Shown here: positions 1 to 64,000 of the stretch, one piece after another
Numbering within the stretch: position 1 is the stretch's first letter
Layout: each line of letters starts with the position of its first letter
DNA from: Candidatus Doudnabacteria bacterium
Lineage (GTDB): Bacteria > Patescibacteriota > Doudnabacteria > UBA920
Length of the DNA stretch: 64,000 nt
Direction: 5' to 3'
NCBI GenBank assembly: GCA_963768175.1
Contig: CAVYGQ010000001.1
Span: forward strand, 382,305 to 446,304
Made by a program: the position numbers and the translations under genes
Notes under the pieces: model-generated
Told to the model about the DNA's origin: nothing
The model's database searches: none
What the model saw: only the letters and a program-made list of their open reading frames with translations

Positions 1-69
1 TTTAATTTCACATCTTTACCCTGGAAGAGGTGTCCCCTCTTCCCTTCCGATTTTATGTTATAATAAAAT

Positions 70-1836
70 TTATTTCTTTAACTTCACCACCGCTTTCATA
101 AAACCGGCAAACAGCGGATGCGGGCTAAGCGGGCGGGATTGGAATTCGGGATGAAATTGCGAGCCTACAAAGAACGGATGATTTTTAAGCTCAATAATTT
201 CCACCAGCTTGCCGTCCGGCGTAGTGCCGGAAATCACCAAGCCGGCTTTTTGTAATTTTTCGCGGTATTGGTTATTAAACTCGTAGCGATGACGGTGGCG
301 CTCGTTAATTTTCGCTTTACCTGTTTTGCCTATAAGCTTTGCATCCATATAACATTTCTCTGTTATTGTGCCGCGGGTAATCACACAATCCCAGCCTCCC
401 AGGCGCATCGTAGCGCCGTATTCGCGGTTTAATAGCTTTTTTTCCTGGTCCGGCATGATATGGATAACCGGATGTGGGGTATCGTCGTCTACCTCGGTGG
501 TGTTGGCCATTTTTAGCCCGGCCACGTGGCGGGCAAACTCAATTGTGGCCATTTGCATGCCATAACACAATCCCAAATACGGAATGTTGTTTTCGCGCGC
601 ATACTGGATAGTTTGGACCATACCTTCCGTTCCCCTGCTGCCAAATCCGCCCGGCACCACAATGCCGTCAAATTCCCCCAAAACTTTTTTGGCGCCGTAC
701 TTTTCCACGTCTATGCTGGAAACCCAGTGCAAATTCGCCTTAACATTATTAGCCCATGAGCCGTGCTTAATTGCCTCCACGACCGAAATATACACATCGG
801 CCAGCTTGTAAGCGCCAGTTTCATAATATTTTCCCACAACCGCAATGTTTACCCCGTTAAATGACTGCGAAGCAGTCCCGCCTTTGGCGGATTTAACGGG
901 GTGAACTTCCTTTTTAGATGAATTAATTCTGGTAATTTTTTCCACTAGTTTTTTCCATTCCTTAAAATCGTTTTTCTTCGGCTTCATGCCGAATTCTGCC
1001 AAAATTTTATCCGTCAGATGCTGTTGCTCAAAATTCATCGGCACTTTATAAATACTGTCTACATCGGGCGCCGCGATGATATTCTGAACCGGCACGCTGG
1101 TAATCCACGCCAAAGTTTCTTTACGGCGGTCATCAATGGGTTTTTCCGCCCTGCAAATTAAAAAGTCAGGCTGAATGCCGCTGCCGTTTAAAATCCTGAC
1201 CGAAGTCTGCACAGGCTTGGATTTCATCTCTCCCACGCTCGGCGGGGTCGGCAAATAACCAACGTGTACGTGAATAACATCGCGGTTGTCGCGATATTTC
1301 ATAATACGATTGGCTTCCATATACAAAACGTTTTGGTACTCCCCCACCGTGCCGCCGATTTCCACAATTACAAAATCGGCCTTGCGCTCCTGCGCGGCTT
1401 TTTCAAATCTTGCGATTATCGCTTCCGGGACATGGGGCACAATTTCCACATCTTCGCCGTCATACTCAAAATTCCGTTCTTTTTGAACAATTTTCTGGTA
1501 AATTTGCCCGTTGGTTACATAGTTAGAGCTAGATAAATCGGCATTGATAAAACGTTCATAGTTGCCCAAATCCTGGTCGGTCTCCACGCCATCTTTGGTC
1601 ACAAACACTTCGCCATGCTCCTGCGGCCTTATGGTCCCCGCGTCCACATTTAAATACATATCGCATTTTACGGGCGCCACGGAATAACCGCGGCTTTCCA
1701 GCAACGCGGCAATAGACGCCGTGGTAATCCCCTTTCCGACCGACGAGATAACTCCGCCGGAAACAAAAATAAATTTGGTGTCTAGCTTTTTGGTTTTGCG
1801 GGCTTTGATGTGGTAGGACATATGATTATTGACCAA
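70..1836 (-). CDS. pyrG: CTP synthase
   Basis: 588-aa ORF with an N-terminal synthetase domain (FIFVSGGVISSVGKG) and a C-terminal glutamine amidotransferase domain (LGLCYGMQ, HPEF). The ORF-track start is TTG; the ATG at 1819-1821 (MSYHIK) is the more likely true start. Confidence 0.93.
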   Translation of the reverse strand: MVNNHMSYHIKARKTKKLDTKFIFVSGGVISSVGKGITTASIAALLESRGYSVAPVKCDMYLNVDAGTIRPQEHGEVFVTKDGVETDQDLGNYERFINADLSSSNYVTNGQIYQKIVQKERNFEYDGEDVEIVPHVPEAIIARFEKAAQERKADFVIVEIGGTVGEYQNVLYMEANRIMKYRDNRDVIHVHVGYLPTPPSVGEMKSKPVQTSVRILNGSGIQPDFLICRAEKPIDDRRKETLAWITSVPVQNIIAAPDVDSIYKVPMNFEQQHLTDKILAEFGMKPKKNDFKEWKKLVEKITRINSSKKEVHPVKSAKGGTASQSFNGVNIAVVGKYYETGAYKLADVYISVVEAIKHGSWANNVKANLHWVSSIDVEKYGAKKVLGEFDGIVVPGGFGSRGTEGMVQTIQYARENNIPYLGLCYGMQMATIEFARHVAGLKMANTTEVDDDTPHPVIHIMPDQEKKLLNREYGATMRLGGWDCVITRGTITEKCYMDAKLIGKTGKAKINERHRHRYEFNNQYREKLQKAGLVISGTTPDGKLVEIIELKNHPFFVGSQFHPEFQSRPLSPHPLFAGFMKAVVKLKK

Positions 1837-1924
1837 AATTAATTATGTAAAATTTCCGCCGTGGGCGGATCCGCCTTTGGCGGAAAATAAAATTGACAAA
1901 ATTGTTGCGTGTCGATCAACTTAT

Positions 1925-2425
1925 TTATTGACCGAACTTGATGTGCACGACTTTCTGATAAACCAAACTGCCATCCTTGGCAGAATAATCATTAAACTCA
2001 ATTTTGCCGGTAGGTGTAGTGGGGGTGGCAGCAAGTGTGACTGATATCTTAAACGGCGCGGGATGACCGTAGTTGTCACCGGCAATGGCATTGCCCTGAT
2101 ACAGAAGCTGGTTGCTATTGTCAAAAACTTTAATCGCTATATTGCCTTCAAACCAGCCTTGCGCGTAACCGGAAACAGTAAAGGTTTGGCCTACCATGTC
2201 TCCTGCTTTGGGAATGCCTACCTGTAATCTCCCGTCTGCTAAGACAGTCGGCGCCGATGTTTTCTGGCTAACCTGACGTATGGGCAGGGCGGCGGCTTCT
2301 AGTAGGTCCGTTTCTGCTTTGTCAATATAATAATCGTGGCATTGCTTATAAATCAACAGCCCAGCGCCGGAGGCGAACAAAAAGACAATCAGAAAAAAGA
2401 ATGCGGATTGCTGTCTGTCAGTCAT
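1925..2425 (-). CDS. membrane-anchored protein with a Gmad2/immunoglobulin-like beta-sandwich domain (hypothetical)
   Basis: N-terminal TM helix (FFFLIVFLFASGAGLLIY) followed by a Gly/Tyr-rich beta-rich domain that resembles Gmad2-type Ig-like domains. The assignment is by pattern only. Confidence 0.4.
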   Translation of the reverse strand: MTDRQQSAFFFLIVFLFASGAGLLIYKQCHDYYIDKAETDLLEAAALPIRQVSQKTSAPTVLADGRLQVGIPKAGDMVGQTFTVSGYAQGWFEGNIAIKVFDNSNQLLYQGNAIAGDNYGHPAPFKISVTLAATPTTPTGKIEFNDYSAKDGSLVYQKVVHIKFGQ

Positions 2426-2429
2426 AAAT

Positions 2430-2876
2430 TTACGCCGCTTCCACTTTAATGTTAATATTCGCCAAAATATGACTTCCCAATTTAAGTTTGGCCTTGTGCT
2501 CCCCGAGCTCTTTAACGGGTTTATCCAAAATTACCTGGCTGCGATCCATAAGCAAAGACATTTTTTTAGCGACAGCCTCCGCAATATCCCTTTCATGCAC
2601 CCCGCCAAAAACCTGCCCCTTATCCCCTACTTTTACTTTAAGCGTAAAGCTGCGCTTTTCTAAATCTTGCTTTAAGGCTTGCAATTTCTCGGCTTCTTTT
2701 AATTTTTTAATTTCCGACTCCTTTGCCTCTTTGGCTATTTGGGCTTGAATATCCGCCGTGGCAACCTGCGCAAAACCTTTGGCGATTAAAAAATTTTTGG
2801 CATAGCCGTCGCTCACATCCTTTATTTCGCCTTTCTTTGCCGTACCGCTAAGTTCTTTGATAAAAATTACTTTCAT
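2430..2876 (-). CDS. rplI: 50S ribosomal protein L9
   Basis: 148 aa; the N-terminus [31 protein letters not shown] matches the L9 N-domain consensus. Confidence 0.9.
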
Positions 2877-2939
2877 AAAAAACGATACAAATATACGAAT
2901 TGCACACTAACCAGCCTCGACTAGACGTCGAGTCTAGGC

Positions 2940-3000
2940 GGGTGATACTAATCTACGATTCGTGTCATTCGCGTCCCATTCGTGGATTAGTATCGGTTAA
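2940..3000. repeat. partial copy of the CGAATGACACGAAT / ATTCGTGTCATTCG leader-repeat family (family C)
   Basis: gattcgtgtcattcgcgtcccattcgtg sits inside a 10-bp-stem hairpin (GATACTAATC...GATTAGTATC), upstream of rplI on the minus strand. It shares the attcgtgtcattcg...cggttaa module with 29745-29788 and 30905-30946. Confidence 0.45.
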
Positions 3001-3136
3001 CTAAACAAAAAAGCCCCGAACGCGAGAGTCGCTGTTTAAGGCTCTTTCTAAGTATACTGGTTTTTAGGAAATCCGCAAGTCCTAAAAAACTTTATTTGGG
3101 GATAAAATCCGTTAACCAAAAAACCTTTTATTTAAG

Positions 3137-4054
3137 CTAAATTTTTAAATATTTTCGGATAGCCATCATTGACGAAACCACGGAAAGCAACAACGCCAAC
3201 GCAAACAGGATCAAAACCAAATAGCCAAAATGAAACAGGCTGTTTCCGTAAAGATTTACCTGTGGGTTAACGTAAGCAATAACTTTGGGCAAAAATTTGT
3301 AAAAAACCGGAATAAACAAGGCCCCGGTAATTATTGTGGAAAAAATGCTGTATAAAACGCTCTCGGTTAAAAACGGCCCGCGGATATACCAATTGGTGGC
3401 CCCGACCAGGCGCATAATTTCCACCTCTTCTTTGCGGTTGTAGATGGTCAGGGTTATGGTGTTAAATATAACCAAAATGGCAATGAGCGTAAAAACCGCA
3501 ACCAGGGCCAGGCCAAATGTCACCACAAATTTTAGAATTTTATTTAAGCGGTCTATAACTACCCGGTTGTCCTCAAAATTTACTTTATCGATAAAACTTT
3601 TATACTGGTCCGATTCCAGATTTTGGGCTACTGCGGGATAATCGCCCAAATTGTACGTTTTTATATGCAATGTCGCGGGCAAGGGATTTTGGGTAAGTTC
3701 ATTTAAAGCCTGGGTTATTAAAGGATCGCTGTTGTGCGCTGCTTTAAAATTATCAAAAGCCTGGACAGCTGAAACGTAATCGACTTCCTTAATTCTTGGG
3801 TCTTGGGAAATTTCATCTTTAATTTTGGTAATCTGGTCTTCCGCTAAGCCGATTTTAAAATATACACTGACATCCACGGTATTTTGGATGGTATGAATGG
3901 AATAATTGGTTAAAATAAATACCAAAAACAAAGTAGAAAAAATTACCAGCGTAACGGTCATAACTATGGTGGCGGCCATAGACAGCCAAAAATTACGCCA
4001 AAAATTGACGAAACCGATTTTTATTACCCGCAAAAAAGAAATTGAATCCATCAT
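3137..4054 (-). CDS. ftsX: cell division permease FtsX
   Basis: 305 aa with 4 TM helices and a large extracytoplasmic loop, immediately downstream of ftsE. FtsX-like topology and conserved C-terminal TM bundle. Confidence 0.85.
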   Translation of the reverse strand: MMDSISFLRVIKIGFVNFWRNFWLSMAATIVMTVTLVIFSTLFLVFILTNYSIHTIQNTVDVSVYFKIGLAEDQITKIKDEISQDPRIKEVDYVSAVQAFDNFKAAHNSDPLITQALNELTQNPLPATLHIKTYNLGDYPAVAQNLESDQYKSFIDKVNFEDNRVVIDRLNKILKFVVTFGLALVAVFTLIAILVIFNTITLTIYNRKEEVEIMRLVGATNWYIRGPFLTESVLYSIFSTIITGALFIPVFYKFLPKVIAYVNPQVNLYGNSLFHFGYLVLILFALALLLSVVSSMMAIRKYLKI

Positions 4055-4057
4055 AAA

Positions 4058-4195
4058 ACAATGACAAAAATTAAAAAAATTAAATAAATGCCAAAAACGG
4101 CAGTTTACTGCCGTCCCGAATGGAATGAGGGATCCCTCGGATGCACTCGGGATGACAGCTATATAATAAATAGCGGTTTGTCATTTTTGCTCATT
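4058..4195. repeat. composite intergenic palindromic element: family A (TGACAAAAAT) with a nested family B core (gtcccgaatggaatgagggatccctcggatgcactcgggatgac)
   Basis: aatgacaaaaattaaaaaaat...ggcagtttactgcc hairpin, then a B core, then the inverted half gtttgtcatttttgctcatt. It lies between the ftsE stop and the ftsX start. Confidence 0.7.
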
Positions 4196-4871
4196 ATAAC
4201 TTGTAACTCCCCTTCTCCTGCTGCATGGTAATCCTCCCGTCTTCTATTGTCACCACGCGTTTTTTAATTTTATTAACAAGGTCAGAGGCATGGGTAGCTA
4301 ACATTACCGTAGTACCAAGCTGGTTGATTTTGAGCAGCAAATCCAAAACTTCGGCCGCGTTGACTGCATCCAAATTCCCCGTTGGTTCGTCAGCCAAAAG
4401 CAAAACCGGACGATGCGCTAAAGCCCGGGCAATAGCCACGCGTTGTTTTTCCCCGCCAGACAATTCTTCGGGAAAGCTGTTTTTTTTATGCAAAAGCCCT
4501 ACCAATTCCAAAATTTTAGGGACTTCATTTTGGATTTTCCTTTGGTTATGCCCGCAAACTTCCATGGCAAACGCCACGTTTTCAAATGCCGTGCGCCTGG
4601 GGAGCAACTTCATATCTTGAAACACCATACCGATTTTCCGCCTTAAATAAGGCAAATCCGATTTTCTTACCTGCGAAATATCCACGTCGTCTATTAAAAT
4701 TTTGCCACCGTCAATTTGCTCTTCACCAATAATTAACTTAAACAACGTGGTTTTACCGGCGCCTGACAACCCAACCAATGAAATAAATTCGCCATGATGA
4801 ATTTGCAAATTCACGCCGTCTAAAGCTTTGTTGTTTTGGTATTGTTTTACTACGTTTTCAAACTTAATCAT
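4194..4871 (-). CDS. ftsE: cell division ATP-binding protein FtsE
   Basis: Walker A GLSGAGKTT, ABC signature LSGGEKQRVAIARAL, Walker B LLLADEPTGNLD. The whole protein aligns collinearly with FtsE. Confidence 0.92.
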   Translation of the reverse strand: MIKFENVVKQYQNNKALDGVNLQIHHGEFISLVGLSGAGKTTLFKLIIGEEQIDGGKILIDDVDISQVRKSDLPYLRRKIGMVFQDMKLLPRRTAFENVAFAMEVCGHNQRKIQNEVPKILELVGLLHKKNSFPEELSGGEKQRVAIARALAHRPVLLLADEPTGNLDAVNAAEVLDLLLKINQLGTTVMLATHASDLVNKIKKRVVTIEDGRITMQQEKGSYKL

Positions 4872-4977
4872 ATTTACTTACAAGCTTATCAGCTGATATG
4901 CTTATCAGCTAGTCAGTATTTATTTCAAAAGATTTCTGTATCTTTATTATACCACAAAAGAAGAACGATCAAAAATT

Positions 4978-6078
4978 CTACTTTTGGGCATTTTGCTCCA
5001 AATATTTTTCTACGAACCCATCAAGCTCTCCGTTTAGCACGGAGTCGGGATCGGTGGATTCAAAACCGGTGCGGTGATCTTTGACCAGTTTATAGGGATG
5101 GATTACATATGAGCGAATCTGGTTCCCCCACTCCGCGGACTTAAATTCGCCGCGGATTTCCTGCTTTTCAGCCTGAAGCTTTTGCTCTTCCAAAGTTTTT
5201 AACTTGGCCATCAAAATTTTCATGGCCAATTCGCGATTTTGGTGCTGGCTACGTTCGTTTTGGATGGAAACTTTGATGCCGGTAGGAATATGGGTAATTC
5301 TAACGGCAGAATAAGTCGTGTTAACCGATTGCCCGCCGTGGCCGGATGAAGTATTGACCTCTATTTTTAAATCTTTTTCGTCCACCTTAAATTCTTCCTG
5401 CCGTTCGAGTAGCGGCAAAAGCTCCATTAGGGCGAACGACGTTTCGCGGGTATGCGCCGGGTTAAACGGCGAAAGGCGAACCAGCCGATGAACACCGGCT
5501 TCGCTTTTCAGCAAACCATAGGCAAAAGGTCCAAAAACTTCCACCACCGCGGTTTTTACTCCATCCTGCTCGCCCTTGCTTAACTCGATAACTTCCGTGG
5601 CAAATCCTTTTCTCTCGCAGTAGCGCAAAAACATCCGCAAAAGCATACTGGCCCAATCCTGCGCGTCCATTCCTCCGGCGCCGGAGTGAATGGAAAATAT
5701 GGCGTTGTGGTCGTCATATTTTTTACTAAGTAACGCGACAAAACGATTTTTTTGATATTGGTCTTCAAGCTCCTTAACTTCAACAGAGATGGTGCCCATC
5801 TCAGAGATGGGCACCATCTCGCCCTTTTGCAACTTTACCAATTCCAAATTTTCTTTAACTTGATTTTCCAAATTTTTCCAAAAGTCATAAAACTTTTTTA
5901 ATTGATTATAATCCCGCGATGTCTTTTGCGCATTTTCATTATCTGCCCAAAAATCTTTGGCCTGCATTTGTTTTTCCAATTCCAAAAGCTTCTGTTTTTT
6001 TTGCGGCAGATTTAAATTCGCTTTTAAATTTTTTACGTCAGCCAATAATGCTTCCAGACGTTTGGCAAGTTCATTCAC
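4978..6078 (-). CDS. prfB: peptide chain release factor 2
   Basis: GGQ motif (SGHGGQSVNTTYSAVRITHIPTG) and the RF2-specific SPF tripeptide (RLSPFNPAH). The reading frame is uninterrupted, with no programmed +1 frameshift. Confidence 0.9.
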   Translation of the reverse strand: MNELAKRLEALLADVKNLKANLNLPQKKQKLLELEKQMQAKDFWADNENAQKTSRDYNQLKKFYDFWKNLENQVKENLELVKLQKGEMVPISEMGTISVEVKELEDQYQKNRFVALLSKKYDDHNAIFSIHSGAGGMDAQDWASMLLRMFLRYCERKGFATEVIELSKGEQDGVKTAVVEVFGPFAYGLLKSEAGVHRLVRLSPFNPAHTRETSFALMELLPLLERQEEFKVDEKDLKIEVNTSSGHGGQSVNTTYSAVRITHIPTGIKVSIQNERSQHQNRELAMKILMAKLKTLEEQKLQAEKQEIRGEFKSAEWGNQIRSYVIHPYKLVKDHRTGFESTDPDSVLNGELDGFVEKYLEQNAQK

Positions 6079-6205
6079 CCCGTTAGAAATCCTTATTATT
6101 TATTCCTTAATAAAAAGGAATAGATTTTACAAATTAATTTTCCCGCCGAAATAACCAAAAACTATTTCTGACGGGATCCACTCAATTGGAAAAATTAATA
6201 CTAAA

Positions 6206-6685
6206 TCACTTCTTCTTTTGGTAAACCGCGAAAGTATAGTTTGGATATCTCTCTTCTTCCACCTTGTCCCACAAACTCCAGTCGATTTTCACAAAATAGG
6301 CATCGCCGCGGTAACTGCCATGGATATGGGTCATATAAATCTTTTCGGCATAAGGCAGGGCCAGCTTAAAAATCTGTTCGCCGCCGATAATGTACAAATC
6401 TTCATTTTTTAAGGCGCTAAAAACCTCCTCCAGGCTGCCAAACACCAACACACCTTCCGGCACCTTGTAGCCAACTTGCCGGGTAATTACAACGTTTTTT
6501 CTACCAGGCAAAGGCTTACCAAGGCGTTTGACAATGGATTCATAAGTTTTTCTGCCCATGACCACTGTCTTGCCCATGGTAATTTCCCTAAAACGCTTAA
6601 GGTCTTCGGAAAAATACCAGGGCAGCTCATTATCACTGCCAATAATTAAATTGTCCGACACGGCTATAGGGCCAAGTATAATCAT
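6206..6685 (-). CDS. folA: dihydrofolate reductase
   Basis: 159 aa; MIILGPIAVSDNLIIGSDNELPW and a GG motif (LYIIGGEQIF), typical DHFR. Immediately downstream of thyA. Confidence 0.88.
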   Translation of the reverse strand: MIILGPIAVSDNLIIGSDNELPWYFSEDLKRFREITMGKTVVMGRKTYESIVKRLGKPLPGRKNVVITRQVGYKVPEGVLVFGSLEEVFSALKNEDLYIIGGEQIFKLALPYAEKIYMTHIHGSYRGDAYFVKIDWSLWDKVEEERYPNYTFAVYQKKK

Positions 6686-6733
6686 AAAATTAATAGTGAT
6701 TATTAATTGTAAATTTTAGCGGCCAGTATTGTT

Positions 6734-7546
6734 TTAAATTGCTATTGGCGCCTTAATGCTTGGATACGGATCGTAGCCTTCCAAAGTAAAATCTTCAAAT
6801 TTAAAACCAAAAATGTCTTTGACCTCGGGGTTGATTTTCATTTTTGGCAAAGGTTTTGGCTGGCGTGACAATTGTAATTTTACCTGCTCAAAATGGTTAT
6901 TGTAAATATGCGCGTCGCCCAAAGTATGGACAAACTCGCCCAGCTCCCTGCCGGTGACCTGAGCCACCATCATAGTCAGTAAGGCGTAGGAAGCGATGTT
7001 AAACGGTACGCCCAAAAATGTGTCCGCGCTGCGCTGGTATAACTGGCAAGACAATTTATTATTGGCAACGTAAAACTGAAACATGGTGTGGCAAGGCGGC
7101 GGCGCAGTTTTTTTGCCTGCGATTAAGCTTTGCAAATCGGCCACATTCCAGCCCGACACAATCATCCGCCGGTTGTCGGGATTATTTTTAATTTGGTCAA
7201 CAACATAACTAATCTGATCGTAAGTTTCGCCGTTATAGCCTTTCCATGCCCGCCACTGCTTGCCGTAAACCGGGCCCAAATCCCCATTTGCGTCCGCCCA
7301 TTCGTTCCAAATAGTCACGCCGTGCTCATTTAACCATTTAACATTGGTATCGCCTTTTAAAAACCACAGCAGCTCGTAAATTATGGATTTTAAATGGACT
7401 TTTTTGGTAGTAACCAAAGGGAGGCCGTCGGCCAAATTAAAACGCATCTGGTAGCCAAAAATGCTTTTGGTGCCGGTTCCCGTCCGGTCGCGCTTCTCCG
7501 CGCCGTCATCCATAATTTTTTGCAAAAGATCCAAATATACTTTCAT
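6734..7546 (-). CDS. thyA: thymidylate synthase
   Basis: The dUMP-binding/catalytic region ([33 protein letters not shown]) matches ThyA. The most likely start is [11 protein letters not shown] at 7546; the ORF-track start at 7573 adds 9 extra residues. Confidence 0.92.
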
Positions 7547-7558
7547 AAGTATTCCCAT

Positions 7559-7590
7559 CCCCCTCTTTTTCAAAGGAGGGGCTAGGGGAG
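7559..7590. repeat. GC hairpin (CCCCCTCTTTTTCAAAGGAGGGG) of the CCCCTC/GAGGGG hairpin family
   Basis: A perfect stem between the thyA start and the DUF559 gene stop. Related hairpins are at 7961-7990 and 16394-16513. Confidence 0.6.
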
Positions 7591-7591
7591 G

Positions 7592-7954
7592 TTATTTTTT
7601 TAGATGCCTTGATATTACTTCCAAAACTCCCTCTGTATTTTCCGTAATTTCTTTATTAGTGAATCTTAACACGGTAAAGCCCAAATCTTCAATATACTTT
7701 TGCCGCTCTTGATCCCCAACTCGGACCATTTGACCTGCGTAATGGCTATCCCCGTCTTCTTCAACAACCAGTTTAGCCGATGGGCAACAACAATCTACTA
7801 AAAATGGCCCGATCCCATATTGACGGCGAAATTTAAAACCTAACAGTTGATGGTTCCTCAACTTTGACCATAACAGACGTTCTATTGACGACTGGCTCCG
7901 GCGCAGCGTTCTCCTTAAATCTTTTTGGTCTTGCCGATTGAAGATATAAGCCAC
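7592..7954 (-). CDS. DUF559 endonuclease-domain protein (Vsr-like fold)
   Basis: 120 aa; FLVDCCCPSAKLVVEEDGDSH followed by LGFTVLRF, the hallmark of the DUF559 (very-short-patch-repair-like) family. It is bracketed by GC hairpins. Confidence 0.75.
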   Translation of the reverse strand: MAYIFNRQDQKDLRRTLRRSQSSIERLLWSKLRNHQLLGFKFRRQYGIGPFLVDCCCPSAKLVVEEDGDSHYAGQMVRVGDQERQKYIEDLGFTVLRFTNKEITENTEGVLEVISRHLKK

Positions 7955-7960
7955 AATAAC

Positions 7961-7990
7961 CTCCCTTAATCCCTCCTATAAATAGGAGGG
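7961..7990. repeat. GC hairpin CCCTCCTATAAATAGGAGGG
   Basis: A perfect 8-bp stem between the DUF559 gene start and the tmk stop. Confidence 0.6.
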
Positions 7991-8000
7991 AAATAAACCA

Positions 8001-8735
8001 CTATGACGGTTTAACATCTTTTAATGCTATCCTTCTTACCAAATCCCAGACTTTGTTGTGGATTTCCTGCGGGCTCAAAAGTTGCCCGTTGGATATACAT
8101 TCAACCAATTTTGTATTGGGAAACAGCCGGGCAATTTCCAAATAGGCTTTTTCCGCGTTAAGCAAATGCTTTAAGTCCGCTTCGTGCAGGTCGCGCTTCT
8201 TGCCGTTGGCATACTTGCGCTCGGTGGCCGACTTTTTATCCACCAATTTTTGCGCTATTTTAGCCGGAACATGCAAAATAACGTTTAAGTCCGGCTTGGG
8301 GATGCCAAAAATGTTGTATTCCAAATTGTCCAGCCATTTAAAAAACTTCAAACGGTCAATATCATCTGGAATCTTCCCGCCCTGATGCCCGGCATTGGCT
8401 GTAACATACCTGTTGGAAATCACGATTTTTCCCTCTTTGAGCCACTCTCTAATTTTAAAACTGGCGTCAAACCTGTCTATAGCGTAAAAAATAGATGCCG
8501 CTTTGGGCCCAACCTGCCCGTATTTGCCGTTTAAATATTCCTCTATAAGCCCGGCGGATTTAGTCCCGTATTGGGGAAAGTCCGTCATTTCCACCGGATA
8601 TCCGCCAAGCTTAAGCTCCTCTACCAAAAGATTGGTCTGGGTGGCTTTGCCGCTGCCGTCGGTGCCGTCAATCACAATAAATCGCCCGCGTTGTTTTTCC
8701 GTTCTTTTAGTTTTTCTGAATTTTAGTAAAGCCAT
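8001..8735 (-). CDS. tmk: thymidylate kinase
   Basis: P-loop RGRFIVIDGTDGSGKATQ, DRF/DRY-like motif (AIDRFDASF) and a lid region. 244 aa, somewhat longer than typical. Confidence 0.85.
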   Translation of the reverse strand: MALLKFRKTKRTEKQRGRFIVIDGTDGSGKATQTNLLVEELKLGGYPVEMTDFPQYGTKSAGLIEEYLNGKYGQVGPKAASIFYAIDRFDASFKIREWLKEGKIVISNRYVTANAGHQGGKIPDDIDRLKFFKWLDNLEYNIFGIPKPDLNVILHVPAKIAQKLVDKKSATERKYANGKKRDLHEADLKHLLNAEKAYLEIARLFPNTKLVECISNGQLLSPQEIHNKVWDLVRRIALKDVKPS

Positions 8736-8744
8736 AATCGTAAA

Positions 8745-8808
8745 ATTTCAAATACCAAATTACAAATCTCAAATGAATGTCAAATTTTTAAAATTTAAAA
8801 TTAATGTT
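8745..8808. repeat. intergenic imperfect palindrome built from CAAAT pentamer repeats
   Basis: aatttcaaataccaaattacaaatctcaaat ... atttgatatttgaaattggaaatttgaaatt. The arms are reverse complements of each other. Confidence 0.5.
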
Positions 8809-9369
8809 TTATTTGATATTTGAAATTGGAAATTTGAAATTACTTATTATTTCGTCAACTTTCTTATACAACTCCTTTATGCTCCCAATGTTATCTATGC
8901 GATAATCGGCCCGTTTGCCCATTTCCGGAATGCTGATTTCCGTCAACTCTTTTTCCTGTTCCCGAAATTCCTGAAAATTCATGACAGCATCGTCAATTTT
9001 TTCACGGCGGATTTGATAACGCGCAAAACGGACGTCAAAAGGCGCGGTCACGTAAATAATCTTCGCGCCCAAATCCTTAACCGCCCTTTCCTGTTCGTCC
9101 ATGCGCAAACCATTGATCACGGATACGCCTGTTTTGGAAGCTTTGGCTCTTTCTGCCAAAACCCTGTATAAAATCTCGTTGCCGAATATATTTCTCAAAC
9201 CCAAGCCCAAATCAATTTCGTTCCGGCGCGATTTTGGCAAACGCAATAAATCCAAAATTTCATCCAAAATCTGGCTGAACTTAACGCTAAAGGCGCCATA
9301 CTGTTTTTCCAAGTATCTGGCGACTGTGTCTTTACCAGCGAGTTTTTCTCCAACAAGACCAATAATCAT
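8809..9369 (-). CDS. P-loop NTPase, putative (deoxy)nucleotide/nucleoside kinase (paralog 1)
   Basis: 186 aa; the N-terminal P-loop GLVGEKLAGKDT is atypical, with D at the Ser/Thr position. The C-terminal block ADYRIDNIGSIKELYKKVDEII is shared with the paralog at 9988-10542. It sits inside the dTTP-synthesis gene cluster. Confidence 0.45.
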   Translation of the reverse strand: MIIGLVGEKLAGKDTVARYLEKQYGAFSVKFSQILDEILDLLRLPKSRRNEIDLGLGLRNIFGNEILYRVLAERAKASKTGVSVINGLRMDEQERAVKDLGAKIIYVTAPFDVRFARYQIRREKIDDAVMNFQEFREQEKELTEISIPEMGKRADYRIDNIGSIKELYKKVDEIISNFKFPISNIK

Positions 9370-9373
9370 AAAA

Positions 9374-9468
9374 CTAATGACAAAAATTAAATAAATGACA
9401 AAATTGACAAAAATAATAAGCTAAGTATTTTTTTAATTTTTGCTCATTTTCGCCATTTTTGCTCATTA
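9374..9468. repeat. family A intergenic palindromic element (aatgacaaaaattaaataaatgacaaaattgacaaaaat ... atttttgctcattttcgccatttttgctcatt)
   Basis: Inverted halves built on TGACAAAA / TTTTGCTCA units, between the kinase start and the dut stop. Confidence 0.75.
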
Positions 9469-9906
9469 AATATTATAACCTCCGGTACTCCCAATCCCTC
9501 CCCTATCCACATCGCGCAAAGCGTTTACCTCTTTCCACTGCGCCTGTTCGGATTTTAAAAATATTCCTTGCGCCAATCGCTCGCCTTTTTTTACTCCCAC
9601 AGGCGCACCGGTAAAATTATACACTATTATATAGACTTCGTCGTTCGGTCCCGCGTAGTCCGGATCCACCACGCCTATGCCGTTGGCCATAGCCAAACCC
9701 TTTTTTAAAGGCAGGCTACTACGGGCGGCTATAAGCAAAAAATGGCCTTTGGGAGCCGCAATTACCAATCCCGTAGGTATTTTTGCCACCTCGCCGGGAG
9801 CTACCGTTACGTTAGCCGCCGAAGCAATATCAAACCCGGCGGATTCGGAAGTATGGTATTTGGGAAGTTTAATATTTTTGCTTAATCTCTTTATTTTAGC
9901 CTTCAT
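9466..9906 (-). CDS. dut: dUTP diphosphatase
   Basis: dUTPase motifs SAGFDI, ARSSL, GVVDPDYAGP and RGGIGSTGGY. Confidence 0.9.
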   Translation of the reverse strand: MKAKIKRLSKNIKLPKYHTSESAGFDIASAANVTVAPGEVAKIPTGLVIAAPKGHFLLIAARSSLPLKKGLAMANGIGVVDPDYAGPNDEVYIIVYNFTGAPVGVKKGERLAQGIFLKSEQAQWKEVNALRDVDRGGIGSTGGYNI

Positions 9907-9929
9907 AGAATAAATGACAAGATTGATAA

Positions 9930-9990
9930 GATTTAAATGATTGACAAGAATAGCTGTACAGAATTCTTGTCATTCATGTCATTGTTGTCA
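9930..9990. repeat. variant family A-like palindrome (gattgacaagaatagctgtacagaattcttgtcattcatgtcattgttgtcattc)
   Basis: Carries a GTCATT-type inverted repeat around a central agctgtacag core. Confidence 0.5.
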
Positions 9991-10542
9991 TTCTTTTAAT
10001 TTGATTAATATTTCATCAATCTTCCCAAACAACTCCTCTAAACTTCCTTCATTCACAATCGTCCAATCCGCACGCGCTATGGGGCCGGCTTGATTTAAAT
10101 TTTCAATCTGGGATTTGTCGCGTGATTCCAGTTCTTGTGCGGAAAGCGGCCTTTGCGGCCGTTTAGCCATGCGGGCCGCGCGCGTCGAAAAAGAAGAATA
10201 TATCGCTAAAACCTTAAATGCCTGCCCAAATTCTTTTTCCATAGCCAAGGACTCTTCCCAGCTGTATAAGCTTTCTATAATAACCGATGATGTTACAAAA
10301 AATTTTTTTACGGCCAGCAAATTGGCAACTGCCATTGCGGCCATGCCGTTTTGGGATCGAAATTCTTCGCGAACTAACTTCTCGTTTGCCTCGCTTAAAG
10401 ACAAACCGCGCTTTTGAACTTCATCCAAAACAGCCTGCCCGAAATAAACTTTGGGCCAACTAGTCTTCTTAAGCAGATAATCGGTTGTTTCTGTTTTTCC
10501 GGCTCCGGCTAAACCAACCACGGCAAGAACAATATTTGACAT
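9988..10542 (-). CDS. P-loop NTPase, putative (deoxy)nucleotide/nucleoside kinase (paralog 2)
   Basis: 184 aa; P-loop VVGLAGAGKTE, and the C-terminus ADWTIVNEGSLEELFGKIDEIL is paralogous to 8809-9369. Confidence 0.45.
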   Translation of the reverse strand: MSNIVLAVVGLAGAGKTETTDYLLKKTSWPKVYFGQAVLDEVQKRGLSLSEANEKLVREEFRSQNGMAAMAVANLLAVKKFFVTSSVIIESLYSWEESLAMEKEFGQAFKVLAIYSSFSTRAARMAKRPQRPLSAQELESRDKSQIENLNQAGPIARADWTIVNEGSLEELFGKIDEILIKLKE

Positions 10543-10545
10543 AGA

Positions 10546-10642
10546 TTAAATGACAAAAATTAAATAAATGACAAAATTGACAAAAATGCAAATCAGCTAA
10601 TTTTTTAATTTTTATTATTTTTGCTCATTTTTGTCATTTCCC
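10546..10642. repeat. family A intergenic palindromic element
   Basis: taaatgacaaaaattaaataaatgacaaaattgacaaaaatgc ... atttttgctcatttttgtcatttcc. Confidence 0.75.
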
Positions 10643-11163
10643 ATTTTTACCCTGCCTTCGTTTTGGCGAACCGGTATGTCTTCGGAAAAAATCTGTCCCA
10701 ATTCCCGCTGCCATTTTGGGTTTTCGGCATAAATTTCCACTTTTACCCCGGCTTCTTTAAGCATATCCAAAGCGGCGGGGTTCCTGTAAACTTTGCCGAT
10801 GACAACTCTTTTAACGCCGGCGGCAATAACATATTTGGCGCAGTGGATGCATGGGCTGTACTTGGTATACATTGTGGAGCCGTCCGTACTGGTACCACCC
10901 TGCTTGGCCGCCTGAAGCAGCGAATTATGTTCGCCGTGGATAGTGCGCACGCAATGCCCTTCTTCCAAAAGATGCCCGACGTCGTCGCAGTGCGGCAGGC
11001 CCGGCGGCGAGCCGTTATAGCCCGTGGCGATTATGCGGTTATCTTTTACCAAAACCGAACCCGCGTACAGCCGGTCGCAGGTCCCCCTAGAAGCCACAAT
11101 TTTGACTATTGCCATGAAATAATCGTCCCAAGAAGGCCTAAAATGCTTGCGTTCTTCTACCAT
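10615..11163 (-). CDS. dCMP deaminase (ComEB/CDA fold)
   Basis: Zinc ligands HAEHNSLL and PCIHCAKYV, typical of the deoxycytidylate deaminase family. The likely start is MVEERKHF at 11163. Confidence 0.85.
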   Translation of the reverse strand: MVEERKHFRPSWDDYFMAIVKIVASRGTCDRLYAGSVLVKDNRIIATGYNGSPPGLPHCDDVGHLLEEGHCVRTIHGEHNSLLQAAKQGGTSTDGSTMYTKYSPCIHCAKYVIAAGVKRVVIGKVYRNPAALDMLKEAGVKVEIYAENPKWQRELGQIFSEDIPVRQNEGRVKMGNDKNEQK

Positions 11164-11265
11164 AGTATTAACGACAAGAATGACATGATTGGGCAAGAAT
11201 GGCAAAAATTACAAATCTAAATCGTGTCAATCTTTTAATTCTTTTAAATCTTGCTCATTTCATCT
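11164..11265. repeat. degenerate family A-like element
   Basis: gacaagaatgacatgattgggcaagaatggcaaaaatt ... tcttgctcatttcatc. Confidence 0.4.
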
Positions 11266-11354
11266 ATTCTACACCAATTTTGGCCGGTTGACAAAATCCA
11301 AAAAAACAAAAAAACCTTAATAAATTAAACAGTTTTGGACGTCTTTTATCCTTT

Positions 11355-11388
11355 TGTTGCACTTACGCCCGGCCGAGCGTAAGTGCAA
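11355..11388. promoter_or_regulatory. perfect hairpin/palindrome GTTGCACTTACGCC-CGGCCG-AGCGTAAGTGCAAC abutting the -35 of promoter P_A
   Basis: 14-bp arms; operator- or terminator-like. Confidence 0.5.
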
Positions 11389-11390
11389 CA

Positions 11391-11419
11391 GTTGACAAAA
11401 AACTTTAAATGCCTTAAAA
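11391..11419 (+). promoter_or_regulatory. near-consensus sigma70 promoter P_A (TTGACA-17-TAAAAT)
   Basis: TTGACA at 11391-11396, a 17-nt spacer, and TAAAAT at 11414-11419. Confidence 0.6.
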
Positions 11420-11427
11420 TACCCACA

Positions 11428-11505
11428 AATGAGCAAATTCATCTCTTCCAGCATAATCATTATTATTACTCCGACGCCGCTTGGCATGGGAAGAGTTTTA
11501 GTGTA
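11428..11505 (+). CDS. 25-codon leaderless ORF MSKFISSSIIIIITPTPLGMGRVLV (leader-peptide-like or small hydrophobic peptide)
   Basis: The ATG lies about 8 nt after the -10. Five consecutive Ile codons (ata atc att att att) occupy 11452-11466. Stop TAA at 11503. An intrinsic terminator follows 20 nt downstream. Confidence 0.45.
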
Positions 11506-11524
11506 AATTGATTTAAACTCCAAA

Positions 11525-11553
11525 CCCCTAGCCTAAGCGGCTAGGGGTTTTTT
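11525..11553 (+). terminator. intrinsic terminator CCCCTAGCC-taa-GCGGCTAGGGG + T6
   Basis: Stem-loop followed by TTTTTT. Confidence 0.7.
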
Positions 11554-11715
11554 GTTGATGATTTTGTAGTGTGCCGATTTATCGGCCTTCATCGATCGCC
11601 CATAAATGGGCACGCTACACTTGTGACCGGAAAGACGGCAATTTAATAAAACTGCTATCTTTGCGGCCAGAATCTGTGGCCGAATCCAAGACAAACCCAA
11701 GGAGGGCAACTAAAG

Positions 11716-12008
11716 TGAGCTGGCATATATACGACGCGACAGTAGCATCGCGGCAGGAAGATGGCACCATAGCTGTGCATTTGGTAGGCGCAGACATGGA
11801 GCCGCTCAGCATTAGCGGAACTGTGCTGATGGCAGAACGACTGACCACCATTGTGGTCCACAGCACCGTAACCGATAGCGGCAAACCGCTGTTCACTCCG
11901 CGCAACGATGTACTCTACCTTGATCCGGAATCCGGAAAGGCAGCGTACGATCCTTCCGTACTCGTTCCCGGCCTCGAGGCCGAGGAACCTTCTCTCGTAG
12001 GGGTCTGA
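11716..12008 (+). CDS. hypothetical small protein (97 aa), GC-rich (about 58%)
   Basis: GTG start 7 nt after a perfect SD AAGGAGG. Composition is foreign relative to the flanks. A terminator lies at 12039-12086. The alternative upstream GTG at 11571 lacks an SD. Confidence 0.5.
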
Positions 12009-12038
12009 TATGAAAAACCCCAAAACAGCTCTTTCTTC

Positions 12039-12086
12039 CGGCAGTCGGCGTGCTTTCAGGTCGCCGCCGACTGCCCACCCTTTTTT
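12039..12086 (+). terminator. intrinsic terminator CGGCAGTCGGCG...CGCCGCCGACTGCC + T6
   Basis: GC-rich stem followed by cacccTTTTTT. Confidence 0.7.
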
Positions 12087-12092
12087 ACAAAT

Positions 12093-12121
12093 TTGACAAA
12101 CTTTTACCAATCCTTTAATAT
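12093..12121 (+). promoter_or_regulatory. near-consensus sigma70 promoter P_B (TTGACA-17-TAATAT)
   Basis: TTGACA at 12093-12098 and TAATAT at 12116-12121. Confidence 0.6.
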
Positions 12122-12128
12122 ACCAACA

Positions 12129-12224
12129 ATGCACCGAAATAATTTAAACAATTTAAACCTCTTGCTTAGCCTCCTTACTTTTGTAAGGGGTTTTGGGCTT
12201 AGATTGCAAGCATCTCCGGTATAA
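12129..12224 (+). CDS. 31-codon leaderless ORF MHRNNLNNLNLLLSLLTFVRGFGLRLQASPV (Leu-rich leader-peptide-like)
   Basis: The ATG lies at the predicted TSS. There are 5 Leu in a 6-residue run (LLLSLL) and 3 more upstream. Stop TAA at 12222. A terminator follows 26 nt downstream. Confidence 0.45.
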   Translation: MHRNNLNNLNLLLSLLTFVRGFGLRLQASPV

Positions 12225-12250
12225 ATTTTAGGCAAATCTAATTTTCCTTA

Positions 12251-12271
12251 AGCCCCGCAAGGGGCTTTTTT
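12251..12271 (+). terminator. intrinsic terminator AGCCCC-gcaa-GGGGCT + T6
   Basis: Stem-loop followed by TTTTTT. Confidence 0.7.
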
Positions 12272-12344
12272 GTTGATAGAAAAATGTTTATCGTTTTGGT
12301 GAATATTTTTGTATCTATAAATTCTATGTTCAAGGAGGATAGAG

Positions 12345-12677
12345 GTGATACACCTAGTGGGAATTAAAGCATTCCAGAGTTACGAATCTCACGCAGAAGC
12401 TGTTTTCCTTATCGGCGGAAAGGAAGTCAGAGACACGATTACCGCAATTGACCGAATCAGCGTGAATAAAGTCAAAGGGTTCCAATTGCAGTTTGGCGCA
12501 CTGATGGTCGTGCTATTCCCCGATATTAACGGCGGTGTGGGCGCCGCCAGTGACGGCGATGAGACGCTGGAGGAATTGCAGCGCGCAATACCTCCGTTTC
12601 TCGGGACATCCGGCAACAGATACCCCAACCCGGATGACGATCCGGTTACCTGGGTCGCCGCTCGTTGCGGGATCTAA
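12345..12677 (+). CDS. hypothetical small protein (110 aa), GC-rich
   Basis: GTG start 6 nt after SD AGGAGG. A terminator lies at 12737-12779. No recognisable domain. Confidence 0.5.
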   Translation: MIHLVGIKAFQSYESHAEAVFLIGGKEVRDTITAIDRISVNKVKGFQLQFGALMVVLFPDINGGVGAASDGDETLEELQRAIPPFLGTSGNRYPNPDDDPVTWVAARCGI

Positions 12678-12736
12678 CCATACTGCTTCACCTCGCCTGC
12701 CCAAGCCCACCGGCCAAAGCAGGCAAACGCAACAAA

Positions 12737-12779
12737 GCCGGCAGACGCAAACCTACGCTGCCGGCTTCATCATTTTTTT
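12737..12779 (+). terminator. intrinsic terminator GCCGGCAG...CTGCCGGC + T7
   Basis: Stem-loop followed by ttcatcaTTTTTTT. Confidence 0.65.
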
Positions 12780-12854
12780 GAATTTCAAAAAATCATTATC
12801 AGCACTCTGTTTCACCAGCATCCCCCAAGCCAGAGACGGCGTTGAAAAAACACA

Positions 12855-13295
12855 TTAGTGAAAATTTTTAGAAAAATCCACTATTTCATAATTCGGCGGG
12901 GGGTCGCCTTTAAATAATTTTTCCTGGACAACTTTTAAAATCTCTTCAAAATTGTTCTCTGACTTTATCAAATACGCTTCTACGTTCAAACTCTTGGCCT
13001 CTTCCATTTCTTCCATACCGGAAAGGTTACTTAATACTATGACCGAAGTGTTGGCAATATTTTTGTCGGGATATTCCCGAATTCTTTTTAAAACATCCAA
13101 GCCTTTAATCTTCGGCAACAGCAAATCCAAAATTATTAATTTGGGCAAATGGAAGAGCAGTTTTTCCATTGCCTGTGAGCCGTCCTCGGCTATAGCGACT
13201 TCAAGTCCGTGTCCGGAAAGATAAGCGCTCAGGGCATTGCGAAAATCCAAATCATCCTCAATAATTAAGACTTTTTTTGAATTGTCGTCTGTCAT
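12855..13295 (-). CDS. single-domain response regulator (receiver/CheY-like)
   Basis: KVLIIEDDLDFRN, phospho-acceptor region ILDLLLPK, conserved T/S and K positions. There is no output domain. Confidence 0.85.
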   Translation of the reverse strand: MTDDNSKKVLIIEDDLDFRNALSAYLSGHGLEVAIAEDGSQAMEKLLFHLPKLIILDLLLPKIKGLDVLKRIREYPDKNIANTSVIVLSNLSGMEEMEEAKSLNVEAYLIKSENNFEEILKVVQEKLFKGDPPPNYEIVDFSKNFH

Positions 13296-13364
13296 AAAAA
13301 AAATTTAATTTTTTTAGATTACCTACCTTAGACTAAGTCACTGGCTGATGAACATTATCCGTTT

Positions 13365-13471
13365 TAGTAAACCCAGCACTAATTTTCCATCATACTCAAA
13401 TTTTTTTGTAATATATTTTGACACAAGTATTTTTCATCAAAATGTCAATTAAAGTGAAAATTAGTGCTGGG
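13365..13471. repeat. family D element: 16-bp terminal inverted repeats CCCAGCACTAATTTTC / GAAAATTAGTGCTGGG enclosing about 75 bp
   Basis: The right arm supplies the last 3 codons and the stop of the receiver gene at 13461-13895. A second copy is at 59715-59820. Confidence 0.6.
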
Positions 13472-13895
13472 TAAAATCCCACACTTCTTGGGTCTTTGCT
13501 TGGCTACTTCCAAACAAAATTTCTTTGATTTTGCCCATAACTTCTTTGGTCTTTGTCCGACTTTTAACAAAGTAGGCTAAAACGCCCATTTCCTGCCCCT
13601 TTTCAATATCGGCTTGGCTGGAGAGATTGCTCAAAATTATTACCGGCGTCTTGGCAATGTCTTCCTGCGGATAGCTTCTGATTCTTTTTAACACCTCAAA
13701 ACCGTGGACTTTTGGTAAAAGTAAATCCAAAACTACTATATCGGGATTTTGCGCCAACAGCCTTTCCATAGCCTGTTCACCGTCATCGGCTGCGCTTACG
13801 GAGAAGCCCTCAGCGGCTAAGGCGTCACGCAGGGAATTGCGAAAATCCAGATCGTCCTCAATAATTAAGATCTTTTTGAACATGTCGTCGGACAT
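13461..13895 (-). CDS. single-domain response regulator (receiver), paralog
   Basis: KILIIEDDLDFRN and VLDLLLPKVHG; paralogous to 12855-13295 and 18697-19101. Confidence 0.85.
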   Translation of the reverse strand: MSDDMFKKILIIEDDLDFRNSLRDALAAEGFSVSAADDGEQAMERLLAQNPDIVVLDLLLPKVHGFEVLKRIRSYPQEDIAKTPVIILSNLSSQADIEKGQEMGVLAYFVKSRTKTKEVMGKIKEILFGSSQAKTQEVWDFTQH

Positions 13896-14010
13896 GGCAA
13901 ATAGTGGATTACGGATAAAAAATGCAAGACTAATATCAATATACCAAAAACAGTCACGTTTTACAACGGGGCTGTTTTAACTTGCCACTTGTAACTTATC
14001 GCCCACCACC

Positions 14011-14694
14011 CTACATCTTCACCCTTATCCCCGGACCCATGGTAGAATTAACGGAAACAGAAGCGATAAATTGGCCCTTTATTGTAGAGGGTTTGCTTTG
14101 CAAAACCGCCTGATACAAGACTTTTAAATTTTCCAGTAATGCTTTGCTATCAAAATTGCTTTTACCGATAATTTGGTGGATATTGCCGCTGTCGTCATTT
14201 TTAAAGTTTACCTTGCCGCCGGCAATTTCCTTAATCAGCGCGCCAACATTGGCTCCCACAGTGCCGGTTTTGGGGTTGGGCATCAGGCCGCGAGTACCCA
14301 AAATCTTGGCTATTTGAGCCAATTTTGGCATTAAGACAGGCTCTGCCACGGCTACGTCAAAGTCGGTTTTCTCGGTTTCTTTAATTTTTTTAATCAGCTC
14401 TTCCCCGCCGATCACTGCCGCTCCGGCTTCCTTGGCTTCCTTTTCCTTGGCCTCGGTAACGAAAGCCGCCACTTTCTTGGTTTTGCCGCTGCCGTGAGGC
14501 AGGCTCACGGTGCCGCGAACGGCCTGGTCGGTTTTTTTGGCGTCTATTAATGTACGGACATGCACTTCCACAGACCCCGTAAACTTGGTATTGGCGGTCT
14601 TTTTGGCCAGTTCAATGGCCTCTTCAGGCGTATAGATTTTATCGACATCTACAAGCGCATTATTGGCTTTTACTCTTTTGGCAATTTTTGCCAT
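14011..14694 (-). CDS. rplA: 50S ribosomal protein L1
   Basis: 227 aa; MAKIAKRVKA...FTGSVEVHVRT...VRGTVSLPHGSGK matches the L1 consensus. Confidence 0.9.
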   Translation of the reverse strand: MAKIAKRVKANNALVDVDKIYTPEEAIELAKKTANTKFTGSVEVHVRTLIDAKKTDQAVRGTVSLPHGSGKTKKVAAFVTEAKEKEAKEAGAAVIGGEELIKKIKETEKTDFDVAVAEPVLMPKLAQIAKILGTRGLMPNPKTGTVGANVGALIKEIAGGKVNFKNDDSGNIHQIIGKSNFDSKALLENLKVLYQAVLQSKPSTIKGQFIASVSVNSTMGPGIRVKM

Positions 14695-14793
14695 AAACCT
14701 TTTCCTTTCGTGGTGTTAGTAAGTCCACATTCATACAGTCGTGTATGAATGTATCGCTCTCCCACAAATTAATTATTCTTATTTTTTATATAT

Positions 14794-15063
14794 TTAATTA
14801 TTTTCGCCGAGCGCTCTAGGCTCCATTATTGAAAGAAGGCGCTTTTTCGCAGCTTCATAACTTAACCTTGAACCTTTTTCTTTTTTCAACCTCATTAAAA
14901 CAAGCGTTGCTTGTTTTAATGCTTCTTCCCATTCTTCTTTTGGTGCATCATTTGGAAGGAAAAGATTTAGGGCATCCGCCACTGCTTCCGGGGTTTTACA
15001 AATGCTAAATGTTCGCTCCCAATCAACCCCTTCTCCACCAACAAAACGATATTCGCTAACCAT
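14794..15063 (-). CDS. hypothetical protein (89 aa)
   Basis: ORF between the SPFH gene and rplA; no recognisable motif. Confidence 0.35.
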   Translation of the reverse strand: MVSEYRFVGGEGVDWERTFSICKTPEAVADALNLFLPNDAPKEEWEEALKQATLVLMRLKKEKGSRLSYEAAKKRLLSIMEPRALGENN

Positions 15064-15065
15064 AT

Positions 15066-15830
15066 CTAATCTCCTTTTCGTTCCCCTGCCAAGAAAGCTC
15101 GTATGTCTTTAACCGTGCTCATAAACTGGGCCGGGAAGATTATGGTGGAATTTTTTTCTACCGATATTTCCGCCATCGTCTGTAAATTCCGCAGTTGCAA
15201 GGCAATCGGATGCTTAGCGATAACGTCCGCGGCGTCGGCCAATTTCTGCGCGGAGAGGAATTCTCCTTCCGCGGCAATTATCTTGGCGCGCTTTTCGCGT
15301 TCGGCCTCGGCCTGCTTAGCCATAGCCCGTTGCATATTTTCCGGCAGTTCAATATCTTTAATTTCCACCAAGGACACAATTACGCCCCACGGCTCGGTGT
15401 GCGTGTCCAAAACCGTCCTGATTTCCTGGTTAATAGTCACCCTTTCGGAAAGAATCTCATCTAACTGGAACTTGCCAACAATATTGCGGATGGTGGTTTG
15501 CGCTATTTGGTTAATGGCTGACATCACATTCTCAATAGCCACGATGCTTTTGACCGCGTCCACTACCTGATAATAGGCCACGGCGGAAATATCTACAGAG
15601 ACATTATCTTTAGTGATTATTTTTTGCGGCGGAATCGGCAAAGTAATGGTGCGCAAATCCACTTTTCGGACTTTGTCTATATACGGAATGACCATAGTTA
15701 AACCCGGCTGCTTAATACCGACGATTTTCCCGAAGCGGAATACCACGCCTTTTTGGTACTGCTGGATAACGCGGAAGGCGGGAAGGATAAAGAAAACAAA
15801 GATGATGATGACTAACGAGAGAATGTCCAT
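15066..15830 (-). CDS. SPFH/band-7 (stomatin/prohibitin-like) membrane protein
   Basis: N-terminal TM helix, an SPFH core, and a C-terminal coiled coil (AKQAEAEREKRAKIIAAEGEF). Confidence 0.8.
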   Translation of the reverse strand: MDILSLVIIIFVFFILPAFRVIQQYQKGVVFRFGKIVGIKQPGLTMVIPYIDKVRKVDLRTITLPIPPQKIITKDNVSVDISAVAYYQVVDAVKSIVAIENVMSAINQIAQTTIRNIVGKFQLDEILSERVTINQEIRTVLDTHTEPWGVIVSLVEIKDIELPENMQRAMAKQAEAEREKRAKIIAAEGEFLSAQKLADAADVIAKHPIALQLRNLQTMAEISVEKNSTIIFPAQFMSTVKDIRAFLAGERKGD

Positions 15831-15837
15831 AGGGTTA

Positions 15838-15930
15838 AATGAGCAAAAATGACATAATTGACAAAAATGAGCAAAAATTACTGCAGCTCTATTTTCGTCG
15901 TTTTTGTCACTTTTTTAATTTTTGTCATTA
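15838..15930. repeat. family A intergenic palindromic element with a central CTGCAG core
   Basis: aaatgagcaaaaatgacataattgacaaaaatgagcaaaaattactgcagct ... tttttgtcacttttttaatttttgtcatt. Confidence 0.75.
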
Positions 15931-16350
15931 ATCAATTACTTCCACTCCCATGCTCCTGCACGTGCCGCGGATAATTTTTTCGGCGGCGGCAAGGTCGTTG
16001 GCGTTTAAATCCTGCATTTTCTTTTCCGCAATCTCCCGCACTTGTTTGGCGGTGATTTTGCCGACTTTTGTGGTTAAAGGATTTGCGGACCCTTTTGCCA
16101 AACCGATGGCTTTCATAATTAAATTGGAAGCCGGCGGAGTTTTAAGGACAAAACTAAAAGACCGGTCTTCGTAAATGGTCATTTGCACCGGGATAATCAT
16201 ATCCCCACCCGCGGTTTTATCGTTAAATTCTTTAACAAACTGGGCAATGTTAATGCCGTGGGGACCGAGCGCGGTGCCAACCGGCGGCGCCGGGGTAGCC
16301 TTGCCTGCCGGAAGCTGGAGCTTTAACTGAACTTTGATCTTTTTAGCCAT
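15928..16350 (-). CDS. rplK: 50S ribosomal protein L11
   Basis: [35 protein letters not shown] matches the L11 N-domain. Confidence 0.9.
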
Positions 16351-16393
16351 ACTTTTTTATGATGGTAGACCGCGATTAATTATTTGCGTCGTT

Positions 16394-16513
16394 CCCCCTC
16401 TTATTTATAAGAGGGGGGTTACCTGTCCGCCATAGCTTTATGCGACGGCGGAGGGGGTGATATTTATCTTGCGATAATATCCCCTCCTTGCCTCCCCTTA
16501 TTCTAAGGGGAGG
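16394..16513. repeat. cluster of three GC hairpins upstream of rplK
   Basis: CCCCCTCTTATTTATAAGAGGGGGG at 16394-16418, GGAGGGGG...CCCCTCC at 16450-16487, and CCTCCCCTTATTCTAAGGGGAGG at 16491-16513. Possibly a leader structure of the L11-L1 operon. Confidence 0.55.
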
Positions 16514-16603
16514 GAAACTGCACATGCGATCGAGACCCTTTGATAAATTCAGGGCCAACCATTCCTTTCAAAAATGAATTATGAATCTTAAATTAGGAAA
16601 AAA

Positions 16604-16891
16604 TTATTTCTTACCCAAAAAACGTACCAAATCTATAATACCGCCAACCAAGGTAATAAAAATTATAAAGGCAGCAATATAAAGTAAAGCTAAAATCCAA
16701 TATCCCCCCTGCCCACTTCCCACATATGAATTCCCGGCATTAATTACTGGATGGAAAATTGACCAAATATATTCCCATAATAATCTTAGGACTGATATCG
16801 CAATCAATATTCCCCAAAATATTAAGCTGAGCTTAAAACCCAACTTTGTATATTTTAATCGTATTTGTGTGGGTGGTACAATCGGTTCCAT
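16604..16891 (-). CDS. hypothetical small membrane protein (2 predicted TM helices)
   Basis: 95 aa, hydrophobic, between nusG and rplK. It is not SecE-like. Confidence 0.45.
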   Translation of the reverse strand: MEPIVPPTQIRLKYTKLGFKLSLIFWGILIAISVLRLLWEYIWSIFHPVINAGNSYVGSGQGGYWILALLYIAAFIIFITLVGGIIDLVRFLGKK

Positions 16892-16901
16892 ATTTTTTAA
16901 A

Positions 16902-17447
16902 TTAAATTTTTTTCACCTGCAAAAAGTCCAATTCCACCGGGGTTTCGCGGCCGAAGATGGTCACCATAACTTTAACTTTGCCATGGGCTTCGTCTAGGCT
17001 GCCGACTTTGCCTTCGTATTCTTTAAACGGGCCGTCCTGGATTTTAACCAAATCGCCAACGGCAAATTCCACCTTGTATTTAGGTTCGTCCGCACCCATG
17101 CGCTTTTTCAGGTAAGCCAATTCTTCTTCGCCTATCGGCGTAGGAATGGTGCCGCTGCCCACGAATCCGGTAACATTAGGCGTGTTGCGGACCACATACC
17201 AAGAATCATCGGTAACTATCATGTCTATTAAAACATAGCCGGGGAAAATCTTTTCTTCCACCGTAGTCCGTTTGCCGTCTTTAATCTTGATTTTCTTTTC
17301 CTTGGGCACCAAAGCCTCAAAAATTTTATCCTGCATGCCCATGCTTTCAATGCGCTGCTTTAAGTTAAAAGCCACGCTGTCTTCATAGCCGCTGTAGGTA
17401 TGGAGTACATACCAATGCCTTTCGCCGGTAACTTGCTGCCTAGCCAT
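16902..17447 (-). CDS. nusG: transcription termination/antitermination factor NusG
   Basis: NGN domain (WYVLHTYSGYEDSV) and a C-terminal KOW motif (GDLVKIQDGPFKEYEGKV). Confidence 0.9.
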   Translation of the reverse strand: MARQQVTGERHWYVLHTYSGYEDSVAFNLKQRIESMGMQDKIFEALVPKEKKIKIKDGKRTTVEEKIFPGYVLIDMIVTDDSWYVVRNTPNVTGFVGSGTIPTPIGEEELAYLKKRMGADEPKYKVEFAVGDLVKIQDGPFKEYEGKVGSLDEAHGKVKVMVTIFGRETPVELDFLQVKKI

Positions 17448-17508
17448 AAAAGTATGTTTAGTGTCCGCCAGAGGCGAATCCGCCTTTGGCGGAAATAGTG
17501 CTTAATGC

Positions 17509-18054
17509 TTAGCGCTTAATAAAAAATAAAACAGATATTAATAAGACTAGCTCCACATAAAAGGTCCAACTGGTAACGTAAACTTTAAGAAAATTAAACC
17601 AATATTCAAAAAAACTTTTGCCCGCGATTTTTTCCTCAACTCCGCGGTTTTTAAACGCCCAAATTTCTTTGTTAAACGGCCATAACCACATTATCCCGTA
17701 CAAGTCTATACTGTCCAGCAAAAAATGGCTCCAGCTCCCCAACCACACAATCAGCCCAAACATTTTATAGTACGGGCTCTGCGCAAAAAAATAAACCAGC
17801 AGCCCGGCAACCAGCCACAAAACAGGCAAATGGCTGTAAAATCTCCTGTGGATAGTGCTATCCGTACCTGGCTTGTACCACCAGGCCCGGACTTTGGCAA
17901 AAGCGACAAAATTATCCAAATCCGGCGCAAAGCCGAAGAATGCCCCCCACCAAAGCAATTGGGTTTGCTGCGGCTGGGTTAACCCCGTATGGGTAAAATA
18001 TAAAAGAGCTTTGGCCGTTAAAAAACCAGCGGCAATATGGCCCGGTGGTAACAT
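17509..18054 (-). CDS. membrane-bound metal-dependent hydrolase (YdjM/DUF457-like), hypothetical
   Basis: MLPPGHIAAGFL start, multiple TM helices and His-rich positions. The ORF-track N-terminal extension (Cys/His/Phe-rich) is probably not translated. Confidence 0.45.
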   Translation of the reverse strand: MLPPGHIAAGFLTAKALLYFTHTGLTQPQQTQLLWWGAFFGFAPDLDNFVAFAKVRAWWYKPGTDSTIHRRFYSHLPVLWLVAGLLVYFFAQSPYYKMFGLIVWLGSWSHFLLDSIDLYGIMWLWPFNKEIWAFKNRGVEEKIAGKSFFEYWFNFLKVYVTSWTFYVELVLLISVLFFIKR

Positions 18055-18057
18055 AAT

Positions 18058-18300
18058 GAAATGACAAAAATTAAAAAAATAATAAAAATGACAAAAGTGA
18101 CAAAAACGGCATTTATGCCGTCCCGAATGGAATGAGGGATCCCCCAACTTCGTTTCGGGACGATATCTATAATAATATTAAAAATAAGGTTTATCGTTTT
18201 TGTTCATTTCCGTCCGCCTCGGCTCGCGCTCGCCTCGATTCGACAATCAAGTCGAAGCGGGCCGAGCGAGACGGGTCGTTTTTGTCATTTCTGTCATTAG
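18058..18300. repeat. composite family A + family B element plus an extra GC hairpin
   Basis: atgacaaaaattaaaaaaataataaaaatgacaaaagtgacaaaaac, then ggcatttatgcc-gtcccgaatggaatgagggatccc (the B core), then a long imperfect hairpin cggctcgcgctcgcctcgattcgac...gtcgaagcgggccgagcgag, and finally ttttgtcatttctgtcatt. Confidence 0.7.
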
Positions 18301-18302
18301 CG

Positions 18303-18479
18303 CTATCTGTTAATAATAGCTTGGAAAATTATAAACAACAGATAGTCAAAAGCCCCTAAAACCGCCGCAATTACAATACTGAAAATAATTACTGTCAGGG
18401 TATACTTAAGGGTATCGTTGCGGGTTGGCCAAACAACCTTGGCTAATTCGTTTTTTACTTCTATAAGGAATTGGAACAT
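18303..18479 (-). CDS. secE: preprotein translocase subunit SecE (58 aa; not in the ORF track)
   Basis: Translating the minus strand gives MFQFLIEVKNELAKVVWPTRNDTLKYTLTVIIFSIVIAAVLGAFDYLLFIIFQAIINR. This has the SecE signature (VxWP(T/S)R, single TM) in the expected position upstream of nusG. Confidence 0.8.
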   Translation of the reverse strand: MFQFLIEVKNELAKVVWPTRNDTLKYTLTVIIFSIVIAAVLGAFDYLLFIIFQAIINR

Positions 18480-18696
18480 GTGCCTGCAGAACTACAGATT
18501 AATACAAATCTACAGATGCCTACAGAAATCAAACACTACCGCCTTCTGTAGGCATCCGTAGTGTGTTTTTTCTGCAATTTTCTGTAGTCGTTTTTAAAAG
18601 GCCCTTGCGGCCTTTATGGAAATATGATACTAAAACGGCTGGTATTTGTCAAATAGCAACAAATGCCACAATCCCCCGCCGCCCTGGCCAAACATA

Positions 18697-19101
18697 CTAT
18701 TTAGATACCGGCATCCCGTTTAATAAAGCGGCAACTTTTTTAAAGACATCTTCCACGTTGGTGTTGGCTTTTACAAAATATTCGTCTATCTTTAAAGCTT
18801 GGGCCCGCAAAATGTCTTTATTGCTCCAGAGGTTGCTTAAAACTACAACTTTGGTTTCGGCAATAGTTTTGTCCGGGTATCTCCTGATTCTCTCTAAAAC
18901 CTGAAAACCGTCCAACTTTGGCAAAAGCAGATCCAATAAAACCAAGTCGGGCTTTTGGTCCAAAAGAAGCTCGACAGCCTGCTCCCCGTCTTCGGCCTGG
19001 ATAATTTGGTAGTTTAAATGATTTAGGCCGTCAACCAAAACATTCCGCAAGTCGCTATCGTCTTCCACCACTAATAAAATTTTTTTAAGTTTGTTTTCCA
19101 T
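18697..19101 (-). CDS. single-domain response regulator (receiver), third paralog
   Basis: KILLVVEDDSDLRN and VLLDLLLPKLDG. Confidence 0.85.
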   Translation of the reverse strand: MENKLKKILLVVEDDSDLRNVLVDGLNHLNYQIIQAEDGEQAVELLLDQKPDLVLLDLLLPKLDGFQVLERIRRYPDKTIAETKVVVLSNLWSNKDILRAQALKIDEYFVKANTNVEDVFKKVAALLNGMPVSK

Positions 19102-19160
19102 ATATATTATTAAGAGGTTTTTAATGAATTAATTATAGCATATTACAATAAAAAATCCAA

Positions 19161-20090
19161 CTAATGGAGGATAATTGTCGAATTAAGCACGCCATCACGG
19201 CCGATTACGGCTTTTGACCTCGCCAAAACCGTCAAATCTTTATTAATCCCCGCTTTGCTGACTATAAGCAAATACCTGCCTTTGTTGGCCCTGAGCAGGA
19301 ACTGCCCGCTCTCTTTAACAACAGCCTTGCCAAAACTGATTTCCGGAAATTTGGCATCGCGCAATTCCAAGAATAAATATTCCCCCGGAGCCAAAACAAC
19401 TTTGGTTTTAATCCTGCCCCAAAGCCTACAGTCGGGCAAAGATAGGGAAACCACAAGCAACAGCAAATAGATTCCGGCAACAGCATAAAGAGATAACGGG
19501 ATTTTGGGGAAAGTGGCACAAATAAAAATCCCGTCCAAAATAAAACCAAACCAAAAAATTACTGAAACCAATATTTTAAAAAAATGTTTCAGATACGGAT
19601 ACTTTTTTACAACGGACTGCTTGGCTTTTTGGTTCCAATCCGCGGCTGCCGGATCCATGGGGATATTCGGTGCCACAACTTCGTAATCTTGGTGAAGCGA
19701 AAAAAACTCCCCATGATATAAATTTTCATAAATCCCGTCGGTGTCCCCCGGGGCATACCTGGAAGGAAACAAATAGTTGGTTTTGCGGACATAAATTTTA
19801 AATTTTCCCGGGCGCGCCAAAAAACCGTAGCGGCCGGCAATGTCGGTAACGCAAGTCTCCGCCTCCCTGCCGTCAACATACAGCAGCTTAACAATTACCG
19901 GGTCCAGCGGCTGTTTGCTCACACTATCATAAACAATGCCCCAAAACTGTTTAGTTTGTTTAAGGCTGAAAAAATTTAGGACTGAATTTAGCAGCCTTAA
20001 AATTGTGAACCAAAAAATGGACAAACTGCGCCGCACGCGGTACTGTTTAATTTGATTATCCTTTTGATTTTGTAAGTTTGTTTCGGGCAT
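19161..20090 (-). CDS. hypothetical membrane protein with a carboxypeptidase-regulatory/transthyretin-like beta-sandwich segment
   Basis: Start chosen at MPETNLQ (20090) directly after two tandem 16-bp repeats. Contains GIVYDSVSKQPLDPVIVKLLYVDGREAETCVTDIAGRYGF, a CarboxypepD_reg-like motif, plus TM helices. Confidence 0.45.
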   Translation of the reverse strand: MPETNLQNQKDNQIKQYRVRRSLSIFWFTILRLLNSVLNFFSLKQTKQFWGIVYDSVSKQPLDPVIVKLLYVDGREAETCVTDIAGRYGFLARPGKFKIYVRKTNYLFPSRYAPGDTDGIYENLYHGEFFSLHQDYEVVAPNIPMDPAAADWNQKAKQSVVKKYPYLKHFFKILVSVIFWFGFILDGIFICATFPKIPLSLYAVAGIYLLLLVVSLSLPDCRLWGRIKTKVVLAPGEYLFLELRDAKFPEISFGKAVVKESGQFLLRANKGRYLLIVSKAGINKDLTVLARSKAVIGRDGVLNSTIILH

Positions 20091-20094
20091 GATC

Positions 20095-20127
20095 GGAAGG
20101 TCGGATAAATTGGAAGGTCGGATAAAT
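20095..20127. repeat. tandem direct repeat 2 x GGAAGGTCGGATAAAT abutting the start codon of the 19161-20090 gene
   Basis: Unit 1 at 20095-20110 and unit 2 at 20112-20127. Confidence 0.7.
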
Positions 20128-20188
20128 CGGAATTTCCGATTTTCTGATTTTCCGAACTCTCCGAAAAACACTAAAACATTTTAAAATC

Positions 20189-21022
20189 TTACCTAACTTT
20201 CTGTTTTGCTACTTTTAACACATTAACCAACAGCTCCGCCACCGTTACCGGCCCCACTCCGCCGGGCACCGGAGAAATAAAACCTGCCACATCTTTTACC
20301 GACTCCGGATCAACATCACCGACAATGCCCCCCTGGCTTTCCGAAGTCCCGGCGTCAATAATTATTGAATCCGGTTTTATTTTTTGACCGGTTATTAATT
20401 TAGCCTTGCCCGCGGCGGAAACAATTACGTCTGCCGCCGCCATCAACTCGGATGTGTTTTCACTATATTTATCGGCTGTAGTGACAGCCAGACCCCGTTG
20501 TTGGAGCAAAAAAGCAACCGGCCGCCCCACAAGCTCGCCCCGGCCCACCACCAAAAATTTTTTCTCCCTTAAACTTATTTCCAAACTGTCCAAAATGGCC
20601 ATCACCGCTTTAGCTGTAGGAAACTCCAAAAAAGCCTTACCTTGATAAAATGAATCGGTATTTGTTTTCCCGGTGCAATCGACGTCTATTTTCGGATCTA
20701 TAGAATCTAAAATTGCCTGCTTGTTGAACCCCTCGGGTAAAGGTAACTGGACAATCATGCCACACATATCCGGTTCTCGGCTAATTTTCTTTATTTCGGC
20801 AATAAGAGCGCCCGTGGAGATGCTTCCCGAAAAATTGGCGCGGCGAAATTTAAAACCCAGCTTTTCTGCAGCTTTGGCCTTCATCCCCACATACTGCCTG
20901 GATGCGGAATCCTCCCCCACCAACACGTCGCAAAATACGGGCTGAAAGGGAAGTTTTGCAACTTCGGTTTTTACCTCGTTTAAAATCCTTCTGGCGATTT
21001 TTCTGCCGTCTATAATTTGCAT
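20189..21022 (-). CDS. folD: bifunctional methylenetetrahydrofolate dehydrogenase/cyclohydrolase
   Basis: MQIIDGRKIA start, lysine motif YVGMKAKAAEKLG, and NAD(P)-binding LVVGRGELVGRP. Confidence 0.9.
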   Translation of the reverse strand: MQIIDGRKIARRILNEVKTEVAKLPFQPVFCDVLVGEDSASRQYVGMKAKAAEKLGFKFRRANFSGSISTGALIAEIKKISREPDMCGMIVQLPLPEGFNKQAILDSIDPKIDVDCTGKTNTDSFYQGKAFLEFPTAKAVMAILDSLEISLREKKFLVVGRGELVGRPVAFLLQQRGLAVTTADKYSENTSELMAAADVIVSAAGKAKLITGQKIKPDSIIIDAGTSESQGGIVGDVDPESVKDVAGFISPVPGGVGPVTVAELLVNVLKVAKQKVR

Positions 21023-21247
21023 TAAAAAATATTACCTTTTTACTATATCAAAAAATAAGACTTTAGACAAAAAAAGGGAACGGATCTCGTCCCTCTTTGA
21101 CCGTCACCACTTATAAAACATTTTTTTTGAAACCATGCCAGCTACGGCCAAAAGGGCACTTCCGGCCCCGGCAAAATATATTTAACCTTCTTCGCTACTA
21201 CTAATTAGTTATCAACACCCCCCCCCACGAGCCACTATTTATAAATT

Positions 21248-23201
21248 TTATTTTTTATACCTATTAGTTGCCCACCACAAAAGGACATCCTTGACTACGG
21301 GTTCGGCCACGGCATTACCTTCGCCGCCGGCTTCCACCAAAACAGTGACGACAATCTGGGGATGTTCATACGGCGCGTACGCGGTAAACCATGCGTGGGT
21401 GCGGCTTGGGTCGGAGCCGTCGAACTGGGAAGTTCCGGTCTTGCCGGCCGAGGTAATCGGCAAACTTTCTAAAGGCTTGGCCGTACCGGCGGTGACGGTC
21501 TGCCTCATGCCTTCCTGGACAATTTTAAAAACGTCCGGAGAAGCGATATTGGACACCAAAACTTTCGGCTGGTTTTGCCAAACCACCCGGCCATTTTGGT
21601 CAACGGCTTTTTGGGCGACTTGGGGCACGAAACCTGTACCTCCATTAGCGACTATGGCCGTCCATTCGGCCACCTGCAGCGGTGTTACCAAAACAAAGCC
21701 CTGGCCTATGCCCATATGGTATGTGTCGCCCAAATACCATTTGCCCAAAAGCGGGTCGTTATTGTAATAATTCATTTTCCAATCCGGATCCGGCACCAAA
21801 CCCGGCTGTTCTCCGGGAATATCTATTCCCAAAACCTTGCCTAAGCCGAATTTCCTAAAATATTCCGCCAGCTTATTTGCACCCAACCCCGCTAAAGAAC
21901 CGTTGGGCGAGCCGCCGGCAACCTCGTAAAAAAATATGTCGGAACTCAAGGCAATGGCGTTGCGCACAGTCATCGCCCCGAGCCCGCCCGGCTTCCAGCC
22001 GTGGAAATCATATTTTTGGGAAGGGTCAAACTGGTTGGGTACAACCAAATCTCCATTATCGACTATTTTTGTATTTTCGTTGATAACGCCTTCTTGTAGG
22101 CCGGCCGTGGCCGTCATGACTTTGGATGTTGAACCGGGAGGATACTGGCCTGCTATGACCCTGTCAAACATCGGCAGGTTTGGATCTTGTAAAAGTTTTT
22201 GGTAATCCTGCTGGCTTAAGCCTGCGGCAAAAAGATTGTTGTCAAACCCGGGCAAACTAACTAAAGCCAAAACGGCGCCGCTGCGCGGGTCTAAAGCAAT
22301 GGCGGCCGCTTTTGGCGATTTAATGGTGGATAAATCTTGGTACAAACGATCCTGCAGTCCCTTATCCAAATTTAACACCAGTTTGTCGCCGGGGGTAGGG
22401 CTGTTTTCCCCAAGGTCGCTTAAGAATTTTCCGGTGGCGTCTACCTCTATAATGTCGGCGCCGTTATTGCCGTGCAAATATTTTTCATAGGAGGCTTCTA
22501 CGCCGGTTTTGCCGATAAAATCAACCGTGGCGTACAAGTCCTTATCTTGCCGATCTAAATCCCCCGGCGAAACAAGGCCGGTAAAACCTAAAACGCTGGC
22601 AAAAGCATTGGGATCCAAGTATTGCCTAACTGGAATCTGCTGGGCCTCAAAACCCGGGAACTGGCTGTTTTGGGTTTGAAACAAAATGCTTTGCTCCTCT
22701 GTCAACCCCTGCTTGATTTCAACAGGATCGACCGAATTTTTATCTATGGCCTGAAGTTTTTTGCTTACATCCCCGGCGTCCAAAGAAAAAGTTTGCGCGA
22801 AGTTCGTTATTTCTTTTTGCAGATCGGACTGATTTTTTGGCAAATCAAATGGTATGGCCACAAGATTAAAACTCGCGACATTTTGCGCCAAAACTTGGCC
22901 GGAATTGTCAACAATCAAGCCCCGGGTGCGCCAACAGTACCCGGCTTCTTATTTGGTTATTGTTGGCCAACAAACGAAAATTCGCCCCTTGGATAATCTG
23001 CAAGTAAAATATTCTGCCCCCAAGTAGCAAAAACGCGCCAAACAAAACCAGCCAGAGCCACTTTGTTTTTGGGGCGCTGCGCTCCGCGTCATGGATATCG
23101 TCCACCGGGCTCTGCGCATCCACGGCCGACTCCTCCCACTCAAGGGGTTTTTGGTTGTTGCCGGCATTTAAGCTGGTATATATTTCAAAAGGATTTTTCA
23201 T
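21248..23201 (-). pseudogene. mrdA: penicillin-binding protein 2 (transpeptidase), interrupted by a 1-nt frameshift
   Basis: The N-terminal TM and dimerisation part (22908-23201, ending NNNQIRSRVLLAHPG) and the transpeptidase body (21248-22918, with TRGLIVDNSGQVLA, SxxK PGSTSK and KTGT) are in different frames. The switch maps to the CCCCGGG run at 22920-22926. It could equally be a sequencing error. Confidence 0.6.
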
Positions 23202-23277
23202 AAGACCATTTGCGGAATAACATTTTGGCTAATCCCCCCCAGAAAAACGTCTTTTAGGGATATCCGTAAATCCTAAA

Positions 23278-23814
23278 TTATCTCACCACTCCCCTGCGGC
23301 GGATATCCATATTGTCCACAAAATTCCTTAAAAAAGTAAAAAATAAATACACGGGGTACAACAGCAGCCAATTGTAAAAAAAATTTACCAAAAACTGCGA
23401 AATAAAAATTTTTATTCCGGTGTATTGGACGGTCCAGCTTAACTTAAAAGCCATTAACCCATAAACCCAAATAATAAGGCTGAAAAAAGCCAAAGCCACC
23501 AGCAAAACCGCGCTTAAAGTTTTCCAGTTAAGCTCCGCCAATAATACGTTGGTCACGAACAAATGAGCGCACAGGGACACGACCAAAAAAGCCAAAGTAA
23601 AACCGCCAAAAAAACTCCCGGAATAAAAATCCAAAAACAGGCCCGAAATTAAGGCGATGAAAAAAAAGTCGTAATCTTTTTTTTCCAAAGCGAAAAACAG
23701 AGTTAACAAAAACAGTAAATTGGGAATCTGGCTTTGAATTTGCAGATTGTTAAATAAACCCAAATTCACTCCCAGTAAAATTATTATGGCGATGAGGTAA
23801 ATGAGATACTTCAT
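23278..23814 (-). CDS. mreD: rod shape-determining protein MreD
   Basis: 178 aa polytopic membrane protein in the conserved position between mreC and mrdA. Confidence 0.6.
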   Translation of the reverse strand: MKYLIYLIAIIILLGVNLGLFNNLQIQSQIPNLLFLLTLFFALEKKDYDFFFIALISGLFLDFYSGSFFGGFTLAFLVVSLCAHLFVTNVLLAELNWKTLSAVLLVALAFFSLIIWVYGLMAFKLSWTVQYTGIKIFISQFLVNFFYNWLLLYPVYLFFTFLRNFVDNMDIRRRGVVR

Positions 23815-23817
23815 ACA

Positions 23818-23912
23818 TTCAATGACAAAAATTAAAAAAATGACAAAATTGACAAAAATATACTGCAGCTAATTTTTGCTCATTTCCTTCGTTTTCGTCA
23901 TTTTTGTTCATT
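23818..23912. repeat. family A intergenic palindromic element (about 95% identical to the 24721-24815 copy)
   Basis: aatgacaaaaattaaaaaaatgacaaaattgacaaaaatatactgcagctaatttttgctcatttccttcgttttcgtcatttttgttcattt. Confidence 0.8.
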
Positions 23913-23915
23913 TGG

Positions 23916-24716
23916 TTACTGTTTAACCACGAACACAAACTGCAAGTTGTCAAAATCTATGGGGCTAAGCAGGGCGGCCCTTTTAAACAGGTCGTTATCC
24001 GATGACAAAATATCGCTGACCTGACCGATTAAAATATTTTTGGGAATTTTTGCGTTTATGCCCGCGGTAACCACCAGCCAGCCCTTTTGCAAATCGGAGG
24101 TTTGCTGGACCTGGTCTAAAATCAACCCGGAACCAAAAGAGCCTTTAACCAAGGCCGTGGCGTTGGTTTGACTGACACGGGCGTCGGTAGAAAAGTTGGA
24201 ATCGGTGATGAGTAGCACGGTGCAGGATGAAGGTCCGGCGTAAATAATTTTTCCCACCAAATAGCCCTGGGAAATAACCGCCTGGCCCTCGTTTACGCCG
24301 TCACGGCTTCCGCAATTCAAAATCAAGGCATTGGTTTGGCCGAAAGGATTTTCTGACAACACCGTGCAGGCCACTAAAGGCTGAGAAGTATTTTTTACAA
24401 ACCCCAATTCCGCCCGAAGCGCCTGATTTTCCAGGCTTTGCTGGTTTTTGTCCACCAACTGCTGCTCCAGCTGCACCACCTGGGCCCTAAGTTGTCCGTT
24501 CTCCTGGCTGATTTTATCCAATTGATAAATAGTGGAAAAAAAAGTCTTTACAGGATGAGTAACGCCGTTAACCAGTGCCACGACCGGCCGGGGAACCTCC
24601 AAAAAAGCTATTCTAATAGGGTCCAGCCAACCTTTAAACTGCAGGAACACCAAAAACGCGAGCGCCAAAACGCAAGCCCCAAAAATCACAAAAGCTTTAG
24701 TATAAATAAAACGCAT
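23916..24716 (-). CDS. mreC: rod shape-determining protein MreC
   Basis: N-terminal TM, coiled coil (QLRAQVVQLEQQLVDKNQ), beta-rich C-domain, downstream of mreB. Confidence 0.8.
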   Translation of the reverse strand: MRFIYTKAFVIFGACVLALAFLVFLQFKGWLDPIRIAFLEVPRPVVALVNGVTHPVKTFFSTIYQLDKISQENGQLRAQVVQLEQQLVDKNQQSLENQALRAELGFVKNTSQPLVACTVLSENPFGQTNALILNCGSRDGVNEGQAVISQGYLVGKIIYAGPSSCTVLLITDSNFSTDARVSQTNATALVKGSFGSGLILDQVQQTSDLQKGWLVVTAGINAKIPKNILIGQVSDILSSDNDLFKRAALLSPIDFDNLQFVFVVKQ

Positions 24717-24720
24717 AAGA

Positions 24721-24815
24721 CTAATGACAAAAATTAAAAAAATGACAAAATTGACAAAAATACACTGCAGCTAATTTTTACTCATTTCCGTCGTTTTTGT
24801 CATTTTTGCTCATTT
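24721..24815. repeat. family A intergenic palindromic element
   Basis: ctaatgacaaaaattaaaaaaatgacaaaattgacaaaaatacactgcagctaatttttactcatttccgtcgtttttgtcatttttgctcattt. Confidence 0.8.
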
Positions 24816-24819
24816 CTTC

Positions 24820-25887
24820 TTACCTCGGTATCTTCGCGAACTCCGTAGGGACCAGCACGTCTTTTAACACCTCCAAATCTTCCACTACCACCCCCGCCCC
24901 ACGCACCACGCAGGTTAGCGGGTCTTCGGCAATATTCACAGGCATGGCCGTAACTTCGCGCACCAATTTGTCCAAACCGCGCAGCAAAGAGCCGCCACCG
25001 GCCATAATTATGCCTTTGTCCAAAATATCGGAAATCAGCTCCGGCGGAACTTCCTCAATAACGGCCTTAATGCTGTTAACAATACTCCTTAAGCTGTGCA
25101 TTAAGGCTTCGCGCACCTGCGTGTCGGAAATAGTCACTTCTTTGGGCAGGCCCGAGACTAAATCACGCCCGCGCATTTGCGCGTAAAGCGGTTGGCCGAG
25201 AGGGTAAGCGCTGCCGATTTTTATTTTTACGTCTTCGGCGCTGCGCTCGCCCAAAAGCAGATTAAAATTCTCGCGCGCGTACTGGATAATATTTTCATCC
25301 ATTTCATCCCCGGCTATACGGATACTTTTGGAAAGGACAATGCCGCCCAAAGAAATAACGGCAATCTCCGTAGTGCCTCCGCCGATGTCCACAATCATGT
25401 TACCCGTGGCGTCCTGAACGTTAAGCCTGGCCCCAATGGCCGCGGCCATAGGCTCTTCTATTAAATAAGCGCGGGCCGCACCGGCGTTAATGGCCGCGTC
25501 CTGCACGGCCCTGCGCTCCACCTCGGTAACGCCGGAAGGGATACCAATGACCACGCGCGGGCGGCGCAAAAAACTGTAGGTTTGTGCGTGGACTTTGTCT
25601 ATAAAATACCGGAGCATGGCTTCGGTAACTTCAAAATCTGAAATCACGCCGTCCACTAAAGGCCTGGTGGCCACAATGTGCGGCGGTGTGCGGCCCACCA
25701 TCAGCCTGGCTTCGTTGCCGATGGCCAAAATCTGCTTTGTGCGCTGGTTTACGGCAACTACGGAAGGCTCATTAATAACAATCCCCTTGCCTTTCACGTA
25801 GACAAGAGTGTTCGCCGTACCTAAATCTATGCCGATGTCTTTGCTGAATTTTTTGTAAAAGTTGCCAAACATTGTATAAAGTTTCAA
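24820..25887 (-). CDS. mreB: rod shape-determining actin homolog MreB
   Basis: IGIDLGTANTLVYV phosphate-1 motif, DIGGGTTE phosphate-2, and adenosine motif GGGSLLRGL. Confidence 0.93.
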   Translation of the reverse strand: MKLYTMFGNFYKKFSKDIGIDLGTANTLVYVKGKGIVINEPSVVAVNQRTKQILAIGNEARLMVGRTPPHIVATRPLVDGVISDFEVTEAMLRYFIDKVHAQTYSFLRRPRVVIGIPSGVTEVERRAVQDAAINAGAARAYLIEEPMAAAIGARLNVQDATGNMIVDIGGGTTEIAVISLGGIVLSKSIRIAGDEMDENIIQYARENFNLLLGERSAEDVKIKIGSAYPLGQPLYAQMRGRDLVSGLPKEVTISDTQVREALMHSLRSIVNSIKAVIEEVPPELISDILDKGIIMAGGGSLLRGLDKLVREVTAMPVNIAEDPLTCVVRGAGVVVEDLEVLKDVLVPTEFAKIPR

Positions 25888-25907
25888 AATTTATATTATA
25901 TTATAGC

Positions 25908-25996
25908 GGCGTCATCCTGAACCCGAAGTAGCAGACGAGGGATGAAGGATCTCTTGATGAGATTCCTCGCTCGGATGCTACTGCTCAGAATGACGC
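25908..25996. repeat. family B MITE-like element with terminal inverted repeats GGCGTCATCCTGA / TCAGAATGACGCC
   Basis: About 89 bp that fold as a long imperfect hairpin; the internal core is gggatgaaggatctc...gagattcctcgctcggatgctactgctc. Confidence 0.75.
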
Positions 25997-26036
25997 CTGT
26001 GTTTTAGTATTTGATTTTTGATTTTTGCGTCTTGCC

Positions 26037-27263
26037 TTATTTTGCCAATAAGACAATCAACTCTTTGATTTTCACCAATTTCGCTTCTGTCTCCAAACGC
26101 TTTTTTACTTCTACCGATTCCTGCGCCAAGGTCTTTTCCGAAACGATTATGCGATATGGAATGCCGATTAAATCGCTATCCGCGAATTTTACGCCAGGAC
26201 TTACGTCCCTATCATCATATAATACCTCAATCTGGGCATTTAATAAAGTCTGGTAAATTTCATCAGCCTTGGCTTCTGCGCCGTTGAGCGCCAAAAGATG
26301 GACTTTAAACGGGGCTACGGCTTCCGGCCAAATTATACCTTTATCGTCGTGGAATTTTTCCACAATAACACCCATTGCGCGGGTAGTGCCCAAACCATAG
26401 CAGCCCATTAAAACAATTTTTTTACTCCCGTCCCGCGCCGCGTACTGTAAATCAAAAGCTTTGGAATATTTGTCCTGCAACTTAAAAATATTGCCGACTT
26501 CCGAGCCCTTGGTTTCCCGCCAGGAAGTTTTGCCGCAATTTGAACACTTCGCGCCGTTTTGATAGATTTCCTTATTTTTTGCGAGCCGGCACTTTTCACA
26601 AACATAAATCGTATCCTCACCGTTTTCAATTTCAACCTGATACTCGTGGGAATATTTGGAAAAAGTTCCGCCTGAGGCCTCCGTCAAAATCGCGTCAAGA
26701 CCTAATCGCTTATAAACCGCCTCATAAGCCGGGATGGCTTTTTTGTTGTAATACTCTTCCAAATCTTCGGCATCCGCGTGAAAACTATACAAATCTTTCA
26801 TCCTAAATTCTCTGGTGCGCAATAAGCCGGTCTTGGCGCGCGGCTCATCCCGGAATTTGGTCTGAATTTGATAAACAGCCAAAGGCAAATCTTTATAACT
26901 GCTGATAATGGATTGAGCCGCGGGCGTAACGATTTCTTCATGAGTCGGCCCCAAGGCGTATTCGTTGCCGTGCTGGGATTTGATTTTAAACAATATGTCT
27001 AATGCAGCCCACCGGCCGGTCTTCTCCCAGTTTTCTTTGGGATGTAGCACTGACATAAACATTTCATCGCCGATTTTATCCATTTCGTCCCGAACAATGT
27101 TTTCAATTTTTTGCAGCACTCTTAAGCCCAATGGCAAAAAAGTATAAACCCCGGCCAGGACTTTTTGCACAAACCCGCCCTGCTCCAATAATTTGGCGTT
27201 TACCGACAAGTCATCGGCAGGAGTGGTTTTAGAAGTTTTTAAAAAATATTTACTTTGGCGCAT
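26037..27263 (-). CDS. proS: prolyl-tRNA synthetase (bacterial-type N-terminus, no INS editing domain)
   Basis: MRQSKYFLKTSKTTPADDLSVNAKLLEQGGFVQK plus class II motifs (motif 3 CYGLGTTRAMG). It is only 408 aa. Confidence 0.8.
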   Translation of the reverse strand: MRQSKYFLKTSKTTPADDLSVNAKLLEQGGFVQKVLAGVYTFLPLGLRVLQKIENIVRDEMDKIGDEMFMSVLHPKENWEKTGRWAALDILFKIKSQHGNEYALGPTHEEIVTPAAQSIISSYKDLPLAVYQIQTKFRDEPRAKTGLLRTREFRMKDLYSFHADAEDLEEYYNKKAIPAYEAVYKRLGLDAILTEASGGTFSKYSHEYQVEIENGEDTIYVCEKCRLAKNKEIYQNGAKCSNCGKTSWRETKGSEVGNIFKLQDKYSKAFDLQYAARDGSKKIVLMGCYGLGTTRAMGVIVEKFHDDKGIIWPEAVAPFKVHLLALNGAEAKADEIYQTLLNAQIEVLYDDRDVSPGVKFADSDLIGIPYRIIVSEKTLAQESVEVKKRLETEAKLVKIKELIVLLAK

Positions 27264-27285
27264 AAATAAATGTGGTTAGTTGTTT

Positions 27286-27698
27286 CCATCCCGACCGACG
27301 GCTGTCATCGCAATACTGAGCCGGCCGGAGTGGAGGGATCTGTTGTTTATTAATTGAGTGCCTTATATTCCCAAATTTTCAAATAAATCTTTCCAGCCCG
27401 GATTCATTTTTTCGATAAGAAAAATTTTCTTTTCTCTTCTCCAGTTTTTGAGCTGCTTTTCCCTAGCCAAGACTCCTTCAAAACTTTCACCTGCCTCATA
27501 ATACACTAATTTGTGGCATCTATATTTTTTTGTAAATCCATCCACGACGTCATTCTTATGTTCAAATACCCTTTTTCTTAAATCCGAAGTGAAGCCAATA
27601 TATAATGCTCCGCTTAAACTGGACATAATATACACATAATACTGGCCATCCATATATTTTAACAGATCCCTCGACTCGGATGCACTCGCTCGGGATGG
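27286..27698. mobile_element. GIY-YIG nuclease gene bracketed by family B-type inverted repeats (CCATCCCGA...GAGGGATCTGTT / AACAGATCCCTC...TCGGGATGG)
   Basis: Left arm at 27286-27344 and right arm at 27661-27698; the right arm is the reverse complement of the left with an internal deletion. The enclosed ORF is a GIY-YIG endonuclease. Confidence 0.6.
27363..27653 (-). CDS. GIY-YIG family nuclease (96 aa)
   Basis: YVYIMSSLSGALYIGFTSDLRKRVFEHK matches the GIY-YIG consensus. Confidence 0.85.
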   Translation of the reverse strand: MDGQYYVYIMSSLSGALYIGFTSDLRKRVFEHKNDVVDGFTKKYRCHKLVYYEAGESFEGVLAREKQLKNWRREKKIFLIEKMNPGWKDLFENLGI

Positions 27699-27706
27699 AA
27701 CACTGG

Positions 27707-28960
27707 CTACTTCCTAATTATATCGTGCACCGTAACCGCTATCATTAATAAAATTAAAAATATGAAACCGGCGGTGTTTACGATTTGCTCAATTTTCTGG
27801 TTGTTGCGTTTGCGGCGGACAGCTTCTATACACAAAAACAGTATCCGACCGCCGTCTAAGGCCGGAAACGGGAGGATGTTAAGGACGGCTAAATTCAACG
27901 ATAAAAACGCCGTGAACTGCATTAAAAACACAAACCCCAAACCGGTAACTTGTCCGGTAAGCCTGGCTATTTGTATAGGGCCGCCTAAGGACGAAAAACC
28001 GATATGTTGGACAAATAAACTATACAATCCATAAACTATTCCAACAAGACCGGTAACTGTGGCCAATCCGCCCTGCCAAATTGCCGTATACCAGGGGTAT
28101 TTTAGCCTGCCGAGCAAAGAAACCTCAATGCCCGTGGCACCCTGCCCGGGAGCCGGATTTACGTCAGGAATAATTTGAAAATTCAGATGTTGTTGCCCCC
28201 TTTGCACCTGGAAATCTATAGCCTTCCCTTGATGGGAATTAATGTAGCGCTGAAAATCGTCTACGGAATTGAAAGCGTTGCCGTCTATGGATAAAATTAC
28301 GTCATTTGGTTTTATGCCGGCTTTATCGGCAGGTAAATTTTTTTCAACATCCAAAACCGCAGTTTCCGGATGGGTTAAGGTGGCGTGTGCCGGAACGTCG
28401 GCCAGGCTGTTAATTGCCACGGGAAGGCCTATCATATATCCGGCCGAAAGTATTACCCAAGCTAAAATAACATTCATTGCCACGCCTGCCACCAGCGTAA
28501 AAAACCGCGGCCAAAAACCTTTGTTAATAAAACTTCCCGGGTGGTCTTCGTTGTCGTTATTTTCGCCTAAGATTTTTACAAACCCGCCCAAAGGAATCCA
28601 GTTGATGGAATAAACAGTATAATTTGGATTAAACGGCGGGCGATGCCCCCAGGTAAAATGCCATTTTTTCTTTGGCGTAATCTCATTAACTTCTCTGACT
28701 GTATCGGTAATCTTTTCAACAACAACTTCCTGCCCCGACGATTCAATGTCTTCGGTGGAGAAAGAAACGGTTTCCGTTTTACTGACTTTTGTAACCTGAT
28801 TTTCCTTGGATACCTGGATACCGACAATTCTCGGCGGGAACCCAAAACCAAACTCTTCCACTACCATGCCGGATTTTTTGGCTACGATGAAATGGCCAAA
28901 CTCGTGGACGAATACGAGCAGGCCGAGGATGACTATAAAAATAATTATTGTTAAAAACAT
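27707..28960 (-). CDS. rseP: site-2 protease (RIP zinc metalloprotease RseP family, M50)
   Basis: HEFGHFIVAK zincin motif, an internal PDZ domain, the second motif LNILPFPALDGG (LDG), and 4 TM helices. Confidence 0.88.
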   Translation of the reverse strand: MFLTIIIFIVILGLLVFVHEFGHFIVAKKSGMVVEEFGFGFPPRIVGIQVSKENQVTKVSKTETVSFSTEDIESSGQEVVVEKITDTVREVNEITPKKKWHFTWGHRPPFNPNYTVYSINWIPLGGFVKILGENNDNEDHPGSFINKGFWPRFFTLVAGVAMNVILAWVILSAGYMIGLPVAINSLADVPAHATLTHPETAVLDVEKNLPADKAGIKPNDVILSIDGNAFNSVDDFQRYINSHQGKAIDFQVQRGQQHLNFQIIPDVNPAPGQGATGIEVSLLGRLKYPWYTAIWQGGLATVTGLVGIVYGLYSLFVQHIGFSSLGGPIQIARLTGQVTGLGFVFLMQFTAFLSLNLAVLNILPFPALDGGRILFLCIEAVRRKRNNQKIEQIVNTAGFIFLILLMIAVTVHDIIRK

Positions 28961-28980
28961 AGACTAATTACAATAAATTT

Positions 28981-29116
28981 GGCGTCATTCTGAACGAGTG
29001 CATCCGAGTGAAGAATCTCTAACTTTGATGAGATCCTTCGCCCTTACCCATTCGGCTACGCCCAAGGTGCTTTGAGCCCAGTCGAAAGGCAGATGCATTC
29101 GGGCTCAGGATGACGC
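28981..29116. repeat. family B MITE-like element (GGCGTCATTCTGA ... TCAGGATGACGCC, 136 bp)
   Basis: Perfect 13-bp TIR; inside are gtgcatccgagtg and ttgatgagatcc, which are core variants. Confidence 0.75.
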
Positions 29117-29123
29117 CAAAGCA

Positions 29124-29681
29124 TTAAATCGTCATCACTTCCTTTTCTTTTGCCTCCGCGTGTTTCTTAATCTCTTCGTTATATTTATCCACTATTTCCT
29201 GAAGCTTTTTTTGGCCGGTTTCCAGCTGGTCTTTGCTGATCTTTTTATCGGCTTCCGCTTTCTTCATTTCTTTGTGGGTGGTTTCGCGCGCGTTGCGGAT
29301 GCCGATTTTTCCCTTTTCCGCCAACTGCCCCACGAGCTTTACCATCTCTTTTCTTCTTTCTTCGTTTAAAGCCGGCAGGTTAATACGGATTACTACGCCG
29401 TCACTGCTCGGGTTAAAACCTAAATTTGCCAATTGAATCCCTTTTTCAATAGCCTGGATTTGCCCTTTATCCCAGGGGCTAATGACTAAAGTTCTGGCAT
29501 CACTAACCGAAATCGAGGCCACGTGCTCCAGCGGCATTTTAGTGCCGTAGCTTTCCACTATTACGCTGTTAAGCAGCGCTGGGTTGGCTCGTCCGGTACG
29601 CACGCCGGAAAGTTCGTGCAAAAAATGTTCTAAGGCTTTTTCAAAATGTTCTTTGTTATCGTTTAAAATTTGGTCAATCAT
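29124..29681 (-). CDS. frr: ribosome recycling factor
   Basis: 185 aa collinear with RRF (VRTGRANPALLNSV, NLPALNEERRKE). Confidence 0.9.
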   Translation of the reverse strand: MIDQILNDNKEHFEKALEHFLHELSGVRTGRANPALLNSVIVESYGTKMPLEHVASISVSDARTLVISPWDKGQIQAIEKGIQLANLGFNPSSDGVVIRINLPALNEERRKEMVKLVGQLAEKGKIGIRNARETTHKEMKKAEADKKISKDQLETGQKKLQEIVDKYNEEIKKHAEAKEKEVMTI

Positions 29682-29683
29682 AG

Positions 29684-29788
29684 TAGCGACCCTAATACCC
29701 GAATTCCACCCGAATTATCCGAATTGGGCCCATTCGGGTCATTCGGTCCGCCAGCTGGCGGATAATTCGTGTCATTCGTGTCGGTTAA
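29684..29788. repeat. family C leader element: CCGAAT(T) iterons at about 10-bp periodicity followed by inverted ATTCGG copies and an ATTCGTGTCATTCGTGTCGGTTAA module
   Basis: cccgaattccacccgaattatccgaattgggcccattcgggtcattcggtccgccagctggcggataattcgtgtcattcgtgtcggttaatt. It occupies the entire upstream region of frr on the minus strand. Confidence 0.7.
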
Positions 29789-30850
29789 TTAATTGCTTGG
29801 GTTAATATAAACTCCGGAGTAAGCTATTTGCGGCAATGCGGGATCTATTAAAATATAATTAATGAATCCGGCGGTTACAATGCCTTGGGTCTGCCAGCTT
29901 AAACCGCCATCCAAAGATTTGTAAACTGTACCACCCACGCTGACATAAATTATACTGCTGTTGTCTCTGGAAACGGCTATGGCGCGGGCTGGATTCTGGC
30001 CCGGCTGGACAGGCAGGCTTTGCGCCGTCCAAGTTTGCCCGCCGTCCAAGCTTTTATACAAACCTTTGTCCGTAGTCAAGTAAACCAGGCTGGGGGTTTT
30101 CAAATCGCTATAGAACTGATGATAAGCCCCGACTTCGGAATTCCCAGCAATATAATCAATGCTGGCCACACCACCGGTGTTTTTGAAACCGGCGGTGAGT
30201 TCGGTAAAAGTCGTTCCGGAATCGGTGGATTTATATAAACCTTTATCTTTTAATAAAACAAAAATATTGTCCTGCCATAAAACTTCGTTAACCTGATCGT
30301 TAAAGTTGTTGGCCAACTGCCAGGTTATGCCGCTATCGGAGCTTTTAACCACACTTCCTAAAGTTGTGCCAATGACCATTTGATTGGAATTGGCCGAGTT
30401 AATGGCTACCGAACGCACCGGATTGGATGCGGTGGCTTCGTGATAAACTTCATTCCAGCTGGCTCCGCCGTCCGTGGTTTTTAGCAAACAGCCGTGGCTC
30501 ACACATAAACCCGCGGCATAAATTATTTTGGAATTTTGTGGGTTTATGGCAAAATCATAAACTTGGATGTTAGACAAAATGTTTGACCAAGTAGCGGCGG
30601 AGTCCTGGGATTCATACAATCCGTTGGTATAGGTGCCGGCAAAAACCGTCTGGCTGTTAGAAGGATCAAACGCCAGTTTGGAAATGTAAGTTGATGACAA
30701 ACTTCCGGTCCCAGTTTTCAAGGTGTCGGCCGGCCTCCAGTCCGCTCCGCCGTTTACCGTCTTAAATACCCCCGCCTGCACTGGAGCCGCAAAAGGATTA
30801 CAAGCGGCGGATATTAATACCACGCTAACTATTAAAATAATCTTTTTCAT
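29789..30850 (-). CDS. secreted BNR/Asp-box repeat protein (Ycf48/sialidase-like beta-propeller)
   Basis: Signal peptide, then at least 6 S-x-D-x-G-x-T-W type repeats (GGADWRP, SQDSAATW, TDGGASW, SDSGITW, TDSGTTF, LDGGQTW, LDGGLSW). Confidence 0.7.
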   Translation of the reverse strand: MKKIILIVSVVLISAACNPFAAPVQAGVFKTVNGGADWRPADTLKTGTGSLSSTYISKLAFDPSNSQTVFAGTYTNGLYESQDSAATWSNILSNIQVYDFAINPQNSKIIYAAGLCVSHGCLLKTTDGGASWNEVYHEATASNPVRSVAINSANSNQMVIGTTLGSVVKSSDSGITWQLANNFNDQVNEVLWQDNIFVLLKDKGLYKSTDSGTTFTELTAGFKNTGGVASIDYIAGNSEVGAYHQFYSDLKTPSLVYLTTDKGLYKSLDGGQTWTAQSLPVQPGQNPARAIAVSRDNSSIIYVSVGGTVYKSLDGGLSWQTQGIVTAGFINYILIDPALPQIAYSGVYINPSN

Positions 30851-30851
30851 A

Positions 30852-30946
30852 TAGCGACCCTAATATCCGAATGTCATCCGAATTATCCGAATCAAACCCT
30901 TTCGGGTCATTCGGGTTTTAATTCGTATCATTCGGATCGGTTATAT
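30852..30946. repeat. family C leader element, second copy
   Basis: tagcgaccctaatatccgaatgtcatccgaattatccgaatcaaaccctttcgggtcattcgggttttaattcgtatcattcggatcggtta. It is a direct repeat of 29684-29788 and flanks the BNR gene on its other side. Confidence 0.7.
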
Positions 30947-31792
30947 TTTAAGCAATAGCCCTTGCAAAATTAATTTTTTATTTTTATTCCGCTTTAAACC
31001 CTGCAAACAATCACCCAACGCCCGGACCTTTGTATAATCCTCCGGGTTTTCCGCCAGCCGGCCACTCTGCCACATTAGCCAAGTCTGTAAATTTTTTGCC
31101 AAATCTTCTACTTCCAATTCCGCCAAGCTGCTTATTGACATCAATTTTTCCCCAAGGCGCATTTTTTGAAAATTTTTATACTGCTCAACGGTTTTTTCCT
31201 CGCTGCTTAAAAATTCAATGTCTAAGGATAATTTTTTTAAGCGCGCCGGACTGCCAAAACTTAAATCCTGTATGGGCCCGGTTAATTTTAATTTTTCGCG
31301 TTTGGCGAACTCTTTCAGCTGGTTTTTACTAAACGGACTAAAATTCAACACCTGGCAACGGGAAACAATGGTCGGCAAAAGGCGCGCGGAGTCGGCAGTC
31401 AAGATAATAAGGCTGCTGATTGATGTTTCTTCCAAAGTCTTCAGCAGCGCGTTGGCGGCCTGTAAATTAAGGTTTTGGGCGTTGTTGATTATGGCAACTT
31501 TCTTTTGGGCCAAAAAAGGCTTAAAAGAAAGCCGGGAAATAAGGTCTAAAATCGGCTCCACGGTAATTTCGCCGCCTTGGTCCAACATGAAAAAATCGGG
31601 ATGGGTGCTTAATTTTTCGGTCCCTAAAACCTTTTGCGCAAACTCCTGCGCCAAAGTTTTTTTGCCGACACCCTTGGGTCCGGCAAACAAATAAGCGTGG
31701 GGAAACTTTTGCACCCCGATTTGCTTATTTAAAATAGATTTTACGGCATCATGGCCGAAAGTTTGCCAAATTTCCGCGGCTGGAGTTTCCAT
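30941..31792 (-). CDS. holB: DNA polymerase III delta-prime subunit
   Basis: HAYLFAGPKGVGKKT P-loop-like clamp-loader motif, SRC motif (TIVSRCQVLNF), 283 aa. Confidence 0.8.
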   Translation of the reverse strand: METPAAEIWQTFGHDAVKSILNKQIGVQKFPHAYLFAGPKGVGKKTLAQEFAQKVLGTEKLSTHPDFFMLDQGGEITVEPILDLISRLSFKPFLAQKKVAIINNAQNLNLQAANALLKTLEETSISSLIILTADSARLLPTIVSRCQVLNFSPFSKNQLKEFAKREKLKLTGPIQDLSFGSPARLKKLSLDIEFLSSEEKTVEQYKNFQKMRLGEKLMSISSLAELEVEDLAKNLQTWLMWQSGRLAENPEDYTKVRALGDCLQGLKRNKNKKLILQGLLLKI

Positions 31793-31883
31793 AACAATGA
31801 TGTAGTTTTTCGATTTCTATGTTTAAATTATAACATCAAAAACCGCTTTAAGCAAAAAGTAGGTTAGGGGCATGTCTCGCTAA

Positions 31884-31926
31884 CAAGGGGCATCCTTGTG
31901 CTGCACAAGGATGCCCCTTGTTTTTT
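31884..31926 (+). terminator. hairpin CAAGGGGCATCCTTGTGCTGCACAAGGATGCCCCTTG + T6 (family F)
   Basis: 17-bp stem with loop GCTG and a TTTTTT tail. It is oriented for + strand termination although both neighbours are on the minus strand. Confidence 0.6.
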
Positions 31927-31943
31927 AGATAATGCCAAATTTA

Positions 31944-32477
31944 CTACTGGTCTACATTAACCGTAAAAACCATATTTGGATGCAGATTGTCATCAAAGCT
32001 CCAACTGCCGGCTTTGGTAAATTGAAACTTGTATTCGGCACCAGAGGCAATAGGTTTAGATGGGTTAAAGTTGGGATAAGCTGCTAGAGTGTCAGCCGAG
32101 CCGGTCACGGGCCAAAAATCTCCCGTGCTTTTGTTCTTAAAAAATATATAGTCCCCAACTTTTAAGTTAGTGACTTTCGGCAAATAGGCGGTGCCGTCAA
32201 AATCCACCTCGGAAACCTGGATGTTGGAGCCGACATTTTCACCTCCGCCCTGAGCCTCGGGCGGAGTATAATCCGCTTTAGTACCCCCTTTAACATTGGT
32301 TTGGGTTTGCGGTGTAGTTGTTTGTGCGGGAACCTGGTTTTGCGCAGGCGCGAACTGGGAGTTTTCCACTGTCGGGGCTTTTGCTTCCTGTTTGCTGTAA
32401 AAATAAAAGACCGCCCCTAAAACAACCAAAATAATAATAACGATAATAGTCTTTTTCACCCCGTTAGAAACAATCAT
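31944..32477 (-). CDS. hypothetical membrane-anchored protein, possible cupredoxin-like beta-sandwich
   Basis: N-terminal TM, a low-complexity Thr/Pro/Gln linker, and a C-terminal beta domain (LKVGDYIFFKNKSTGDFWPVTG) resembling plastocyanin-like folds. There are no obvious Cu ligands. Confidence 0.35.
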   Translation of the reverse strand: MIVSNGVKKTIIVIIILVVLGAVFYFYSKQEAKAPTVENSQFAPAQNQVPAQTTTPQTQTNVKGGTKADYTPPEAQGGGENVGSNIQVSEVDFDGTAYLPKVTNLKVGDYIFFKNKSTGDFWPVTGSADTLAAYPNFNPSKPIASGAEYKFQFTKAGSWSFDDNLHPNMVFTVNVDQ

Positions 32478-32589
32478 TTTAAGGCTCCTTTCAAATTTCA
32501 GTAATTACCCCATTAAAAAAGTAGTTTCTAACGGGGTTCATAAACCTTAATGTTAATGATATACTATCATTATAATTATACCACCATTT

Positions 32590-32730
32590 ATGAGAAAGAA
32601 AATTACCGATGAGTTCGCGACAAAAGCCAAAAAACGCGAAATAAAAAAACGCCTGCGCATGAAAATGCACGGCGCAGGATTAAAAAAATTAATTGTGCAC
32701 GCCGGGAAAAAATTAACAACAAAAAGATAG
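32590..32730 (+). CDS. 46-aa highly basic small ORF MRKKITDEFATKAKKREIKKRLRMKMHGAGLKKLIVHAGKKLTTKR (hypothetical; not in the ORF track)
   Basis: Clean ATG to TAG, with 17 of 46 residues K or R. No SD is visible. It does not match the L34, L35 or L36 consensus. Confidence 0.25.
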   Translation: MRKKITDEFATKAKKREIKKRLRMKMHGAGLKKLIVHAGKKLTTKR

Positions 32731-32777
32731 TATTTCTTTTTATTGTTATCCCGAACGGAGTAAGGGATCTCTTTACC

Positions 32778-33752
32778 ATGATTCATAATTCCAAATCCAA
32801 ACTTTTAATCATCATCGGCCCAACCTCTTCCGGCAAATCCGGGTTGGCAGTTGTGCTGGCAAAAAAATTTAACGGCGAAATAGTTTCCTGCGACAGCCGG
32901 CAAATTTATAAAGCAATGGGTTTGGGCACCGGGAAGGTGGCCGGAAAATGGTTAAAATCAAATACTTGCTTAAACCGCGGCCGCGGTTTTAACGAGTATT
33001 TCATTTACAAAGGCATCGTCCACCATCTTATTGATCTTATAAATCCCAAAAAACAATACTCCGCGGCTTTATTCCAGCGTGACGCCAAAAAAATAATTGC
33101 TGATATCATCGCGCGCGGCAAACTCCCCATTCTCTGCGGTGGCACCGCGCACTGGATTGACGCAGTGATTTACGATCAACAACTGCCGGACGTAAAACCC
33201 GATGCCAGATTGCGCAGGCAATTAGGACGGCTTTCGGCCGAGTGCTTATTCGCACGAATTAGCCGACTTGATTCGCAACGCGCAAAAACAATAGATAGGC
33301 ACAACAAACGCCGCCTTATCCGCGCTCTGGAAATTGTTATCTTAAGCGGCAAACCTGTGCCGCCCTTTGGCGGCATCCCGAGCGAACGAAGTAAATCGAG
33401 AGGTCCGTACGATACCCTTTGGCTCGGCCTCAACCCACCGCAAAACATCTTATTTGCCGAAATAAAAAAACGCCTTAAGCAGCGCCTTAACGCAGGAATG
33501 ATAAAAGAAGTAAAACAACTACATCGCCACGGGCTGTCTTACAAGCGTCTGAAATCATTCGGCCTGGAATACAAATTCGTCAGCCTTTATTTACAAAAAA
33601 GGCTTAGCTACGATAAAATGTTTGAACAACTCTTCACCGCCATCAAACAATACTCCAAACGCCAAATGACCTGGTGGAAAAAAAATAAAGATATTAGATG
33701 GATAAAAAACGAACAACGAATCGAAAAGATTGTAAAAAATTTCCTCAAGTAA
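32778..33752 (+). CDS. miaA: tRNA dimethylallyltransferase
   Basis: LLIIIGPTSSGKSGLAV P-loop and CDSRQIYKAMGLGTGK, the typical MiaA N-terminus. Confidence 0.88.
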   Translation: MIHNSKSKLLIIIGPTSSGKSGLAVVLAKKFNGEIVSCDSRQIYKAMGLGTGKVAGKWLKSNTCLNRGRGFNEYFIYKGIVHHLIDLINPKKQYSAALFQRDAKKIIADIIARGKLPILCGGTAHWIDAVIYDQQLPDVKPDARLRRQLGRLSAECLFARISRLDSQRAKTIDRHNKRRLIRALEIVILSGKPVPPFGGIPSERSKSRGPYDTLWLGLNPPQNILFAEIKKRLKQRLNAGMIKEVKQLHRHGLSYKRLKSFGLEYKFVSLYLQKRLSYDKMFEQLFTAIKQYSKRQMTWWKKNKDIRWIKNEQRIEKIVKNFLK

Positions 33753-33779
33753 CTAAATAGTTACCACCGGTTAATTGCT

Positions 33780-33815
33780 AGTGGGAAAGTTGTACAAATG
33801 TACAACTTTCCCACT
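33780..33815. promoter_or_regulatory. perfect 17-bp-arm palindrome AGTGGGAAAGTTGTACA-aa-TGTACAACTTTCCCACT
   Basis: Directly after the miaA stop and 20 bp before promoter P_C. It is an operator-like or bidirectional terminator-like hairpin. Confidence 0.55.
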
Positions 33816-33837
33816 ATTTAGTTTAAAAGATAAGCAC

Positions 33838-33866
33838 TTGCAACTTTTAATTAATATATATATACT
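33838..33866 (+). promoter_or_regulatory. sigma70-like promoter P_C (TTGCAA-17-TATACT)
   Basis: TTGCAA at 33838-33843 and TATACT at 33861-33866, followed by SD TAAGGAGG at 33874-33881. Confidence 0.55.
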
Positions 33867-33884
33867 GCCTCCTAAGGAGGCCTG

Positions 33885-34226
33885 ATGCCGGCACAGATCG
33901 TAGATGGCGATCTGGTGATTACACCAGCGCCAAAAACAACGGTTCGCCCGCTAAATGAGGAATGTGGAGGTCTCGCTGGAGACCTTGCCACCGCTAAATG
34001 CGCACCCGATGGAGAGCTGGTAGCGGCGGCCATTCCCGGAGTTGGAGAACTCCGAGGAAGAATGGAAAGCCTTCGAGGCAGCCCACCCCTCGGAAACCAA
34101 CCCGTTAAACGGGCTTCGCACGGAGCTCGATTGATGGCCGGAGTTCAACAACCATGCCGCGAGGACCTAGAGGTACCTCGCGGCGTTCTCTTTTCTTTAT
34201 TGTTCGAGCTTATCGAGAACCAATAA
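33885..34226 (+). CDS. hypothetical small protein (113 aa), GC-rich (about 60%)
   Basis: ATG 4 nt after AAGGAGG. Foreign composition and no recognisable domain. Confidence 0.5.
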   Translation: MPAQIVDGDLVITPAPKTTVRPLNEECGGLAGDLATAKCAPDGELVAAAIPGVGELRGRMESLRGSPPLGNQPVKRASHGARLMAGVQQPCREDLEVPRGVLFSLLFELIENQ

Positions 34227-34258
34227 AAATATATTCTCCACAAGGTCGAATGATATTT

Positions 34259-35776
34259 TTATTGACTTAACTTCTTTCTCAATAACTCATTAATCACCTG
34301 CGGATTGCCTTTGCCTTTAAGCTCTTTCATGGTTTGACCAACCAGGAAACCAAACGACTTTTCCTGGCCGGCTTTATAGTCGGTAACTGCTTTTGCGTTG
34401 GCCGCGATGACTTTATCAATTGCCGATGATATAGCCCCTGTATCCGATGTCTGTTCCAACCCTAAATCAGCCACAATGGAAAGCGGCTCGCCGCCTTTTT
34501 CAAACATGACTTTAAATACGGTTTTAGCCGCGCTGCCGGAAATTTTCCCCTGCTGGATAAGTTTTAACAGTTCGGCAAAATTTTCCGGTTTAACCTCTGA
34601 ATCCGCAGGATTTATAAGTTTTGCGTTTAACATGGCGCTAAAGTCCTGCAAGCACCAATTGGCCGCCTGTTTGATCAATGTATTACGATCCAGCCCTTTC
34701 TTGCCCTCCGTAGCTTCAGCGGTGGAGGGTTCCTGTTCTAGCCACTCAGCTATCTCGCTTACGACCTCCTCAAAATAGTTTGCCAATTCCTTCCAATTAA
34801 TCAAATTTTCAACATCGGCCTCGGGCAAACCGAATTCTTCCAAAAACCGCTTGCGCTTTTGCGCCGGCAATTCCGGCATTTCATCTCTCAATTTATCCAA
34901 ATATTCTTCGGTAAAGTGCAGCACCGGCAAATCCGGCTCCGGGAAATACCGATAGTCGTTGGCTTCTTCCTTGCTCCTTTGCTCAACCGTAACGCCGTCT
35001 TTTTCGTTCCAGCCCATGGTCACCTGCTTGGGAATTTTGCCTTCTTTTAAGATTTCCGTCTGCCGCGCGATTTCGTAATTAACCGCAGCTTCGGCAAATT
35101 TAAATGAGTTGATATTCTTTACCTCCACTTTATATTTAGGTAAGGTTGCCTCTCCGGGCTTGCGCACGGAAATATTAGGTTCACAACGCATGGTCCCCTT
35201 TTCCATATCACAATCCGATGCGCCGAGGTAACGAATGATATTTCTCAACTCCGTTAAAAATACTTTAACCTCTTCCCCGCTTTCTATTTCCGGCTCTGTG
35301 ACAATTTCCAAAAGCGCGCAACCGGCTCTGTTATAATCCACCAGAGAATAAGACAAGCCTTCGGGATGGATATTTTTGCCCGCGTCTTCTTCCAAATGGA
35401 CACGAGTAATTCCAATCCGCTTGGTTTTATCCCCTATTTTTATATCCAGATATCCCTTTTTTGATATTGGCTTGTCATACTGCGAAATTTGGTAGCCCTT
35501 GGGCAAGTCCGGATAAAAATAATGTTTGCGGTCAAATTTGGACCACTCGTCAATCGTACAATTTAAAGCCAAGCCCACCATCGCGGCCAAGCGAATGGCT
35601 TCTTTGTTTGCCACCGGCAAGGTCCCGGGCTGGGCCGTGACAATTTCATCTATGTTGGTGTTCGGCGTTTTCTCGTCCGGATTATTCGGAGCCGGTGAAA
35701 ACATCTTGCTCTTGGTGGCAAGCTCCACGTGGATTTCAAATCCAATGACTGGTTTGTATTCTTGGTGAGTTTCCAT
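34259..35776 (-). CDS. gatB: Asp-tRNA(Asn)/Glu-tRNA(Gln) amidotransferase subunit B
   Basis: 505 aa; N-terminal YKPVIGFEIHVEL and a C-terminal YqeY-like domain, collinear with GatB. Confidence 0.9.
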   Translation of the reverse strand: METHQEYKPVIGFEIHVELATKSKMFSPAPNNPDEKTPNTNIDEIVTAQPGTLPVANKEAIRLAAMVGLALNCTIDEWSKFDRKHYFYPDLPKGYQISQYDKPISKKGYLDIKIGDKTKRIGITRVHLEEDAGKNIHPEGLSYSLVDYNRAGCALLEIVTEPEIESGEEVKVFLTELRNIIRYLGASDCDMEKGTMRCEPNISVRKPGEATLPKYKVEVKNINSFKFAEAAVNYEIARQTEILKEGKIPKQVTMGWNEKDGVTVEQRSKEEANDYRYFPEPDLPVLHFTEEYLDKLRDEMPELPAQKRKRFLEEFGLPEADVENLINWKELANYFEEVVSEIAEWLEQEPSTAEATEGKKGLDRNTLIKQAANWCLQDFSAMLNAKLINPADSEVKPENFAELLKLIQQGKISGSAAKTVFKVMFEKGGEPLSIVADLGLEQTSDTGAISSAIDKVIAANAKAVTDYKAGQEKSFGFLVGQTMKELKGKGNPQVINELLRKKLSQ

Positions 35777-35804
35777 ACGAATAATATCCTTACTAAATTT
35801 CTGA

Positions 35805-36074
35805 TTAGTCGTTTGCCATACTTACTCTTTTTTTGCGTTCTTCTTCCAATTTCCCCCGAAGTTCGTTAATTTGTCGGTCAATATAATTATAGGAATCCGG
35901 GCTTGTCGATTTTCCACGTTCTGTCTCCTTAAGTATAATTTGTCGCCTTAACTCAATTTCCGCATCTGAATAAGAACAGTCGAGATGGTTAACGCGATAA
36001 GATTCCAGCCAAGCTTTTGGGTTTCTCAAAAGTTCTTCACGATGTCGTTCAAAATCTTCTAAAGATTCCGGCAT
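35805..36074 (-). CDS. hypothetical protein (89 aa) between gatA and gatB
   Basis: A charged, helical small ORF; no motif. Confidence 0.35.
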   Translation of the reverse strand: MPESLEDFERHREELLRNPKAWLESYRVNHLDCSYSDAEIELRRQIILKETERGKSTSPDSYNYIDRQINELRGKLEEERKKRVSMAND

Positions 36075-36080
36075 ATTTAT

Positions 36081-37568
36081 CTATTTAATTAAAGGATGTT
36101 TCTTATGCCACTCCGTAACCTGCTGGTAGGCGTAGCCGACGTTAAAAATCTTCTGTTCGCCCCATTGCGGGCCGATTATCTGCAGGCCAGCCGGCAGACC
36201 GTCCATAGAAGGGGTCGTGCCGTCAGTCGGGCGGGCAAAGCCGCAAGGCACGGAAATGGCAGGCAAACCGGCTAAATTGCAATTGACTACCAAACGGTCG
36301 GCAATATAAGCAAAAATCGGGTCGTTTTGAGCAATGCCGGATTTAGGCGCCACATTGGGCTGGGTCGGCGTCAGTAAAACATCTACCTCTTTAAACACTT
36401 CAGCGAACTCGTTTACCAGCAACCGGCGAATTTTTTGCGCGCGCTTGTAATAAGCGTCGTAATAGCCGGCAGACAAAACATAAGTGCCGGTCATAATCCT
36501 TCTTTTGGCTTCGTCGCCAAAACCTTCGGCGCGGCTCTTGGTATAAACTTCCATTAAGTCTTTGGCTTCTTTGGTTACATGGCCAAAACGTATACCGTCA
36601 TATTTAGCCAAATTGGAACTGATTTCCGAAGGGCAAATAATCGCATAAACCATCTGGCCGTAATGAGTGTTCGGCAGGCTGACTTCCACTAACTCCGCCC
36701 CCAACCGCTCAACCTGCTTAATAGCCTCATTCACCCGTTGTTCCACTTCTGGTTCCATTCCTTCCAAAAAATATTCTTTGGGAATGCCGATTTTAATACC
36801 CTTTAAATCGCGCGTTAAATGCTTGTAGTATGCCGGCACTTCCATCGGTCCGGTGGTCGCGTCTTTAGGATCAAGGCCGGCGATGTATTCAGCAATATAA
36901 GCGGCGTCTTCCGCGGACAAACACAAAAATCCCTGTGTGTCCATGCTGGAAGCCATGGAGATAACGCCATAGCGCGAAACGCGGCCGTAGGTCGGCTTGT
37001 AGCCGGTAATGCCGCACATGCTTGCCGGACCACGAATGCTGCCGCCGGTATCCGTCCCCAGCGCGTACGGACAAAGGCCCGCGGCTACCGCCGCCCCGCT
37101 GCCGCTGGAAGATCCGGCCGGCATCCTGGTTTTATCCCAGGGGTTTTTGGTAAATCCGTAAGCCGAACTCTCCCCGCTTGAGCCGTGCGCAAATTGGTCT
37201 TGGTTGGTTTTGCCTACCAGTACCGCCTTCTGCCCTTTTAATTTTGCGATGACGGTGGAATCGTAAGGTGGAATATATTGGTCCAAAATTTTTGATGCCG
37301 CCGTGGTACGGATTCCCTTAGTGCAAAACATATCTTTAGCCGCGTAAGGGATGCCGCACAAAAACGGATTTTCGCCCGGGGAATTAATAAAATCGTCGGC
37401 ATCCTTTGCCTGCTTTAAGGCCTGCTCTTCCGTAACGGTAAGAAACGCGTTTAAATCGCTCTTTTTTATCCGCGACAAAAAATACTTCGTCAGTTCAACG
37501 GAGGAGACTTTCTTTTCATCGAGCAATTTTCTAAGCTCAGTAAGTTGTAAAAATTCAAAGTTCATCAA
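36081..37568 (-). CDS. gatA: Glu-tRNA(Gln) amidotransferase subunit A
   Basis: Amidase signature GGSSSGSGAAVAAG and the Ser-cisSer-Lys triad region; 495 aa. Confidence 0.92.
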   Translation of the reverse strand: MMNFEFLQLTELRKLLDEKKVSSVELTKYFLSRIKKSDLNAFLTVTEEQALKQAKDADDFINSPGENPFLCGIPYAAKDMFCTKGIRTTAASKILDQYIPPYDSTVIAKLKGQKAVLVGKTNQDQFAHGSSGESSAYGFTKNPWDKTRMPAGSSSGSGAAVAAGLCPYALGTDTGGSIRGPASMCGITGYKPTYGRVSRYGVISMASSMDTQGFLCLSAEDAAYIAEYIAGLDPKDATTGPMEVPAYYKHLTRDLKGIKIGIPKEYFLEGMEPEVEQRVNEAIKQVERLGAELVEVSLPNTHYGQMVYAIICPSEISSNLAKYDGIRFGHVTKEAKDLMEVYTKSRAEGFGDEAKRRIMTGTYVLSAGYYDAYYKRAQKIRRLLVNEFAEVFKEVDVLLTPTQPNVAPKSGIAQNDPIFAYIADRLVVNCNLAGLPAISVPCGFARPTDGTTPSMDGLPAGLQIIGPQWGEQKIFNVGYAYQQVTEWHKKHPLIK

Positions 37569-37981
37569 AGTGAGTAGTGAGTAGTGCTACAATTACTTAA
37601 GTTTTGCTGTTAAAGAATTAAGCATTTTCAATACTTCCAAATTCAAGCTTTCTGCTGTCGAATAATCTATTTTTGAATATAATCTTTTTGCAATAATCAG
37701 TTGTGTTTCAAGTTCCGCCGCAGAGCCAAAGGATATACCCAAATGCTGATTAAATTCTAGGGTATGATTCCGACATGCACCTTCCGCAATATTTGAAGCG
37801 ATACTAACCGAAGCCCTTTGCATCTGGGAACTCAATCCAAATTTTTCTTCCGGCGGGAACAGCTTAGTAATTTTATAAATTTCAATAACTAACTCTATAC
37901 TTTTTTGCCAAACAATCAATTCTTTATAATTTTGGACTTTCATGGTTTTTTCTAATCACTAAACACTACTCACTACCCACT
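37569..37981. mobile_element. four-helix-bundle gene cassette flanked by 18-bp inverted repeats AGTGAGTAGTGAGTAGTG / CACTACTCACTACCCACT, inserted between gatC and gatA
   Basis: Left IR at 37569-37586 and right IR at 37964-37981; the right IR overlaps the gatC stop. Solo copies of the same motif lie at 45744-45770 and 49809-49838. Confidence 0.55.
37593..37943 (-). CDS. four-helix-bundle protein (TIGR02436; 23S rRNA IVS protein / bAvd-like family)
   Basis: 116 aa; WQKSIELVIEIYKITKLFPPEEKFGLSSQMQRASVSIASNIAEG is the hallmark of this family. Confidence 0.85.
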   Translation of the reverse strand: MKVQNYKELIVWQKSIELVIEIYKITKLFPPEEKFGLSSQMQRASVSIASNIAEGACRNHTLEFNQHLGISFGSAAELETQLIIAKRLYSKIDYSTAESLNLEVLKMLNSLTAKLK

Positions 37982-38261
37982 AAAGAATAGCCTTTACCTT
38001 GTAAAACCCGTCTTTCATTTCGGGGGCCTGGGAAAAAATTTCCTGATGGTTTTGGGCTACCACCGCTTTGTCGTCCCGCTGGACATTAACCAAACCGGTA
38101 ACTTCAAAGACCTCGTCTACCCCAGAAACGTCAACTTTTTTTAATTCATCGACAAACTCCAAAACCGTGGAAAGGTCTTTTTGGTACTTTTCCACTTCGG
38201 TTTCCGTTAAATGGATTCTGGCCAACTTGGAAAGTTTTATGACTTCTTCTCGTGTAAGCAT
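37980..38261 (-). CDS. gatC: Asp/Glu-tRNA amidotransferase subunit C
   Basis: The 94-aa core MLTREEVIKLSKLARIHLTETEVEKYQKDLSTVLEFVDELKKVD matches GatC. The ORF-track N-terminal extension is probably not translated. Confidence 0.8.
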   Translation of the reverse strand: MLTREEVIKLSKLARIHLTETEVEKYQKDLSTVLEFVDELKKVDVSGVDEVFEVTGLVNVQRDDKAVVAQNHQEIFSQAPEMKDGFYKVKAIL

Positions 38262-38378
38262 GGATAAATTATACAAAATTCTGACAGTATTTGCAACATC
38301 ATACGCTACAAAGAGACTCTTTGCGCCACGCAAAGAGTCTCTTTGTCTTTTGTGTTTAAATTTTGTCAATTTTAGCAA

Positions 38379-40796
38379 TTACTCCAGCATCCCCTTTTGT
38401 TCCAAATGCAAAAAAATTGATGTTAAAAACTGCCTTTTGATGTCCGACTTCAAAGCTTCAAACAATTTACGGCCTTCCAAAACATAATCAATTAGCGGAT
38501 CTTCCGAGGCGTAAGAAAACAGCCCGGCTTCCTCTTTAAGCACGTCCATTAAATCCAGCTGGCTGCTCCAATTATTGTCTATAATTTCCAAAATTAAATT
38601 CTGGCCGGCCTGGTAAACTTCCGGCTCTATTTTAATTTTTAAAGCCAACTCTTCCAAAATATCCGCCAGTTTTTCCGCCGCGTTGTTTAGGACAACAGGA
38701 TCCGCCGCCTTGTAAAACGGGTTTAGCCACTCGTTTAAAACATCAGTTTTGCCATTTTTGGCAGCCAGTCCCAAAGACTGCTGAATTTCTTCCGGCTTGG
38801 CATCTACACGGAAAACTTTTAACATTTCCTCGGAAATCAGTTTGGCATCGCCGGTTTGCAAAATTTCCGCCAAAACTTCACGGATGGATTTTTTTAAAAA
38901 ACCCAAAAAGTTTGTTTCGTTCTCTAAAAGCGAATCGCGGAGCGCGTAAATATATTTTCTTTGGAACTTGGTCACGCTGTCGTATTTGTACAAATAAAGC
39001 CGGCCGTCCAAATTCTTGCTTTCCACAAAATCCTGCGCTTTTTTAAAGGCCTCGTTCAAACTTTTGCCGGAAATATATTCGTCTTCGGGAATATCGTAGG
39101 CTTCCATGGTATTGATAATTTTCTCGCTGCCGAACAACTGCATTATTTCGTCCTCCATGGAAATTAAAAATTGCGTCTCGCCCGGCTCTCCCTGCCGCCC
39201 GCTGCGGCCAATTAATTGGTCATCAATCCGCCTTGATTCGTGCCGCTCCGTGCCCAAAACGTACAACCCCCCCAAGCGCGCTACGCCCGGCCCAAGCAAA
39301 ATGTCCGTACCGCGGCCGGCCATGTTGGTGGCCACAGTTATCATCCCCTCCTGCCCGGCTTTCTGGATCTTTTCCGCTTCGGCGCGATGATCCTGGGCCG
39401 TAAGCAGCTGGTAAGAATATCCGGCTGTATCCAAAATCCCCGCCACCACGTGAGCGGTCTCCACGTTGCGCGTACCAATAAGCAAGGGCTGGCCTTTGCG
39501 TTTTATTTGCTCAATTTTTTTGACCAAACCCAAAAATTTGCCTTTTTGGGTTTTAAAAAATAAATCATTATGGTCCACGCGAATTACCGGCTGGTTAGTG
39601 GGGATTTGGATAACATCAAGCTTGTAAACCTGGTTAAATTCGTCGCGCGCCCTCATAACCGTGCCACTCATGCCGGAAAGTTTTTCGTACATGGGAAAAA
39701 AATTCTGGAAAGTAATGCTGGCCTGCGTCTTGTCGGCATCTTTGACTTTAACATGCTCTTTGGCCTCAATAGCTTGGTGCACGCCATCGGTAAACCGGCG
39801 GCCAGGTAAAACCCGCCCCGTGAATTCGTCGACGATTTCCACGCCTTCGTCGTCTATAATATAGTCGCGGTCTTTTTCAAACACCACTTTGGCTTTCAGG
39901 CAAACATCCAAATAAAACACATACATGGGATTGTCTTTGGAAAATACCGAACCGCCCAAAAGTTGTTCCACTTTATTTAAGCCCACGTCAGTCATAGCGA
40001 CCAGCTTTTGCTGGTAGTCCACCGTGTAGTCTTCATCTTCAACTAATCTTTCCGCAATTTTTGTAAACAGGTCGTAAAAATTCCGCTCCTCTTTTACCGG
40101 TTCGGCAATAATGAGCGGCGTGCGGGATTCGTCTATTAAAATACTGTCGATTTCGTCCACAATGCCAAAATACAGCGGATGCTCGGGCCGCAAAACCCGC
40201 TCGCTTCTGGAAAAAACCAAATTGTCGCGCAAATAATCAAAACCGGCTTCCTGGTTGGTAACGTAAGTAATATCGCAGGCGTAGGCTTTGCGGCGCTCGT
40301 CATTTTTCATGGTGGAGGTGACAAAACCTACGCTCAAGCCCAAAAAATTATAAAGCTTACCCATCCACTTGGCGTCGCGCTCCGCAAGATAATCGTTGGT
40401 GGTAATCAAGTGCACGCCATAACCCATTAACGCATTGATATAAACCGGCATGGTTTCGGTTAAGGTTTTGCCTTCGCCGGCCTTCATTTCCGCCACGCGG
40501 CCTGAATGGATAACCAGCCCGGCCAAAATCTGCACCGGAAAAGGCGACTGGCCCAGCACCCGGCGCGCGGCCTCGTTGACCACGGCAAAAGCCTGGACCA
40601 CCAAGCTGTCCAGGCGCTTGCCTTTTTGCAAATCATCCCTAAAAGCCAAACCGGCGAGCTTAAGCTCCTGGTCCGACCAACCTTTTAATTCCTCGCGCTC
40701 TTTTAAAACCAGCTTGACCCGGTACTCCAAACCCTCCAAAGCCCAGTTGTCTATATATCTATTAGCGCCTTCTTTTAAACTTCCTAAGATATCCAT
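38379..40796 (-). CDS. secA: preprotein translocase ATPase SecA
   Basis: 805 aa; DEAD-like motor (Walker A MKTGEGKT, DEVD Walker B at FGIVDEIDSILIDE) and the preprotein cross-linking domain. Confidence 0.93.
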   Translation of the reverse strand: MDILGSLKEGANRYIDNWALEGLEYRVKLVLKEREELKGWSDQELKLAGLAFRDDLQKGKRLDSLVVQAFAVVNEAARRVLGQSPFPVQILAGLVIHSGRVAEMKAGEGKTLTETMPVYINALMGYGVHLITTNDYLAERDAKWMGKLYNFLGLSVGFVTSTMKNDERRKAYACDITYVTNQEAGFDYLRDNLVFSRSERVLRPEHPLYFGIVDEIDSILIDESRTPLIIAEPVKEERNFYDLFTKIAERLVEDEDYTVDYQQKLVAMTDVGLNKVEQLLGGSVFSKDNPMYVFYLDVCLKAKVVFEKDRDYIIDDEGVEIVDEFTGRVLPGRRFTDGVHQAIEAKEHVKVKDADKTQASITFQNFFPMYEKLSGMSGTVMRARDEFNQVYKLDVIQIPTNQPVIRVDHNDLFFKTQKGKFLGLVKKIEQIKRKGQPLLIGTRNVETAHVVAGILDTAGYSYQLLTAQDHRAEAEKIQKAGQEGMITVATNMAGRGTDILLGPGVARLGGLYVLGTERHESRRIDDQLIGRSGRQGEPGETQFLISMEDEIMQLFGSEKIINTMEAYDIPEDEYISGKSLNEAFKKAQDFVESKNLDGRLYLYKYDSVTKFQRKYIYALRDSLLENETNFLGFLKKSIREVLAEILQTGDAKLISEEMLKVFRVDAKPEEIQQSLGLAAKNGKTDVLNEWLNPFYKAADPVVLNNAAEKLADILEELALKIKIEPEVYQAGQNLILEIIDNNWSSQLDLMDVLKEEAGLFSYASEDPLIDYVLEGRKLFEALKSDIKRQFLTSIFLHLEQKGMLE

Positions 40797-40910
40797 TTTT
40801 TATTTTAATTTCAAAATTTATTCCGTCATTTGGATAAATTATACCACAAAAAATGGATTTATGCTATAATATACTCAATCAGAAAAATTAACAAATAAGC
40901 TATAAACAAT

Positions 40911-41456
40911 ATGATATATCTCTATATTATTATAGTCCTGGCGATTATAGTAATCCTCTTGTTCAACGGCTTAGTCCGCTCCAAAAACCGCGTGGACGAA
41001 GCCTGGAGCGACATAGACGTGCAATTAAAGCGCAGATACGATTTAATCCCGAACTTGGTGGAAACGGTAAAGGGATACGCCGCGCACGAATCGGGTGTGT
41101 TTGAAAAAGTCACCGCCGCGCGCACCGCGGCCATGAGCGCCGGCACAATGGACGATAAATTAAAACAGGAGAACGCCCTGTCTGGCACCTTAAAGAGTTT
41201 GTTTGCGGTGGCGGAAAATTATCCGGACTTAAAAGCCAATGCTAATTTTTTACAGTTGCAGAGCGACTTAACCGATACCGAAGACAAAATCCAGGCCGCC
41301 CGCCGCTTTTACAACGGCAATGTCCGCGACTTCAACACCAAAATCCAGCAATTCCCCGGCAACATGTTTGCTTCCATGTTCGGCTTTACCAAACGCGACT
41401 TCTTTGGGATAGACGAAAGCGGCCCCGAGGCGCAGCCGGTCAAGGTTCAATTTTAA
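40911..41456 (+). CDS. lemA: LemA family protein
   Basis: N-terminal TM plus the LemA core (RRYDLIPNLVETVKGYAAHE, RRFYNGNVRDFN). Confidence 0.85.
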   Translation: MIYLYIIIVLAIIVILLFNGLVRSKNRVDEAWSDIDVQLKRRYDLIPNLVETVKGYAAHESGVFEKVTAARTAAMSAGTMDDKLKQENALSGTLKSLFAVAENYPDLKANANFLQLQSDLTDTEDKIQAARRFYNGNVRDFNTKIQQFPGNMFASMFGFTKRDFFGIDESGPEAQPVKVQF

Positions 41457-41545
41457 TTGAACCTTGACCCCGAGCGAAGCCGAGGGGTGAAAGTGCAATT
41501 TTAATTGAACCTTGACCCCGAGCGAAGCCGAGGGGTGAAAGTGCA
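41430..41545. repeat. tandem repeat (2.4 x 48 bp) beginning with a perfect 14-bp-arm palindrome GGTCAAGGTTCAATT-tt-AATTGAACCTTGACC that spans the lemA stop
   Basis: The unit caattttaattgaaccttgaccccgagcgaagccgaggggtgaaagtg is repeated. It contains the CCCCGAGCGAAGCCGAGGGG motif also seen in the clpC terminator. Confidence 0.7.
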
Positions 41546-41628
41546 ATTTTAATCATTCAAACATTTAAACATACAAGCATTTAAGCATGTTTATATGCTT
41601 TAATGTTTATATGCTTAGATGACCCCCA

Positions 41629-42579
41629 ATGCTCACCTACGACCTCATCAACAAAAACAAACGCGAAAGCTGGATATTAATATTCAGCTTTTTGGTCGTA
41701 ATTTCCGCGCTCGGCTGGGTATTCGCCCAGGTCTATCAAAACAGCGCGATTTTGTATTTGGCCGTAATTTTCAGCGTCGGCTCCGCGCTGTTTTCCTACT
41801 ATTTTGCCGATTCCATTACACTGGCGGTTTCCAAGGCGCAGGAAGTAGACAGGGCTTCCAACCAGCAGCTATATAACATCGTGGAGAACCTTTGTATTAC
41901 CGCCGGCATTCCCACACCGAAAATTTACATCATCCAAGACTTAGCCCCCAACGCCTTTGCCACTGGCCGCGACCCCAAACACGCGGTAATTTGCTTTACC
42001 ACCGGCATTTTGCAAAAGCTAAATAAAACCGAATTGGAAGGCGTAACCGCGCACGAACTTTCCCATATTGGCAATTACGATATCCGCCTAATGACTTTGG
42101 TAGTGGTTTTGGTTGGAATGATTGCCCTTATGTCTAATTGGTTTTTGCGCTTTTCTTTTTTTGGCGGCCGCAGAAGCAACAGCAAAGACAACAATCTTGG
42201 CATGATTTTATTCTGTATCGGAATTTTGCTGGCTATTCTCTCCCCTCTCATTGCCACCTTAATAAAACTGGCAGTGTCCCGCCAGCGCGAGTACTTGGCA
42301 GACGCCTCCGGTGCACTACTAACCCGCTACCCGGAAGGGCTCGCCTCGGCTTTAGAAAAAATTTCCGATGACCAAACTCCCCTTATGGAAGCCAACAACG
42401 CCACCGCGCATCTTTACATTGTTAACCCCTTTCACCAGGACCGCGACCAAGCCACCCGTGCCCCGTCGGATGACGGGGCCGAAAACCCTCACGGCGCCCG
42501 CAGCTTTATGGCCGGCTTGTTTAACACCCATCCCCCGATTGAAGATAGAATTAAAAGACTTAGGGAAATGAATCTGTAA
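41629..42579 (+). CDS. htpX: M48 family zinc metalloprotease HtpX-like
   Basis: HELSHIGNYD (HExxH), a downstream E ligand, and 4 TM helices. The LemA-HtpX gene pair is a conserved synteny. Confidence 0.85.
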   Translation: MLTYDLINKNKRESWILIFSFLVVISALGWVFAQVYQNSAILYLAVIFSVGSALFSYYFADSITLAVSKAQEVDRASNQQLYNIVENLCITAGIPTPKIYIIQDLAPNAFATGRDPKHAVICFTTGILQKLNKTELEGVTAHELSHIGNYDIRLMTLVVVLVGMIALMSNWFLRFSFFGGRRSNSKDNNLGMILFCIGILLAILSPLIATLIKLAVSRQREYLADASGALLTRYPEGLASALEKISDDQTPLMEANNATAHLYIVNPFHQDRDQATRAPSDDGAENPHGARSFMAGLFNTHPPIEDRIKRLREMNL

Positions 42580-42583
42580 ACTT

Positions 42584-42889
42584 ATGCCAGAAGGAAAAGA
42601 GCCAAAATTTTATTCTTCTGATATGGAGCGCAGGAATGTAAATTTTAGGAAGGAAGATGCTTTAATTAAAGATGAAATCAAAGAAAAACTTTTTGCGTAT
42701 TACGCAAAATTGATGACCGCCCATGACAGTACTTATCCTGGCCATGTACTATCTTGGGAAGAAGCCGCGCTGATATTAGGGATAACAGCCAAAGAATTAA
42801 AGATTACTATCCGCAGAGCTTTTAAAACCGAGTCACTAAATGAAGTACTGGAAGGTATGGGCTTACCGCATAAGCCAGTTAGTTACTAA
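42584..42889 (+). CDS. hypothetical HTH-like protein, member 1 of a local paralog family
   Basis: 101 aa; C-terminal HVLSWEEAALILGITAKELKITIRRAF...EGMGLP. It shares the KxKLxxxYAQ...HVL(S/T)...G(L/M)GLP pattern with 42961-43782 and 44588-45025. Confidence 0.4.
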   Translation: MPEGKEPKFYSSDMERRNVNFRKEDALIKDEIKEKLFAYYAKLMTAHDSTYPGHVLSWEEAALILGITAKELKITIRRAFKTESLNEVLEGMGLPHKPVSY

Positions 42890-42960
42890 AAATCAATTTT
42901 GCTATTACTTGCCCGCCGAAGTCCGCCAGAGGCGGACGAAGGCGGGAGAGCGATGAATTT

Positions 42961-43782
42961 ATGACATTTAGGCCGGAACAAAATATGGAAGAAGAATACC
43001 TTAGTCCTATACAGAAAGCTGAAAAGGAAGCTTCCGACAAATGGCGCCAAATTAGAGCAAAATTATTGGAGCACTATGCGCAAAAAACAAAAATAGACAA
43101 AGCATACTCTGCCCATGTGCTCACATTGTTTGAAATCCTTGAGATATTAAAAAAAACTCCCAATGATTGGGCGGGTTTAATCAAAGAAGTCTTTCATACC
43201 AGCTCAACAGATATGGCCCTAGCAGCCATGGGACTTCCCTATCATCAACCCAGGGTTGTAGGACTTAGGGGACAGAAAGAGCAACAGTCAAAACTAGCAA
43301 CAGAGAGAAGCGAAAAACTCGCAAAATTTGGAGCGGTAATAGAAAAATTACGCAAAAAAAGGGGCGGTGACAAAAATTTAATAAGGCAAAAGTTTGCTAA
43401 GGAATTAGGTATAAATGAGAGTGGCTTAGGGGGCTATCTTGCCAGTATGTATCCCAGCACACAATCGCTGGAGGAAGCTATTGGAATCTACGACAGAGAC
43501 CACGGCCAAAAACCTTTAGGAGAACGCCGGGCTGAAGAAATGGCTCAAAAAAGAGAAAAGGATATGCACCGCATCACCCTAGCACTCAAAAAATTTCACG
43601 CGGATAGGGTAGCAACCGGCGGAAGAGCCGACTACGTCCTTTCAAAAAGAAATGCTGAAAAAGCCCTTGGCTTAAAAGACGACAAAGAACTGGAACAATT
43701 ACTTAGCCGGACTTTTGGATCGGGTTTCCAAAAAGTTTTAGAAAATATTGAATTGCCCTATAGGAGAGAAAGGCGCTTTTAA
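42961..43782 (+). CDS. hypothetical protein, member 2 of the paralog family
   Basis: 273 aa; KLLEHYAQKTK...HVLTLFEILEILKK...AAMGLPYHQP, with a charged helical C-terminal extension. Confidence 0.4.
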   Translation: MTFRPEQNMEEEYLSPIQKAEKEASDKWRQIRAKLLEHYAQKTKIDKAYSAHVLTLFEILEILKKTPNDWAGLIKEVFHTSSTDMALAAMGLPYHQPRVVGLRGQKEQQSKLATERSEKLAKFGAVIEKLRKKRGGDKNLIRQKFAKELGINESGLGGYLASMYPSTQSLEEAIGIYDRDHGQKPLGERRAEEMAQKREKDMHRITLALKKFHADRVATGGRADYVLSKRNAEKALGLKDDKELEQLLSRTFGSGFQKVLENIELPYRRERRF

Positions 43783-43837
43783 AAAACCAGTTTCGCTATA
43801 ACCTCCCCGCGAAAACCATAAGTATACCGGCTGTTGG

Positions 43838-44585
43838 CTATAAAAATTTATGGGTCTTGTCTAGGAAATTTTGGTATAATTCCTAGAAAGGCTTATGAAA
43901 TGGAGCAAACTAAGCAAATTTAAGATTAAAAAGATTTTACGATGTTTTGCCGATGAGTTGACCTCGACCCAAACAGCTAAACAGCTCCATTTGAACAGGC
44001 ACACTTCTGACAGCTACTACCAGTATTTCAGAGAACAGATTGCAGACTATGAGGAAAAGAATCTTAAACAGCAGTCAGGTAATATTGAGATCGACGAGTT
44101 CTTATTTCGGCAGCAGGCACTTTGGAGACAAGCGGGGCAGGGGTGCCAAGTGGCGGATTCCAGTCATCGGGATATTAAAGCGGAAGGGTATAGTCTACGC
44201 TAATGTGATTCCCGATGCTTCCCGTAAGAGCCTTATGCCTATTATCGAAAAGCTGGTTAAGAAGTCTAAAAGTAATCTGTATACGGACAAATGGCGGAGT
44301 TATGACGGGCTAGTTTTTAAAGGCTACAAACACTACCGGATTAACCATTCTAAGGAGTTTGTCAGGAACCACAACCACATTAATGGTATCGAGAGCTTCT
44401 GGTCCTACACCAAGCGCAAGATGAGGAAACACAACGGCATTAGGAGGGACAAATTCTACTGGTACTTAAAGGAATCAGAGTTTCGGTTCAACCATCGGCA
44501 TCAGGATATGTACAAATCAATGTTAAAAATCATTAAAGTGTAGAAAATCTTCTATACAAGACCCAAATTTATAATAGGAAATAAT
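43838..44585. mobile_element. small IS1595-family insertion sequence
   Basis: Terminal inverted repeats ATAAATTTATGGGTCTTGTCTAG (left, about 43844-43866) and CTATACAAGACCCAAATTTAT (right, about 44553-44573). The interior encodes an ISXO2-like DDE transposase in two frames. Confidence 0.7.
43895..44543 (+). pseudogene. IS1595-family (ISXO2-like DDE) transposase, split by a +1 frame change near 44100
   Basis: Frame 1 carries IEIDEFLF. The next frame continues GSRHFGDKRGRGAKWRIPVIG...TDKWRSYDGL...NGIESFWSYTKRKM...FRFNHR. The junction is TTT CGG. This is either a decayed copy or a programmed +1 shift. Confidence 0.7.
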
Positions 44586-44587
44586 TT

Positions 44588-45025
44588 ATGGACGAATCCG
44601 GACGACCAAGACAAGTATTTAGCGGAATAGAGTGTGACGACGCGCAACGCGAAAAGCTTAAATCGGCGTTGCGGGAAATCCAGGCTGAGCACGGGATGGG
44701 CCGAGAACTTAGCTATGAGGATTTCAAAGACGGTTTAAAAAAGCGCGACCTCAGCATTGGTGCCGCTTGTAGTTATTTTCTTGACCTGGAAGGTTTAAGG
44801 GCGGTCGCCAATCCGGAATATAAAAAAATCGAGCTTGATTTAAAAAAATTGATAGAGTTTATAAAAAGTTTTTATGCTCAAAACCATAATGTCCCAACAT
44901 ATAAACAGGCGGCTGAAGGGTTGGGATTGCCAGTAAACAAATTTGGAAGCCTACTCCAAAATAAAAGGACTAACTATACTGCCCTGTGCATGCGGCTTGG
45001 GCTCAAAAAATTAAAGGGAGAGTAA
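44588..45025 (+). CDS. hypothetical HTH-like protein, member 3 of the paralog family
   Basis: 145 aa; LKKLIEFIKSFYAQNHNVPTYKQAAEGLGLPVNKFGSLLQNK is a classic HTH pattern. Confidence 0.4.
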   Translation: MDESGRPRQVFSGIECDDAQREKLKSALREIQAEHGMGRELSYEDFKDGLKKRDLSIGAACSYFLDLEGLRAVANPEYKKIELDLKKLIEFIKSFYAQNHNVPTYKQAAEGLGLPVNKFGSLLQNKRTNYTALCMRLGLKKLKGE

Positions 45026-45044
45026 ATTATTGTTTTTTCTTTTG

Positions 45045-45569
45045 CTAAAATACCAATTTTGCTATTACCTCCCCGCGGAAACCGCGGGATTTTAATTTTT
45101 GCGCGGTTTTTTGTTTTTGTTTGCTTTGTTCTTCGTTGAATGTATTATAAGTATTATCCGTTGCGTCCGCATCGGGCGATGCGGACGCAACAACGCCTTC
45201 TTTTTTTAAATACCGTTTGGCAATTTTTAATTCTTCCTCTTTAGACAGACCTTCGTCTAAAATTTTCTCAATGAGGGCAGGCGGCAGCTTTTTCATCAGA
45301 AATTTCTTTTTAATCCCAAAATAACCCAAATTTTTGTATTGCTTTAAATTATCCAAAAAAACTTCCACGTAGCGTTCGTCATCCAAATATTTTTGTTGAT
45401 GAAGTTGCCCCAATACGTTCTCAATGATGGCCGGCGGATATCCCCGCTTTTCCATCTTTTCCCTTATCTCGCCCACTGTCCGCAGCTGAAGCGACAGCAA
45501 AAACACGGCATACTCGTATGCTTTTTCTTTATTTTCGGGCTCTTTGGTTTTAGAAGGTTTTTTGAACAT
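45045..45569 (-). CDS. recX: RecX family regulator
   Basis: Three-repeat helical pattern AYEYAVFLLSLQLRTVGEIREKMEKRGY...YLDDERYVEVFLD...GYFGIKKKFLMKKL, typical of RecX. Confidence 0.65.
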   Translation of the reverse strand: MFKKPSKTKEPENKEKAYEYAVFLLSLQLRTVGEIREKMEKRGYPPAIIENVLGQLHQQKYLDDERYVEVFLDNLKQYKNLGYFGIKKKFLMKKLPPALIEKILDEGLSKEEELKIAKRYLKKEGVVASASPDADATDNTYNTFNEEQSKQKQKTAQKLKSRGFRGEVIAKLVF

Positions 45570-45665
45570 TAATCTTACTGTCTTTACTAACTACTAATCT
45601 TTACGAATATACTAATATGCAATTTCAGAATTAGTATATTAGTATTATTTCGTAGTTAGTAAAGT

Positions 45666-45692
45666 TTATCACTCTATTGACACGAGTGATAA
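45666..45692. promoter_or_regulatory. CIRCE-like inverted repeat TTATCACTC-N9-GAGTGATAA overlapping the clpC -35
   Basis: The CIRCE consensus is TTAGCACTC-N9-GAGTGCTAA. Each arm here differs by one symmetric position. Confidence 0.5.
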
Positions 45693-45704
45693 TTTTGTTA
45701 TAAT
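45677..45704 (+). promoter_or_regulatory. sigma70 promoter of clpC (TTGACA-16-TATAAT)
   Basis: TTGACA at 45677-45682 and TATAAT at 45699-45704. Confidence 0.6.
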
Positions 45705-45743
45705 CTACATATATGAGATAATCTAAGTGTAGCAGATCTCTAA

Positions 45744-45770
45744 CCACTGTCCACTAAACACTACTCACTA
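45744..45770. repeat. solo copy of the CACTACTCACTA motif (family E)
   Basis: ccactgtccactaaacactactcacta; 19 nt are identical to the right IR of the four-helix-bundle cassette. It lies directly upstream of the clpC start. Confidence 0.55.
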
Positions 45771-45775
45771 TCAAA

Positions 45776-48331
45776 ATGACGAATTTCACTTACATTTTAG
45801 AACGCCTGTCCTCCCGCGCCAAAAACGCCCTTATTATGGCGCAGTTGGTGAGCGAAGAGCTAAAGCACGACCATATTGGCACGGAGCATCTTTTGTACGG
45901 CGTAATTTCCGAAAAAAGCTCTTTTGCCGCGGAAATCTTGACCAAAACCAAACTCACGCCGGAAATAATCAAGCAGGAACTGACGCTGGTAAACAGCAAT
46001 AACACGGTCAATTCCTGGAAGCCAGTGCTGTCGGAAAACCTAAAATTAGTCATAGAAAAATCGGCGATAGTTGCCAGCCAGTACGGCTACCAGTTTATTG
46101 GCACCGAACATTTCTTGTTCGGCTTGCTCACCGTGCCGCAAAACAAAGCCAAGGTAATTTTATCCAAACTGGGCATAGATATTTTGGAACTGGAACAAAA
46201 CCTGACAAACGTTTTTGAAAACATTTCCAAATTCCCGGAAATGCCCATGGGCGCGGAAATGCCCGGCGGGCATAATTTTGAAGGGCCGGGCTTTGGACCT
46301 TCGCCCAAAATGCCCGACGCCAAAAAAGGCGGACTGCTGGAATTTTTTACCACCGATTTAACCAAAAAAGCCAAAGATGGCCTAGTAGACCCGGTCATTG
46401 GGCGCAAACATGAAATCGAGCGGTTAATTAGCATCTTAAACCGCCGCACCAAAAACAATCCCCTGCTCATTGGCGAGGCCGGCGTGGGCAAAACCGCCAT
46501 TGTGGAAGGTCTGGCCTTGGCCATTACCAAACGCGAAGTGCCGGACTCGCTGCTAGACAGAAAAATTCTCGCACTGGATTTGGCTTTAATCGTGGCAGGC
46601 AGCATGTTTCGCGGCGAATTTGAAAACCGGCTCAAGCAGATTATTGATGAAGTTAAAAACGATAAAAACGTGATTTTATTTATAGACGAACTCCACACCA
46701 TGGTCGGCGCCGGCGCCACTACGGGCAGCTTGGATGCGGCCAACATACTTAAGCCGGCGCTGGCCAGGGGCGAACTTAAAGCCATCGGCGCTACCACCCT
46801 AAAAGAATATAAAGAACACATAGAAAAAGACGCGGCCTTAGAACGGCGCTTCCAGCCAATTATAGTGGAAGAGCCGAGCAAGGAAGAAACCGTAGCCATA
46901 CTACAAGGCCTTAGGCAGAATTACGAAAAACACCATAATGTAACCATTACCGACGAAGCCATAAAATCAGCCGTTGAACTTTCATCGCGCTATATCCAAG
47001 ATAGATATTTACCTGACAAGGCCGTAGATTTGATAGACGAAACCGCCGCGTTTTTACGCTCCATAAATTCCAACAGCAAACTGCTTAGAGCAACCAAAAA
47101 AATTGAAAGCGATTTAAGCTCGCTAGAAGAAGAAAAAACCAAAGCGGTTCTGGCGCAGGATTTTACCACGGCCCTGCACTTAAGGACCCAGGAAGAAAAA
47201 CTGCTTAAGCAAAAAGAACAGCTGGCCAAAGGCCTGGCCGCGGAAGAAAAAACCCCGACCCACGTGGTTGTCTCCGAAGACATTGCCCATACGGTTTCCA
47301 TGATGACCAAAATTCCGCTGGCCAAACTCGCCAAAACGGAAATCGGCAAGCTCGCTAATTTGGAAAAAGTCTTAAAAGCCAAAGTCGTGGGGCAAAACGA
47401 AGCCGTGGATGAAATCGCCAAAGCCATTCGCAGGAGCCGCGCCGGCATTGCCGACCCCAGGCGCCCGCTCGGCTCGTTTATTTTTTTGGGTCCCACCGGC
47501 GTGGGCAAAACCGAAACCGCCAAAGTTTTGGCCTCCGAAGTCTTTGAAGACGAGGACGCCTTAATTAGGGTGGATATGTCCGAATTTATGGAGCGGCACA
47601 ATGTGGCACGTTTAATTGGCGCGCCGGCCGGCTACGTGGGCTACGGCGAAGGCGGCAGGCTGACCGAAGCCGTGCGCCGCAAGCCTTACTCGGTTGTGCT
47701 CTTTGACGAAATAGAAAAAGCCAATCCGGACGTTTTTAATATTTTTCTGCAAATTTTGGAAGAGGGCCAGCTTACGGATTCCGAAGGCAAAAAAGTCAGT
47801 TTCCGCAACACCGTGGTAATTATGACCTCTAATTTAGGCATGCAAGAGCTGACCAACCAAGCCGCAAAGATTGGATTTGCCGATAAAACGGAAAAACTTG
47901 ATCAAAAAGACAGGTTGCAAAAAGAATACGAAAAAATTAAAGACAGCATTACCGAAGAGCTGAAAAAAGAATTCCGCCCCGAATTTTTAAACAGGATAGA
48001 CAAAATTATAATCTTTAGGCCATTAGGTTTTAATGAGCTGAAAACAATAACCCAACTGCAAATTGCTCAACTGCAAACCCGCCTGCTTGAACAAAACGTC
48101 CAGCTTAAAGTTTCCCCGGCGGTAATTAAATTCGTGGCTGAAAAAAGCTTTGACCCGGCCCAAGGCGCCCGCTTTGTCCGCAGAAATATCCAAAACCTGA
48201 TTGAAGACCCGCTGGCGGAAAAAATCATTTCCGGCCAAACTCCGGACGGCGCCAAAATCAGCGCCGACGTAAAAAACGACAAAATTTCCTTTAGCCTGCA
48301 CCGTCTGGAAAAAATCCCTGCGCTAGTTTAG
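45776..48331 (+). CDS. clpC: ATP-dependent Clp protease ATP-binding subunit ClpC-like (class I Hsp100)
   Basis: Duplicated Clp_N repeats, two AAA modules (GEAGVGKTA and GPTGVGKTE), a short middle domain, and a ClpP-docking IGF loop (KIGFADK). 851 aa. Confidence 0.85.
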   Translation: MTNFTYILERLSSRAKNALIMAQLVSEELKHDHIGTEHLLYGVISEKSSFAAEILTKTKLTPEIIKQELTLVNSNNTVNSWKPVLSENLKLVIEKSAIVASQYGYQFIGTEHFLFGLLTVPQNKAKVILSKLGIDILELEQNLTNVFENISKFPEMPMGAEMPGGHNFEGPGFGPSPKMPDAKKGGLLEFFTTDLTKKAKDGLVDPVIGRKHEIERLISILNRRTKNNPLLIGEAGVGKTAIVEGLALAITKREVPDSLLDRKILALDLALIVAGSMFRGEFENRLKQIIDEVKNDKNVILFIDELHTMVGAGATTGSLDAANILKPALARGELKAIGATTLKEYKEHIEKDAALERRFQPIIVEEPSKEETVAILQGLRQNYEKHHNVTITDEAIKSAVELSSRYIQDRYLPDKAVDLIDETAAFLRSINSNSKLLRATKKIESDLSSLEEEKTKAVLAQDFTTALHLRTQEEKLLKQKEQLAKGLAAEEKTPTHVVVSEDIAHTVSMMTKIPLAKLAKTEIGKLANLEKVLKAKVVGQNEAVDEIAKAIRRSRAGIADPRRPLGSFIFLGPTGVGKTETAKVLASEVFEDEDALIRVDMSEFMERHNVARLIGAPAGYVGYGEGGRLTEAVRRKPYSVVLFDEIEKANPDVFNIFLQILEEGQLTDSEGKKVSFRNTVVIMTSNLGMQELTNQAAKIGFADKTEKLDQKDRLQKEYEKIKDSITEELKKEFRPEFLNRIDKIIIFRPLGFNELKTITQLQIAQLQTRLLEQNVQLKVSPAVIKFVAEKSFDPAQGARFVRRNIQNLIEDPLAEKIISGQTPDGAKISADVKNDKISFSLHRLEKIPALV

Positions 48332-48359
48332 CTTCCTTATTGTAATCATCACAAACCAG

Positions 48360-48398
48360 CCCCGCCCCGAGCGAAGTCGAGGGGCGGGGTTTAATTTT
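48360..48398 (+). terminator. intrinsic terminator CCCCGCCCC-gagcgaagtcga-GGGGCGGGG + T-rich tail
   Basis: 9-bp GC stem followed by tttaatttt. Confidence 0.7.
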
Positions 48399-48404
48399 CT
48401 CTTG

Positions 48405-48433
48405 TTGACATCTTTTACAAAAAAAGGTATGCT
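48405..48433 (+). promoter_or_regulatory. sigma70 promoter P_E (TTGACA-17-TATGCT)
   Basis: TTGACA at 48405-48410 and TATGCT at 48428-48433. Confidence 0.55.
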
Positions 48434-48477
48434 TTAATGTTTTACAAGCCCCAACCAGGGGCAAACAAGGAGAGTAC

Positions 48478-48891
48478 ATGAAATCTTTCTCGATCTTGAC
48501 GGTAGTCTCCGTCCTGCTATGTGCCCTGCTGTTACAAGTACAGACAGCTCAAGCAGGAAAAGAAACGGGAGAAGGGAGGACTTTCCAGCTGGTACCGCTG
48601 GAAGACAGGAACGCTATCACCCCATACCCTTGTGGTGAATACTTCTTCGGGGCGAAAACCCCGAACGGGCAATTCATCCTCGGGTATGCCGTTAAGTATC
48701 CAAACGGCATCACGCACAACCACGTGCTTTTTAAAAAGCATGTGAGCACCAACATCGGCAAGGACGGGGAAGACCCGGCCGTCTGGGAAATGGAGAGCGG
48801 CATAGTCGTTCTCCGGATCTCAAAAAAGGACTACAGGAAGGCGAAAGCCTGCCTGCCAGAGCCAACAGACGATCGGTCCACGGCCCGCTGA
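48478..48891 (+). CDS. hypothetical secreted small protein (137 aa), GC-rich
   Basis: SD AAGGAGA 4 nt before the ATG; signal peptide MKSFSILTVVSVLLCALLLQVQTAQA; no recognisable domain; terminator at 48908-48976. Confidence 0.55.
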   Translation: MKSFSILTVVSVLLCALLLQVQTAQAGKETGEGRTFQLVPLEDRNAITPYPCGEYFFGAKTPNGQFILGYAVKYPNGITHNHVLFKKHVSTNIGKDGEDPAVWEMESGIVVLRISKKDYRKAKACLPEPTDDRSTAR

Positions 48892-48907
48892 CCCAGGACC
48901 ATACCCA

Positions 48908-48976
48908 CCGGCGCAACGATATCTTGTACAGATGTCTGTTGCGCCGGACGACCTTCTCCACGAGAGTGGATTTTTT
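48908..48976 (+). terminator. 10-bp stem hairpin (CCGGCGCAAC...GTTGCGCCGG) followed by TCCAC-gaga-GTGGA + T6
   Basis: Two consecutive hairpins; the second is a canonical intrinsic terminator. Confidence 0.65.
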
Positions 48977-49335
48977 ATTGGGTTTGTTGCTACTTTCACC
49001 CATTTTTGCTAACATACCAATTAAGTCCGACAGCCCCCTAAAAGGCGTTCCGGTGCAGGCTGGCCCCTCAAGCCATGTTTCCTGTCCAGATAATCGCACT
49101 TAAAAACGATGAATACCCGTTTACTGCGCTAGTTTGGGAACCGTGTCGTGGACGAGTTCGCAACCGTTGCGGCTTTAGAATTGGTAAGTCTTCGGCATTA
49201 GGCCGCAGACGGTTGCGCCCGCAGGGGAGGCGGGCACAAAACAGAGGACAAATCTAACTATTGGCGGCACCGCGCCATTGTTCGGCTGGCTCCAACGCAA
49301 CGCGGCCGTTCGGTGCAAACGGCCGCTTTTCTTTT
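48977..49335 (+). other. GC-rich structured non-coding stretch ending in an intrinsic terminator (candidate ncRNA)
   Basis: About 360 nt with no credible ORF and several GC stems (GTTGCGGC...GCCGCAGAC; GCCCGC-agggga-GGCGGGC). It ends with GCGGCCGTT-cggtgcaa-AACGGCCGC + TTTTCTTTT at 49300-49335. No tmRNA, RNase P, SRP or 6S signature was recognised. Confidence 0.3.
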
Positions 49336-49360
49336 GCCCTGATTTTGATAAAATTGAGAT

Positions 49361-50185
49361 ATGTACCAAACCTTAATTAAACCCCTGTTCTCCGACGTAA
49401 AAACTTTTGTCTTAGATACCCTCTTTCCAATTTCCTGCCTAAGTTGCGGCAAGGAGGGAGTTTTTACCCAGCACCACTTTTCAGACGATAACCAAAATTC
49501 TATCATTAAAAATACCGATTGTAGTATATCAACTGATAATCAAAATAGTACAAAAAGTGGTGCTGGGTTTATTTGCGCGGACTGCAAAGCTACGATGAAA
49601 AAACTGGAACACCAGCGCTGTATTGTCTGCCAAAAAAACACGCCGTTTGGCTTTACCCACCCTTACTGCCTAACTACTTTTGGCGCGGACGGGCTAATTA
49701 GTTTTTATGATTACCATGACGAAAAAGTAGCTAATATAATAATCAAAGGCAAATATAACTTTTTACCCGCCGTTTATTCCGAACTTGGCAAAATTATCGC
49801 CAATCAGTTAAAAACTAGCTACCCACTACTCACTACCCACTACTCACTTGTCCCCATTCCCCTTCACAGCTCCCGGCAGAGATGGCGCGGATTCAACCAG
49901 GCGGAAGTGCTATGCCAATCGCTAAGTGAAAACTTAGGCCTCGCGTGCATTAATGTACTAGTACGCTGTAAAATCACGAAAACGCAAAAAGATTTAAAAA
50001 AAGAAGGCCGGTTAAAAAATGTAGCAGATGCCTTTAAATTAAAATCCGGAACCGATGTCCACAGCAAAAACATCATCTTGGTAGACGATGTCACTACCAC
50101 CGGCGCCACACTTTTGGAAGCGGCCAAAGTCTTAAAACGCAACGGCGCGGCCAAAGTCATTTGCCTGACCGTTGCCAGGGATTAA
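49361..50185 (+). CDS. comFC: ComF family protein (phosphoribosyltransferase-domain competence protein)
   Basis: N-terminal CxxC...CxxC zinc ribbon (CLSCGKEG, CADCKATM) and a C-terminal PRTase motif ILVDDVTTTGATL. Confidence 0.8.
   Translation: MYQTLIKPLFSDVKTFVLDTLFPISCLSCGKEGVFTQHHFSDDNQNSIIKNTDCSISTDNQNSTKSGAGFICADCKATMKKLEHQRCIVCQKNTPFGFTHPYCLTTFGADGLISFYDYHDEKVANIIIKGKYNFLPAVYSELGKIIANQLKTSYPLLTTHYSLVPIPLHSSRQRWRGFNQAEVLCQSLSENLGLACINVLVRCKITKTQKDLKKEGRLKNVADAFKLKSGTDVHSKNIILVDDVTTTGATLLEAAKVLKRNGAAKVICLTVARD
49809..49838. repeat. family E motif CTACCCACTACTCACTACCCACTACTCACT embedded in-frame in comFC (encodes YPLLTTHYSL)
   Basis: A duplicated CCCACTACTCACT unit inside the coding sequence. 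Confidence 0.55.
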
Positions 50186-50213
50186 AAAAGGATGCTGCAT
50201 CTCCACAGCATCC
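50184..50213 (-). terminator. terminator hairpin GGATGCTG-catctcca-CAGCATCC with an A6/T6 tail, serving the minus-strand operon
   Basis: Read on the minus strand, the hairpin is followed by TTTTTT. Confidence 0.6.
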
Positions 50214-50285
50214 TATGGCGGCAAAGCCGCCGCAGTGATGCGATGATGCCAGCTTTTTACAGCCGGCTCCATCCCTTCACCCATA

Positions 50286-50456
50286 TTAGCGCCCTCTCTT
50301 TCTTTTATTCACCTCCTCTTTGACGGCGAAGATCGCCGCGACCGCTGTAGCGCCGACTACAAACGCTTTCACCGGGTTCCACCCTTTCCGCTTGGCCACC
50401 CAAGCAAAGATGAAACCGACCACCAAGGCGATTAGAATCGCCAACGCGTAGCCCAT
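50286..50456 (-). CDS. 56-aa small membrane protein MGYALAILIALVVGFIFAWVAKRKGWNPVKAFVVGATAVAAIFAVKEEVNKRKRGR (not in the ORF track)
   Basis: Strong SD GAAAGGGAGGAG 2 nt before the ATG. It lies 38 nt downstream of the 526-aa membrane protein gene. Two predicted TM helices; GC-rich. Confidence 0.55.
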   Translation of the reverse strand: MGYALAILIALVVGFIFAWVAKRKGWNPVKAFVVGATAVAAIFAVKEEVNKRKRGR

Positions 50457-50494
50457 AACTCCTCCCTTTCTGGGGTTCCAGCTATCGGCCTCTC

Positions 50495-51985
50495 CTACTT
50501 TGAGGCCAGATTTTGAGTTGATTCAGCCGTTCCCTCTTCGTCAAGGGAAATAACCAAAGGCGGAAATTGCCAATGGTTGAAGGTGAATCTGTCGGTCTTA
50601 CTGGCAAGCGGGCGGAATATGAGCTGAAACCTGTAGGCTCCGTAAAGCTCATGCACCGGAGGCTCACCTGTCCTGTTCTGGTATTCGCCGACATCTGCCA
50701 GTAGTCGGTACTTATGCCCCTTGTCGTCCAACAAGTAAGTCTGGGAATCGCCTGCTTTGGCCGAATAGAGGCTTTTCCTGCTCCCCCCAAAGTATTGACA
50801 GGCTACAGTCAGAAGCGTCCCCTTGTGCCCGATCCCCACCTGTTCAACCCACATACGGATGCCCTGGCCGGCGGCACCACCAACCGCACTGTTGGAAACA
50901 ACCGAAACTGGATTTGAAGTAAACCTCAGCCAGTTTGACGGCGTGTACTCAGCCGGCAATTGCGAATGCTGCAACTCTACAGGTGGGATATTGATTTGCA
51001 TCGCCAGGTCAGCGAACTGCGGGTGATGCAAAGTTAACGTCTTGACGGTGCTGACTTGCGGGATGGACGGGAAAACGAGCGCAAAACGGTAAAACTCACC
51101 GCGCGCCACCCACCGAGGTTGGTACTCCAAGGTTTTATTGTCTTCCGCCAGTCTGGTGGAAAACTCAGCCTTGTTTTCCATCAAGTCATACTTGTGACCG
51201 AGTTGGTCAGTCAGGTAGATACCACTATCGGGATACAGCCAGCCTGAACCAGGATAATCACCATCAACTGCAGTTCCTGCGCAAGCTGTATATACTAAGG
51301 TCATCCGGTCATTAACCTGGATCCCTTCTATCCACAAGTTTAGATAACCCTTGCTGCTTGGAAACCACTTGGGGCTCAAAACGAAGGGAACCCACACCAA
51401 CGGAGAGCTTTGGGCAGCCAGACGTTTTTGTTCATCCGCTTTCTTGACGATCTCCGCAGTGGCTTTTTTGAGCCGTGTCCCCGGATAGCGGGGATGGAAT
51501 TTGATGTGCGCTGGAAACAGCTCAATGGTGCCATCAGGCTGCTCATAATAGTTGAACAGCGATTCCCCGGTGTTCACATTCGCGATTTGTCCAGGATTGG
51601 GCTTGCTGACATCATACAAGACCAGGCACATCAAACAGTAAGCGACCGTAAAGACGACCACGAACTTGCGGTGCTTAAGAGTGAACAGGCTGGCCGTCAA
51701 CGCTCCTACCACAAAGTACCCGATGCCAGTCAGCAAACCGACTGTCGCTTTCAGCAGGTAGGTATCCTTAGACCATCCGGCATTCTCCAGTTCGGAGTAG
51801 ACTATGCCGTACAATCCTAACCAACCCACTATCACGACGATCACAACAACGATCCACGCGCCAACGATCACAAAACCGACAGAAGCAAACATCTGCGCGA
51901 AGGTCTTCTTAGCTTTCACCATGTAGCCGACCAGGAATCCGGCCAAAACAGCAGCCAAGATCCCAAAGAGGACTTGAAGTCCCAT
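50495..51985 (-). CDS. hypothetical GC-rich membrane protein with two repeated extracytoplasmic beta domains (DUF4352-like pattern)
   Basis: Start chosen at MGLQVLFGIL, 9 nt after AAGGAGG. It has 4 N-terminal TM helices, then two similar domains (LTDQLGHKYDLMEN and LLDDKGHKYRLLAD). About 52% GC. Confidence 0.5.
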   Translation of the reverse strand: MGLQVLFGILAAVLAGFLVGYMVKAKKTFAQMFASVGFVIVGAWIVVVIVVIVGWLGLYGIVYSELENAGWSKDTYLLKATVGLLTGIGYFVVGALTASLFTLKHRKFVVVFTVAYCLMCLVLYDVSKPNPGQIANVNTGESLFNYYEQPDGTIELFPAHIKFHPRYPGTRLKKATAEIVKKADEQKRLAAQSSPLVWVPFVLSPKWFPSSKGYLNLWIEGIQVNDRMTLVYTACAGTAVDGDYPGSGWLYPDSGIYLTDQLGHKYDLMENKAEFSTRLAEDNKTLEYQPRWVARGEFYRFALVFPSIPQVSTVKTLTLHHPQFADLAMQINIPPVELQHSQLPAEYTPSNWLRFTSNPVSVVSNSAVGGAAGQGIRMWVEQVGIGHKGTLLTVACQYFGGSRKSLYSAKAGDSQTYLLDDKGHKYRLLADVGEYQNRTGEPPVHELYGAYRFQLIFRPLASKTDRFTFNHWQFPPLVISLDEEGTAESTQNLASK

Positions 51986-52152
51986 GTTGTGTTTCCTCCT
52001 TTTCCTTTCTTTTACAAGACAACCCTCAGCCAGCAATTTGACTAGGGGTTGTTCTTGTGTTTCTGCCTTTAACATAAGAGCATTTTATGGTTTTGTCAAG
52101 CCTCTTTCAATTACCGCAACAAGGTTTGATATTTATAAAAATTGTCGGAATT

Positions 52153-52184
52153 CAAAAAATTTCAAGGCTAACCTTGAAATTTTT
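52153..52184. terminator. bidirectional hairpin AAAAATTTCAAGG-ctaa-CCTTGAAATTTTT immediately 3' of tRNA-Ser
   Basis: A perfect stem with A/T runs on both sides. Confidence 0.6.
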
Positions 52185-52276
52185 TGGCGGAGAGGGAGGG
52201 ATTCGAACCCTCGAAAGGATTTGACTCCTTTACCGGTTTAGCAAACCAGCGCACTAGGCCTCTATGCGACCTCTCC
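52185..52276 (-). tRNA. tRNA-Ser (anticodon GCT)
   Basis: The reverse complement gives GGAGAGGTCGCATAGAGGCCTAGTGCGCTGGTTTGCTAAACCGG...GAGGGTTCGAATCCCTCCCTCTCCGCCA. The acceptor and T arms pair, there is a long variable arm, and the anticodon loop is TTGCTAA. Confidence 0.85.
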
Positions 52277-52389
52277 AAGATCAAAATATTAAATTGTTTA
52301 GTTATACTTGGACTTGTGGGACAACGTTCGAACGGAAATTATAAAAATATTATAACATAAGGGGAAACGCACCTCACCGGTTATAGAAA

Positions 52390-52896
52390 CTAAAGCCCTT
52401 TGATTTTTAAACTGTTTGGGTAACCATATCCGACGCCAGCATCAACTGCGTCTGACTGTATAATTTTTCCGTCTTTCACATCAACAATAATAACCACATA
52501 TTTTAAATCTGAAGCTAAAGTTTTAGAACCAAAGCCAACTAGACCTATGCCTTCGTTAATTTCACAATTCAAACGATAACGCAGTACCCCATCGCCCAAT
52601 TCTCCGACTATTGCATCTAAAAGTTCTATGTCGCCACCTACTGATTCAGAATATTTATTAAATTCTTCATTTATCACATCTGGCAATTCGTTTACGTTTA
52701 TTCCCTGTGTATTTTCCATTTCAATTTCAGCTGCAACCTCGCCTTCCGCAACGTGTGCTTTGGATCTTTTAAAAAGGCCGAATAACTTTCTGCGATACTC
52801 GTTTTCAATCATTGCTCCTTTCCGCGCAATTTCAGGATCCACTACTCTTCCCTCTTTATCGTAGATAGAAGGCGAGTTTTCAAATGTTTCTTCCAT
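52390..52896 (-). CDS. hypothetical protein (168 aa) lying between tRNA-Ser and its truncated duplicate
   Basis: No recognisable domain; an acidic N-terminal half and a Gly/Val-rich C-terminal beta-rich half. Confidence 0.45.
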   Translation of the reverse strand: MEETFENSPSIYDKEGRVVDPEIARKGAMIENEYRRKLFGLFKRSKAHVAEGEVAAEIEMENTQGINVNELPDVINEEFNKYSESVGGDIELLDAIVGELGDGVLRYRLNCEINEGIGLVGFGSKTLASDLKYVVIIVDVKDGKIIQSDAVDAGVGYGYPNSLKIKGL

Positions 52897-52963
52897 ATTT
52901 TTACAAGTTTAATACTTAAAAAAATTTGAGGCTGCTCGGCCATTACAATAACTAAGGTAAATG

Positions 52964-53035
52964 GCTGACCCGAAAGGATTTGACTCCTTTACCGAGTTTA
53001 AAACCAGCGCTACTTGGGCCTCTATGCGACCTCTC
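52964..53035 (-). pseudogene. truncated tRNA-Ser copy (5' acceptor, D, anticodon and variable arms only; no T arm)
   Basis: The reverse complement GGAGAGGTCGCATAGAGGCCCAAGTAGCGCTGGTTTTAAACTCGGTAAAGGAGTCAAATCCTTTCGGGTCAG is about 85% identical to the first about 70 nt of the tRNA-Ser at 52185-52276 and then diverges. Confidence 0.6.
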
Positions 53036-53100
53036 CAAAATCTAAATTATCTATACTATTTTAGCGGAAAATACGTACCTGGTCAATTTGCTCTTATAAC

Positions 53101-53135
53101 AATGGGCACCATTGTGCTGCACAATGGTGCCCATT
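53101..53135 (+). terminator. hairpin AATGGGCACCATTGTGCTGCACAATGGTGCCCATT (family F, sister of 31884-31926)
   Basis: 15-bp stem with the same GTGCTGCAC loop. The stem differs from the other copy by compensatory substitutions. Confidence 0.55.
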
Positions 53136-53315
53136 GTTTATGATACAAAATTAGCGGTTTTTTGGTTTTAGCGGTAAAATTAAAGTAAAGCAATAAGCTT
53201 TAAAATTAATGGATCTTAGACACTACCGCAAACGTAATACATAAGAGACCCCCCTATTTTATCGTTTTTGCTAAAAATCAGCCTTTGTTGTCTAATAAAC
53301 AGTTACTTGTAACAA

Positions 53316-53906
53316 ATGGACCTAAATTCCGTCTTTAGTATTAGCAGCCAAAACATCAAAGATGCCGACAGCATGGCTCTGCTTTTTGCCAGAGCCAAAA
53401 AGGGCGAGCAAGCGGCTTTTGGCGAAATTTACGATCTTTTTTTTAAAAAGATTTACCGCTTTATCTTTTTCCGCGTCGGTCACAAAGAGGTGGCGGAAGA
53501 TTTGGCGGAAGAAGTCTTTTTAAAGGCTTTTTCCAAAATTGTCTCCATAAACGAAGTGGGCGCCTTTGAAGGCTGGCTTTACCAGATTGCGCGGAACTTG
53601 ATTATAGATTATTACCGGCAAAAAAAATCCATTGTCGCGCTGGAAGAAATTGAAAACACCCTGGAATACGAAACTAATATTATTGACGTCGTCAATTTGC
53701 GAGAACAGCAAAAAATCTTCCTGAAACTGCTCAAAGAATTGGGTGCTGAACAGCAAGTCGTCATTAAATTAAAATTTTTTGAGGAGCTGGAAAATAGCGA
53801 AATTGCCGAACTGCTCGGCAAAAATGAAGGCACCATAAGAGTCATCCAGCACCGCGCAATTATTAAATTACAGGAACTAATAAAAAAATCAGCGCAACAA
53901 GAATAA
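53316..53906 (+). CDS. ECF-type sigma-70 family RNA polymerase sigma factor
   Basis: Region 2 (IYRFIFFRVGHKEVAEDLAEEVFLKAF...YQIARNLIIDYYR) and region 4 HTH (ELENSEIAELLGKNEGTIRVIQHRAIIKLQE). Confidence 0.85.
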   Translation: MDLNSVFSISSQNIKDADSMALLFARAKKGEQAAFGEIYDLFFKKIYRFIFFRVGHKEVAEDLAEEVFLKAFSKIVSINEVGAFEGWLYQIARNLIIDYYRQKKSIVALEEIENTLEYETNIIDVVNLREQQKIFLKLLKELGAEQQVVIKLKFFEELENSEIAELLGKNEGTIRVIQHRAIIKLQELIKKSAQQE

Positions 53907-54025
53907 ACCCTCACACGTCACCCTGCGGGTGACACCCTCTCCCACCCGCCTTCGCCAAGGCTACGGCGGACAGGGAGGGAGAGAAAAATAATGTTGATTC
54001 AATCGCTATCGCGATATCACCGCTT

Positions 54026-55261
54026 ATGAATAATTTGGAAAATATTTACAACCAGGCATTGGAGATGCTAAAAAAAGGCCATTCTAAAGAAGAGGTCTTG
54101 GTTAAGTTCGCCCAATTTAAAAACGAGCTGGATCCCCTTTTGGACATTAGTTTTAATCTTTTAACTTTGCCAAAAAATATCGTGCCCACGCCGCTTATGC
54201 GCCGCAAATACGCGGTCCTGCCCGCAAAAAGGCTGTGGCTGGCGTGGCTGCATGTATCCAAATTTGCCAGCGTCAGCGTAGGCCTAATGCTGTTAATTAG
54301 CGCTTTGTCAGTTACCGCGTACCAAGCTTCCAAAAGCGTTCCGGGAAACGCGTTGTTCGCCCTAAAAAAGGGTGAAGAAAATTTCCGCCTGGTTTTGGCG
54401 TCCAACCAAAGCCAAAAAGCCAGCCTGCAAATCGCCATGGCCCAGCAAAGGCTAAACGATGCCCAACAAATTTTTAGTGATCCAACCAGCAACGTACAGC
54501 AAAAAACCGCCGCGCTCAATGAACTCTCCGCGCAAACCACCAGCGCCATAGCGGAAGTTAACACCGTTGCGGCAACAGATCCTAAATCGGCCGCCAGTCC
54601 CCCGCTGTTAAATTCTTTGGATAGCATTACCCAGGGGCAAAAAAACCTTTTAACCGCAATAAAGCCGGACAGCCAAATAAAAACCGCAGCCAACAGCGCT
54701 TTATTGGCGTTAAGCAACGACACAGCTAAACTTTCGGCTATTAAGCAAACTATAGCCGTTGCCACCGACAACCAAGAAGCTCTGGCTAAACTAAGTTCGG
54801 ATCCAAATTCCGTAGCGGCCTTTGGCCCAATTAGCCGGGCTACCAGCAGCCAGGTTACCGTGGAGCAAATTACTTTTAATATAACACCCCAGACAACAAT
54901 TCAGGATTCTGCCTCAAACAGCCTGTCGCCCGGAGATTTGCAAAACGGAGACCAGGCCAGTGTGGTTGGAGAAAAAAACAATAATTTACTAGTTGCCCAA
55001 CAAATTTTTATAATAGCCACCTCCACGGAAACAGCCGCGACGGCGACTGAAACAAATTCGGTCATCACGCAAACCCCCGATAATTCAGCCTCAACCGCGA
55101 CATCTTCCACGCTTTCCCCCATTAGCGCAAAAAAACCGCCAACGCAAAATTCCACCAGCACCCAAATCCAACAGGACAATTCCACCTCTACCGATGTTGA
55201 TTCCAATATCGTAACTGCCCCTTGGATTGTTGACACCCCAGCCTCGCAATATGCAAAATAG
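54026..55261 (+). CDS. putative anti-sigma factor (single-pass membrane protein, DUF5667-like architecture)
   Basis: Cytoplasmic N-terminal helix bundle, a TM segment (FASVSVGLMLLISALSV), then a long Ala/Ser/Thr/Gln-rich extracytoplasmic region. It is co-directional with and immediately after the ECF sigma gene. Confidence 0.5.
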   Translation: MNNLENIYNQALEMLKKGHSKEEVLVKFAQFKNELDPLLDISFNLLTLPKNIVPTPLMRRKYAVLPAKRLWLAWLHVSKFASVSVGLMLLISALSVTAYQASKSVPGNALFALKKGEENFRLVLASNQSQKASLQIAMAQQRLNDAQQIFSDPTSNVQQKTAALNELSAQTTSAIAEVNTVAATDPKSAASPPLLNSLDSITQGQKNLLTAIKPDSQIKTAANSALLALSNDTAKLSAIKQTIAVATDNQEALAKLSSDPNSVAAFGPISRATSSQVTVEQITFNITPQTTIQDSASNSLSPGDLQNGDQASVVGEKNNNLLVAQQIFIIATSTETAATATETNSVITQTPDNSASTATSSTLSPISAKKPPTQNSTSTQIQQDNSTSTDVDSNIVTAPWIVDTPASQYAK

Positions 55262-55497
55262 TTCTCCTGTTTGTTTTTCTGAACAGGCGGAAGGAACCCT
55301 CCTTCCCCCAATTCAGGACGACAGTACACCCCCACACCAAAGTCTTTAAGGTACGCACTGATAAGCAATACAATTTCGGACTTTGGTGTGGGGGTAAACG
55401 GAAGCTTTGAAACAAAGACACCCAAATAGCTTTCCAAGCTATCTATGGGTAAATTAAAAACAGCCCCTTTCTAGAGCGGGGGCTGTTTTTGTTTAAA
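55262..55497 (+). other. hairpin-dense non-coding region ending in an intrinsic terminator (3' UTR or candidate sRNA)
   Basis: GGAAGGA-accc-TCCTTCC; a 16-bp long-range pair CCCCCACACCAAAGTC...GACTTTGGTGTGGGGG; and the terminator CAGCCCC-tttctagagcg-GGGGCTG + T5 at about 55461-55495. Confidence 0.35.
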
Positions 55498-55538
55498 TTG
55501 GACTTTACACCGGTTGCCCATACCATTATAATATAACC

Positions 55539-55895
55539 ATGAGAACTACTCAACGAAAAGGAGACATAGCCGTTTCTCAAGCCATTGCCACTTTTACAAA
55601 GATGGGGTTTGATGTGGCATTGCCGATTACCGAATCAGCGGCTTATGACATGATTGTGGATACCCCTGAGGGACTTAAAAGAGTCCAAGTTAGATACACG
55701 AGTGGCAAAGAAGTTGATTTAAGAAGGATACATTCAAATTCCGCTGGTTATGTTGTTAAAAAATCTAAAGAAAATGCCTATGATTGGCTATTTGTCTTAA
55801 AAAATACTGGGGAAGAATATTTACTTAAGGCTTGCCTGTACGGGAGACGGTCAATAACCCCAACAGCCCAATATTTACTCAAAGCTACCCAATAA
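55539..55895 (+). CDS. hypothetical protein with Hjc-like / PD-(D/E)XK nuclease-like pattern
   Basis: 118 aa; KGDIAVSQAIATFTKMGFDVALPITESAAYDMIVDT...RVQVRY resembles the archaeal Hjc or NucS-type core, but with QxR in place of ExK. It lies directly upstream of a tRNA pair. Confidence 0.3.
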   Translation: MRTTQRKGDIAVSQAIATFTKMGFDVALPITESAAYDMIVDTPEGLKRVQVRYTSGKEVDLRRIHSNSAGYVVKKSKENAYDWLFVLKNTGEEYLLKACLYGRRSITPTAQYLLKATQ

Positions 55896-55926
55896 CCACA
55901 AACTGCGTTATAATATGTTATAATAA

Positions 55927-56017
<91 letters not shown>

Positions 56018-56034
56018 GTAATAATACTAACAAT

Positions 56035-56511
56035 ATGTCTAACGAAAACCAAAACACACTTTCCTGGGAGGCCTGGGAATTCAAGCATTATCCCAAAAAC
56101 TTGGGCTGGTACGTAGTATTAATTGCCGTAACGCTGCTGCTGATGGCTTTTTTTATAATTATCCAAAGCGATATTTTTGCCGCGGTGTCTTTGGGGATTT
56201 TGGCGCTTTTGGTTATTTTTTTCGCCAGGCAAAAACCCCAAAGGGTGGAAATTGAATTAAACAGCCGCGGGGTAAGGTTTGGCAACATTACCTACCCTTA
56301 TAAACAGCTAAAATATTTTTGGGTGGTGCACAACGAGCGGCACCAGACAATTAACTTCCATACAACCGCTTTGCTTAACAGCGTCCTGATTTTAGAATTG
56401 GAAGGTCAGGATCCGGAACAAGCCAGGCAGTTTCTTTTGCAATACCTGCCGGAACACAGCGAGACTGAAGAAACGCCCGTGCAAAAAGTCATGCATAAAC
56501 TTAAGTTTTGA
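56035..56511 (+). CDS. hypothetical membrane protein (2 TM helices)
   Basis: Start chosen at MSNENQNTLSW after the tRNA; the ORF-track start overlaps tRNA-Ser. The sequence is WYVVLIAVTLLLMAFFIIIQSDIFAAVSLGILALLVIFF followed by a soluble C-domain. Confidence 0.5.
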   Translation: MSNENQNTLSWEAWEFKHYPKNLGWYVVLIAVTLLLMAFFIIIQSDIFAAVSLGILALLVIFFARQKPQRVEIELNSRGVRFGNITYPYKQLKYFWVVHNERHQTINFHTTALLNSVLILELEGQDPEQARQFLLQYLPEHSETEETPVQKVMHKLKF

Positions 56512-56530
56512 CCCACTTTGATTCAAGTCA

Positions 56531-56605
56531 GCTTCTATAGCTCAACGGATAGAGCGCAGCCCTCCGGAGGCTGAAATGCAGGTTCGATTCCTGCTAGGAG
56601 CACCA
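56531..56605 (+). tRNA. tRNA-Arg (anticodon CCG)
   Basis: GCTTCTATAGCTCAACGGATAGAGCGCAGCCCTCCGGAGGCTGAAATGCAGGTTCGATTCCTGCTAGGAGCACCA. It forms a cloverleaf with 7-bp acceptor, GCTC/GAGC D stem, CAGCC/GGCTG anticodon stem and GCAGG/CCTGC T stem. Confidence 0.85.
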
Positions 56606-56625
56606 TATAATATAAACTTCTGTTT

Positions 56626-56985
56626 ATGTTTATAAAAAAGCTTACCGAATGTCCTGAATTTATAGCCGGGGATAAAACTATTTTAAGGGAAACCTTGCAC
56701 CCGGCAAAAGCGGATTTATCCATTACTTACAGCTTAGCGCACGCGATCTTAAAGCCAAAAGGCAAATCCCAACCGCATAGTTTAAAAACATCTGAAGTTT
56801 ATTATATTTTGCAAGGTTCGGGAAAGATGCATATTAACGATGAAGCCGCCTTGGTTGGGGCTGATGACACCGTTTATATCCCGCCTCATTCCATTCAATA
56901 CATAGAAAATATCGGCAAGACAGACTTGAAATTTTTGTGTATTGTCGATCCCGCTTGGAAAATTGAAGACGAAGAAGTGCTATAA
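56626..56985 (+). CDS. cupin domain protein
   Basis: 119 aa; the two-motif cupin barrel pattern (HSLKTSEVYYILQGSGKMHIND...TVYIPPHSIQYIEN). Confidence 0.7.
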   Translation: MFIKKLTECPEFIAGDKTILRETLHPAKADLSITYSLAHAILKPKGKSQPHSLKTSEVYYILQGSGKMHINDEAALVGADDTVYIPPHSIQYIENIGKTDLKFLCIVDPAWKIEDEEVL

Positions 56986-57006
56986 AAAATATCTATAAGC
57001 AAAAAC

Positions 57007-59070
57007 ATGCTTTTAGAATCTAAAATTGACGAATTCCCAAAAATCCACAAGCCGCATTTAGCGGCTTTAAAAAAACTCGGAATTTTTACGGCTAAAGACC
57101 TGCTTTTGTATTTTCCCTACCGCTATTTGGATTTTTCGCAAATTAGGCAGATTAAAAATTTAAAGCCGGGCGAAAACGTCAGCTTGAAAGTAAAAATCAA
57201 GCAAATTAAAAGCCGGTTTTCTTTCCGCGGCCGGATGTCTTTGGCCGAAGCCGTAGTCAGCGACGACACGGACTCTTTAAAAGTGGTTTGGTTTAATCAA
57301 CCGTATTTGGCCAAAAGCCTAAGGAAGGGGGAAGAAATCTTTTTGGCCGGCCAGGCCGACTACTACAACTTTGGCCTGCAAATGGCCAACCCCATTTACG
57401 AAAAAGTTTCGGATTTCCCGATTCATACTTCCCGCCTAGTACCGCTGTATCATTTAAAACAAGGGCTTTACCTTAAGACTTTCCGGAATCTAATAGCCGC
57501 CGTATTGCCGCTGGCCGATGAAGTTATTGATGATTTGCCCGCGCAAATTACCAAAAACCAGGCGCTAATTAACATCTCCCAAACCATAAAGCAATCGCAT
57601 TTCCCCGAAAACGCGGAAACGCTGGCCGGGGCAAAAAGACGCCTGGCGTTTGAAGAAATTTTTTACAACCAATTATTGGCGCAAAAACACAAACTTACGC
57701 TTTTGCAAAAACAAAGTTACCCCATTAAGTTTGACCAAAATTTAATAAAACAATTTGTGGACAGCCTGCCGTTTAAGCTTACCTTGGACCAAAAAAAAGC
57801 CGCCTGGGAAATTTTACAGGATTTGGAAAAGCCCCTGCCCATGAACCGCCTGCTTGAGGGCGACGTCGGCAGCGGCAAAACCGCGGTGGCGCTTATTGCC
57901 GCCCTGCAGGCGGTATCGCAGGGCTATCAGGTTGCATTTTTGGCGCCCACGGAAATTCTAGCCGGCCAGCATTACCAAACCGCGCAAAAATATCTTGTTG
58001 ATTTTTTGCGCGGCCGCGCAAAAAATCAACAATCAATTATTTTATTAACCAACCACTATGCCAAAATTGACGGAGAAAATCAACAAAAAAACAAACTGGC
58101 GTTGCTTATAAAACAAGGTATGCCGGGGATGTACATAGGCACGCACGCCCTGCTACAAAAAGGAATTAAGTTTAAAAATTTGGCTTTGGTAATTATAGAT
58201 GAACAACATCGGTTTGGGGTTGAGCAACGGGCGGAGTTGATGAAGAGCGATAAAAAAGTTCCGCATTTATTGTCATTAAGCGCAACACCCATCCCCCGCA
58301 CCCTCCAGCTGGCAATATACGGCGAACTGGATATTTCGCAAATAAAAGCCAAACCCGTTGGCCGCAAGCCGATTGTTACTAAATTGGTGACTGATGAGAA
58401 CAGAAACAAGGCCTATCAATTTATAAACGCGCAGATAAAATCCGGCCGACAAGTATTTGTAATTACCCCGCTAATTGAAGAGTCTGATAAATTAGGGGTA
58501 AAATCCGCAAAAACCGAGGTGGAAAATTTAAAAAAGATTTTTCCGCAATTTAATATCGGCCTTATGCACGGCAGGCTCAAGGGTGCGGAAAAGGAAAGCG
58601 TGATGAAAGATTTCCTGGAAAATAAACTGCAAATTTTGGTTTCCACATCCGTAGTGGAAGTCGGCGTGGACGTGCCAAATGCTTCGGTAATGTTAATTGA
58701 AGGCGCCCAAGCGTTTGGCCTGTCCCAACTGCACCAATTCCGCGGCCGCGTCGGCCGGGCCGAGCACCAAAGCTATTGCTTTTTGTTCACCGCCAACCAA
58801 AATCCGGAAACTAGCGATCGGCTTACGGCATTTACCAAAACCCAAGACGGCTTTGAGCTGGCCGAACTGGACTTAAAACAGCGCGGGTTCGGCGAGGTAT
58901 ACGGCTCCGAACAATCCGGCTGGAATTTTAAATACTTTGACCCCTCCTATACGTCTTTAATAGCTCCCGCCCGCCAAGAGGCTATAAACCTGCTAAAAGA
59001 TGATTTAGATTTAAATAATTTCCCGCTTTTAAAAGCAAAAATTCACGACAAAACCGTACATTTTGAGTAA
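57007..59070 (+). CDS. recG: ATP-dependent DNA helicase RecG
   Basis: Wedge/OB N-domain, helicase motif I GDVGSGKTAVAL, motif II DEQHRFG, and the TRG motif region; 687 aa. Confidence 0.9.
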   Translation: MLLESKIDEFPKIHKPHLAALKKLGIFTAKDLLLYFPYRYLDFSQIRQIKNLKPGENVSLKVKIKQIKSRFSFRGRMSLAEAVVSDDTDSLKVVWFNQPYLAKSLRKGEEIFLAGQADYYNFGLQMANPIYEKVSDFPIHTSRLVPLYHLKQGLYLKTFRNLIAAVLPLADEVIDDLPAQITKNQALINISQTIKQSHFPENAETLAGAKRRLAFEEIFYNQLLAQKHKLTLLQKQSYPIKFDQNLIKQFVDSLPFKLTLDQKKAAWEILQDLEKPLPMNRLLEGDVGSGKTAVALIAALQAVSQGYQVAFLAPTEILAGQHYQTAQKYLVDFLRGRAKNQQSIILLTNHYAKIDGENQQKNKLALLIKQGMPGMYIGTHALLQKGIKFKNLALVIIDEQHRFGVEQRAELMKSDKKVPHLLSLSATPIPRTLQLAIYGELDISQIKAKPVGRKPIVTKLVTDENRNKAYQFINAQIKSGRQVFVITPLIEESDKLGVKSAKTEVENLKKIFPQFNIGLMHGRLKGAEKESVMKDFLENKLQILVSTSVVEVGVDVPNASVMLIEGAQAFGLSQLHQFRGRVGRAEHQSYCFLFTANQNPETSDRLTAFTKTQDGFELAELDLKQRGFGEVYGSEQSGWNFKYFDPSYTSLIAPARQEAINLLKDDLDLNNFPLLKAKIHDKTVHFE

Positions 59071-59118
59071 AGTTTAGCCCTCTTCCTCGCTCCTTTTCAA
59101 GAAGGGCGGGATTTTTGC

Positions 59119-59147
59119 TTGACAAATTTCATTTTTTACTACATAAT
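59119..59147 (+). promoter_or_regulatory. sigma70 promoter P_D (TTGACA-17-CATAAT)
   Basis: TTGACA at 59119-59124 and CATAAT at 59142-59147. Confidence 0.55.
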
Positions 59148-59259
59148 TTTAATAATCTCAAGGGGGGCTCTAACCTGGGTACCGGGCTTGCCGAATGCTA
59201 TTTTGGTAAGTCTAAACTGGATAGTATTCCAGACTAATTAAATCCTAGGAGAGACCACA

Positions 59260-59481
59260 ATGACGAACGCACGGCGTTTTGCGGAAGGCCGCAAAACGCA
59301 AATAGTCGAACCGGAAGCGGTATCGGCGATCAACGTGAGGGTCGGGACAAGGGACACGAGTCCTATAATCAGTACGCCGCTCTCACGCGAACAAGTCGAA
59401 CTGGAAGCGGCGATGTACAGGGAATTCCATCGACACGATGGGATTCCGCCTCAAGACCGCCCGCGGCTGTTGCGCGTCTGA
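59260..59481 (+). CDS. hypothetical small protein (73 aa), GC-rich (about 57%)
   Basis: ATG 7 nt after AGGAGA, a 5' UTR of about 105 nt, Arg/Pro/Glu-rich, no domain. Confidence 0.5.
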   Translation: MTNARRFAEGRKTQIVEPEAVSAINVRVGTRDTSPIISTPLSREQVELEAAMYREFHRHDGIPPQDRPRLLRV

Positions 59482-59629
59482 CCTGAAGATCTGCTAAATC
59501 AGAGGGCCCGATCTCCCATCGGGACGGGGAGCCTCCCAGCTCTTCGCTTCTCCTTTGATTTAGGGGATTTCCAGGGTTCGTCCTCAGCACGATGTTCATT
59601 GGGAGATGACATTTTCTGAGGAAGAAGAA

Positions 59630-59713
59630 GCCGGTGACGTAGAGTGTTGTTTTCTCGGAACGCGGAGAAGCGCGATCCTGGACACAGCAAACTCGTCACC
59701 GGCCTGATTTTTT
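59630..59713 (+). terminator. long hairpin GCCGGTGACG...CGTCACCGGC followed by T7
   Basis: 10-bp GC stem enclosing about 55 nt, then ctgaTTTTTTT. Confidence 0.55.
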
Positions 59714-59714
59714 T

Positions 59715-59820
59715 ATCCAGCACTAATTTCCGTAAGCAAGTTTTAATAACTAAATTGTCTTCGTGATCTTCAACGTAAAACCAGTGATACCAAAGTTTGC
59801 TTCTAAAAATTAGTGCTGGA
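59715..59820. repeat. family D element: TIRs TCCAGCACTAATTT / AAATTAGTGCTGGA enclosing about 78 bp
   Basis: The right arm ends 1 nt before the radA stop codon. It has the same TIR core as 13365-13471. Confidence 0.6.
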
Positions 59821-59821
59821 T

Positions 59822-61150
59822 TTATAAGTTTCCAATTGCTTCCTGCAAAGTTTTTACTTGAACAATATCTATTTTGCTTTTTTTTGCATCTGTTCTGCTT
59901 TTCGGGCAGATTATTTTTTTAAACCCGAGCTTTTCCGCTTCCGTTATCCGCTTTTCCAGGTTCGGCACAAAACGGACTTCGCCGGAAAGGCCCAGCTCGC
60001 CTATTACAACCGTATTTTCTACAACTATATCTTTTAAGCTGGAAACCACGGCCAAAGCCACGGCCAAATCGGCCGCGGGCTCGTCTATTTTCAGGCCGCC
60101 GACCACGTTAATATAAATATCCTGGTTGGATAAATTCAAATTGGCGCGCTTGCCTAAAATCGCGGTAAGCAGCTGCAAACGGTTTGCGTCAAAACCGGCC
60201 GTGGTCCGTTTGGGATAGCCAAAATTGGTGAGCGATGTTAATGCCTGGATTTCCAAAAGCAACGCGCGGTTGCCTTCCACAATGGAGGTAACCACATTGC
60301 CCGAAGCTTTAATGCTTTCTTCGCCCAAAAACAATTGCGAAGGATTCTTAACTTCAATCAGTCCGGCTCCGGCCATTTCAAACACGCCGACTTCGTTGGT
60401 CGTGCCAAAGCGGTTTTTGACGCAGCGCAATATCCTAAAGCTGGCAAAGCGCTCCCCTTCCAAATACAAAACCGTGTCCACCATATGCTCCAAAGTTTTT
60501 GGCCCGGCTAAATAGCCTTCCTTGGTTACGTGGCCAATTACGATGAATGAGATATGGTTTTGCTTGGCCAGGCGCATTATCTGCTGGACCGCGTTGGTTA
60601 CCTGCGAAACGCCGCCGGCCACGCCGGAGACCTGGTCGCTGTACATGGTCTGGATGGAATCTATAACCACCAGTTCCGGATCCATTGCCGCCACGCTGGC
60701 CAAAATAATTTCCAGCGAAGTTTCCGCCAGCACATTAAGCTGGTGATTCTTATTTATGCGGTGCGCGCGAAGTTTAAGCTGGTTGACCGATTCTTCGCCG
60801 GAAACATACAAAACTTCGGCGCTTAACCCCATAGCCAGCTGCAATGCCAGCGTGGATTTGCCGATGCCCGGATCCCCTCCTAAAAGCACCAAACTGCCGG
60901 GCACAATCCCACCGCCGGTAACCTGGTTAAACTCACTTATACCGGTTTTTATCCTGGGGCGCTGCTCTACGTCCACCAAAGCTAAATCCACCGCCTGTGC
61001 CGGTTTTGGCATTGCTCCGCCTCTGGCAGATGAAACTTGCCTTTGTTCTTCCAAAGTATTCCACTGCCCGCAATTTTGGCATTTCCCCTGCCAACGGGGC
61101 GTTTTGTATTGGCAGTTGCTGCAGACAAAAATTATTTGGGATTTAGGCAT
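59822..61150 (-). CDS. radA: DNA repair protein RadA/Sms
   Basis: N-terminal C4 zinc finger (CSNCQYKTPRWQGKCQNCGQW), RecA-like ATPase (Walker A GDPGIGKST), the KNRFG motif, and a C-terminal Lon-protease-like domain. Confidence 0.92.
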   Translation of the reverse strand: MPKSQIIFVCSNCQYKTPRWQGKCQNCGQWNTLEEQRQVSSARGGAMPKPAQAVDLALVDVEQRPRIKTGISEFNQVTGGGIVPGSLVLLGGDPGIGKSTLALQLAMGLSAEVLYVSGEESVNQLKLRAHRINKNHQLNVLAETSLEIILASVAAMDPELVVIDSIQTMYSDQVSGVAGGVSQVTNAVQQIMRLAKQNHISFIVIGHVTKEGYLAGPKTLEHMVDTVLYLEGERFASFRILRCVKNRFGTTNEVGVFEMAGAGLIEVKNPSQLFLGEESIKASGNVVTSIVEGNRALLLEIQALTSLTNFGYPKRTTAGFDANRLQLLTAILGKRANLNLSNQDIYINVVGGLKIDEPAADLAVALAVVSSLKDIVVENTVVIGELGLSGEVRFVPNLEKRITEAEKLGFKKIICPKSRTDAKKSKIDIVQVKTLQEAIGNL

Positions 61151-61280
61151 AAAACAAAAAAAATCCTAAATTCTAAAAACTAAATACTAAACAAATTCTA
61201 AACACCAAATCACAAAATTTTAAAATTTGGATTTTAATATTTATTTTTTGTTTAGATTTTAGATATTAGAATTTAGAATT
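61151..61280. repeat. intergenic imperfect palindrome built from CTAAA/AATTC short repeats
   Basis: tcctaaattctaaaaactaaatactaaacaaattctaaacaccaaat ... atttggattttaatatttattttttgtttagattttagatattagaatttagaatt. Confidence 0.5.
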
Positions 61281-62441
61281 TTACTGCTGGGTCAAATCCA
61301 GGTAGTACAATCCCCCGTCTTGCGCGTTCCTAAAAAACAGCTTGTCCGAAGTGGCGTTTAAAAACAAATCCCTGCCATCAATGGCACTGCCTGCGGAGGC
61401 ATATTGCTTTTTGTCCAAAGTGGAAATATCCATCCGGTAAAAACTGTCCACAGTCAGGCTGTTTTCACCTATTATGCCCGATGTCGGGACCGCCGCGTAA
61501 ATTACGTTGCTGTCTTTATCCCAAGCCGTTTTATCCACGGTCGTAAACAGACCTAGATTTTTTATCTCTCCGGAAGTCAAATTATACACCCAAAGCTGAT
61601 AATTCTGGGTAACGGGATCCTTTTTGCCAAATAAAAACTTTTGGCCATCCGGGCTCCACAGCACGCCAAAGTTTTGGCCGTTCTTTACCAAACCTTTCCA
61701 CAGTTTGCCATCCGCGGTCACGGAATTAATAAAATTGTTGGCCGAGGCGTTTTGGGTTTCAAAATACAATACCTGAGTACCGTCCGGCGAGACGTAAAGC
61801 TGGTCGTCGGTCTCCCACATAGCGCCCAAGGTTTGATGATTGCTGGTATCCGGATTTCCCAAGCTTAAAGAAGCTTTGTTATCTTGCAGCCAAACATAAA
61901 TGATTTTATCGCCCGTCGGCATCCAGTCCACAGACTCTACCTGCGCCGGCAAATCGGTATAAAGCCCGGTGTTACTGTTAAAATAACTCCAGGTATTTTT
62001 ACCGCTTAAGTCGGTAAGCTGGGCAATAAAATCGTTGCCTTTAGCCGGCCACAAAATTTTAGTGATACCCGGCTTGAGCGGAATGTCCAGCTGTTTTTTG
62101 GAGGTCAAGCTGAGCTGGCCGTTGTTGTTTTGCAAAGTAACCTGGTAAAGGTTGCCCTGATGGTCAAAATAGCTTATGCCCGTTCCATTAAAAAACAAGG
62201 CCGGCGAAACGACCTGATCCGAGGTCAGCTGGACAATATTGGAAGAATTATTTTGTAAAGGCGGGGTGCTGGAAGCGGTATTTTGGGTTACACTCGGGGT
62301 TGTAGAAGCTGTATTGTTAACAACTGTTGTTGACGGAGCCGGTGTTTTACTGCCTGCGTATTTAGAATAAATCAAAAACCCCAAAGTGCCGACAATAAGA
62401 ATGAATATCGCACCTAAAATGGCAATGGCTTTTTTGTTCAT
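61281..62441 (-). CDS. hypothetical membrane-anchored periplasmic protein with TolB/PD40-like beta-propeller repeats
   Basis: N-terminal TM, a Thr/Ser linker, then repeated xSPDG-type blades (YVSPDGTQVLYFE, LWSPDGQKFLFG). Confidence 0.45.
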   Translation of the reverse strand: MNKKAIAILGAIFILIVGTLGFLIYSKYAGSKTPAPSTTVVNNTASTTPSVTQNTASSTPPLQNNSSNIVQLTSDQVVSPALFFNGTGISYFDHQGNLYQVTLQNNNGQLSLTSKKQLDIPLKPGITKILWPAKGNDFIAQLTDLSGKNTWSYFNSNTGLYTDLPAQVESVDWMPTGDKIIYVWLQDNKASLSLGNPDTSNHQTLGAMWETDDQLYVSPDGTQVLYFETQNASANNFINSVTADGKLWKGLVKNGQNFGVLWSPDGQKFLFGKKDPVTQNYQLWVYNLTSGEIKNLGLFTTVDKTAWDKDSNVIYAAVPTSGIIGENSLTVDSFYRMDISTLDKKQYASAGSAIDGRDLFLNATSDKLFFRNAQDGGLYYLDLTQQ

Positions 62442-62522
62442 GGTTTTGTTTCTAACTTTAGCTTTGTTAACAAAATCATTATATCATAATTTAGTCAATA
62501 TACAAAATCCGGCTTATTCTTT

Positions 62523-62622
62523 GGCGTCATTCTGAGGCTGAAGTAGCTAACGAAAGCCGAAGAATCTCATCTTTTAAAATTTTAAGTTCCTTCGGTCGGA
62601 TTCCCTCCCTCAGGATGACGCC
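62523..62622. repeat. family B MITE-like element (GGCGTCATTCTGAGG ... CCTCAGGATGACGCC)
   Basis: Perfect 15-bp TIRs, 100 bp overall. Confidence 0.75.
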
Positions 62623-62630
62623 AAAATTGC

Positions 62631-63992
62631 CTACGACGACGGGCCTTTTGGGGTAACCGGGCCGCCGGAGTTTTGAGGGTTACTTGGGGTAGAAGCGGAC
62701 GGGGTATTAGGTGTAGTATTACTGCCGGAACCGGTTATGTTGGAAACATCAAAATATTTACAGTCGTCGCCAATGAACGCGCCGATTACCGTAAGACGAT
62801 AACTATTACCCACCGATGTTTTTATTGGCGTCGGCCAATTACAGCCCGCGACCATTATTAAAGCTAAAATCAGCACAATCAAAACCGGCGGGATAATATT
62901 GGCCGCAATAGTAGCAATCTTTTGCCATCCCTTTAGCGGAAATAGTTTGGGGTCTTTTCTGTGGCCAAAAATCCAGTAGGCATCCATAACTATTGCTCCC
63001 AGCATAAAATCCAGGCCGGTAAAAAATGTCGCGCAAGCGGAAGCAAAACCGTAATACCAAACTTTGCTGGTTGCTTGGCCACCAACCTTGCCCAATATCT
63101 CCTTTCCGGCTTTACTGCGCGCCAGCGCTCCCAAAGCCGCACCGGCTAAGGCACCCTCCGGGCCCAATTCTGCCCCTGCTTCAGCTCCTTCGGCGGCTCC
63201 GGCGGCGGCTTCTTCGGGCAAAGCATTGGCGGCCGCTTGTTCGGCCGCCGGCGCAAGACCCCCTGGCGCACCGCCTTTAACTCCTTCGGGCGGAAGGCCT
63301 CCTGGTATTCCCTCACCTGCTTCTGGAGCTTGCGGGCCTTGCAAAGGCTCACCCATACCCGGTTGTTTTAGCCCGTTTGCGGAATCAAAAGGCCTACCCG
63401 GCTGGCCTTCAGGTTGGCCTTCCGGCTGTGTAGATTCCGCCTGCGGGCTTGGCGGCAAAGGATTCGGCGGCCCCAACTCTCCTTCAGGCTCGCCCGGTTC
63501 GGGCTGTTTAGAAGGCTGGCCGGATGGCTGTTGCTCCTCGGCCGGTTTGCCTTGTTGTTCAGATGGCGGTTCTTCTGCCTTAGGTCCTAATTTATTTCCC
63601 AAATTAGCGTCATTGCGTTTCATCTTTTCCATGCCGACTGGCATGCCCGCCGGCGGCTTTGGCTCTGGTTCCTTACCCGGAGCCCCTTCCTCTTCTGGAG
63701 CTTTTTGTTCGCCTGGCGCCGCTTCTTCCCCTGGCGGTTGCTCTGCTGGGGGCTTTTCGGCTTCTTCTGTAGGAATATTACCTGTCGGAGAAGCCACAGG
63801 CTTTTGTTCCGCGACAGCCGGTGAAATACCACCAATATTTGGTTGCGGCTGGACTGGGGCTGGTTGTGTTGGGGCAGATTCAGGCTGCCCTTGATTTAAC
63901 TTTGGCTCTGGAGCCCCGGCTTGACTCACACTAGATGCCGGTTGTGCTGTGGAGCCGGTTGAAGATGTGGCAGGAGATGCGGCCGGAGCCAT
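62631..63992 (-). CDS. hypothetical Pro/Glu/Gly-rich low-complexity protein with a C-terminal membrane domain (possibly 5'-partial at the window edge)
   Basis: Long PEPGEPEG / APGG low-complexity N-terminal two-thirds explains the high local GC. The C-terminus has TM helices (FFTGLDFMLGAIVM, IIPPVLIVLILALIMVAG). The ORF reaches within 8 nt of the window end. Confidence 0.4.
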   Translation of the reverse strand: MAPAASPATSSTGSTAQPASSVSQAGAPEPKLNQGQPESAPTQPAPVQPQPNIGGISPAVAEQKPVASPTGNIPTEEAEKPPAEQPPGEEAAPGEQKAPEEEGAPGKEPEPKPPAGMPVGMEKMKRNDANLGNKLGPKAEEPPSEQQGKPAEEQQPSGQPSKQPEPGEPEGELGPPNPLPPSPQAESTQPEGQPEGQPGRPFDSANGLKQPGMGEPLQGPQAPEAGEGIPGGLPPEGVKGGAPGGLAPAAEQAAANALPEEAAAGAAEGAEAGAELGPEGALAGAALGALARSKAGKEILGKVGGQATSKVWYYGFASACATFFTGLDFMLGAIVMDAYWIFGHRKDPKLFPLKGWQKIATIAANIIPPVLIVLILALIMVAGCNWPTPIKTSVGNSYRLTVIGAFIGDDCKYFDVSNITGSGSNTTPNTPSASTPSNPQNSGGPVTPKGPSS

Positions 63993-64000
63993 AGCAGGTG

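Follow-up and report, generated by a model that had tools for sequence, protein, structure and literature searches.

Textbooks present leader-peptide attenuation as a control on amino-acid biosynthesis and tRNA charging, and to our knowledge almost every attenuator of the leader-peptide type controls amino-acid biosynthesis, tRNA charging or transport. Among the closest counterparts of the locus described here are the enterobacterial attenuators of ilvGMEDA (ilvL) and leu (leuL), which likewise combine a short ORF carrying a run of Ile or Leu codons, a Rho-independent terminator and an upstream pairing that is mutually exclusive with it. In E. coli, the encoded peptides end in ...VVVIIIPPCGAALGRGKA (ilvL) and ...LLLLNAFIVRGRPVG (leuL). 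The bacterium treated here, a Patescibacterium, is expected to lack Ile and Leu biosynthesis.

Leaderless leader peptides have been described in Deinococcus deserti (PMC4007540), in the polycysteine uORF attenuators of mycobacteria (10.1101/834739) and in the ilvB, leuA and trp leaders of Corynebacterium glutamicum (PMC3890552, PMC11857589). These begin with a 5'-terminal AUG, are enriched in one amino acid and exert control in cis on what lies downstream, as would the leaders reported below; their targets are tRNA synthetase, amino-acid biosynthesis and cysteine-related genes, in phyla rich in leaderless mRNAs. Sinorhizobium meliloti, in turn, has provided an attenuator-derived sRNA, rnTrpL, together with its leader peptide, peTrpL (PMC6614838, PMC7298713).

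The subject of this report is a 1.5-kb stretch of a Candidatus Doudnabacteria contig (CAVYGQ010000001.1), for which a window of 64,000 nucleotides was analysed; all coordinates refer to this window. The stretch reads as two tandem units, M1 and M2, each with a putative strong, near-consensus sigma-70-type promoter, a leaderless mini-ORF, a terminator, a structured 5'UTR with a Shine-Dalgarno (SD) sequence, a small gene and a further terminator. The leaders of these units probably act as ribosome-mediated transcription attenuators that respond to the supply of Ile and Leu and control exchangeable small-protein cassettes. The locus as a whole is most likely a native one under the control of amino-acid starvation, with small protein genes that are swapped between relatives, and is neither a foreign island nor an assembly error.

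The Locus and Its Neighbourhood

The dCMP deaminase gene borders the locus on one side, and rplA (ribosomal protein L1), usually with one or two receiver genes, on the other. In the window the receiver genes, REC1 (12855-13295) and REC2 (13461-13895), both lie on the minus strand and encode CheY-like single-domain proteins, and most relatives likewise have REC genes beside the locus, in the interval from rplA to the deaminase gene. The neighbourhood comprises genes for ribosomal proteins L1 and L11, NusG and nucleotide metabolism (dUTPase, dCMP deaminase), with no prophage. Relatives bearing the locus were found mainly with the receiver protein REC1 as the anchor; genome and metagenome scans anchored on the deaminase gave mostly relatives without the locus, L003 being the one useful exception.

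The original prediction had raised the prospect of a metagenomic assembly chimera. Nothing besides the compositional contrast speaks for it, and the chance that it is correct is practically nil. The Logan assembly of run ERR10755942 contains a 3.7-kb contig from a second assembler that is identical across both junctions (the reads may be the same, the assembler alone being independent), and the same gene order and leaders recur in 11 related loci on contigs from other samples. The chimera was rejected on these grounds.

Two Leader Units

Promoters, mini-ORFs and leader terminators in AT-rich "intergenic" DNA had been overlooked in the earlier reading of the stretch. Unit M1 opens with a predicted promoter, P1 (11392-11420, plus strand; TTGACA-17-TAAAAT), which agrees with the consensus at 11 of 12 positions, is conserved in nine related loci and lies about 290 nt upstream of the start of ORF1. 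Eight nucleotides after its -10 box stands the ATG of a leaderless mini-ORF of 25 codons (11429-11506, plus strand), MSKFISSSIIIIITPTPLGMGRVLV, whose Ile codon run occupies 11453-11467. The mini-ORF is kept in nine orthologues; changes within the Ile run (ATA, ATC, ATT) are all synonymous, and indels inside the mini-ORF are mostly multiples of three. Five consecutive Ile codons are present in six of the orthologues, and at least four Ile within 6-8 codons in the others.

A candidate antiterminator strand (11468-11490, plus strand; ACUCCGACGCCGCUUGGCAUGGG) directly follows the run and can pair with the terminator region, a pairing that the L173 orthologue adopts in its minimum-energy fold. The distant orthologue L003_B reads the nucleotides of the 3' half in another frame, and by this comparison the 3' half of the mini-ORF appears to be under RNA constraint, conserved as nucleotides and not as amino acids. 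The intrinsic terminator of M1 (11522-11556, plus strand) has a 12-bp stem, a 5-nt loop and a T-run; four of its pairs have compensatory changes on both sides among the orthologues, 94% of cells are paired, and its covariation score was reached by 0 of 500 shuffles. For the antiterminator, 87% of cells are paired over nine sequences, compared with 57-65% after a one-column shift of the partners. Its covariation is weak, being reached by 25 of 500 shuffles, because the strand is nearly invariant.

Unit M2 is built in the same order. Its predicted promoter, P2 (12093-12121, plus strand; TTGACA-17-TAATAT), lies about 220 nt upstream of the start of ORF2 and is followed after 7 nt by the ATG of a 31-codon mini-ORF (12129-12224, plus strand), MHRNNLNNLNLLLSLLTFVRGFGLRLQASPV. 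Its Leu run, LLLSLL, occupies 12159-12176; the relatives have LLLSLL, LLLSL, LLLNLLL or similar, with synonymous variation. A predicted intrinsic terminator (12250-12275, plus strand) lies between the mini-ORF and ORF2.

A scan of both strands of 1.45 Mb for a promoter, an ATG 5-10 nt after the -10 box, an ORF of 12-45 codons and a terminator within 80 nt matched only M1 and M2, apart from a single spurious site within an rplA gene, and a slightly looser scan gave 11 further modules, all at the equivalent locus in relatives. In every one of the 16 modules the distance from the -10 box to the ATG is 7-9 nt, and the reading frame is kept in all orthologues. Identity to relatives is 74-89% for M1 and 75-84% for M2, compared with 81-89% for the deaminase and REC genes; the leaders are as conserved as the flanking housekeeping genes. 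Leader profile searches had no match elsewhere in the 1.54 Mb searched, the host side of which was one locus of a 949-kb genome. A search of the region against Rfam at E<=10 returned only chance-level matches and no leader family at its gathering score, the best leader matches being Phe_leader on the opposite strand (18.8 bits, gathering score 55) and rnk_leader (17.9 bits, gathering score 50).

The same anatomy could be read in another way, namely that the leaders are independent sRNAs or hydrophobic, toxin-like peptides and that ORF1 and ORF2 are transcribed from unrecognised promoters of their own. A promoter followed by about 130 nt and a terminator is also how sRNA genes are usually built, the peptides combine hydrophobicity with basic C-termini, and the M2 leader contains CCUCCUU, which is complementary to both SD sequences; trans-acting sRNAs and leader peptides derived from attenuators are also known (PMC6614838, PMC7298713). 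The gaps between terminator and ORF, 160 nt in M1 and 70 nt in M2, could hide a weak promoter, but a search of the two gaps found no promoter-like site, and each of the 16 modules has an SD-led ORF downstream that is co-oriented with the leader. For a membrane helix the hydrophobic stretches are either too short, at about 11 residues, or interrupted by proline, and the C-terminal half of the peptide is conserved as nucleotides in L003_B. Moreover, the placing of the Ile and Leu runs directly before the antiterminator strand is a layout specific to attenuators. Independent leaders are thus rather unlikely.

Type I toxins were considered separately and were rejected on the features of the peptides. 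No antisense promoter of a type I toxin-antitoxin pair was seen in the leaders, the sole promoter-like match on the minus strand being a weak one (9/12, 11487-11459) within the M1 mini-ORF.

A Predicted Ribosome-Dependent Switch

In the attenuator reading, charged Ile- or Leu-tRNA in plentiful supply would let the ribosome cross the segment behind the codon run, the antiterminator pairing would be lost and the polymerase would halt at the terminator. A ribosome stalled in the Ile or Leu run would leave the antiterminator free to hold the 5' arm of the terminator, and readthrough into the small protein gene would follow. Transcription start, termination and readthrough are all predictions from the DNA, and we infer the attenuation mechanism, the amino-acid signal and the co-transcription of leader and cargo. 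What the sequences themselves demonstrate is the anatomy, its conservation, the covariation in the terminator, the coding status of every ORF and the mosaic of cargo genes.

The switch was modelled by folding transcripts cut before the 3' arm of the terminator, with a 30-nt mask for the ribosome. For M2, as long as the A site has not moved beyond the Leu run, four of five leaders have a predicted sequestration of the terminator 5' arm of 0.92-0.98, and the divergent L174 leader one of 0.74. With the ribosome in the codons directly past the run the value drops under about 0.3, and with no ribosome it is 0.10-0.49 (0.57 in L174). In the window M2 leader, a predicted sequestration of 0.95-0.98 is reached only with the ribosome at or before the Leu run. 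In M1, most leaders have values of about 0.5-0.66 as far as codon 14, and six of nine then have about 0.01-0.25 over the next codons, and a ribosome mask over the M1 antiterminator strand is predicted to free the terminator 5' arm. A ribosome-dependent switch is predicted in silico, clear in most M2 leaders and consistent yet weaker in M1.

For the full-length M1 leader at equilibrium, the very stable terminator wins at any ribosome position in six of nine orthologues. Full-length equilibrium folding is uninformative for M1, and less so the folding of cut transcripts, because of this dominance, which would make the M1 switch reliant on co-transcriptional kinetics. Folding gave no clear anti-antiterminator in M1, where the state without a ribosome resembles the stalled state. 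Measured against described attenuators, the locus has a co-oriented leader ORF with predicted translation, a cluster of cognate codons and an intrinsic terminator before the gene, but the cargo, its residue depletion aside, has no link to how the sensed amino acid is metabolised, charged onto tRNA or transported.

Small Protein Genes and Their Exchange

The cargo of M1 is ORF1 (11715-12008, plus strand), an orphan of 97 amino acids with a GTG start, and that of M2 is ORF2 (12345-12677, plus strand), of 110 amino acids, also with a GTG start, which belongs to a three-member family (family B). Both small GTG-start genes of the original prediction are thus present, with the start of ORF1 moved by one nucleotide, and the perfect SD sequences claimed for them hold: AAGGAGG lies at 11699-11705, 9 nt before the GTG of ORF1, and at 12332-12338, 6 nt before that of ORF2. 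The 5'UTR of ORF1 (11557-11714, plus strand), which includes the SD, is structured, with a conserved stem-loop just 5' of the SD. That of ORF2 (12276-12344, plus strand; z -3.6) has two hairpins, the second of which encloses the SD, and is conserved in L173 and L174.

Each gene was also said to have its own terminator, and the two hairpins do fold, with T-runs behind them. Downstream of ORF1 (12040-12086, plus strand), an inverted repeat with perfect 11-bp arms forms a hairpin at 12040-12075 (-26 kcal/mol, z -5.5) that is followed by CACCCUUUUUU; by eye, its arms, CAGTCGGCG and CGCCGACTG, are also found behind the unrelated M1 cargo of L175. The terminator at 12735-12779 (plus strand) is common to ORF2 and the convergent receiver gene, with a hairpin at 12735-12767 (-21.4 kcal/mol, z -5.0) followed by UCAUCAUUUUUUU, and is about 80% identical in L173, L165 and L171.

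Little kin was found for either protein. A word-indexed search of 5.8 billion proteins returned only the self match for each, while ORF2, put through a full HMMER search against 1.84 billion representatives, gave two true relatives and two repetitive false positives. ORF2 orthologues stand at the equivalent position in L173 and L174, with 36-44% protein identity and conservation in frame. ORF1 had no match among the other cargo families, and a by-eye likeness to family A (DSGKPLFTPRND versus DEGHYFVGLRPEND) was dropped, as neither hmmsearch nor hhalign supported it. As the original prediction had it, there is no recognisable domain: neither ORF1 and ORF2 nor the nine cargo proteins as a set had a match in Pfam, PHROGs, PADLOC or NCBIfam. 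The AF2 model of ORF1, from the single sequence, is all-beta (pLDDT 63), and that of ORF2 has a beta-rich core over residues 1-84 (pTM 0.66); Foldseek searches of the PDB gave no fold match for either, with best E-values of 0.55 and 0.36, respectively.

In AT-rich genomes, an island of high GC often turns out to be a structured RNA, and the opposite strand of ORF1 has long ORFs of 159 and 96 codons, both of which favour the view that the GC-rich stretches are structured RNAs or chance ORFs and not protein genes. Coding statistics make this view very improbable. Under a 3-periodic Markov model trained on the host, which gives 4.7-7.2 for host genes that it was not trained on, ORF1 scores +4.7 and ORF2 +3.4 per 100 nt, which was judged to be like host genes, and the other five frames of each are negative. 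An SD and a start codon are found at all cargo positions, ORF2 is conserved as a protein with a core that is predicted to fold, and the region has no Rfam match.

The genes behind the leaders differ even between close relatives, and comprise at least five unrelated families. The window genome has ORF1 behind M1 and family B (ORF2) behind M2; L173 and L174 have family A behind M1 and family B behind M2; and L175 has family C behind M1 and family D behind M2. The flanks of L175 are 88-89% identical to the window in nucleotides, yet two unrelated genes follow the same two leaders there, which means that gene-sized replacement at this site is real. The comparison of synteny with relatives has a double outcome, in that the layout is shared by the 11 related loci but the cargo genes are not constant among them. 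The regulatory scaffold would be inherited vertically, with the genes behind it replaced by or exchanged with those of relatives, and ORF1 and ORF2 would be the versions present in the window genome.

Cargo proteins are depleted of the residue cognate to their leader, with Ile at 4.6% in M1 cargo against 7.2% in the host (P 0.006 with one protein per family; a small test) and Leu at 7.1% in M2 cargo against 10.2% (also a small test). The non-cognate residue is undepleted, Ile standing at 7.5% in M2 cargo. The depletion could in part be due to the general GC-richness of cargo.

Base Composition and Origin

The original prediction had taken the whole stretch for laterally acquired, moron-like modules, possibly derived from a mobile element or from a donor of high GC. 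Its GC values of 57-60% for the ORFs against about 45% were right in direction, with actual values of 57.1% for ORF1 and 53.5% for ORF2 against a backbone of 44.8%; the z-scores relative to 60 host genes are +3.0 and +2.2. The excess is mainly at codon position 1, and thus a matter of amino-acid composition (z 3.7 for ORF1, 2.6 for ORF2), with GC3 mildly raised (z 1.4 and 1.2). ORF1 lies in the top 0.6% and ORF2 in the top 11% of tetranucleotide distance, and the synonymous-codon likelihood is low in both (-0.03 and -0.05, against 0.083 +/- 0.046 in host genes). The deviation of the ORF bodies thus stands, but it does not extend to the 1.5-kb stretch, which at 47% GC and the 76th percentile of tetranucleotide distance is not deviant as a unit. 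At least 56% GC is also reached by about 17 other 300-nt stretches of the window, and every relative has GC-rich cargo genes at these positions. An orphan ORF with more GC than its AT-rich genome is not necessarily foreign.

The composition of ORF1, the codon usage of both ORFs and the want of an ORF1 homologue are in keeping with recently acquired foreign DNA. In addition, rplA directly adjoins the deaminase gene in most Patescibacteria, which makes the locus an insertion that took place at some level of the tree, and an IS element occupies the same site in L168. Against a recent origin of the whole stretch, the AT-rich, host-type regulatory parts are 75-89% identical over the 11 related loci at an unchanged position, ORF2 is orthologous in L173 and L174, and under the host-trained model both ORFs score as host genes do. 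Neither an integrase nor a tRNA nor direct repeats at the flanks were seen at the locus among the window ORFs or in a repeat search, and no phage or viral relative was found by blastn against Phage GenBank or by scans of viral contigs with both proteins and both leader motifs. The features of a genomic island are confined to the ORF bodies, which alone are deviant and patchy, while none of the 11 relatives recovered lacks the scaffold. Acquisition of the island as a unit is thus unsupported, and its recent acquisition is quite unlikely; what survives of lateral acquisition is the exchange of ORF bodies, as in L175, between leaders, promoters and terminators that are conserved at the locus.

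Comparison with Known Systems

If the attenuator reading is correct, leader-peptide attenuation would extend to a new phylum, the Patescibacteria, and to a new kind of target, hypervariable orphan genes. It would also give a testable handle on nutrient sensing in reduced, host-dependent bacteria and would single out particular small proteins that probably matter under starvation. It may be ventured, tentatively, that the locus is a hunger sensor in a bacterium of the candidate phyla radiation, presumably one that makes no amino acids of its own, and that instead of biosynthesis it turns on a pair of strain-exchanged small proteins, acting as effectors, toxins or dormancy factors toward the host cell, with leaders and terminators as the anchors of recombination. 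There is a lesson for annotation as well, in that the informative signal lies in AT-rich "intergenic" DNA that is ignored by gene callers.

The resemblance to phage morons is that of a compact promoter-gene-terminator unit with an orphan gene GC-richer than its surroundings, but the locus lies outside any prophage, on a conserved host scaffold, with an attenuator between promoter and gene and no viral kin. Integrons have an integrase and attC sites around promoterless cassettes, whereas here the conserved flanks are a 5'UTR and a terminator, with no integrase among the nearby window ORFs. As with rnTrpL and peTrpL, the terminated M2 transcript with its anti-SD-like CCUCCUU, and the peptide, could act in trans, although this is speculative and by analogy.

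The likeness to ilvL and leuL extends to the peptide tails, with ...VVVIIIPPCGAALGRGKA of ilvL resembling ...IIIIITPNAAKALGRVLV of M1 and ...LLLLNAFIVRGRPVG of leuL resembling ...LLLSLLTFVRGFGLR of M2, probably because GC-rich stems are translated in both. Unlike these leaders, M1 and M2 have no SD, start at the predicted transcription start and fit no Rfam leader model. With the leaders of Deinococcus, mycobacteria and Corynebacterium they share the leaderless start, but their targets are orphan cassettes with strong SDs, and where ilvL and leuL govern biosynthetic enzymes, M1 and M2 would govern small hypervariable proteins.

Layout, coding status and composition of the locus

The window (44.8% GC), part of a 949-kb contig, is a segment of a Patescibacteria (candidate phyla radiation) chromosome; going by dCMP deaminase identity, its closest named MAG is a Candidatus Doudnabacteria genome. 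Two small plus-strand genes, ORF1 (11715-12008, 97 aa) and ORF2 (12345-12677, 110 aa), lie between minus-strand genes: that of the dCMP deaminase (10615-11205) on one side and those of two CheY-like receivers, REC1 (12855-13295) and REC2 (13461-13895), on the other. Both begin with GTG, with a perfect AAGGAGG 9 nt (ORF1) or 6 nt (ORF2) before it. A very stable hairpin comes after each (-26 and -21 kcal/mol, respectively, both with z near -5), and 5-6 nt beyond it there is a T-run. The genes and their signals agree with the original prediction except for its ORF1 start, which was one base off. A 3-periodic Markov model, with 36 long window genes as its training set, scored ORF1 and ORF2 at +4.7 and +3.4 per 100 nt in the annotated frame and gave negative values in the five other frames. 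Since the annotated frame is the sole positive one and the scores are close to those of left-out window genes (4.7-7.2 per 100 nt), both are protein-coding and near the host style. Neither contains a Pfam domain and a collection of 5.8 billion proteins returned self matches only, which upholds their designation as orphans. A filter-free HMMER search of 1.84 billion representatives with ORF2 found two true relatives, of 116 aa (44% identity) and 129 aa (36%), and two further matches were rejected as repetitive false positives; for ORF1, neither the 5.8-billion-protein collection nor the genes at the same position in related loci contained a detectable relative. Structure models (pLDDT 63 for ORF1; pTM 0.66 for ORF2, with residues 1-84 as the confident core) suggest small beta-rich proteins, and neither has a significant PDB match.

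The locus had been described as a GC-rich island of foreign composition. The gene bodies are indeed GC-rich, ORF1 at 57.1% (z 3.0; codon position 1 GC z 3.7; GC3 z 1.4; tetranucleotide distance in the top 0.6%) and ORF2 at 53.5% (z 2.2; 2.6; 1.2; top 11%), and in synonymous codon usage both sit at the bottom end of what host genes show. The description is overstated, however, for the whole 1.5 kb (11300-12800), which has 47% GC and a tetranucleotide distance at the 76th percentile. As the intergenic parts are 38-39% GC, the island is reduced to two GC-rich gene bodies within ordinary AT-rich DNA.

Leader modules upstream of both genes

What had been overlooked is that each gene is preceded by a plus-strand leader module of promoter, mini-ORF and terminator, here M1 (ORF1) and M2 (ORF2). 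The promoters, at 11392-11420 in M1 (TTGACA-17-TAAAAT) and 12093-12121 in M2 (TTGACA-17-TAATAT), are the only strong plus-strand matches in the region, and the intrinsic terminators, at 11522-11556 (M1) and 12250-12275 (M2), are its only canonical ones; all four lie upstream of the respective ORFs, and no promoter-like site occurs between terminator and ORF in either module. The M1 mini-ORF (11429-11506, MSKFISSSIIIIITPTPLGMGRVLV) carries an Ile run and that of M2 (12129-12224, MHRNNLNNLNLLLSLLTFVRGFGLRLQASPV) a Leu run. Because the ATG comes only 8 nt (M1) or 7 nt (M2) after the -10 box, the transcripts are predicted to be leaderless.

A search through 1.45 Mb of unrelated loci, with exactly this architecture as the criterion, gave no other genuine case, and a slightly looser one found 11 further modules, every one at this locus in relatives. 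Two related loci, L174 and L175, contribute four more, and all sort into an M1 family (consensus MSKF[IF]SSSIIIIITP..LG.GRVL.) and an M2 family (..NLNLLLSLL.FVRGFGFRL..); profile searches found no leaders elsewhere in 1.54 Mb of sequence. Nucleotide identity to relatives is 74-89% for M1 and 75-84% for M2, on par with the flanking deaminase and receiver genes. With leaders as conserved as their flanks and an ordinary overall composition, the view of the entire 1.5 kb as a moron-like foreign island is not borne out.

In most Patescibacteria the deaminase gene directly follows rplA, the ribosomal protein L1 gene. In one sub-lineage, retrieved through REC1 orthologues of 74-91% identity, L1 is followed by usually one or two receiver genes, small opposite-strand ORFs and then nucleotide-metabolism genes, a layout found complete or in part in L003, L164, L165, L166/L167, L169/L170, L171/L172, L173 and L175, and in L174 minus the receiver gene. 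A private insertion in this genome was rejected on account of this shared layout, as was an assembly chimera. The Logan assembly of run ERR10755942 also speaks against a false junction: an identical 3,683-bp contig, perhaps from the same reads and independent in assembler only, covers the deaminase gene, the two ORFs, the receiver gene pair and the L1 gene.

Two further loci have their own features. Right after the receiver gene, L168:5548-10280 has no leader modules; in their place are an IS element (HTH and rve transposase), an orphan of 324 aa and part of an integrase, so that the site looks like a hotspot for insertions. The 3' half of the M1 leader has a weak profile match in the 1.3-kb L1-deaminase gap of a Candidatus Buchananbacteria MAG (L009:5668-5757, E 0.007), which may represent a distant version of the locus.

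Evidence for the proposed attenuation

All orthologues maintain the mini-ORF frame, with indels inside it mostly in multiples of three; variation in the five M1 Ile codons is confined to ATA, ATC and ATT, and the M2 Leu runs are retained across relatives with synonymous changes, a pattern that points to constraint on translation. In the 3' half of the M1 ORF it is the nucleotide sequence that is conserved, and the distant orthologue L003_B has the same nucleotides in another frame, which suggests constraint on the RNA. Covariation in the M1 terminator comprises four stem pairs with compensatory changes, with 94% of cells paired and a score reached by 0 of 500 shuffles. Directly 3' of the Ile run, an invariant strand of M1, ACUCCGACGCCGCUUGGCAUGGG, the putative antiterminator, can pair with both terminator arms; in L173 the minimum-energy fold contains this pairing, which is 87% paired across nine sequences, versus 57-65% with the partners slid by one column. 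Its covariation is weak because the strand scarcely varies.

Ribosome positions were modeled on transcripts truncated before the terminator 3' arm, with a 30-nt mask stepped codon by codon. In M2, with the A site at or before the run, the terminator 5' arm was sequestered with a probability of 0.92-0.98 in four leaders out of five and of 0.74 in the fifth, L174. Just past the run, the probability in the first four dropped below about 0.3, and with no ribosome the range was 0.10-0.49 (0.57 in L174). In M1 the probability was about 0.5-0.66 at or before the run, up to codon 14, and about 0.01-0.25 just past it in six of nine orthologues, the state with no ribosome being the same as the stalled one. 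Since predicted sequestration falls right after the run, the switch point would be the end of the regulatory codons, as in the classical model. In equilibrium folding of full-length M1 transcripts the terminator prevails in most orthologues, and the M1 decision would therefore need to be kinetic; in known attenuators the decision is kinetic. The best-supported mechanism, and in our judgment a likely one, is that two leaderless leader-peptide attenuators, one responsive to Ile and the other to Leu, would gate two small-protein cassettes.

The same transcripts hold two other elements. A stem-loop at 11655-11695, just 5' of the ORF1 SD (CTTTG-GCGGCCA...TGGCCG-CAAGA), has counterparts in L175, L165 and L174 and recurs behind the M1 attenuator whatever the cargo, with apparent compensatory changes; it is a second element in the M1 5'UTR. 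The M2 Leu-run codons at 12170-12176 read CCUCCUU, complementary to the AAGGAGG SDs of ORF1 and ORF2; the terminated M2 leader RNA could have an anti-SD role, whether in cis or in trans.

Exchange of the gene bodies

In alignments of the window to its relatives, homology extends over the deaminase gene, the M1 leader and part of its 5'UTR up to the SD, over the leader and 5'UTR of M2, and over the last terminator and the receiver gene; it is faint in ORF2 and absent from ORF1. Behind M1, the small protein genes (cargo) are the unique ORF1 in the window, family A in L173, L174 and L169, family C in L175 and L165, and a 178-aa orphan in L171; behind M2, they are family B in the window (ORF2), L173 and L174, and family D in L175 and L166 (no M2 entry for L169, L165 or L171; no M1 entry for L166). 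More orphan cargo occurs in L164 and L003. Because the L175 flanks are 88-89% identical to the window, yet neither cargo gene is shared, divergence is no explanation, and replacement of the gene bodies between conserved flanks must have taken place. The first L175 cargo and ORF1 have the same terminator arms, CAGTCGGCG/CGCCGACTG, in a by-eye reading. Every cargo gene exceeds its own genome by 1-13 GC points, and high GC is thus a trait of this gene class, not the mark of one recent import. Of the lateral acquisition originally proposed, the part that stands concerns exchangeable gene bodies and an ORF1 unique to this genome, but the island as a unit is not foreign.

M1 cargo contains 4.6% Ile versus 7.2% in the host (P 0.006, one protein per family), and M2 cargo 7.1% Leu versus 10.2% (P 0.012 pooled, 0.07 at one protein per family) with a normal 7.5% Ile. 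In this small test, shortage of the cognate residue is as expected of proteins needed when that amino acid is scarce.

Other features of the window

A 13-nt inverted-repeat pair (CCAGCACTAATTT ... AAATTAGTGCTGG), whose arms are about 75 nt apart, has two copies: one at 13373-13470, in the spacer (25% GC) that separates the receiver genes, and one at 59717-59819, just 3' of a radA-like gene. Four arm matches were observed against 0.16 expected; a MITE-like element is one possible identity, a shared operator or terminator another. The non-coding, GC-rich (about 52-56%) stretch at 49000-49340 is preceded by a promoter-like site and closes with a terminator-like hairpin; it has no Rfam match even at E<=0.1 and is a candidate structured RNA of no known family. 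Another three small ORFs (33885-34226, 48478-48891 and 59281-59481) are GC-rich and SD-preceded, differ from typical codon usage and have no M1 or M2 leader before them; the first may be non-coding, because its host-trained coding score is negative, and the second has a signal-peptide-like N-terminus.

Comparison with known attenuators

M1 and M2 follow the same logic as the enterobacterial ilv and leu leaders, and their peptide tails resemble those of the E. coli ilv and leu leader peptides; no Rfam leader model matches either module. The host would be expected to lack the Ile and Leu biosynthetic pathways. Precedent for the leaderless feature comes from Deinococcus deserti, with fourteen predicted leaderless leader peptides (PMC4007540), from the polycysteine uORF attenuators of mycobacteria (10.1101/834739) and from the ilvB, leuA and trp leaders of Corynebacterium glutamicum (PMC3890552, PMC11857589). 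A full-text literature search returned no paper joining Patescibacteria and leader-peptide attenuation. Unlike all of these cases, M1 and M2 would have small, fast-turnover orphan proteins as their target, and what is new here is that a known type of regulation would be directed at small-protein cassettes.

Follow-up and report, generated by a model that had tools for sequence, protein, structure and literature searches.

In the window, the whole stretch of 64,000 nucleotides that was analysed, a compact unit lies on the forward strand ahead of a small gene. All of the elements listed in the original prediction were present in the sequence, although its coordinates proved to be 1 nt too low. 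The unit opens with a sigma-70-type promoter (11392-11420) made up of TTGACA (11392-11397), a 17-nt spacer and TAAAAT (11415-11420). Described earlier as near-perfect, this promoter indeed matches 11 of 12 consensus positions and was the top promoter-like site within 9000-15000 in a promoter scan. The leader ORF (11429-11506) begins with an ATG located 8 nt past the -10 element, with no Shine-Dalgarno (SD) sequence in the intervening stretch, and its 25 codons plus stop encode MSKFISSSIIIIITPTPLGMGRVLV. It contains a run of five Ile codons (ATA ATC ATT ATT ATT, 11453-11467), which are the proposed regulatory codons. Hairpin P1 (11470-11491), formed by segment 1 (TCCGACGCC, 11470-11478) and segment 2 (GGCATGGGA, 11483-11491), starts 2 nt past the last Ile codon and is found in the minimum-free-energy fold. 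The TAA stop (11504-11506) sits in the loop of hairpin P2 (11493-11520, GAGTTT...AAACTC). An intrinsic terminator of 12 pairs followed by a T run (AAACCCCTAGCC-TAAGC-GGCTAGGGGTTT, 11522-11553, segments 3 and 4) was detected by a terminator scan, with a stability of -21 kcal/mol and its stem 15 nt past the stop codon. Folding of the RNA covering 11426-11560 gave -41 kcal/mol (z = -4.09), a value that none of 200 shuffled sequences reached.

None of the leader families in Rfam (Leu, Thr, His, Trp and Phe leaders, T-box, PyrR) matched the unit at the gathering score. Below the threshold there were only chance-level matches: PyrR scored 20.9 bits, where 54 are required, and the Phe leader matched the reverse strand. 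No tRNA or tmRNA was found at the locus. An anti-SD sequence is not evident in the window leader, and REP-like hairpins with CCCTCC/GGAGGG occur in some relatives.

The palindrome with 14-bp arms that had been noted next to the promoter does adjoin it, with TGTTGCACTTACGC at 11355-11368 and GCGTAAGTGCAACA at 11377-11390. It is carried by an insertion of ~95 nt (11297-11391), which is bracketed by duplicated TTGACAAAA at 11288 and 11392. This insertion is missing in the close relatives L082 and L105, where the leader -35 element immediately adjoins 'ctacaccaattttggccgg'. Judged from this comparison, the palindrome-bearing insertion is outside the conserved unit.

The region past the terminator and a second leader

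Past the terminator, a strong hairpin was predicted at 11566-11620, which is probably an inserted REP/MITE-like element; it is also present in L105, and different hairpins occupy this position in other loci. A second leader domain follows at 11623-11684, consisting of GTGACCGGAAAGA-hairpin-TCTTTGCGG and then hairpin GGCCAGAATCTGTGGCC. Its part at 11660-11684 is 100% identical to L082, and related 'GACCGAAAAC..hairpin..GGCC-loop-GGCC' modules occur in L103, L106, L107 and L094. Such a conserved domain between terminator and SD makes sense only if read-through transcripts matter. The next gene, cargo gene 1 (11699-12008 with its SD), has the predicted SD (AAGGAGGG, 11699-11706), and its start is a GTG at 11715 instead of 11716. 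It extends to 12008 and encodes 97 aa at a GC content of 0.57. No promoter-like site was found between the terminator and this gene in the window. Beyond it lies a terminator-like hairpin (GGCAGTCGGCG...CGCCGACTGCC, 12040-12087) with a T run, which is also found past the homologous cargo gene in L108.

The protein of cargo gene 1 had no Pfam, PADLOC or PHROG match. A full HMMER scan returned only three short full-length relatives (95, 98 and 104 aa), the other matches being partial ones to long multi-stretch proteins, and two of the three short relatives (L108 and L110) are encoded in operons headed by a type-1 leader, the type represented by the unit at 11392. Species-representative genomes contained no relatives of this protein, and a word-indexed protein search returned the query alone. 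Its AF2 model is all-beta (pLDDT 83.5) and had no structural fold match.

The window carries a second, type-2 unit at 12093-12276 on the same strand, with a promoter TTGACA-17-TAATAT, an ATG at 12129, a 31-codon Leu/Asn-rich ORF (12129-12224, MHRNNLNNLNLLLSLLTFVRGFGLRLQASPV) and a terminator at 12250-12271. The covariance model recognized it with 29.5 bits (E = 0.01) and found only these two units in the window. Seven orthologues of the type-2 unit were identified. It is followed by cargo gene 2 (12332-12677), which is preceded by the SD AAGGAGG, starts with a GTG at 12345, ends at 12677 and encodes a protein of 110 aa without a Pfam match. Another terminator-like hairpin stands past this gene at 12735-12767.

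Conservation of the leaders and coding signature of the Ile run

Fifteen distinct homologous type-1 units were found in related Patescibacteria contigs, and the unit is thus more than a chance arrangement since it is conserved elsewhere. Covariance-model scores were 110-178 bits in 13 units, 116 bits in L108 and 86 bits in L110. All type-1 units share a consensus promoter, an SD-less ATG, an Ile run and a covarying terminator 11-20 nt past the stop, the latter distance having been measured in 10 units. An Ile run and a terminator past the ORF, which the original prediction had singled out and proposed to look for together with the promoter at related loci, are kept in all 15 units. TTGACA is invariant in 13 of 13 aligned units. 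In 20 of the 22 units inspected the ATG follows the -10 element at a distance of 7-9 nt, in the other two at 11-12 nt, and an intervening SD occurs in none. The ORF has 23-27 codons in 14 further distinct units and 42 codons in L110, which contains an in-frame 51-nt insertion. With regard to the searches themselves, 7 of 8 matches of a metagenome DNA-pattern scan were true units. Nearly identical sequence is present in sample ERR10755942 and in the JGI sample of Ga0182027. When the neighbouring dCMP deaminase was used as an anchor, 80 genome loci were obtained, of which L003 alone had units, and protein-cluster look-ups were much more productive than this route. A phage origin was rejected, the type-1 pattern having no match in IMG/VR.

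The Ile run comprises 3-7 Ile within 7-8 codons in the type-1 units. At the first Ile positions, synonymous ATA/ATC/ATT swaps follow a period of three, and the stretch from the ATG to the run changes in length by whole codons only. In L110, both the ORF and the IIIII run are intact despite the in-frame insertion. In the final three ATT codons the nucleotides hardly vary, which an A/U-rich RNA motif would equally explain; A/U-rich sequence tends anyway to encode Ile, Asn, Lys and Leu. Structure does not account for the conservation of the run, because the run is unpaired in every predicted fold. The remainder of the ORF behaves in another way. The distance from the Ile run to a GGC anchor is either 15 or 10 nt among type-1 units, and consequently two reading frames pass through the conserved block CGCCGCTnGGCAnnGGAA, giving PLGMGRV or RQWKS (in the longer form, PLGMGRVLV or RQWKSLDLA). 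Substitutions in this part fall in loop and bulge positions. The ORFs of the window and L082 show five differences, each non-synonymous and none within the Ile run. These comparisons give the Ile run a coding-type signature, whereas in the 3' half of the ORF it is the RNA that is conserved, not the peptide.

Paralogous leaders carry other runs, with Leu/Asn in 8 units and Lys/Thr in 3 units (type 3), and each of the three paralogous leaders keeps its own amino-acid run across lineages. The type-3 leader peptide is Lys/Thr-rich and hydrophilic. The Leu codons of type 2 (CUU and CUC) are part of a long conserved hairpin, in its pyrimidine-rich 5' arm, which makes a structural role of this Leu run conceivable.

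The leaders are also linked to downstream genes. All 20 units with enough flank precede a same-strand, SD-led ORF of 55-111 aa within 54-294 nt, which is followed by a second terminator. Between the window and L082, the dCMP deaminases are 92% identical at the protein level and the two leaders 91% and 82% identical, and the coding sequences behind the leaders have no detectable similarity. The leader is also more conserved than the surrounding genes. Conserved leaders thus precede fast-changing, swapped small genes. The downstream proteins had no Pfam match, and their PADLOC and PHROG matches were marginal and single-member (E of at least 0.01). Pfam, PADLOC, PHROG and structure searches found no link of the regulated genes to making, transporting or charging Ile or Leu.

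Folding of the leader RNA and a candidate antiterminator

We examined structure and covariation in an alignment of 13 type-1 units. The structure composed of P1, P2 and the terminator is paired in 88% of cells, and its covariation was above that of all 500 shuffles. Compensatory changes were found at 6 of 11 terminator pairs across the 13 units. P2 is paired in 97% of cells, with a compensatory change at 2 pairs, GC being replaced by AU in 5 sequences. P1 is paired in 87% of cells and its pairs are essentially invariant, so that covariation neither supports nor refutes this hairpin, because it never varies. The original prediction had placed a long-range stem, here called P0 (11443-11495), between CTCTTCC (11443-11449) and GGAAGAG (11489-11495). 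This stem fits the alignment, being paired in 86% of cells across the 13 sequences, and appears in the minimum-free-energy fold of some orthologues, but its covariation was not significant.

For the mutually exclusive pairings expected of an attenuator, an alternative pairing between segment 2 and the 5' arm of the terminator can be drawn. With a ribosome placed on the last Ile codon, the best predicted fold of the RNA left over pairs segment 2 with this arm in 10 of 11 scored units at -13 to -20 kcal/mol; in the stalled-state fold of L103, 4 of 10 arm bases are paired at -8.0 kcal/mol. Native duplexes of segment 2 and segment 3 averaged -9.28 kcal/mol against -8.32 +/- 0.40 kcal/mol for permuted ones, with a P of about 0.01 that is optimistic because the sequences are phylogenetically related. 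However, shuffled C-rich 5' arms stabilise the pairing similarly, with a fraction of 0.07-0.86 at or below the observed value, and the thermodynamic argument alone is thus not specific, because arms of matched composition pair with comparable strength. In the type-1 alignment, the antiterminator showed no significant column-wise covariation. In the window's own clade the candidate is weak, with 3 + 3 bp around a 2x2 internal loop. Taken together, the antiterminator pairing is possible and weakly supported by these predictions.

A candidate leaderless attenuator, its rivals and known systems

Conservation in 15 units, coding-type changes in the Ile run, RNA-type conservation of the remaining ORF and the linkage to SD-led cargo genes favour the earlier suggestion of an attenuator-like leader for the downstream gene. 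We give somewhat better than even credence to the explanation that the unit forms the 5' portion of a transcription attenuator that acts in cis, is ribosome-mediated and has a leaderless ORF. From the near-consensus promoter and its spacing, we infer that transcription starts at the AUG or 1-2 nt before it; with such a start the 25-codon ORF would be leaderless, and therefore a ribosome would translate it while the RNA emerges. A ribosome that translated as far as the stop codon, within the loop of P2 and 15 nt ahead of the terminator stem, would let the terminator form. In untranslated RNA, P1 and P2 would form and the terminator would form as well. By either route, termination would release a short RNA of ~125 nt. 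When charged tRNA-Ile is scarce, a ribosome would be expected to stall in the Ile run and cover segment 1 (11470-11478), and the G-rich segment 2 (GGCAUGGGA) would be freed to form, around P2, a duplex with the terminator's C-rich 5' arm. The polymerase would then pass the terminator and transcribe the second leader domain together with the 97-aa gene and its SD. The direction of regulation that we infer is accordingly one of switching on under shortage, and the unit at 12093-12276 may be the same switch using Leu/Asn codons for the 110-aa gene.

A translated cis-regulatory leader need not sense isoleucine. It might report general translation status (ribosome availability, transcription-translation coupling or inhibitors) or bind a protein or small RNA through its A/U-rich or GGA segments, the codon runs being by-products of A/U- or pyrimidine-rich arms. 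The placement of the type-2 Leu codons in a hairpin arm, the near-invariance of the final ATT ATT ATT as nucleotides and cargo genes unrelated to amino-acid metabolism all speak for this idea, as do the precedents of drug-sensing upstream ORFs with terminators in bmrB-bmrCD (PMC4191407) and mef/mel (PMC4335068). We regard it as rather unlikely in view of the period-3 synonymous swaps at the first Ile positions, the survival of the IIIII run in L110, the retention of a different amino-acid run in each of three paralogous leaders and the unpaired state of the Ile run in every fold. An autonomous small gene, whose ~125-nt terminated RNA acts in trans and possibly has a dual function via the 25-aa peptide, the downstream gene being independent or reached by incidental read-through, is decidedly unlikely. 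No orphan unit was seen among the 20 with enough flank, the window offers no separate promoter-like site for the gene, a further conserved leader domain stands between terminator and SD, and an Rfam match is absent. In its favour are the consensus promoter and strong terminator of the unit, which would give a discrete, well-folded RNA, the higher conservation of the leader than of its neighbours, and the precedent of trans-acting leader peptides and attenuator RNAs such as peTrpL (PMC7298713).

The short ORF, its hydrophobic IIIII stretch and its own promoter and terminator also recall a type-I toxin or another autonomous small hydrophobic membrane peptide, the alternative offered by the original prediction. 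This proved very improbable, and the toxin reading was rejected. The C-terminal half is not kept in frame among orthologues, the hydrophobic stretch, bordered by Ser, Thr and Pro, has only 5-8 residues and could not cross a membrane, and the type-3 paralogue encodes a hydrophilic peptide. The sole antisense promoter-like site (11487-11459, 9 of 12 matches) has a -35 element that is not conserved in orthologues, and the five differences from L082 in the ORF all change the peptide and leave the Ile run untouched.

Returning to the attenuator as the favoured explanation, leader-peptide attenuation is textbook regulation of amino-acid biosynthesis, and members of the candidate phyla radiation (CPR) largely lack amino-acid biosynthesis pathways. 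Such an amino-acid-sensing switch is thus unexpected in a reduced Patescibacteria genome, and no description of leader-peptide attenuation in the CPR was found in the literature searched. The classical logic, in which a leader senses the end product of the operon that it regulates, is absent here because nothing ties the cargo genes to the metabolism of Ile or Leu. Tentatively, and leaning against it ourselves, we raise the conjecture that this clade of Patescibacteria has a small regulon built from paralogous leaderless attenuators in tandem, each tuned to one aminoacyl-tRNA pool (Ile, Leu/Asn or Lys/Thr) and turning on rapidly exchanged small proteins with consensus SDs instead of biosynthesis, so that sensing would be uncoupled from amino-acid metabolism. 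If this were true, the small proteins could be effectors or stress proteins for amino-acid starvation or for tRNA depletion by a toxin or phage, and reduced, probably host-dependent bacteria would monitor individual charged-tRNA pools via ribosome stalling for a non-biosynthetic use. The leader also gives a handle on uncharacterised CPR small proteins by pointing to the condition of their likely production, if the switch works as proposed. Moreover, its near-consensus sigma-70 promoter and compact parts (~170 nt) make the switch directly testable in a model bacterium.

In the classical E. coli leaders (ilvGMEDA, ilvBN, leu, thr, trp, his and pheA), as here, a promoter-near short ORF with a run of codons for a single amino acid is followed by an intrinsic terminator ahead of the first structural gene, and paralogous leaders have different amino-acid runs. 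The stalled ribosome in those leaders can free a segment for the 5' arm of the terminator; the predicted hairpin layout here would allow the same, the antiterminator being a candidate. In contrast to these leaders, the ORF in the window has no SD and starts at or near the predicted 5' end of the transcript, a second conserved leader domain lies past the terminator, no Rfam leader family matches, and the cargo consists of small proteins replaced between close relatives instead of biosynthetic operons. The host also differs, as it is a member of the Patescibacteria (CPR) whose genome contig measures ~0.95 Mb. The type I toxin-antitoxin systems resemble the unit in having a short ORF with hydrophobic residues and its own promoter and terminator, but differ from it in that no conserved antisense promoter was found for the unit, the C-terminus of its peptide is not kept in frame among orthologues and a membrane helix would need a longer hydrophobic segment. 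In bmrB-bmrCD of B. subtilis (PMC4191407) and in mef/mel (PMC4335068), the translation status of an upstream short ORF decides whether a terminator forms ahead of structural genes, as is proposed here; those systems sense drug-stalled ribosomes via specific peptide or codon contexts and control resistance genes, whereas the conserved feature of the unit here is a homopolymeric codon run.

Leader peptides have also been reported for the 5'-UTRs of trpE, leuA, ilvB and aroF in C. glutamicum (PMC3890552), in a passage that is silent on leaderlessness. The polycysteine leaderless short ORFs of mycobacteria are known leaderless leader-ORF attenuators (10.1101/834739). They have no sequence relationship to the unit, which differs from them in having an intrinsic terminator between ORF and gene, and the actinobacterial cargo serves the metabolism of the sensed amino acid, a link that the cargo here does not have. 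What the two would have in common, with the start predicted for the present case, is a leaderless mRNA that opens with a short ORF containing a run of codons for the sensed amino acid, and a likeness can also be seen in the mycobacterial arrangement of several independent leaders responding to one signal, the 'ribulon' idea (10.1101/834739).

A type-1 unit in the window and its relatives

The type-1 unit in the window consists of a promoter, a near-leaderless short ORF with an Ile run and an intrinsic terminator, and every part named in the original prediction was found, with coordinates shifted by +1 nt. A palindrome with 14-bp arms (11355-11368 and 11377-11390) is followed by the promoter TTGACA (11392), a 17-nt spacer and TAAAAT (11415-11420), which agrees with 11 of 12 consensus positions and is the top promoter-like site in 9000-15000. 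The ATG at 11429, 8 nt past the -10 and lacking an SD, opens a 25-codon ORF (MSKFISSSIIIIITPTPLGMGRVLV, 11429-11506, stop codon 11504-11506) containing the Ile run ATA ATC ATT ATT ATT (11453-11467), with the complementary heptamers CTCTTCC (11443-11449) and GGAAGAG (11489-11495) and a terminator of 12 pairs plus a T run (11522-11553). The RNA 11426-11560, whose folding had been proposed as informative, folds far better than shuffles (z = -4.09), and the type-1 leader matched no Rfam family, tRNA or tmRNA. The predicted SD of the next gene was confirmed (AAGGAGGG, 11699-11706), while the start of this gene (cargo gene 1, 97 aa, 11715-12008) is GTG 11715 and not 11716. A type-2 unit lies 700 nt downstream of the type-1 unit, with promoter TTGACA-17-TAATAT at 12093, ATG 12129 located 7 nt past the -10, a 31-codon Leu/Asn-rich ORF and a terminator at 12250-12271, after which comes an SD-led 110-aa ORF (cargo gene 2, 12345-12677). 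No further copies beyond these two units were detected by covariance model in the 64-kb window.

The window's genome (source contig 949 kb) belongs to the Patescibacteria (CPR), MAGs of which were also the source of the nearest dCMP-deaminase loci. Related loci were gathered via the neighbouring dCMP deaminase, a DNA pattern in metagenomes and relatives of the 97-aa protein; the type-1 pattern had no match in IMG/VR. Recurrence of the same promoter, Ile run and terminator at related loci, which the original prediction had put forward as a check, was borne out by 15 distinct type-1 units, in all of which the Ile run is kept. Thirteen of them form one alignment (110-178 bits with the covariance model), and those of loci L108 and L110 are additional to it (116 and 86 bits). 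Eight type-2 units and three type-3 (Lys/Thr-rich) units were also found. The island holding the units lies between rplA and the deaminase and is absent from some relatives; type 1 precedes type 2 wherever both are present, and type 3, if present, comes first.

Several repeats occur in the window. The palindrome 11355-11390 sits within a ~95-nt insertion (11297-11391) flanked by duplicated TTGACAAAA (11288 and 11392), and the related loci L082 and L105 are without this insertion; at these loci, the leader promoter and the divergent dCMP-deaminase promoter (window minus strand, 11294-11266) have overlapping -35 elements. The segment 11297-11391 looks like a MITE/REP-like insertion with target-site duplication, splitting two back-to-back promoters. 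Arrays of 'AATGACAAA / TTGACAAAA' boxes, 9 bp apart, occur in many intergenic regions just upstream of genes (4052-4105, 9359-9470, 10532-10644, 15830-15931, 18052-18114, 23813-23913 and 24706-24815; repeat families D1-D3, inverted I3-I14) and possibly represent a recurring promoter or operator element. Adjoining the island are two mutually adjacent, paralogous response regulators with only a receiver domain by Pfam (12855-13295 and 13461-13895, minus strand); their 5' ends, together with the sequence upstream, make up an 81-nt repeat (D4, 78% identical). L108, L109, L111 and L112 likewise have a response-regulator gene flanking the island. Elsewhere in the window, an exact 28-nt repeat, TGCCGTCCCGAATGGAATGAGGGATCCC (D13), occupies two distant intergenic regions (4109-4136 and 18116-18143) with a third copy of 75% identity at 32744-32771, the long perfect palindrome TAACAAGGGGCATCCTTGTGCTGCACAAGGATGCCCCTTGTT (D17) occurs at 31881-31932 and 53097-53148, and a tandem pair of 48-nt units (D18), each with an inverted repeat (I17), lies at 41438-41533.

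Conservation of the leader ORF and its RNA structure

TTGACA and a -10 are retained in every type-1 unit. Inspection of 22 units across all types placed the ATG 7-9 nt past the -10 in 20 and 11-12 nt past it in two, with no SD before the leader ATG in any of them. The type-1 ORF is open over 23-27 codons, an outcome expected at ~27% per lineage in shuffled sequence of the same composition; in L110 (311-473), a 51-nt in-frame insertion extends it to 42 codons (MQNLHSPKPNICKTISDISAIRVSAIIIIITPSPLGQGRVLA), and despite this the ORF, IIIII and the terminator are all kept. The Ile run takes the forms IIIII, IISIIII and IIISIII (IIT in L108), ATA, ATC and ATT exchange at its first positions, and the length from the ATG to the run changes by whole codons. 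On the 3' side of the run, the block CGCCGCTnGGCAnnGGAAnAGTTT is conserved at the nucleotide level and substitutions map to predicted loops and bulges. The run and GGC are, however, separated by either 15 or 10 nt, depending on the group, and the peptide tail accordingly reads PLGMGRVL or RQWKS. Between the window and L082, five of five ORF differences are non-synonymous, none of them inside the run. Types 2 and 3 show two-frame behaviour likewise. Given the synonymous and in-frame changes of the run and the two-frame tail, the run appears codon-like and the remainder structured-RNA-like, which, as judged by comparison of sequences, is the signature expected of a regulatory leader ORF and not of a functional peptide.

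A three-hairpin structure accommodates the 13 aligned type-1 units, with 88% of cells paired and covariation above 500 of 500 shuffles. Hairpin P1 (11470-11491; segment 1 11470-11478, segment 2 11483-11491) is practically invariant and therefore uninformative on covariation. Hairpin P2 (11493-11520), whose loop contains the stop codon, shows compensatory change in two pairs, and the terminator does so in 6 of 11 pairs. Despite the frame differences, 11-20 nt separate the stop codon from the terminator stem that follows it in the 10 units of type 1 that were measured. The CTCTTCC/GGAAGAG stem proposed to bracket the Ile run fits the alignment (86% paired), but its covariation is not significant.

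To model a stalled state, the ribosomal A site was placed on the last Ile codon, RNA was masked ~9 nt further, covering segment 1, and the remaining RNA was folded with the terminator 3' arm not yet present. In 10 of 11 scorable units, the best fold joined segment 2, which is G-rich (GGCAUGGG), to the C-rich terminator 5' arm around P2 (-13 to -20 kcal/mol); the exception was L103, where pairing involved just 4 of the 10 arm bases (-8.0 kcal/mol). The alternative antiterminator envisaged in the original prediction is thus possible, but composition-matched shuffles of the 5' arm paired about as well as the native arm, and the antiterminator showed no significant column-wise covariation. When segment 2/arm combinations were permuted among 10 lineages, with phylogenetic relatedness ignored, the native combinations gave -9.28 kcal/mol vs -8.32 +/- 0.40 kcal/mol for the permuted ones (P ~0.01). 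Together, these data weakly support an antiterminator pairing of segment 2 with the terminator 5' arm. In type 2, a long hairpin links the 5' codons with the G-rich 3' half, and GGGCUUA of the window unit (12195-12201, read by eye) could pair perfectly with the terminator arm UAAGCCC.

Genes behind the leaders

Behind all 20 units with enough flank, a same-strand ORF (55-111 aa) preceded by a strong SD begins within 54-294 nt, and a second terminator-like hairpin lies behind these cargo ORFs. No promoter-like site was found between the type-1 terminator and the cargo gene in the window. This interval contains a semi-conserved further leader domain (11623-11684), of which 11660-11684 is identical in L082. 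Strong hairpins differing by locus occupy the same place in the interval (11566-11620; L082, L085, L100, L103 and L104), and the 11566-11620 hairpin GTAGTGTGCC...GGCACGCTACAC is common to the window and L105. In other loci, the 3' arm of a CCCTCCGAAGCCTTGGCGAAGGAGGG hairpin, GGAGGG(TG), equals the cargo gene's SD in sequence, so its 5' arm could in principle mask the SD.

The deaminases of the window and L082 are 92% identical and the leaders 91% and 82% identical, while the coding sequences behind the leaders have no detectable similarity. The leader and hairpin of L105 are near-identical to the window's, yet its cargo is of L082's family. This cargo (MNIQPVSGRQICLGNTK...) represents another protein family than the window gene 11715-12008 behind a nearly identical leader, and the replacement starts exactly at the SD and start codon. 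The homologous cargo genes of L082 and L105 are genuinely coding (dN/dS 0.43; 74% nucleotide identity, dS 0.58) and more diverged than their leaders. At the sequence level, conservation is seen in the leaders and not in the genes that follow them. A near-consensus AAGGAGG stands before both window cargo genes (11699-11706 and 12332-12338) and before those of related loci, the latter not being independent because the cargo finder demanded an SD-like motif. By a crude count with uncurated start codons, only 6 of the window's 44 long ORFs have an SD-like tetramer before the longest-ORF start. As far as these motifs indicate, the translation signals of island genes differ from those of the rest of the genome.

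No Pfam match was obtained for any of the 20 cargo proteins, and PADLOC and PHROGs returned marginal single-member matches only. A search of 1.8 billion representatives gave just three short relatives of the 97-aa protein that match over its full length, the other matches being partial and to long multi-stretch proteins. Two of the three (L108 and L110) lie inside operons headed by a type-1 leader, and the type-1 cargo of L102 can be aligned to the family. The AF2 model of the 97-aa protein is small and all-beta (pLDDT 83.5), with no convincing match among solved structures.

A putative attenuator and its relation to known systems

Comparison of the units establishes their parts and conservation signatures, from which the start of transcription, translation of the ORF, ribosome stalling, antitermination and the direction of control are predicted. 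The best-supported reading, which we consider somewhat probable, is that the type-1 unit is a leaderless, ribosome-mediated transcription attenuator. The codon signature of the Ile run, the covarying terminator and the presence of cargo genes favour this half of the original prediction. Termination would be the default state; a ribosome stalled on the Ile run would cover segment 1 and free segment 2, which would sequester the terminator 5' arm, and the resulting read-through would allow expression of the cargo gene.

The main rival, which we regard as rather unlikely, is a translated leader that responds to a signal other than Ile and whose amino-acid runs are a side effect of RNA composition. 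An autonomous small RNA is less likely still, because every unit with enough flank has a cargo gene. The other half of the original prediction, an autonomous hydrophobic peptide such as a type-I toxin or membrane peptide, is effectively ruled out, since the C-terminus is not conserved and the type-3 paralogue is hydrophilic.

The attenuator reading has its architecture in common with classical leader-peptide attenuators. In these, however, the cargo is tied to the sensed amino acid, whereas the type-1 cargo is unrelated to it, and thus the unit lacks one of their defining features; another, the antiterminator, is represented by a weakly supported pairing. No Rfam leader model matched the unit, and our literature search turned up no account of such leaders for Patescibacteria. 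The trpE, leuA, ilvB and aroF leader peptides of C. glutamicum are a related lead, although the passage on them does not call them leaderless (PMC3890552). A precedent for a leaderless start is provided by the mycobacterial polycysteine short ORFs (10.1101/834739), which resemble the type-1 unit in its predicted start. Since its cargo is unrelated to the sensed amino acid and it matches no Rfam leader, we file the unit as attenuator-like, a variant that would work as attenuators do while standing outside the described families.
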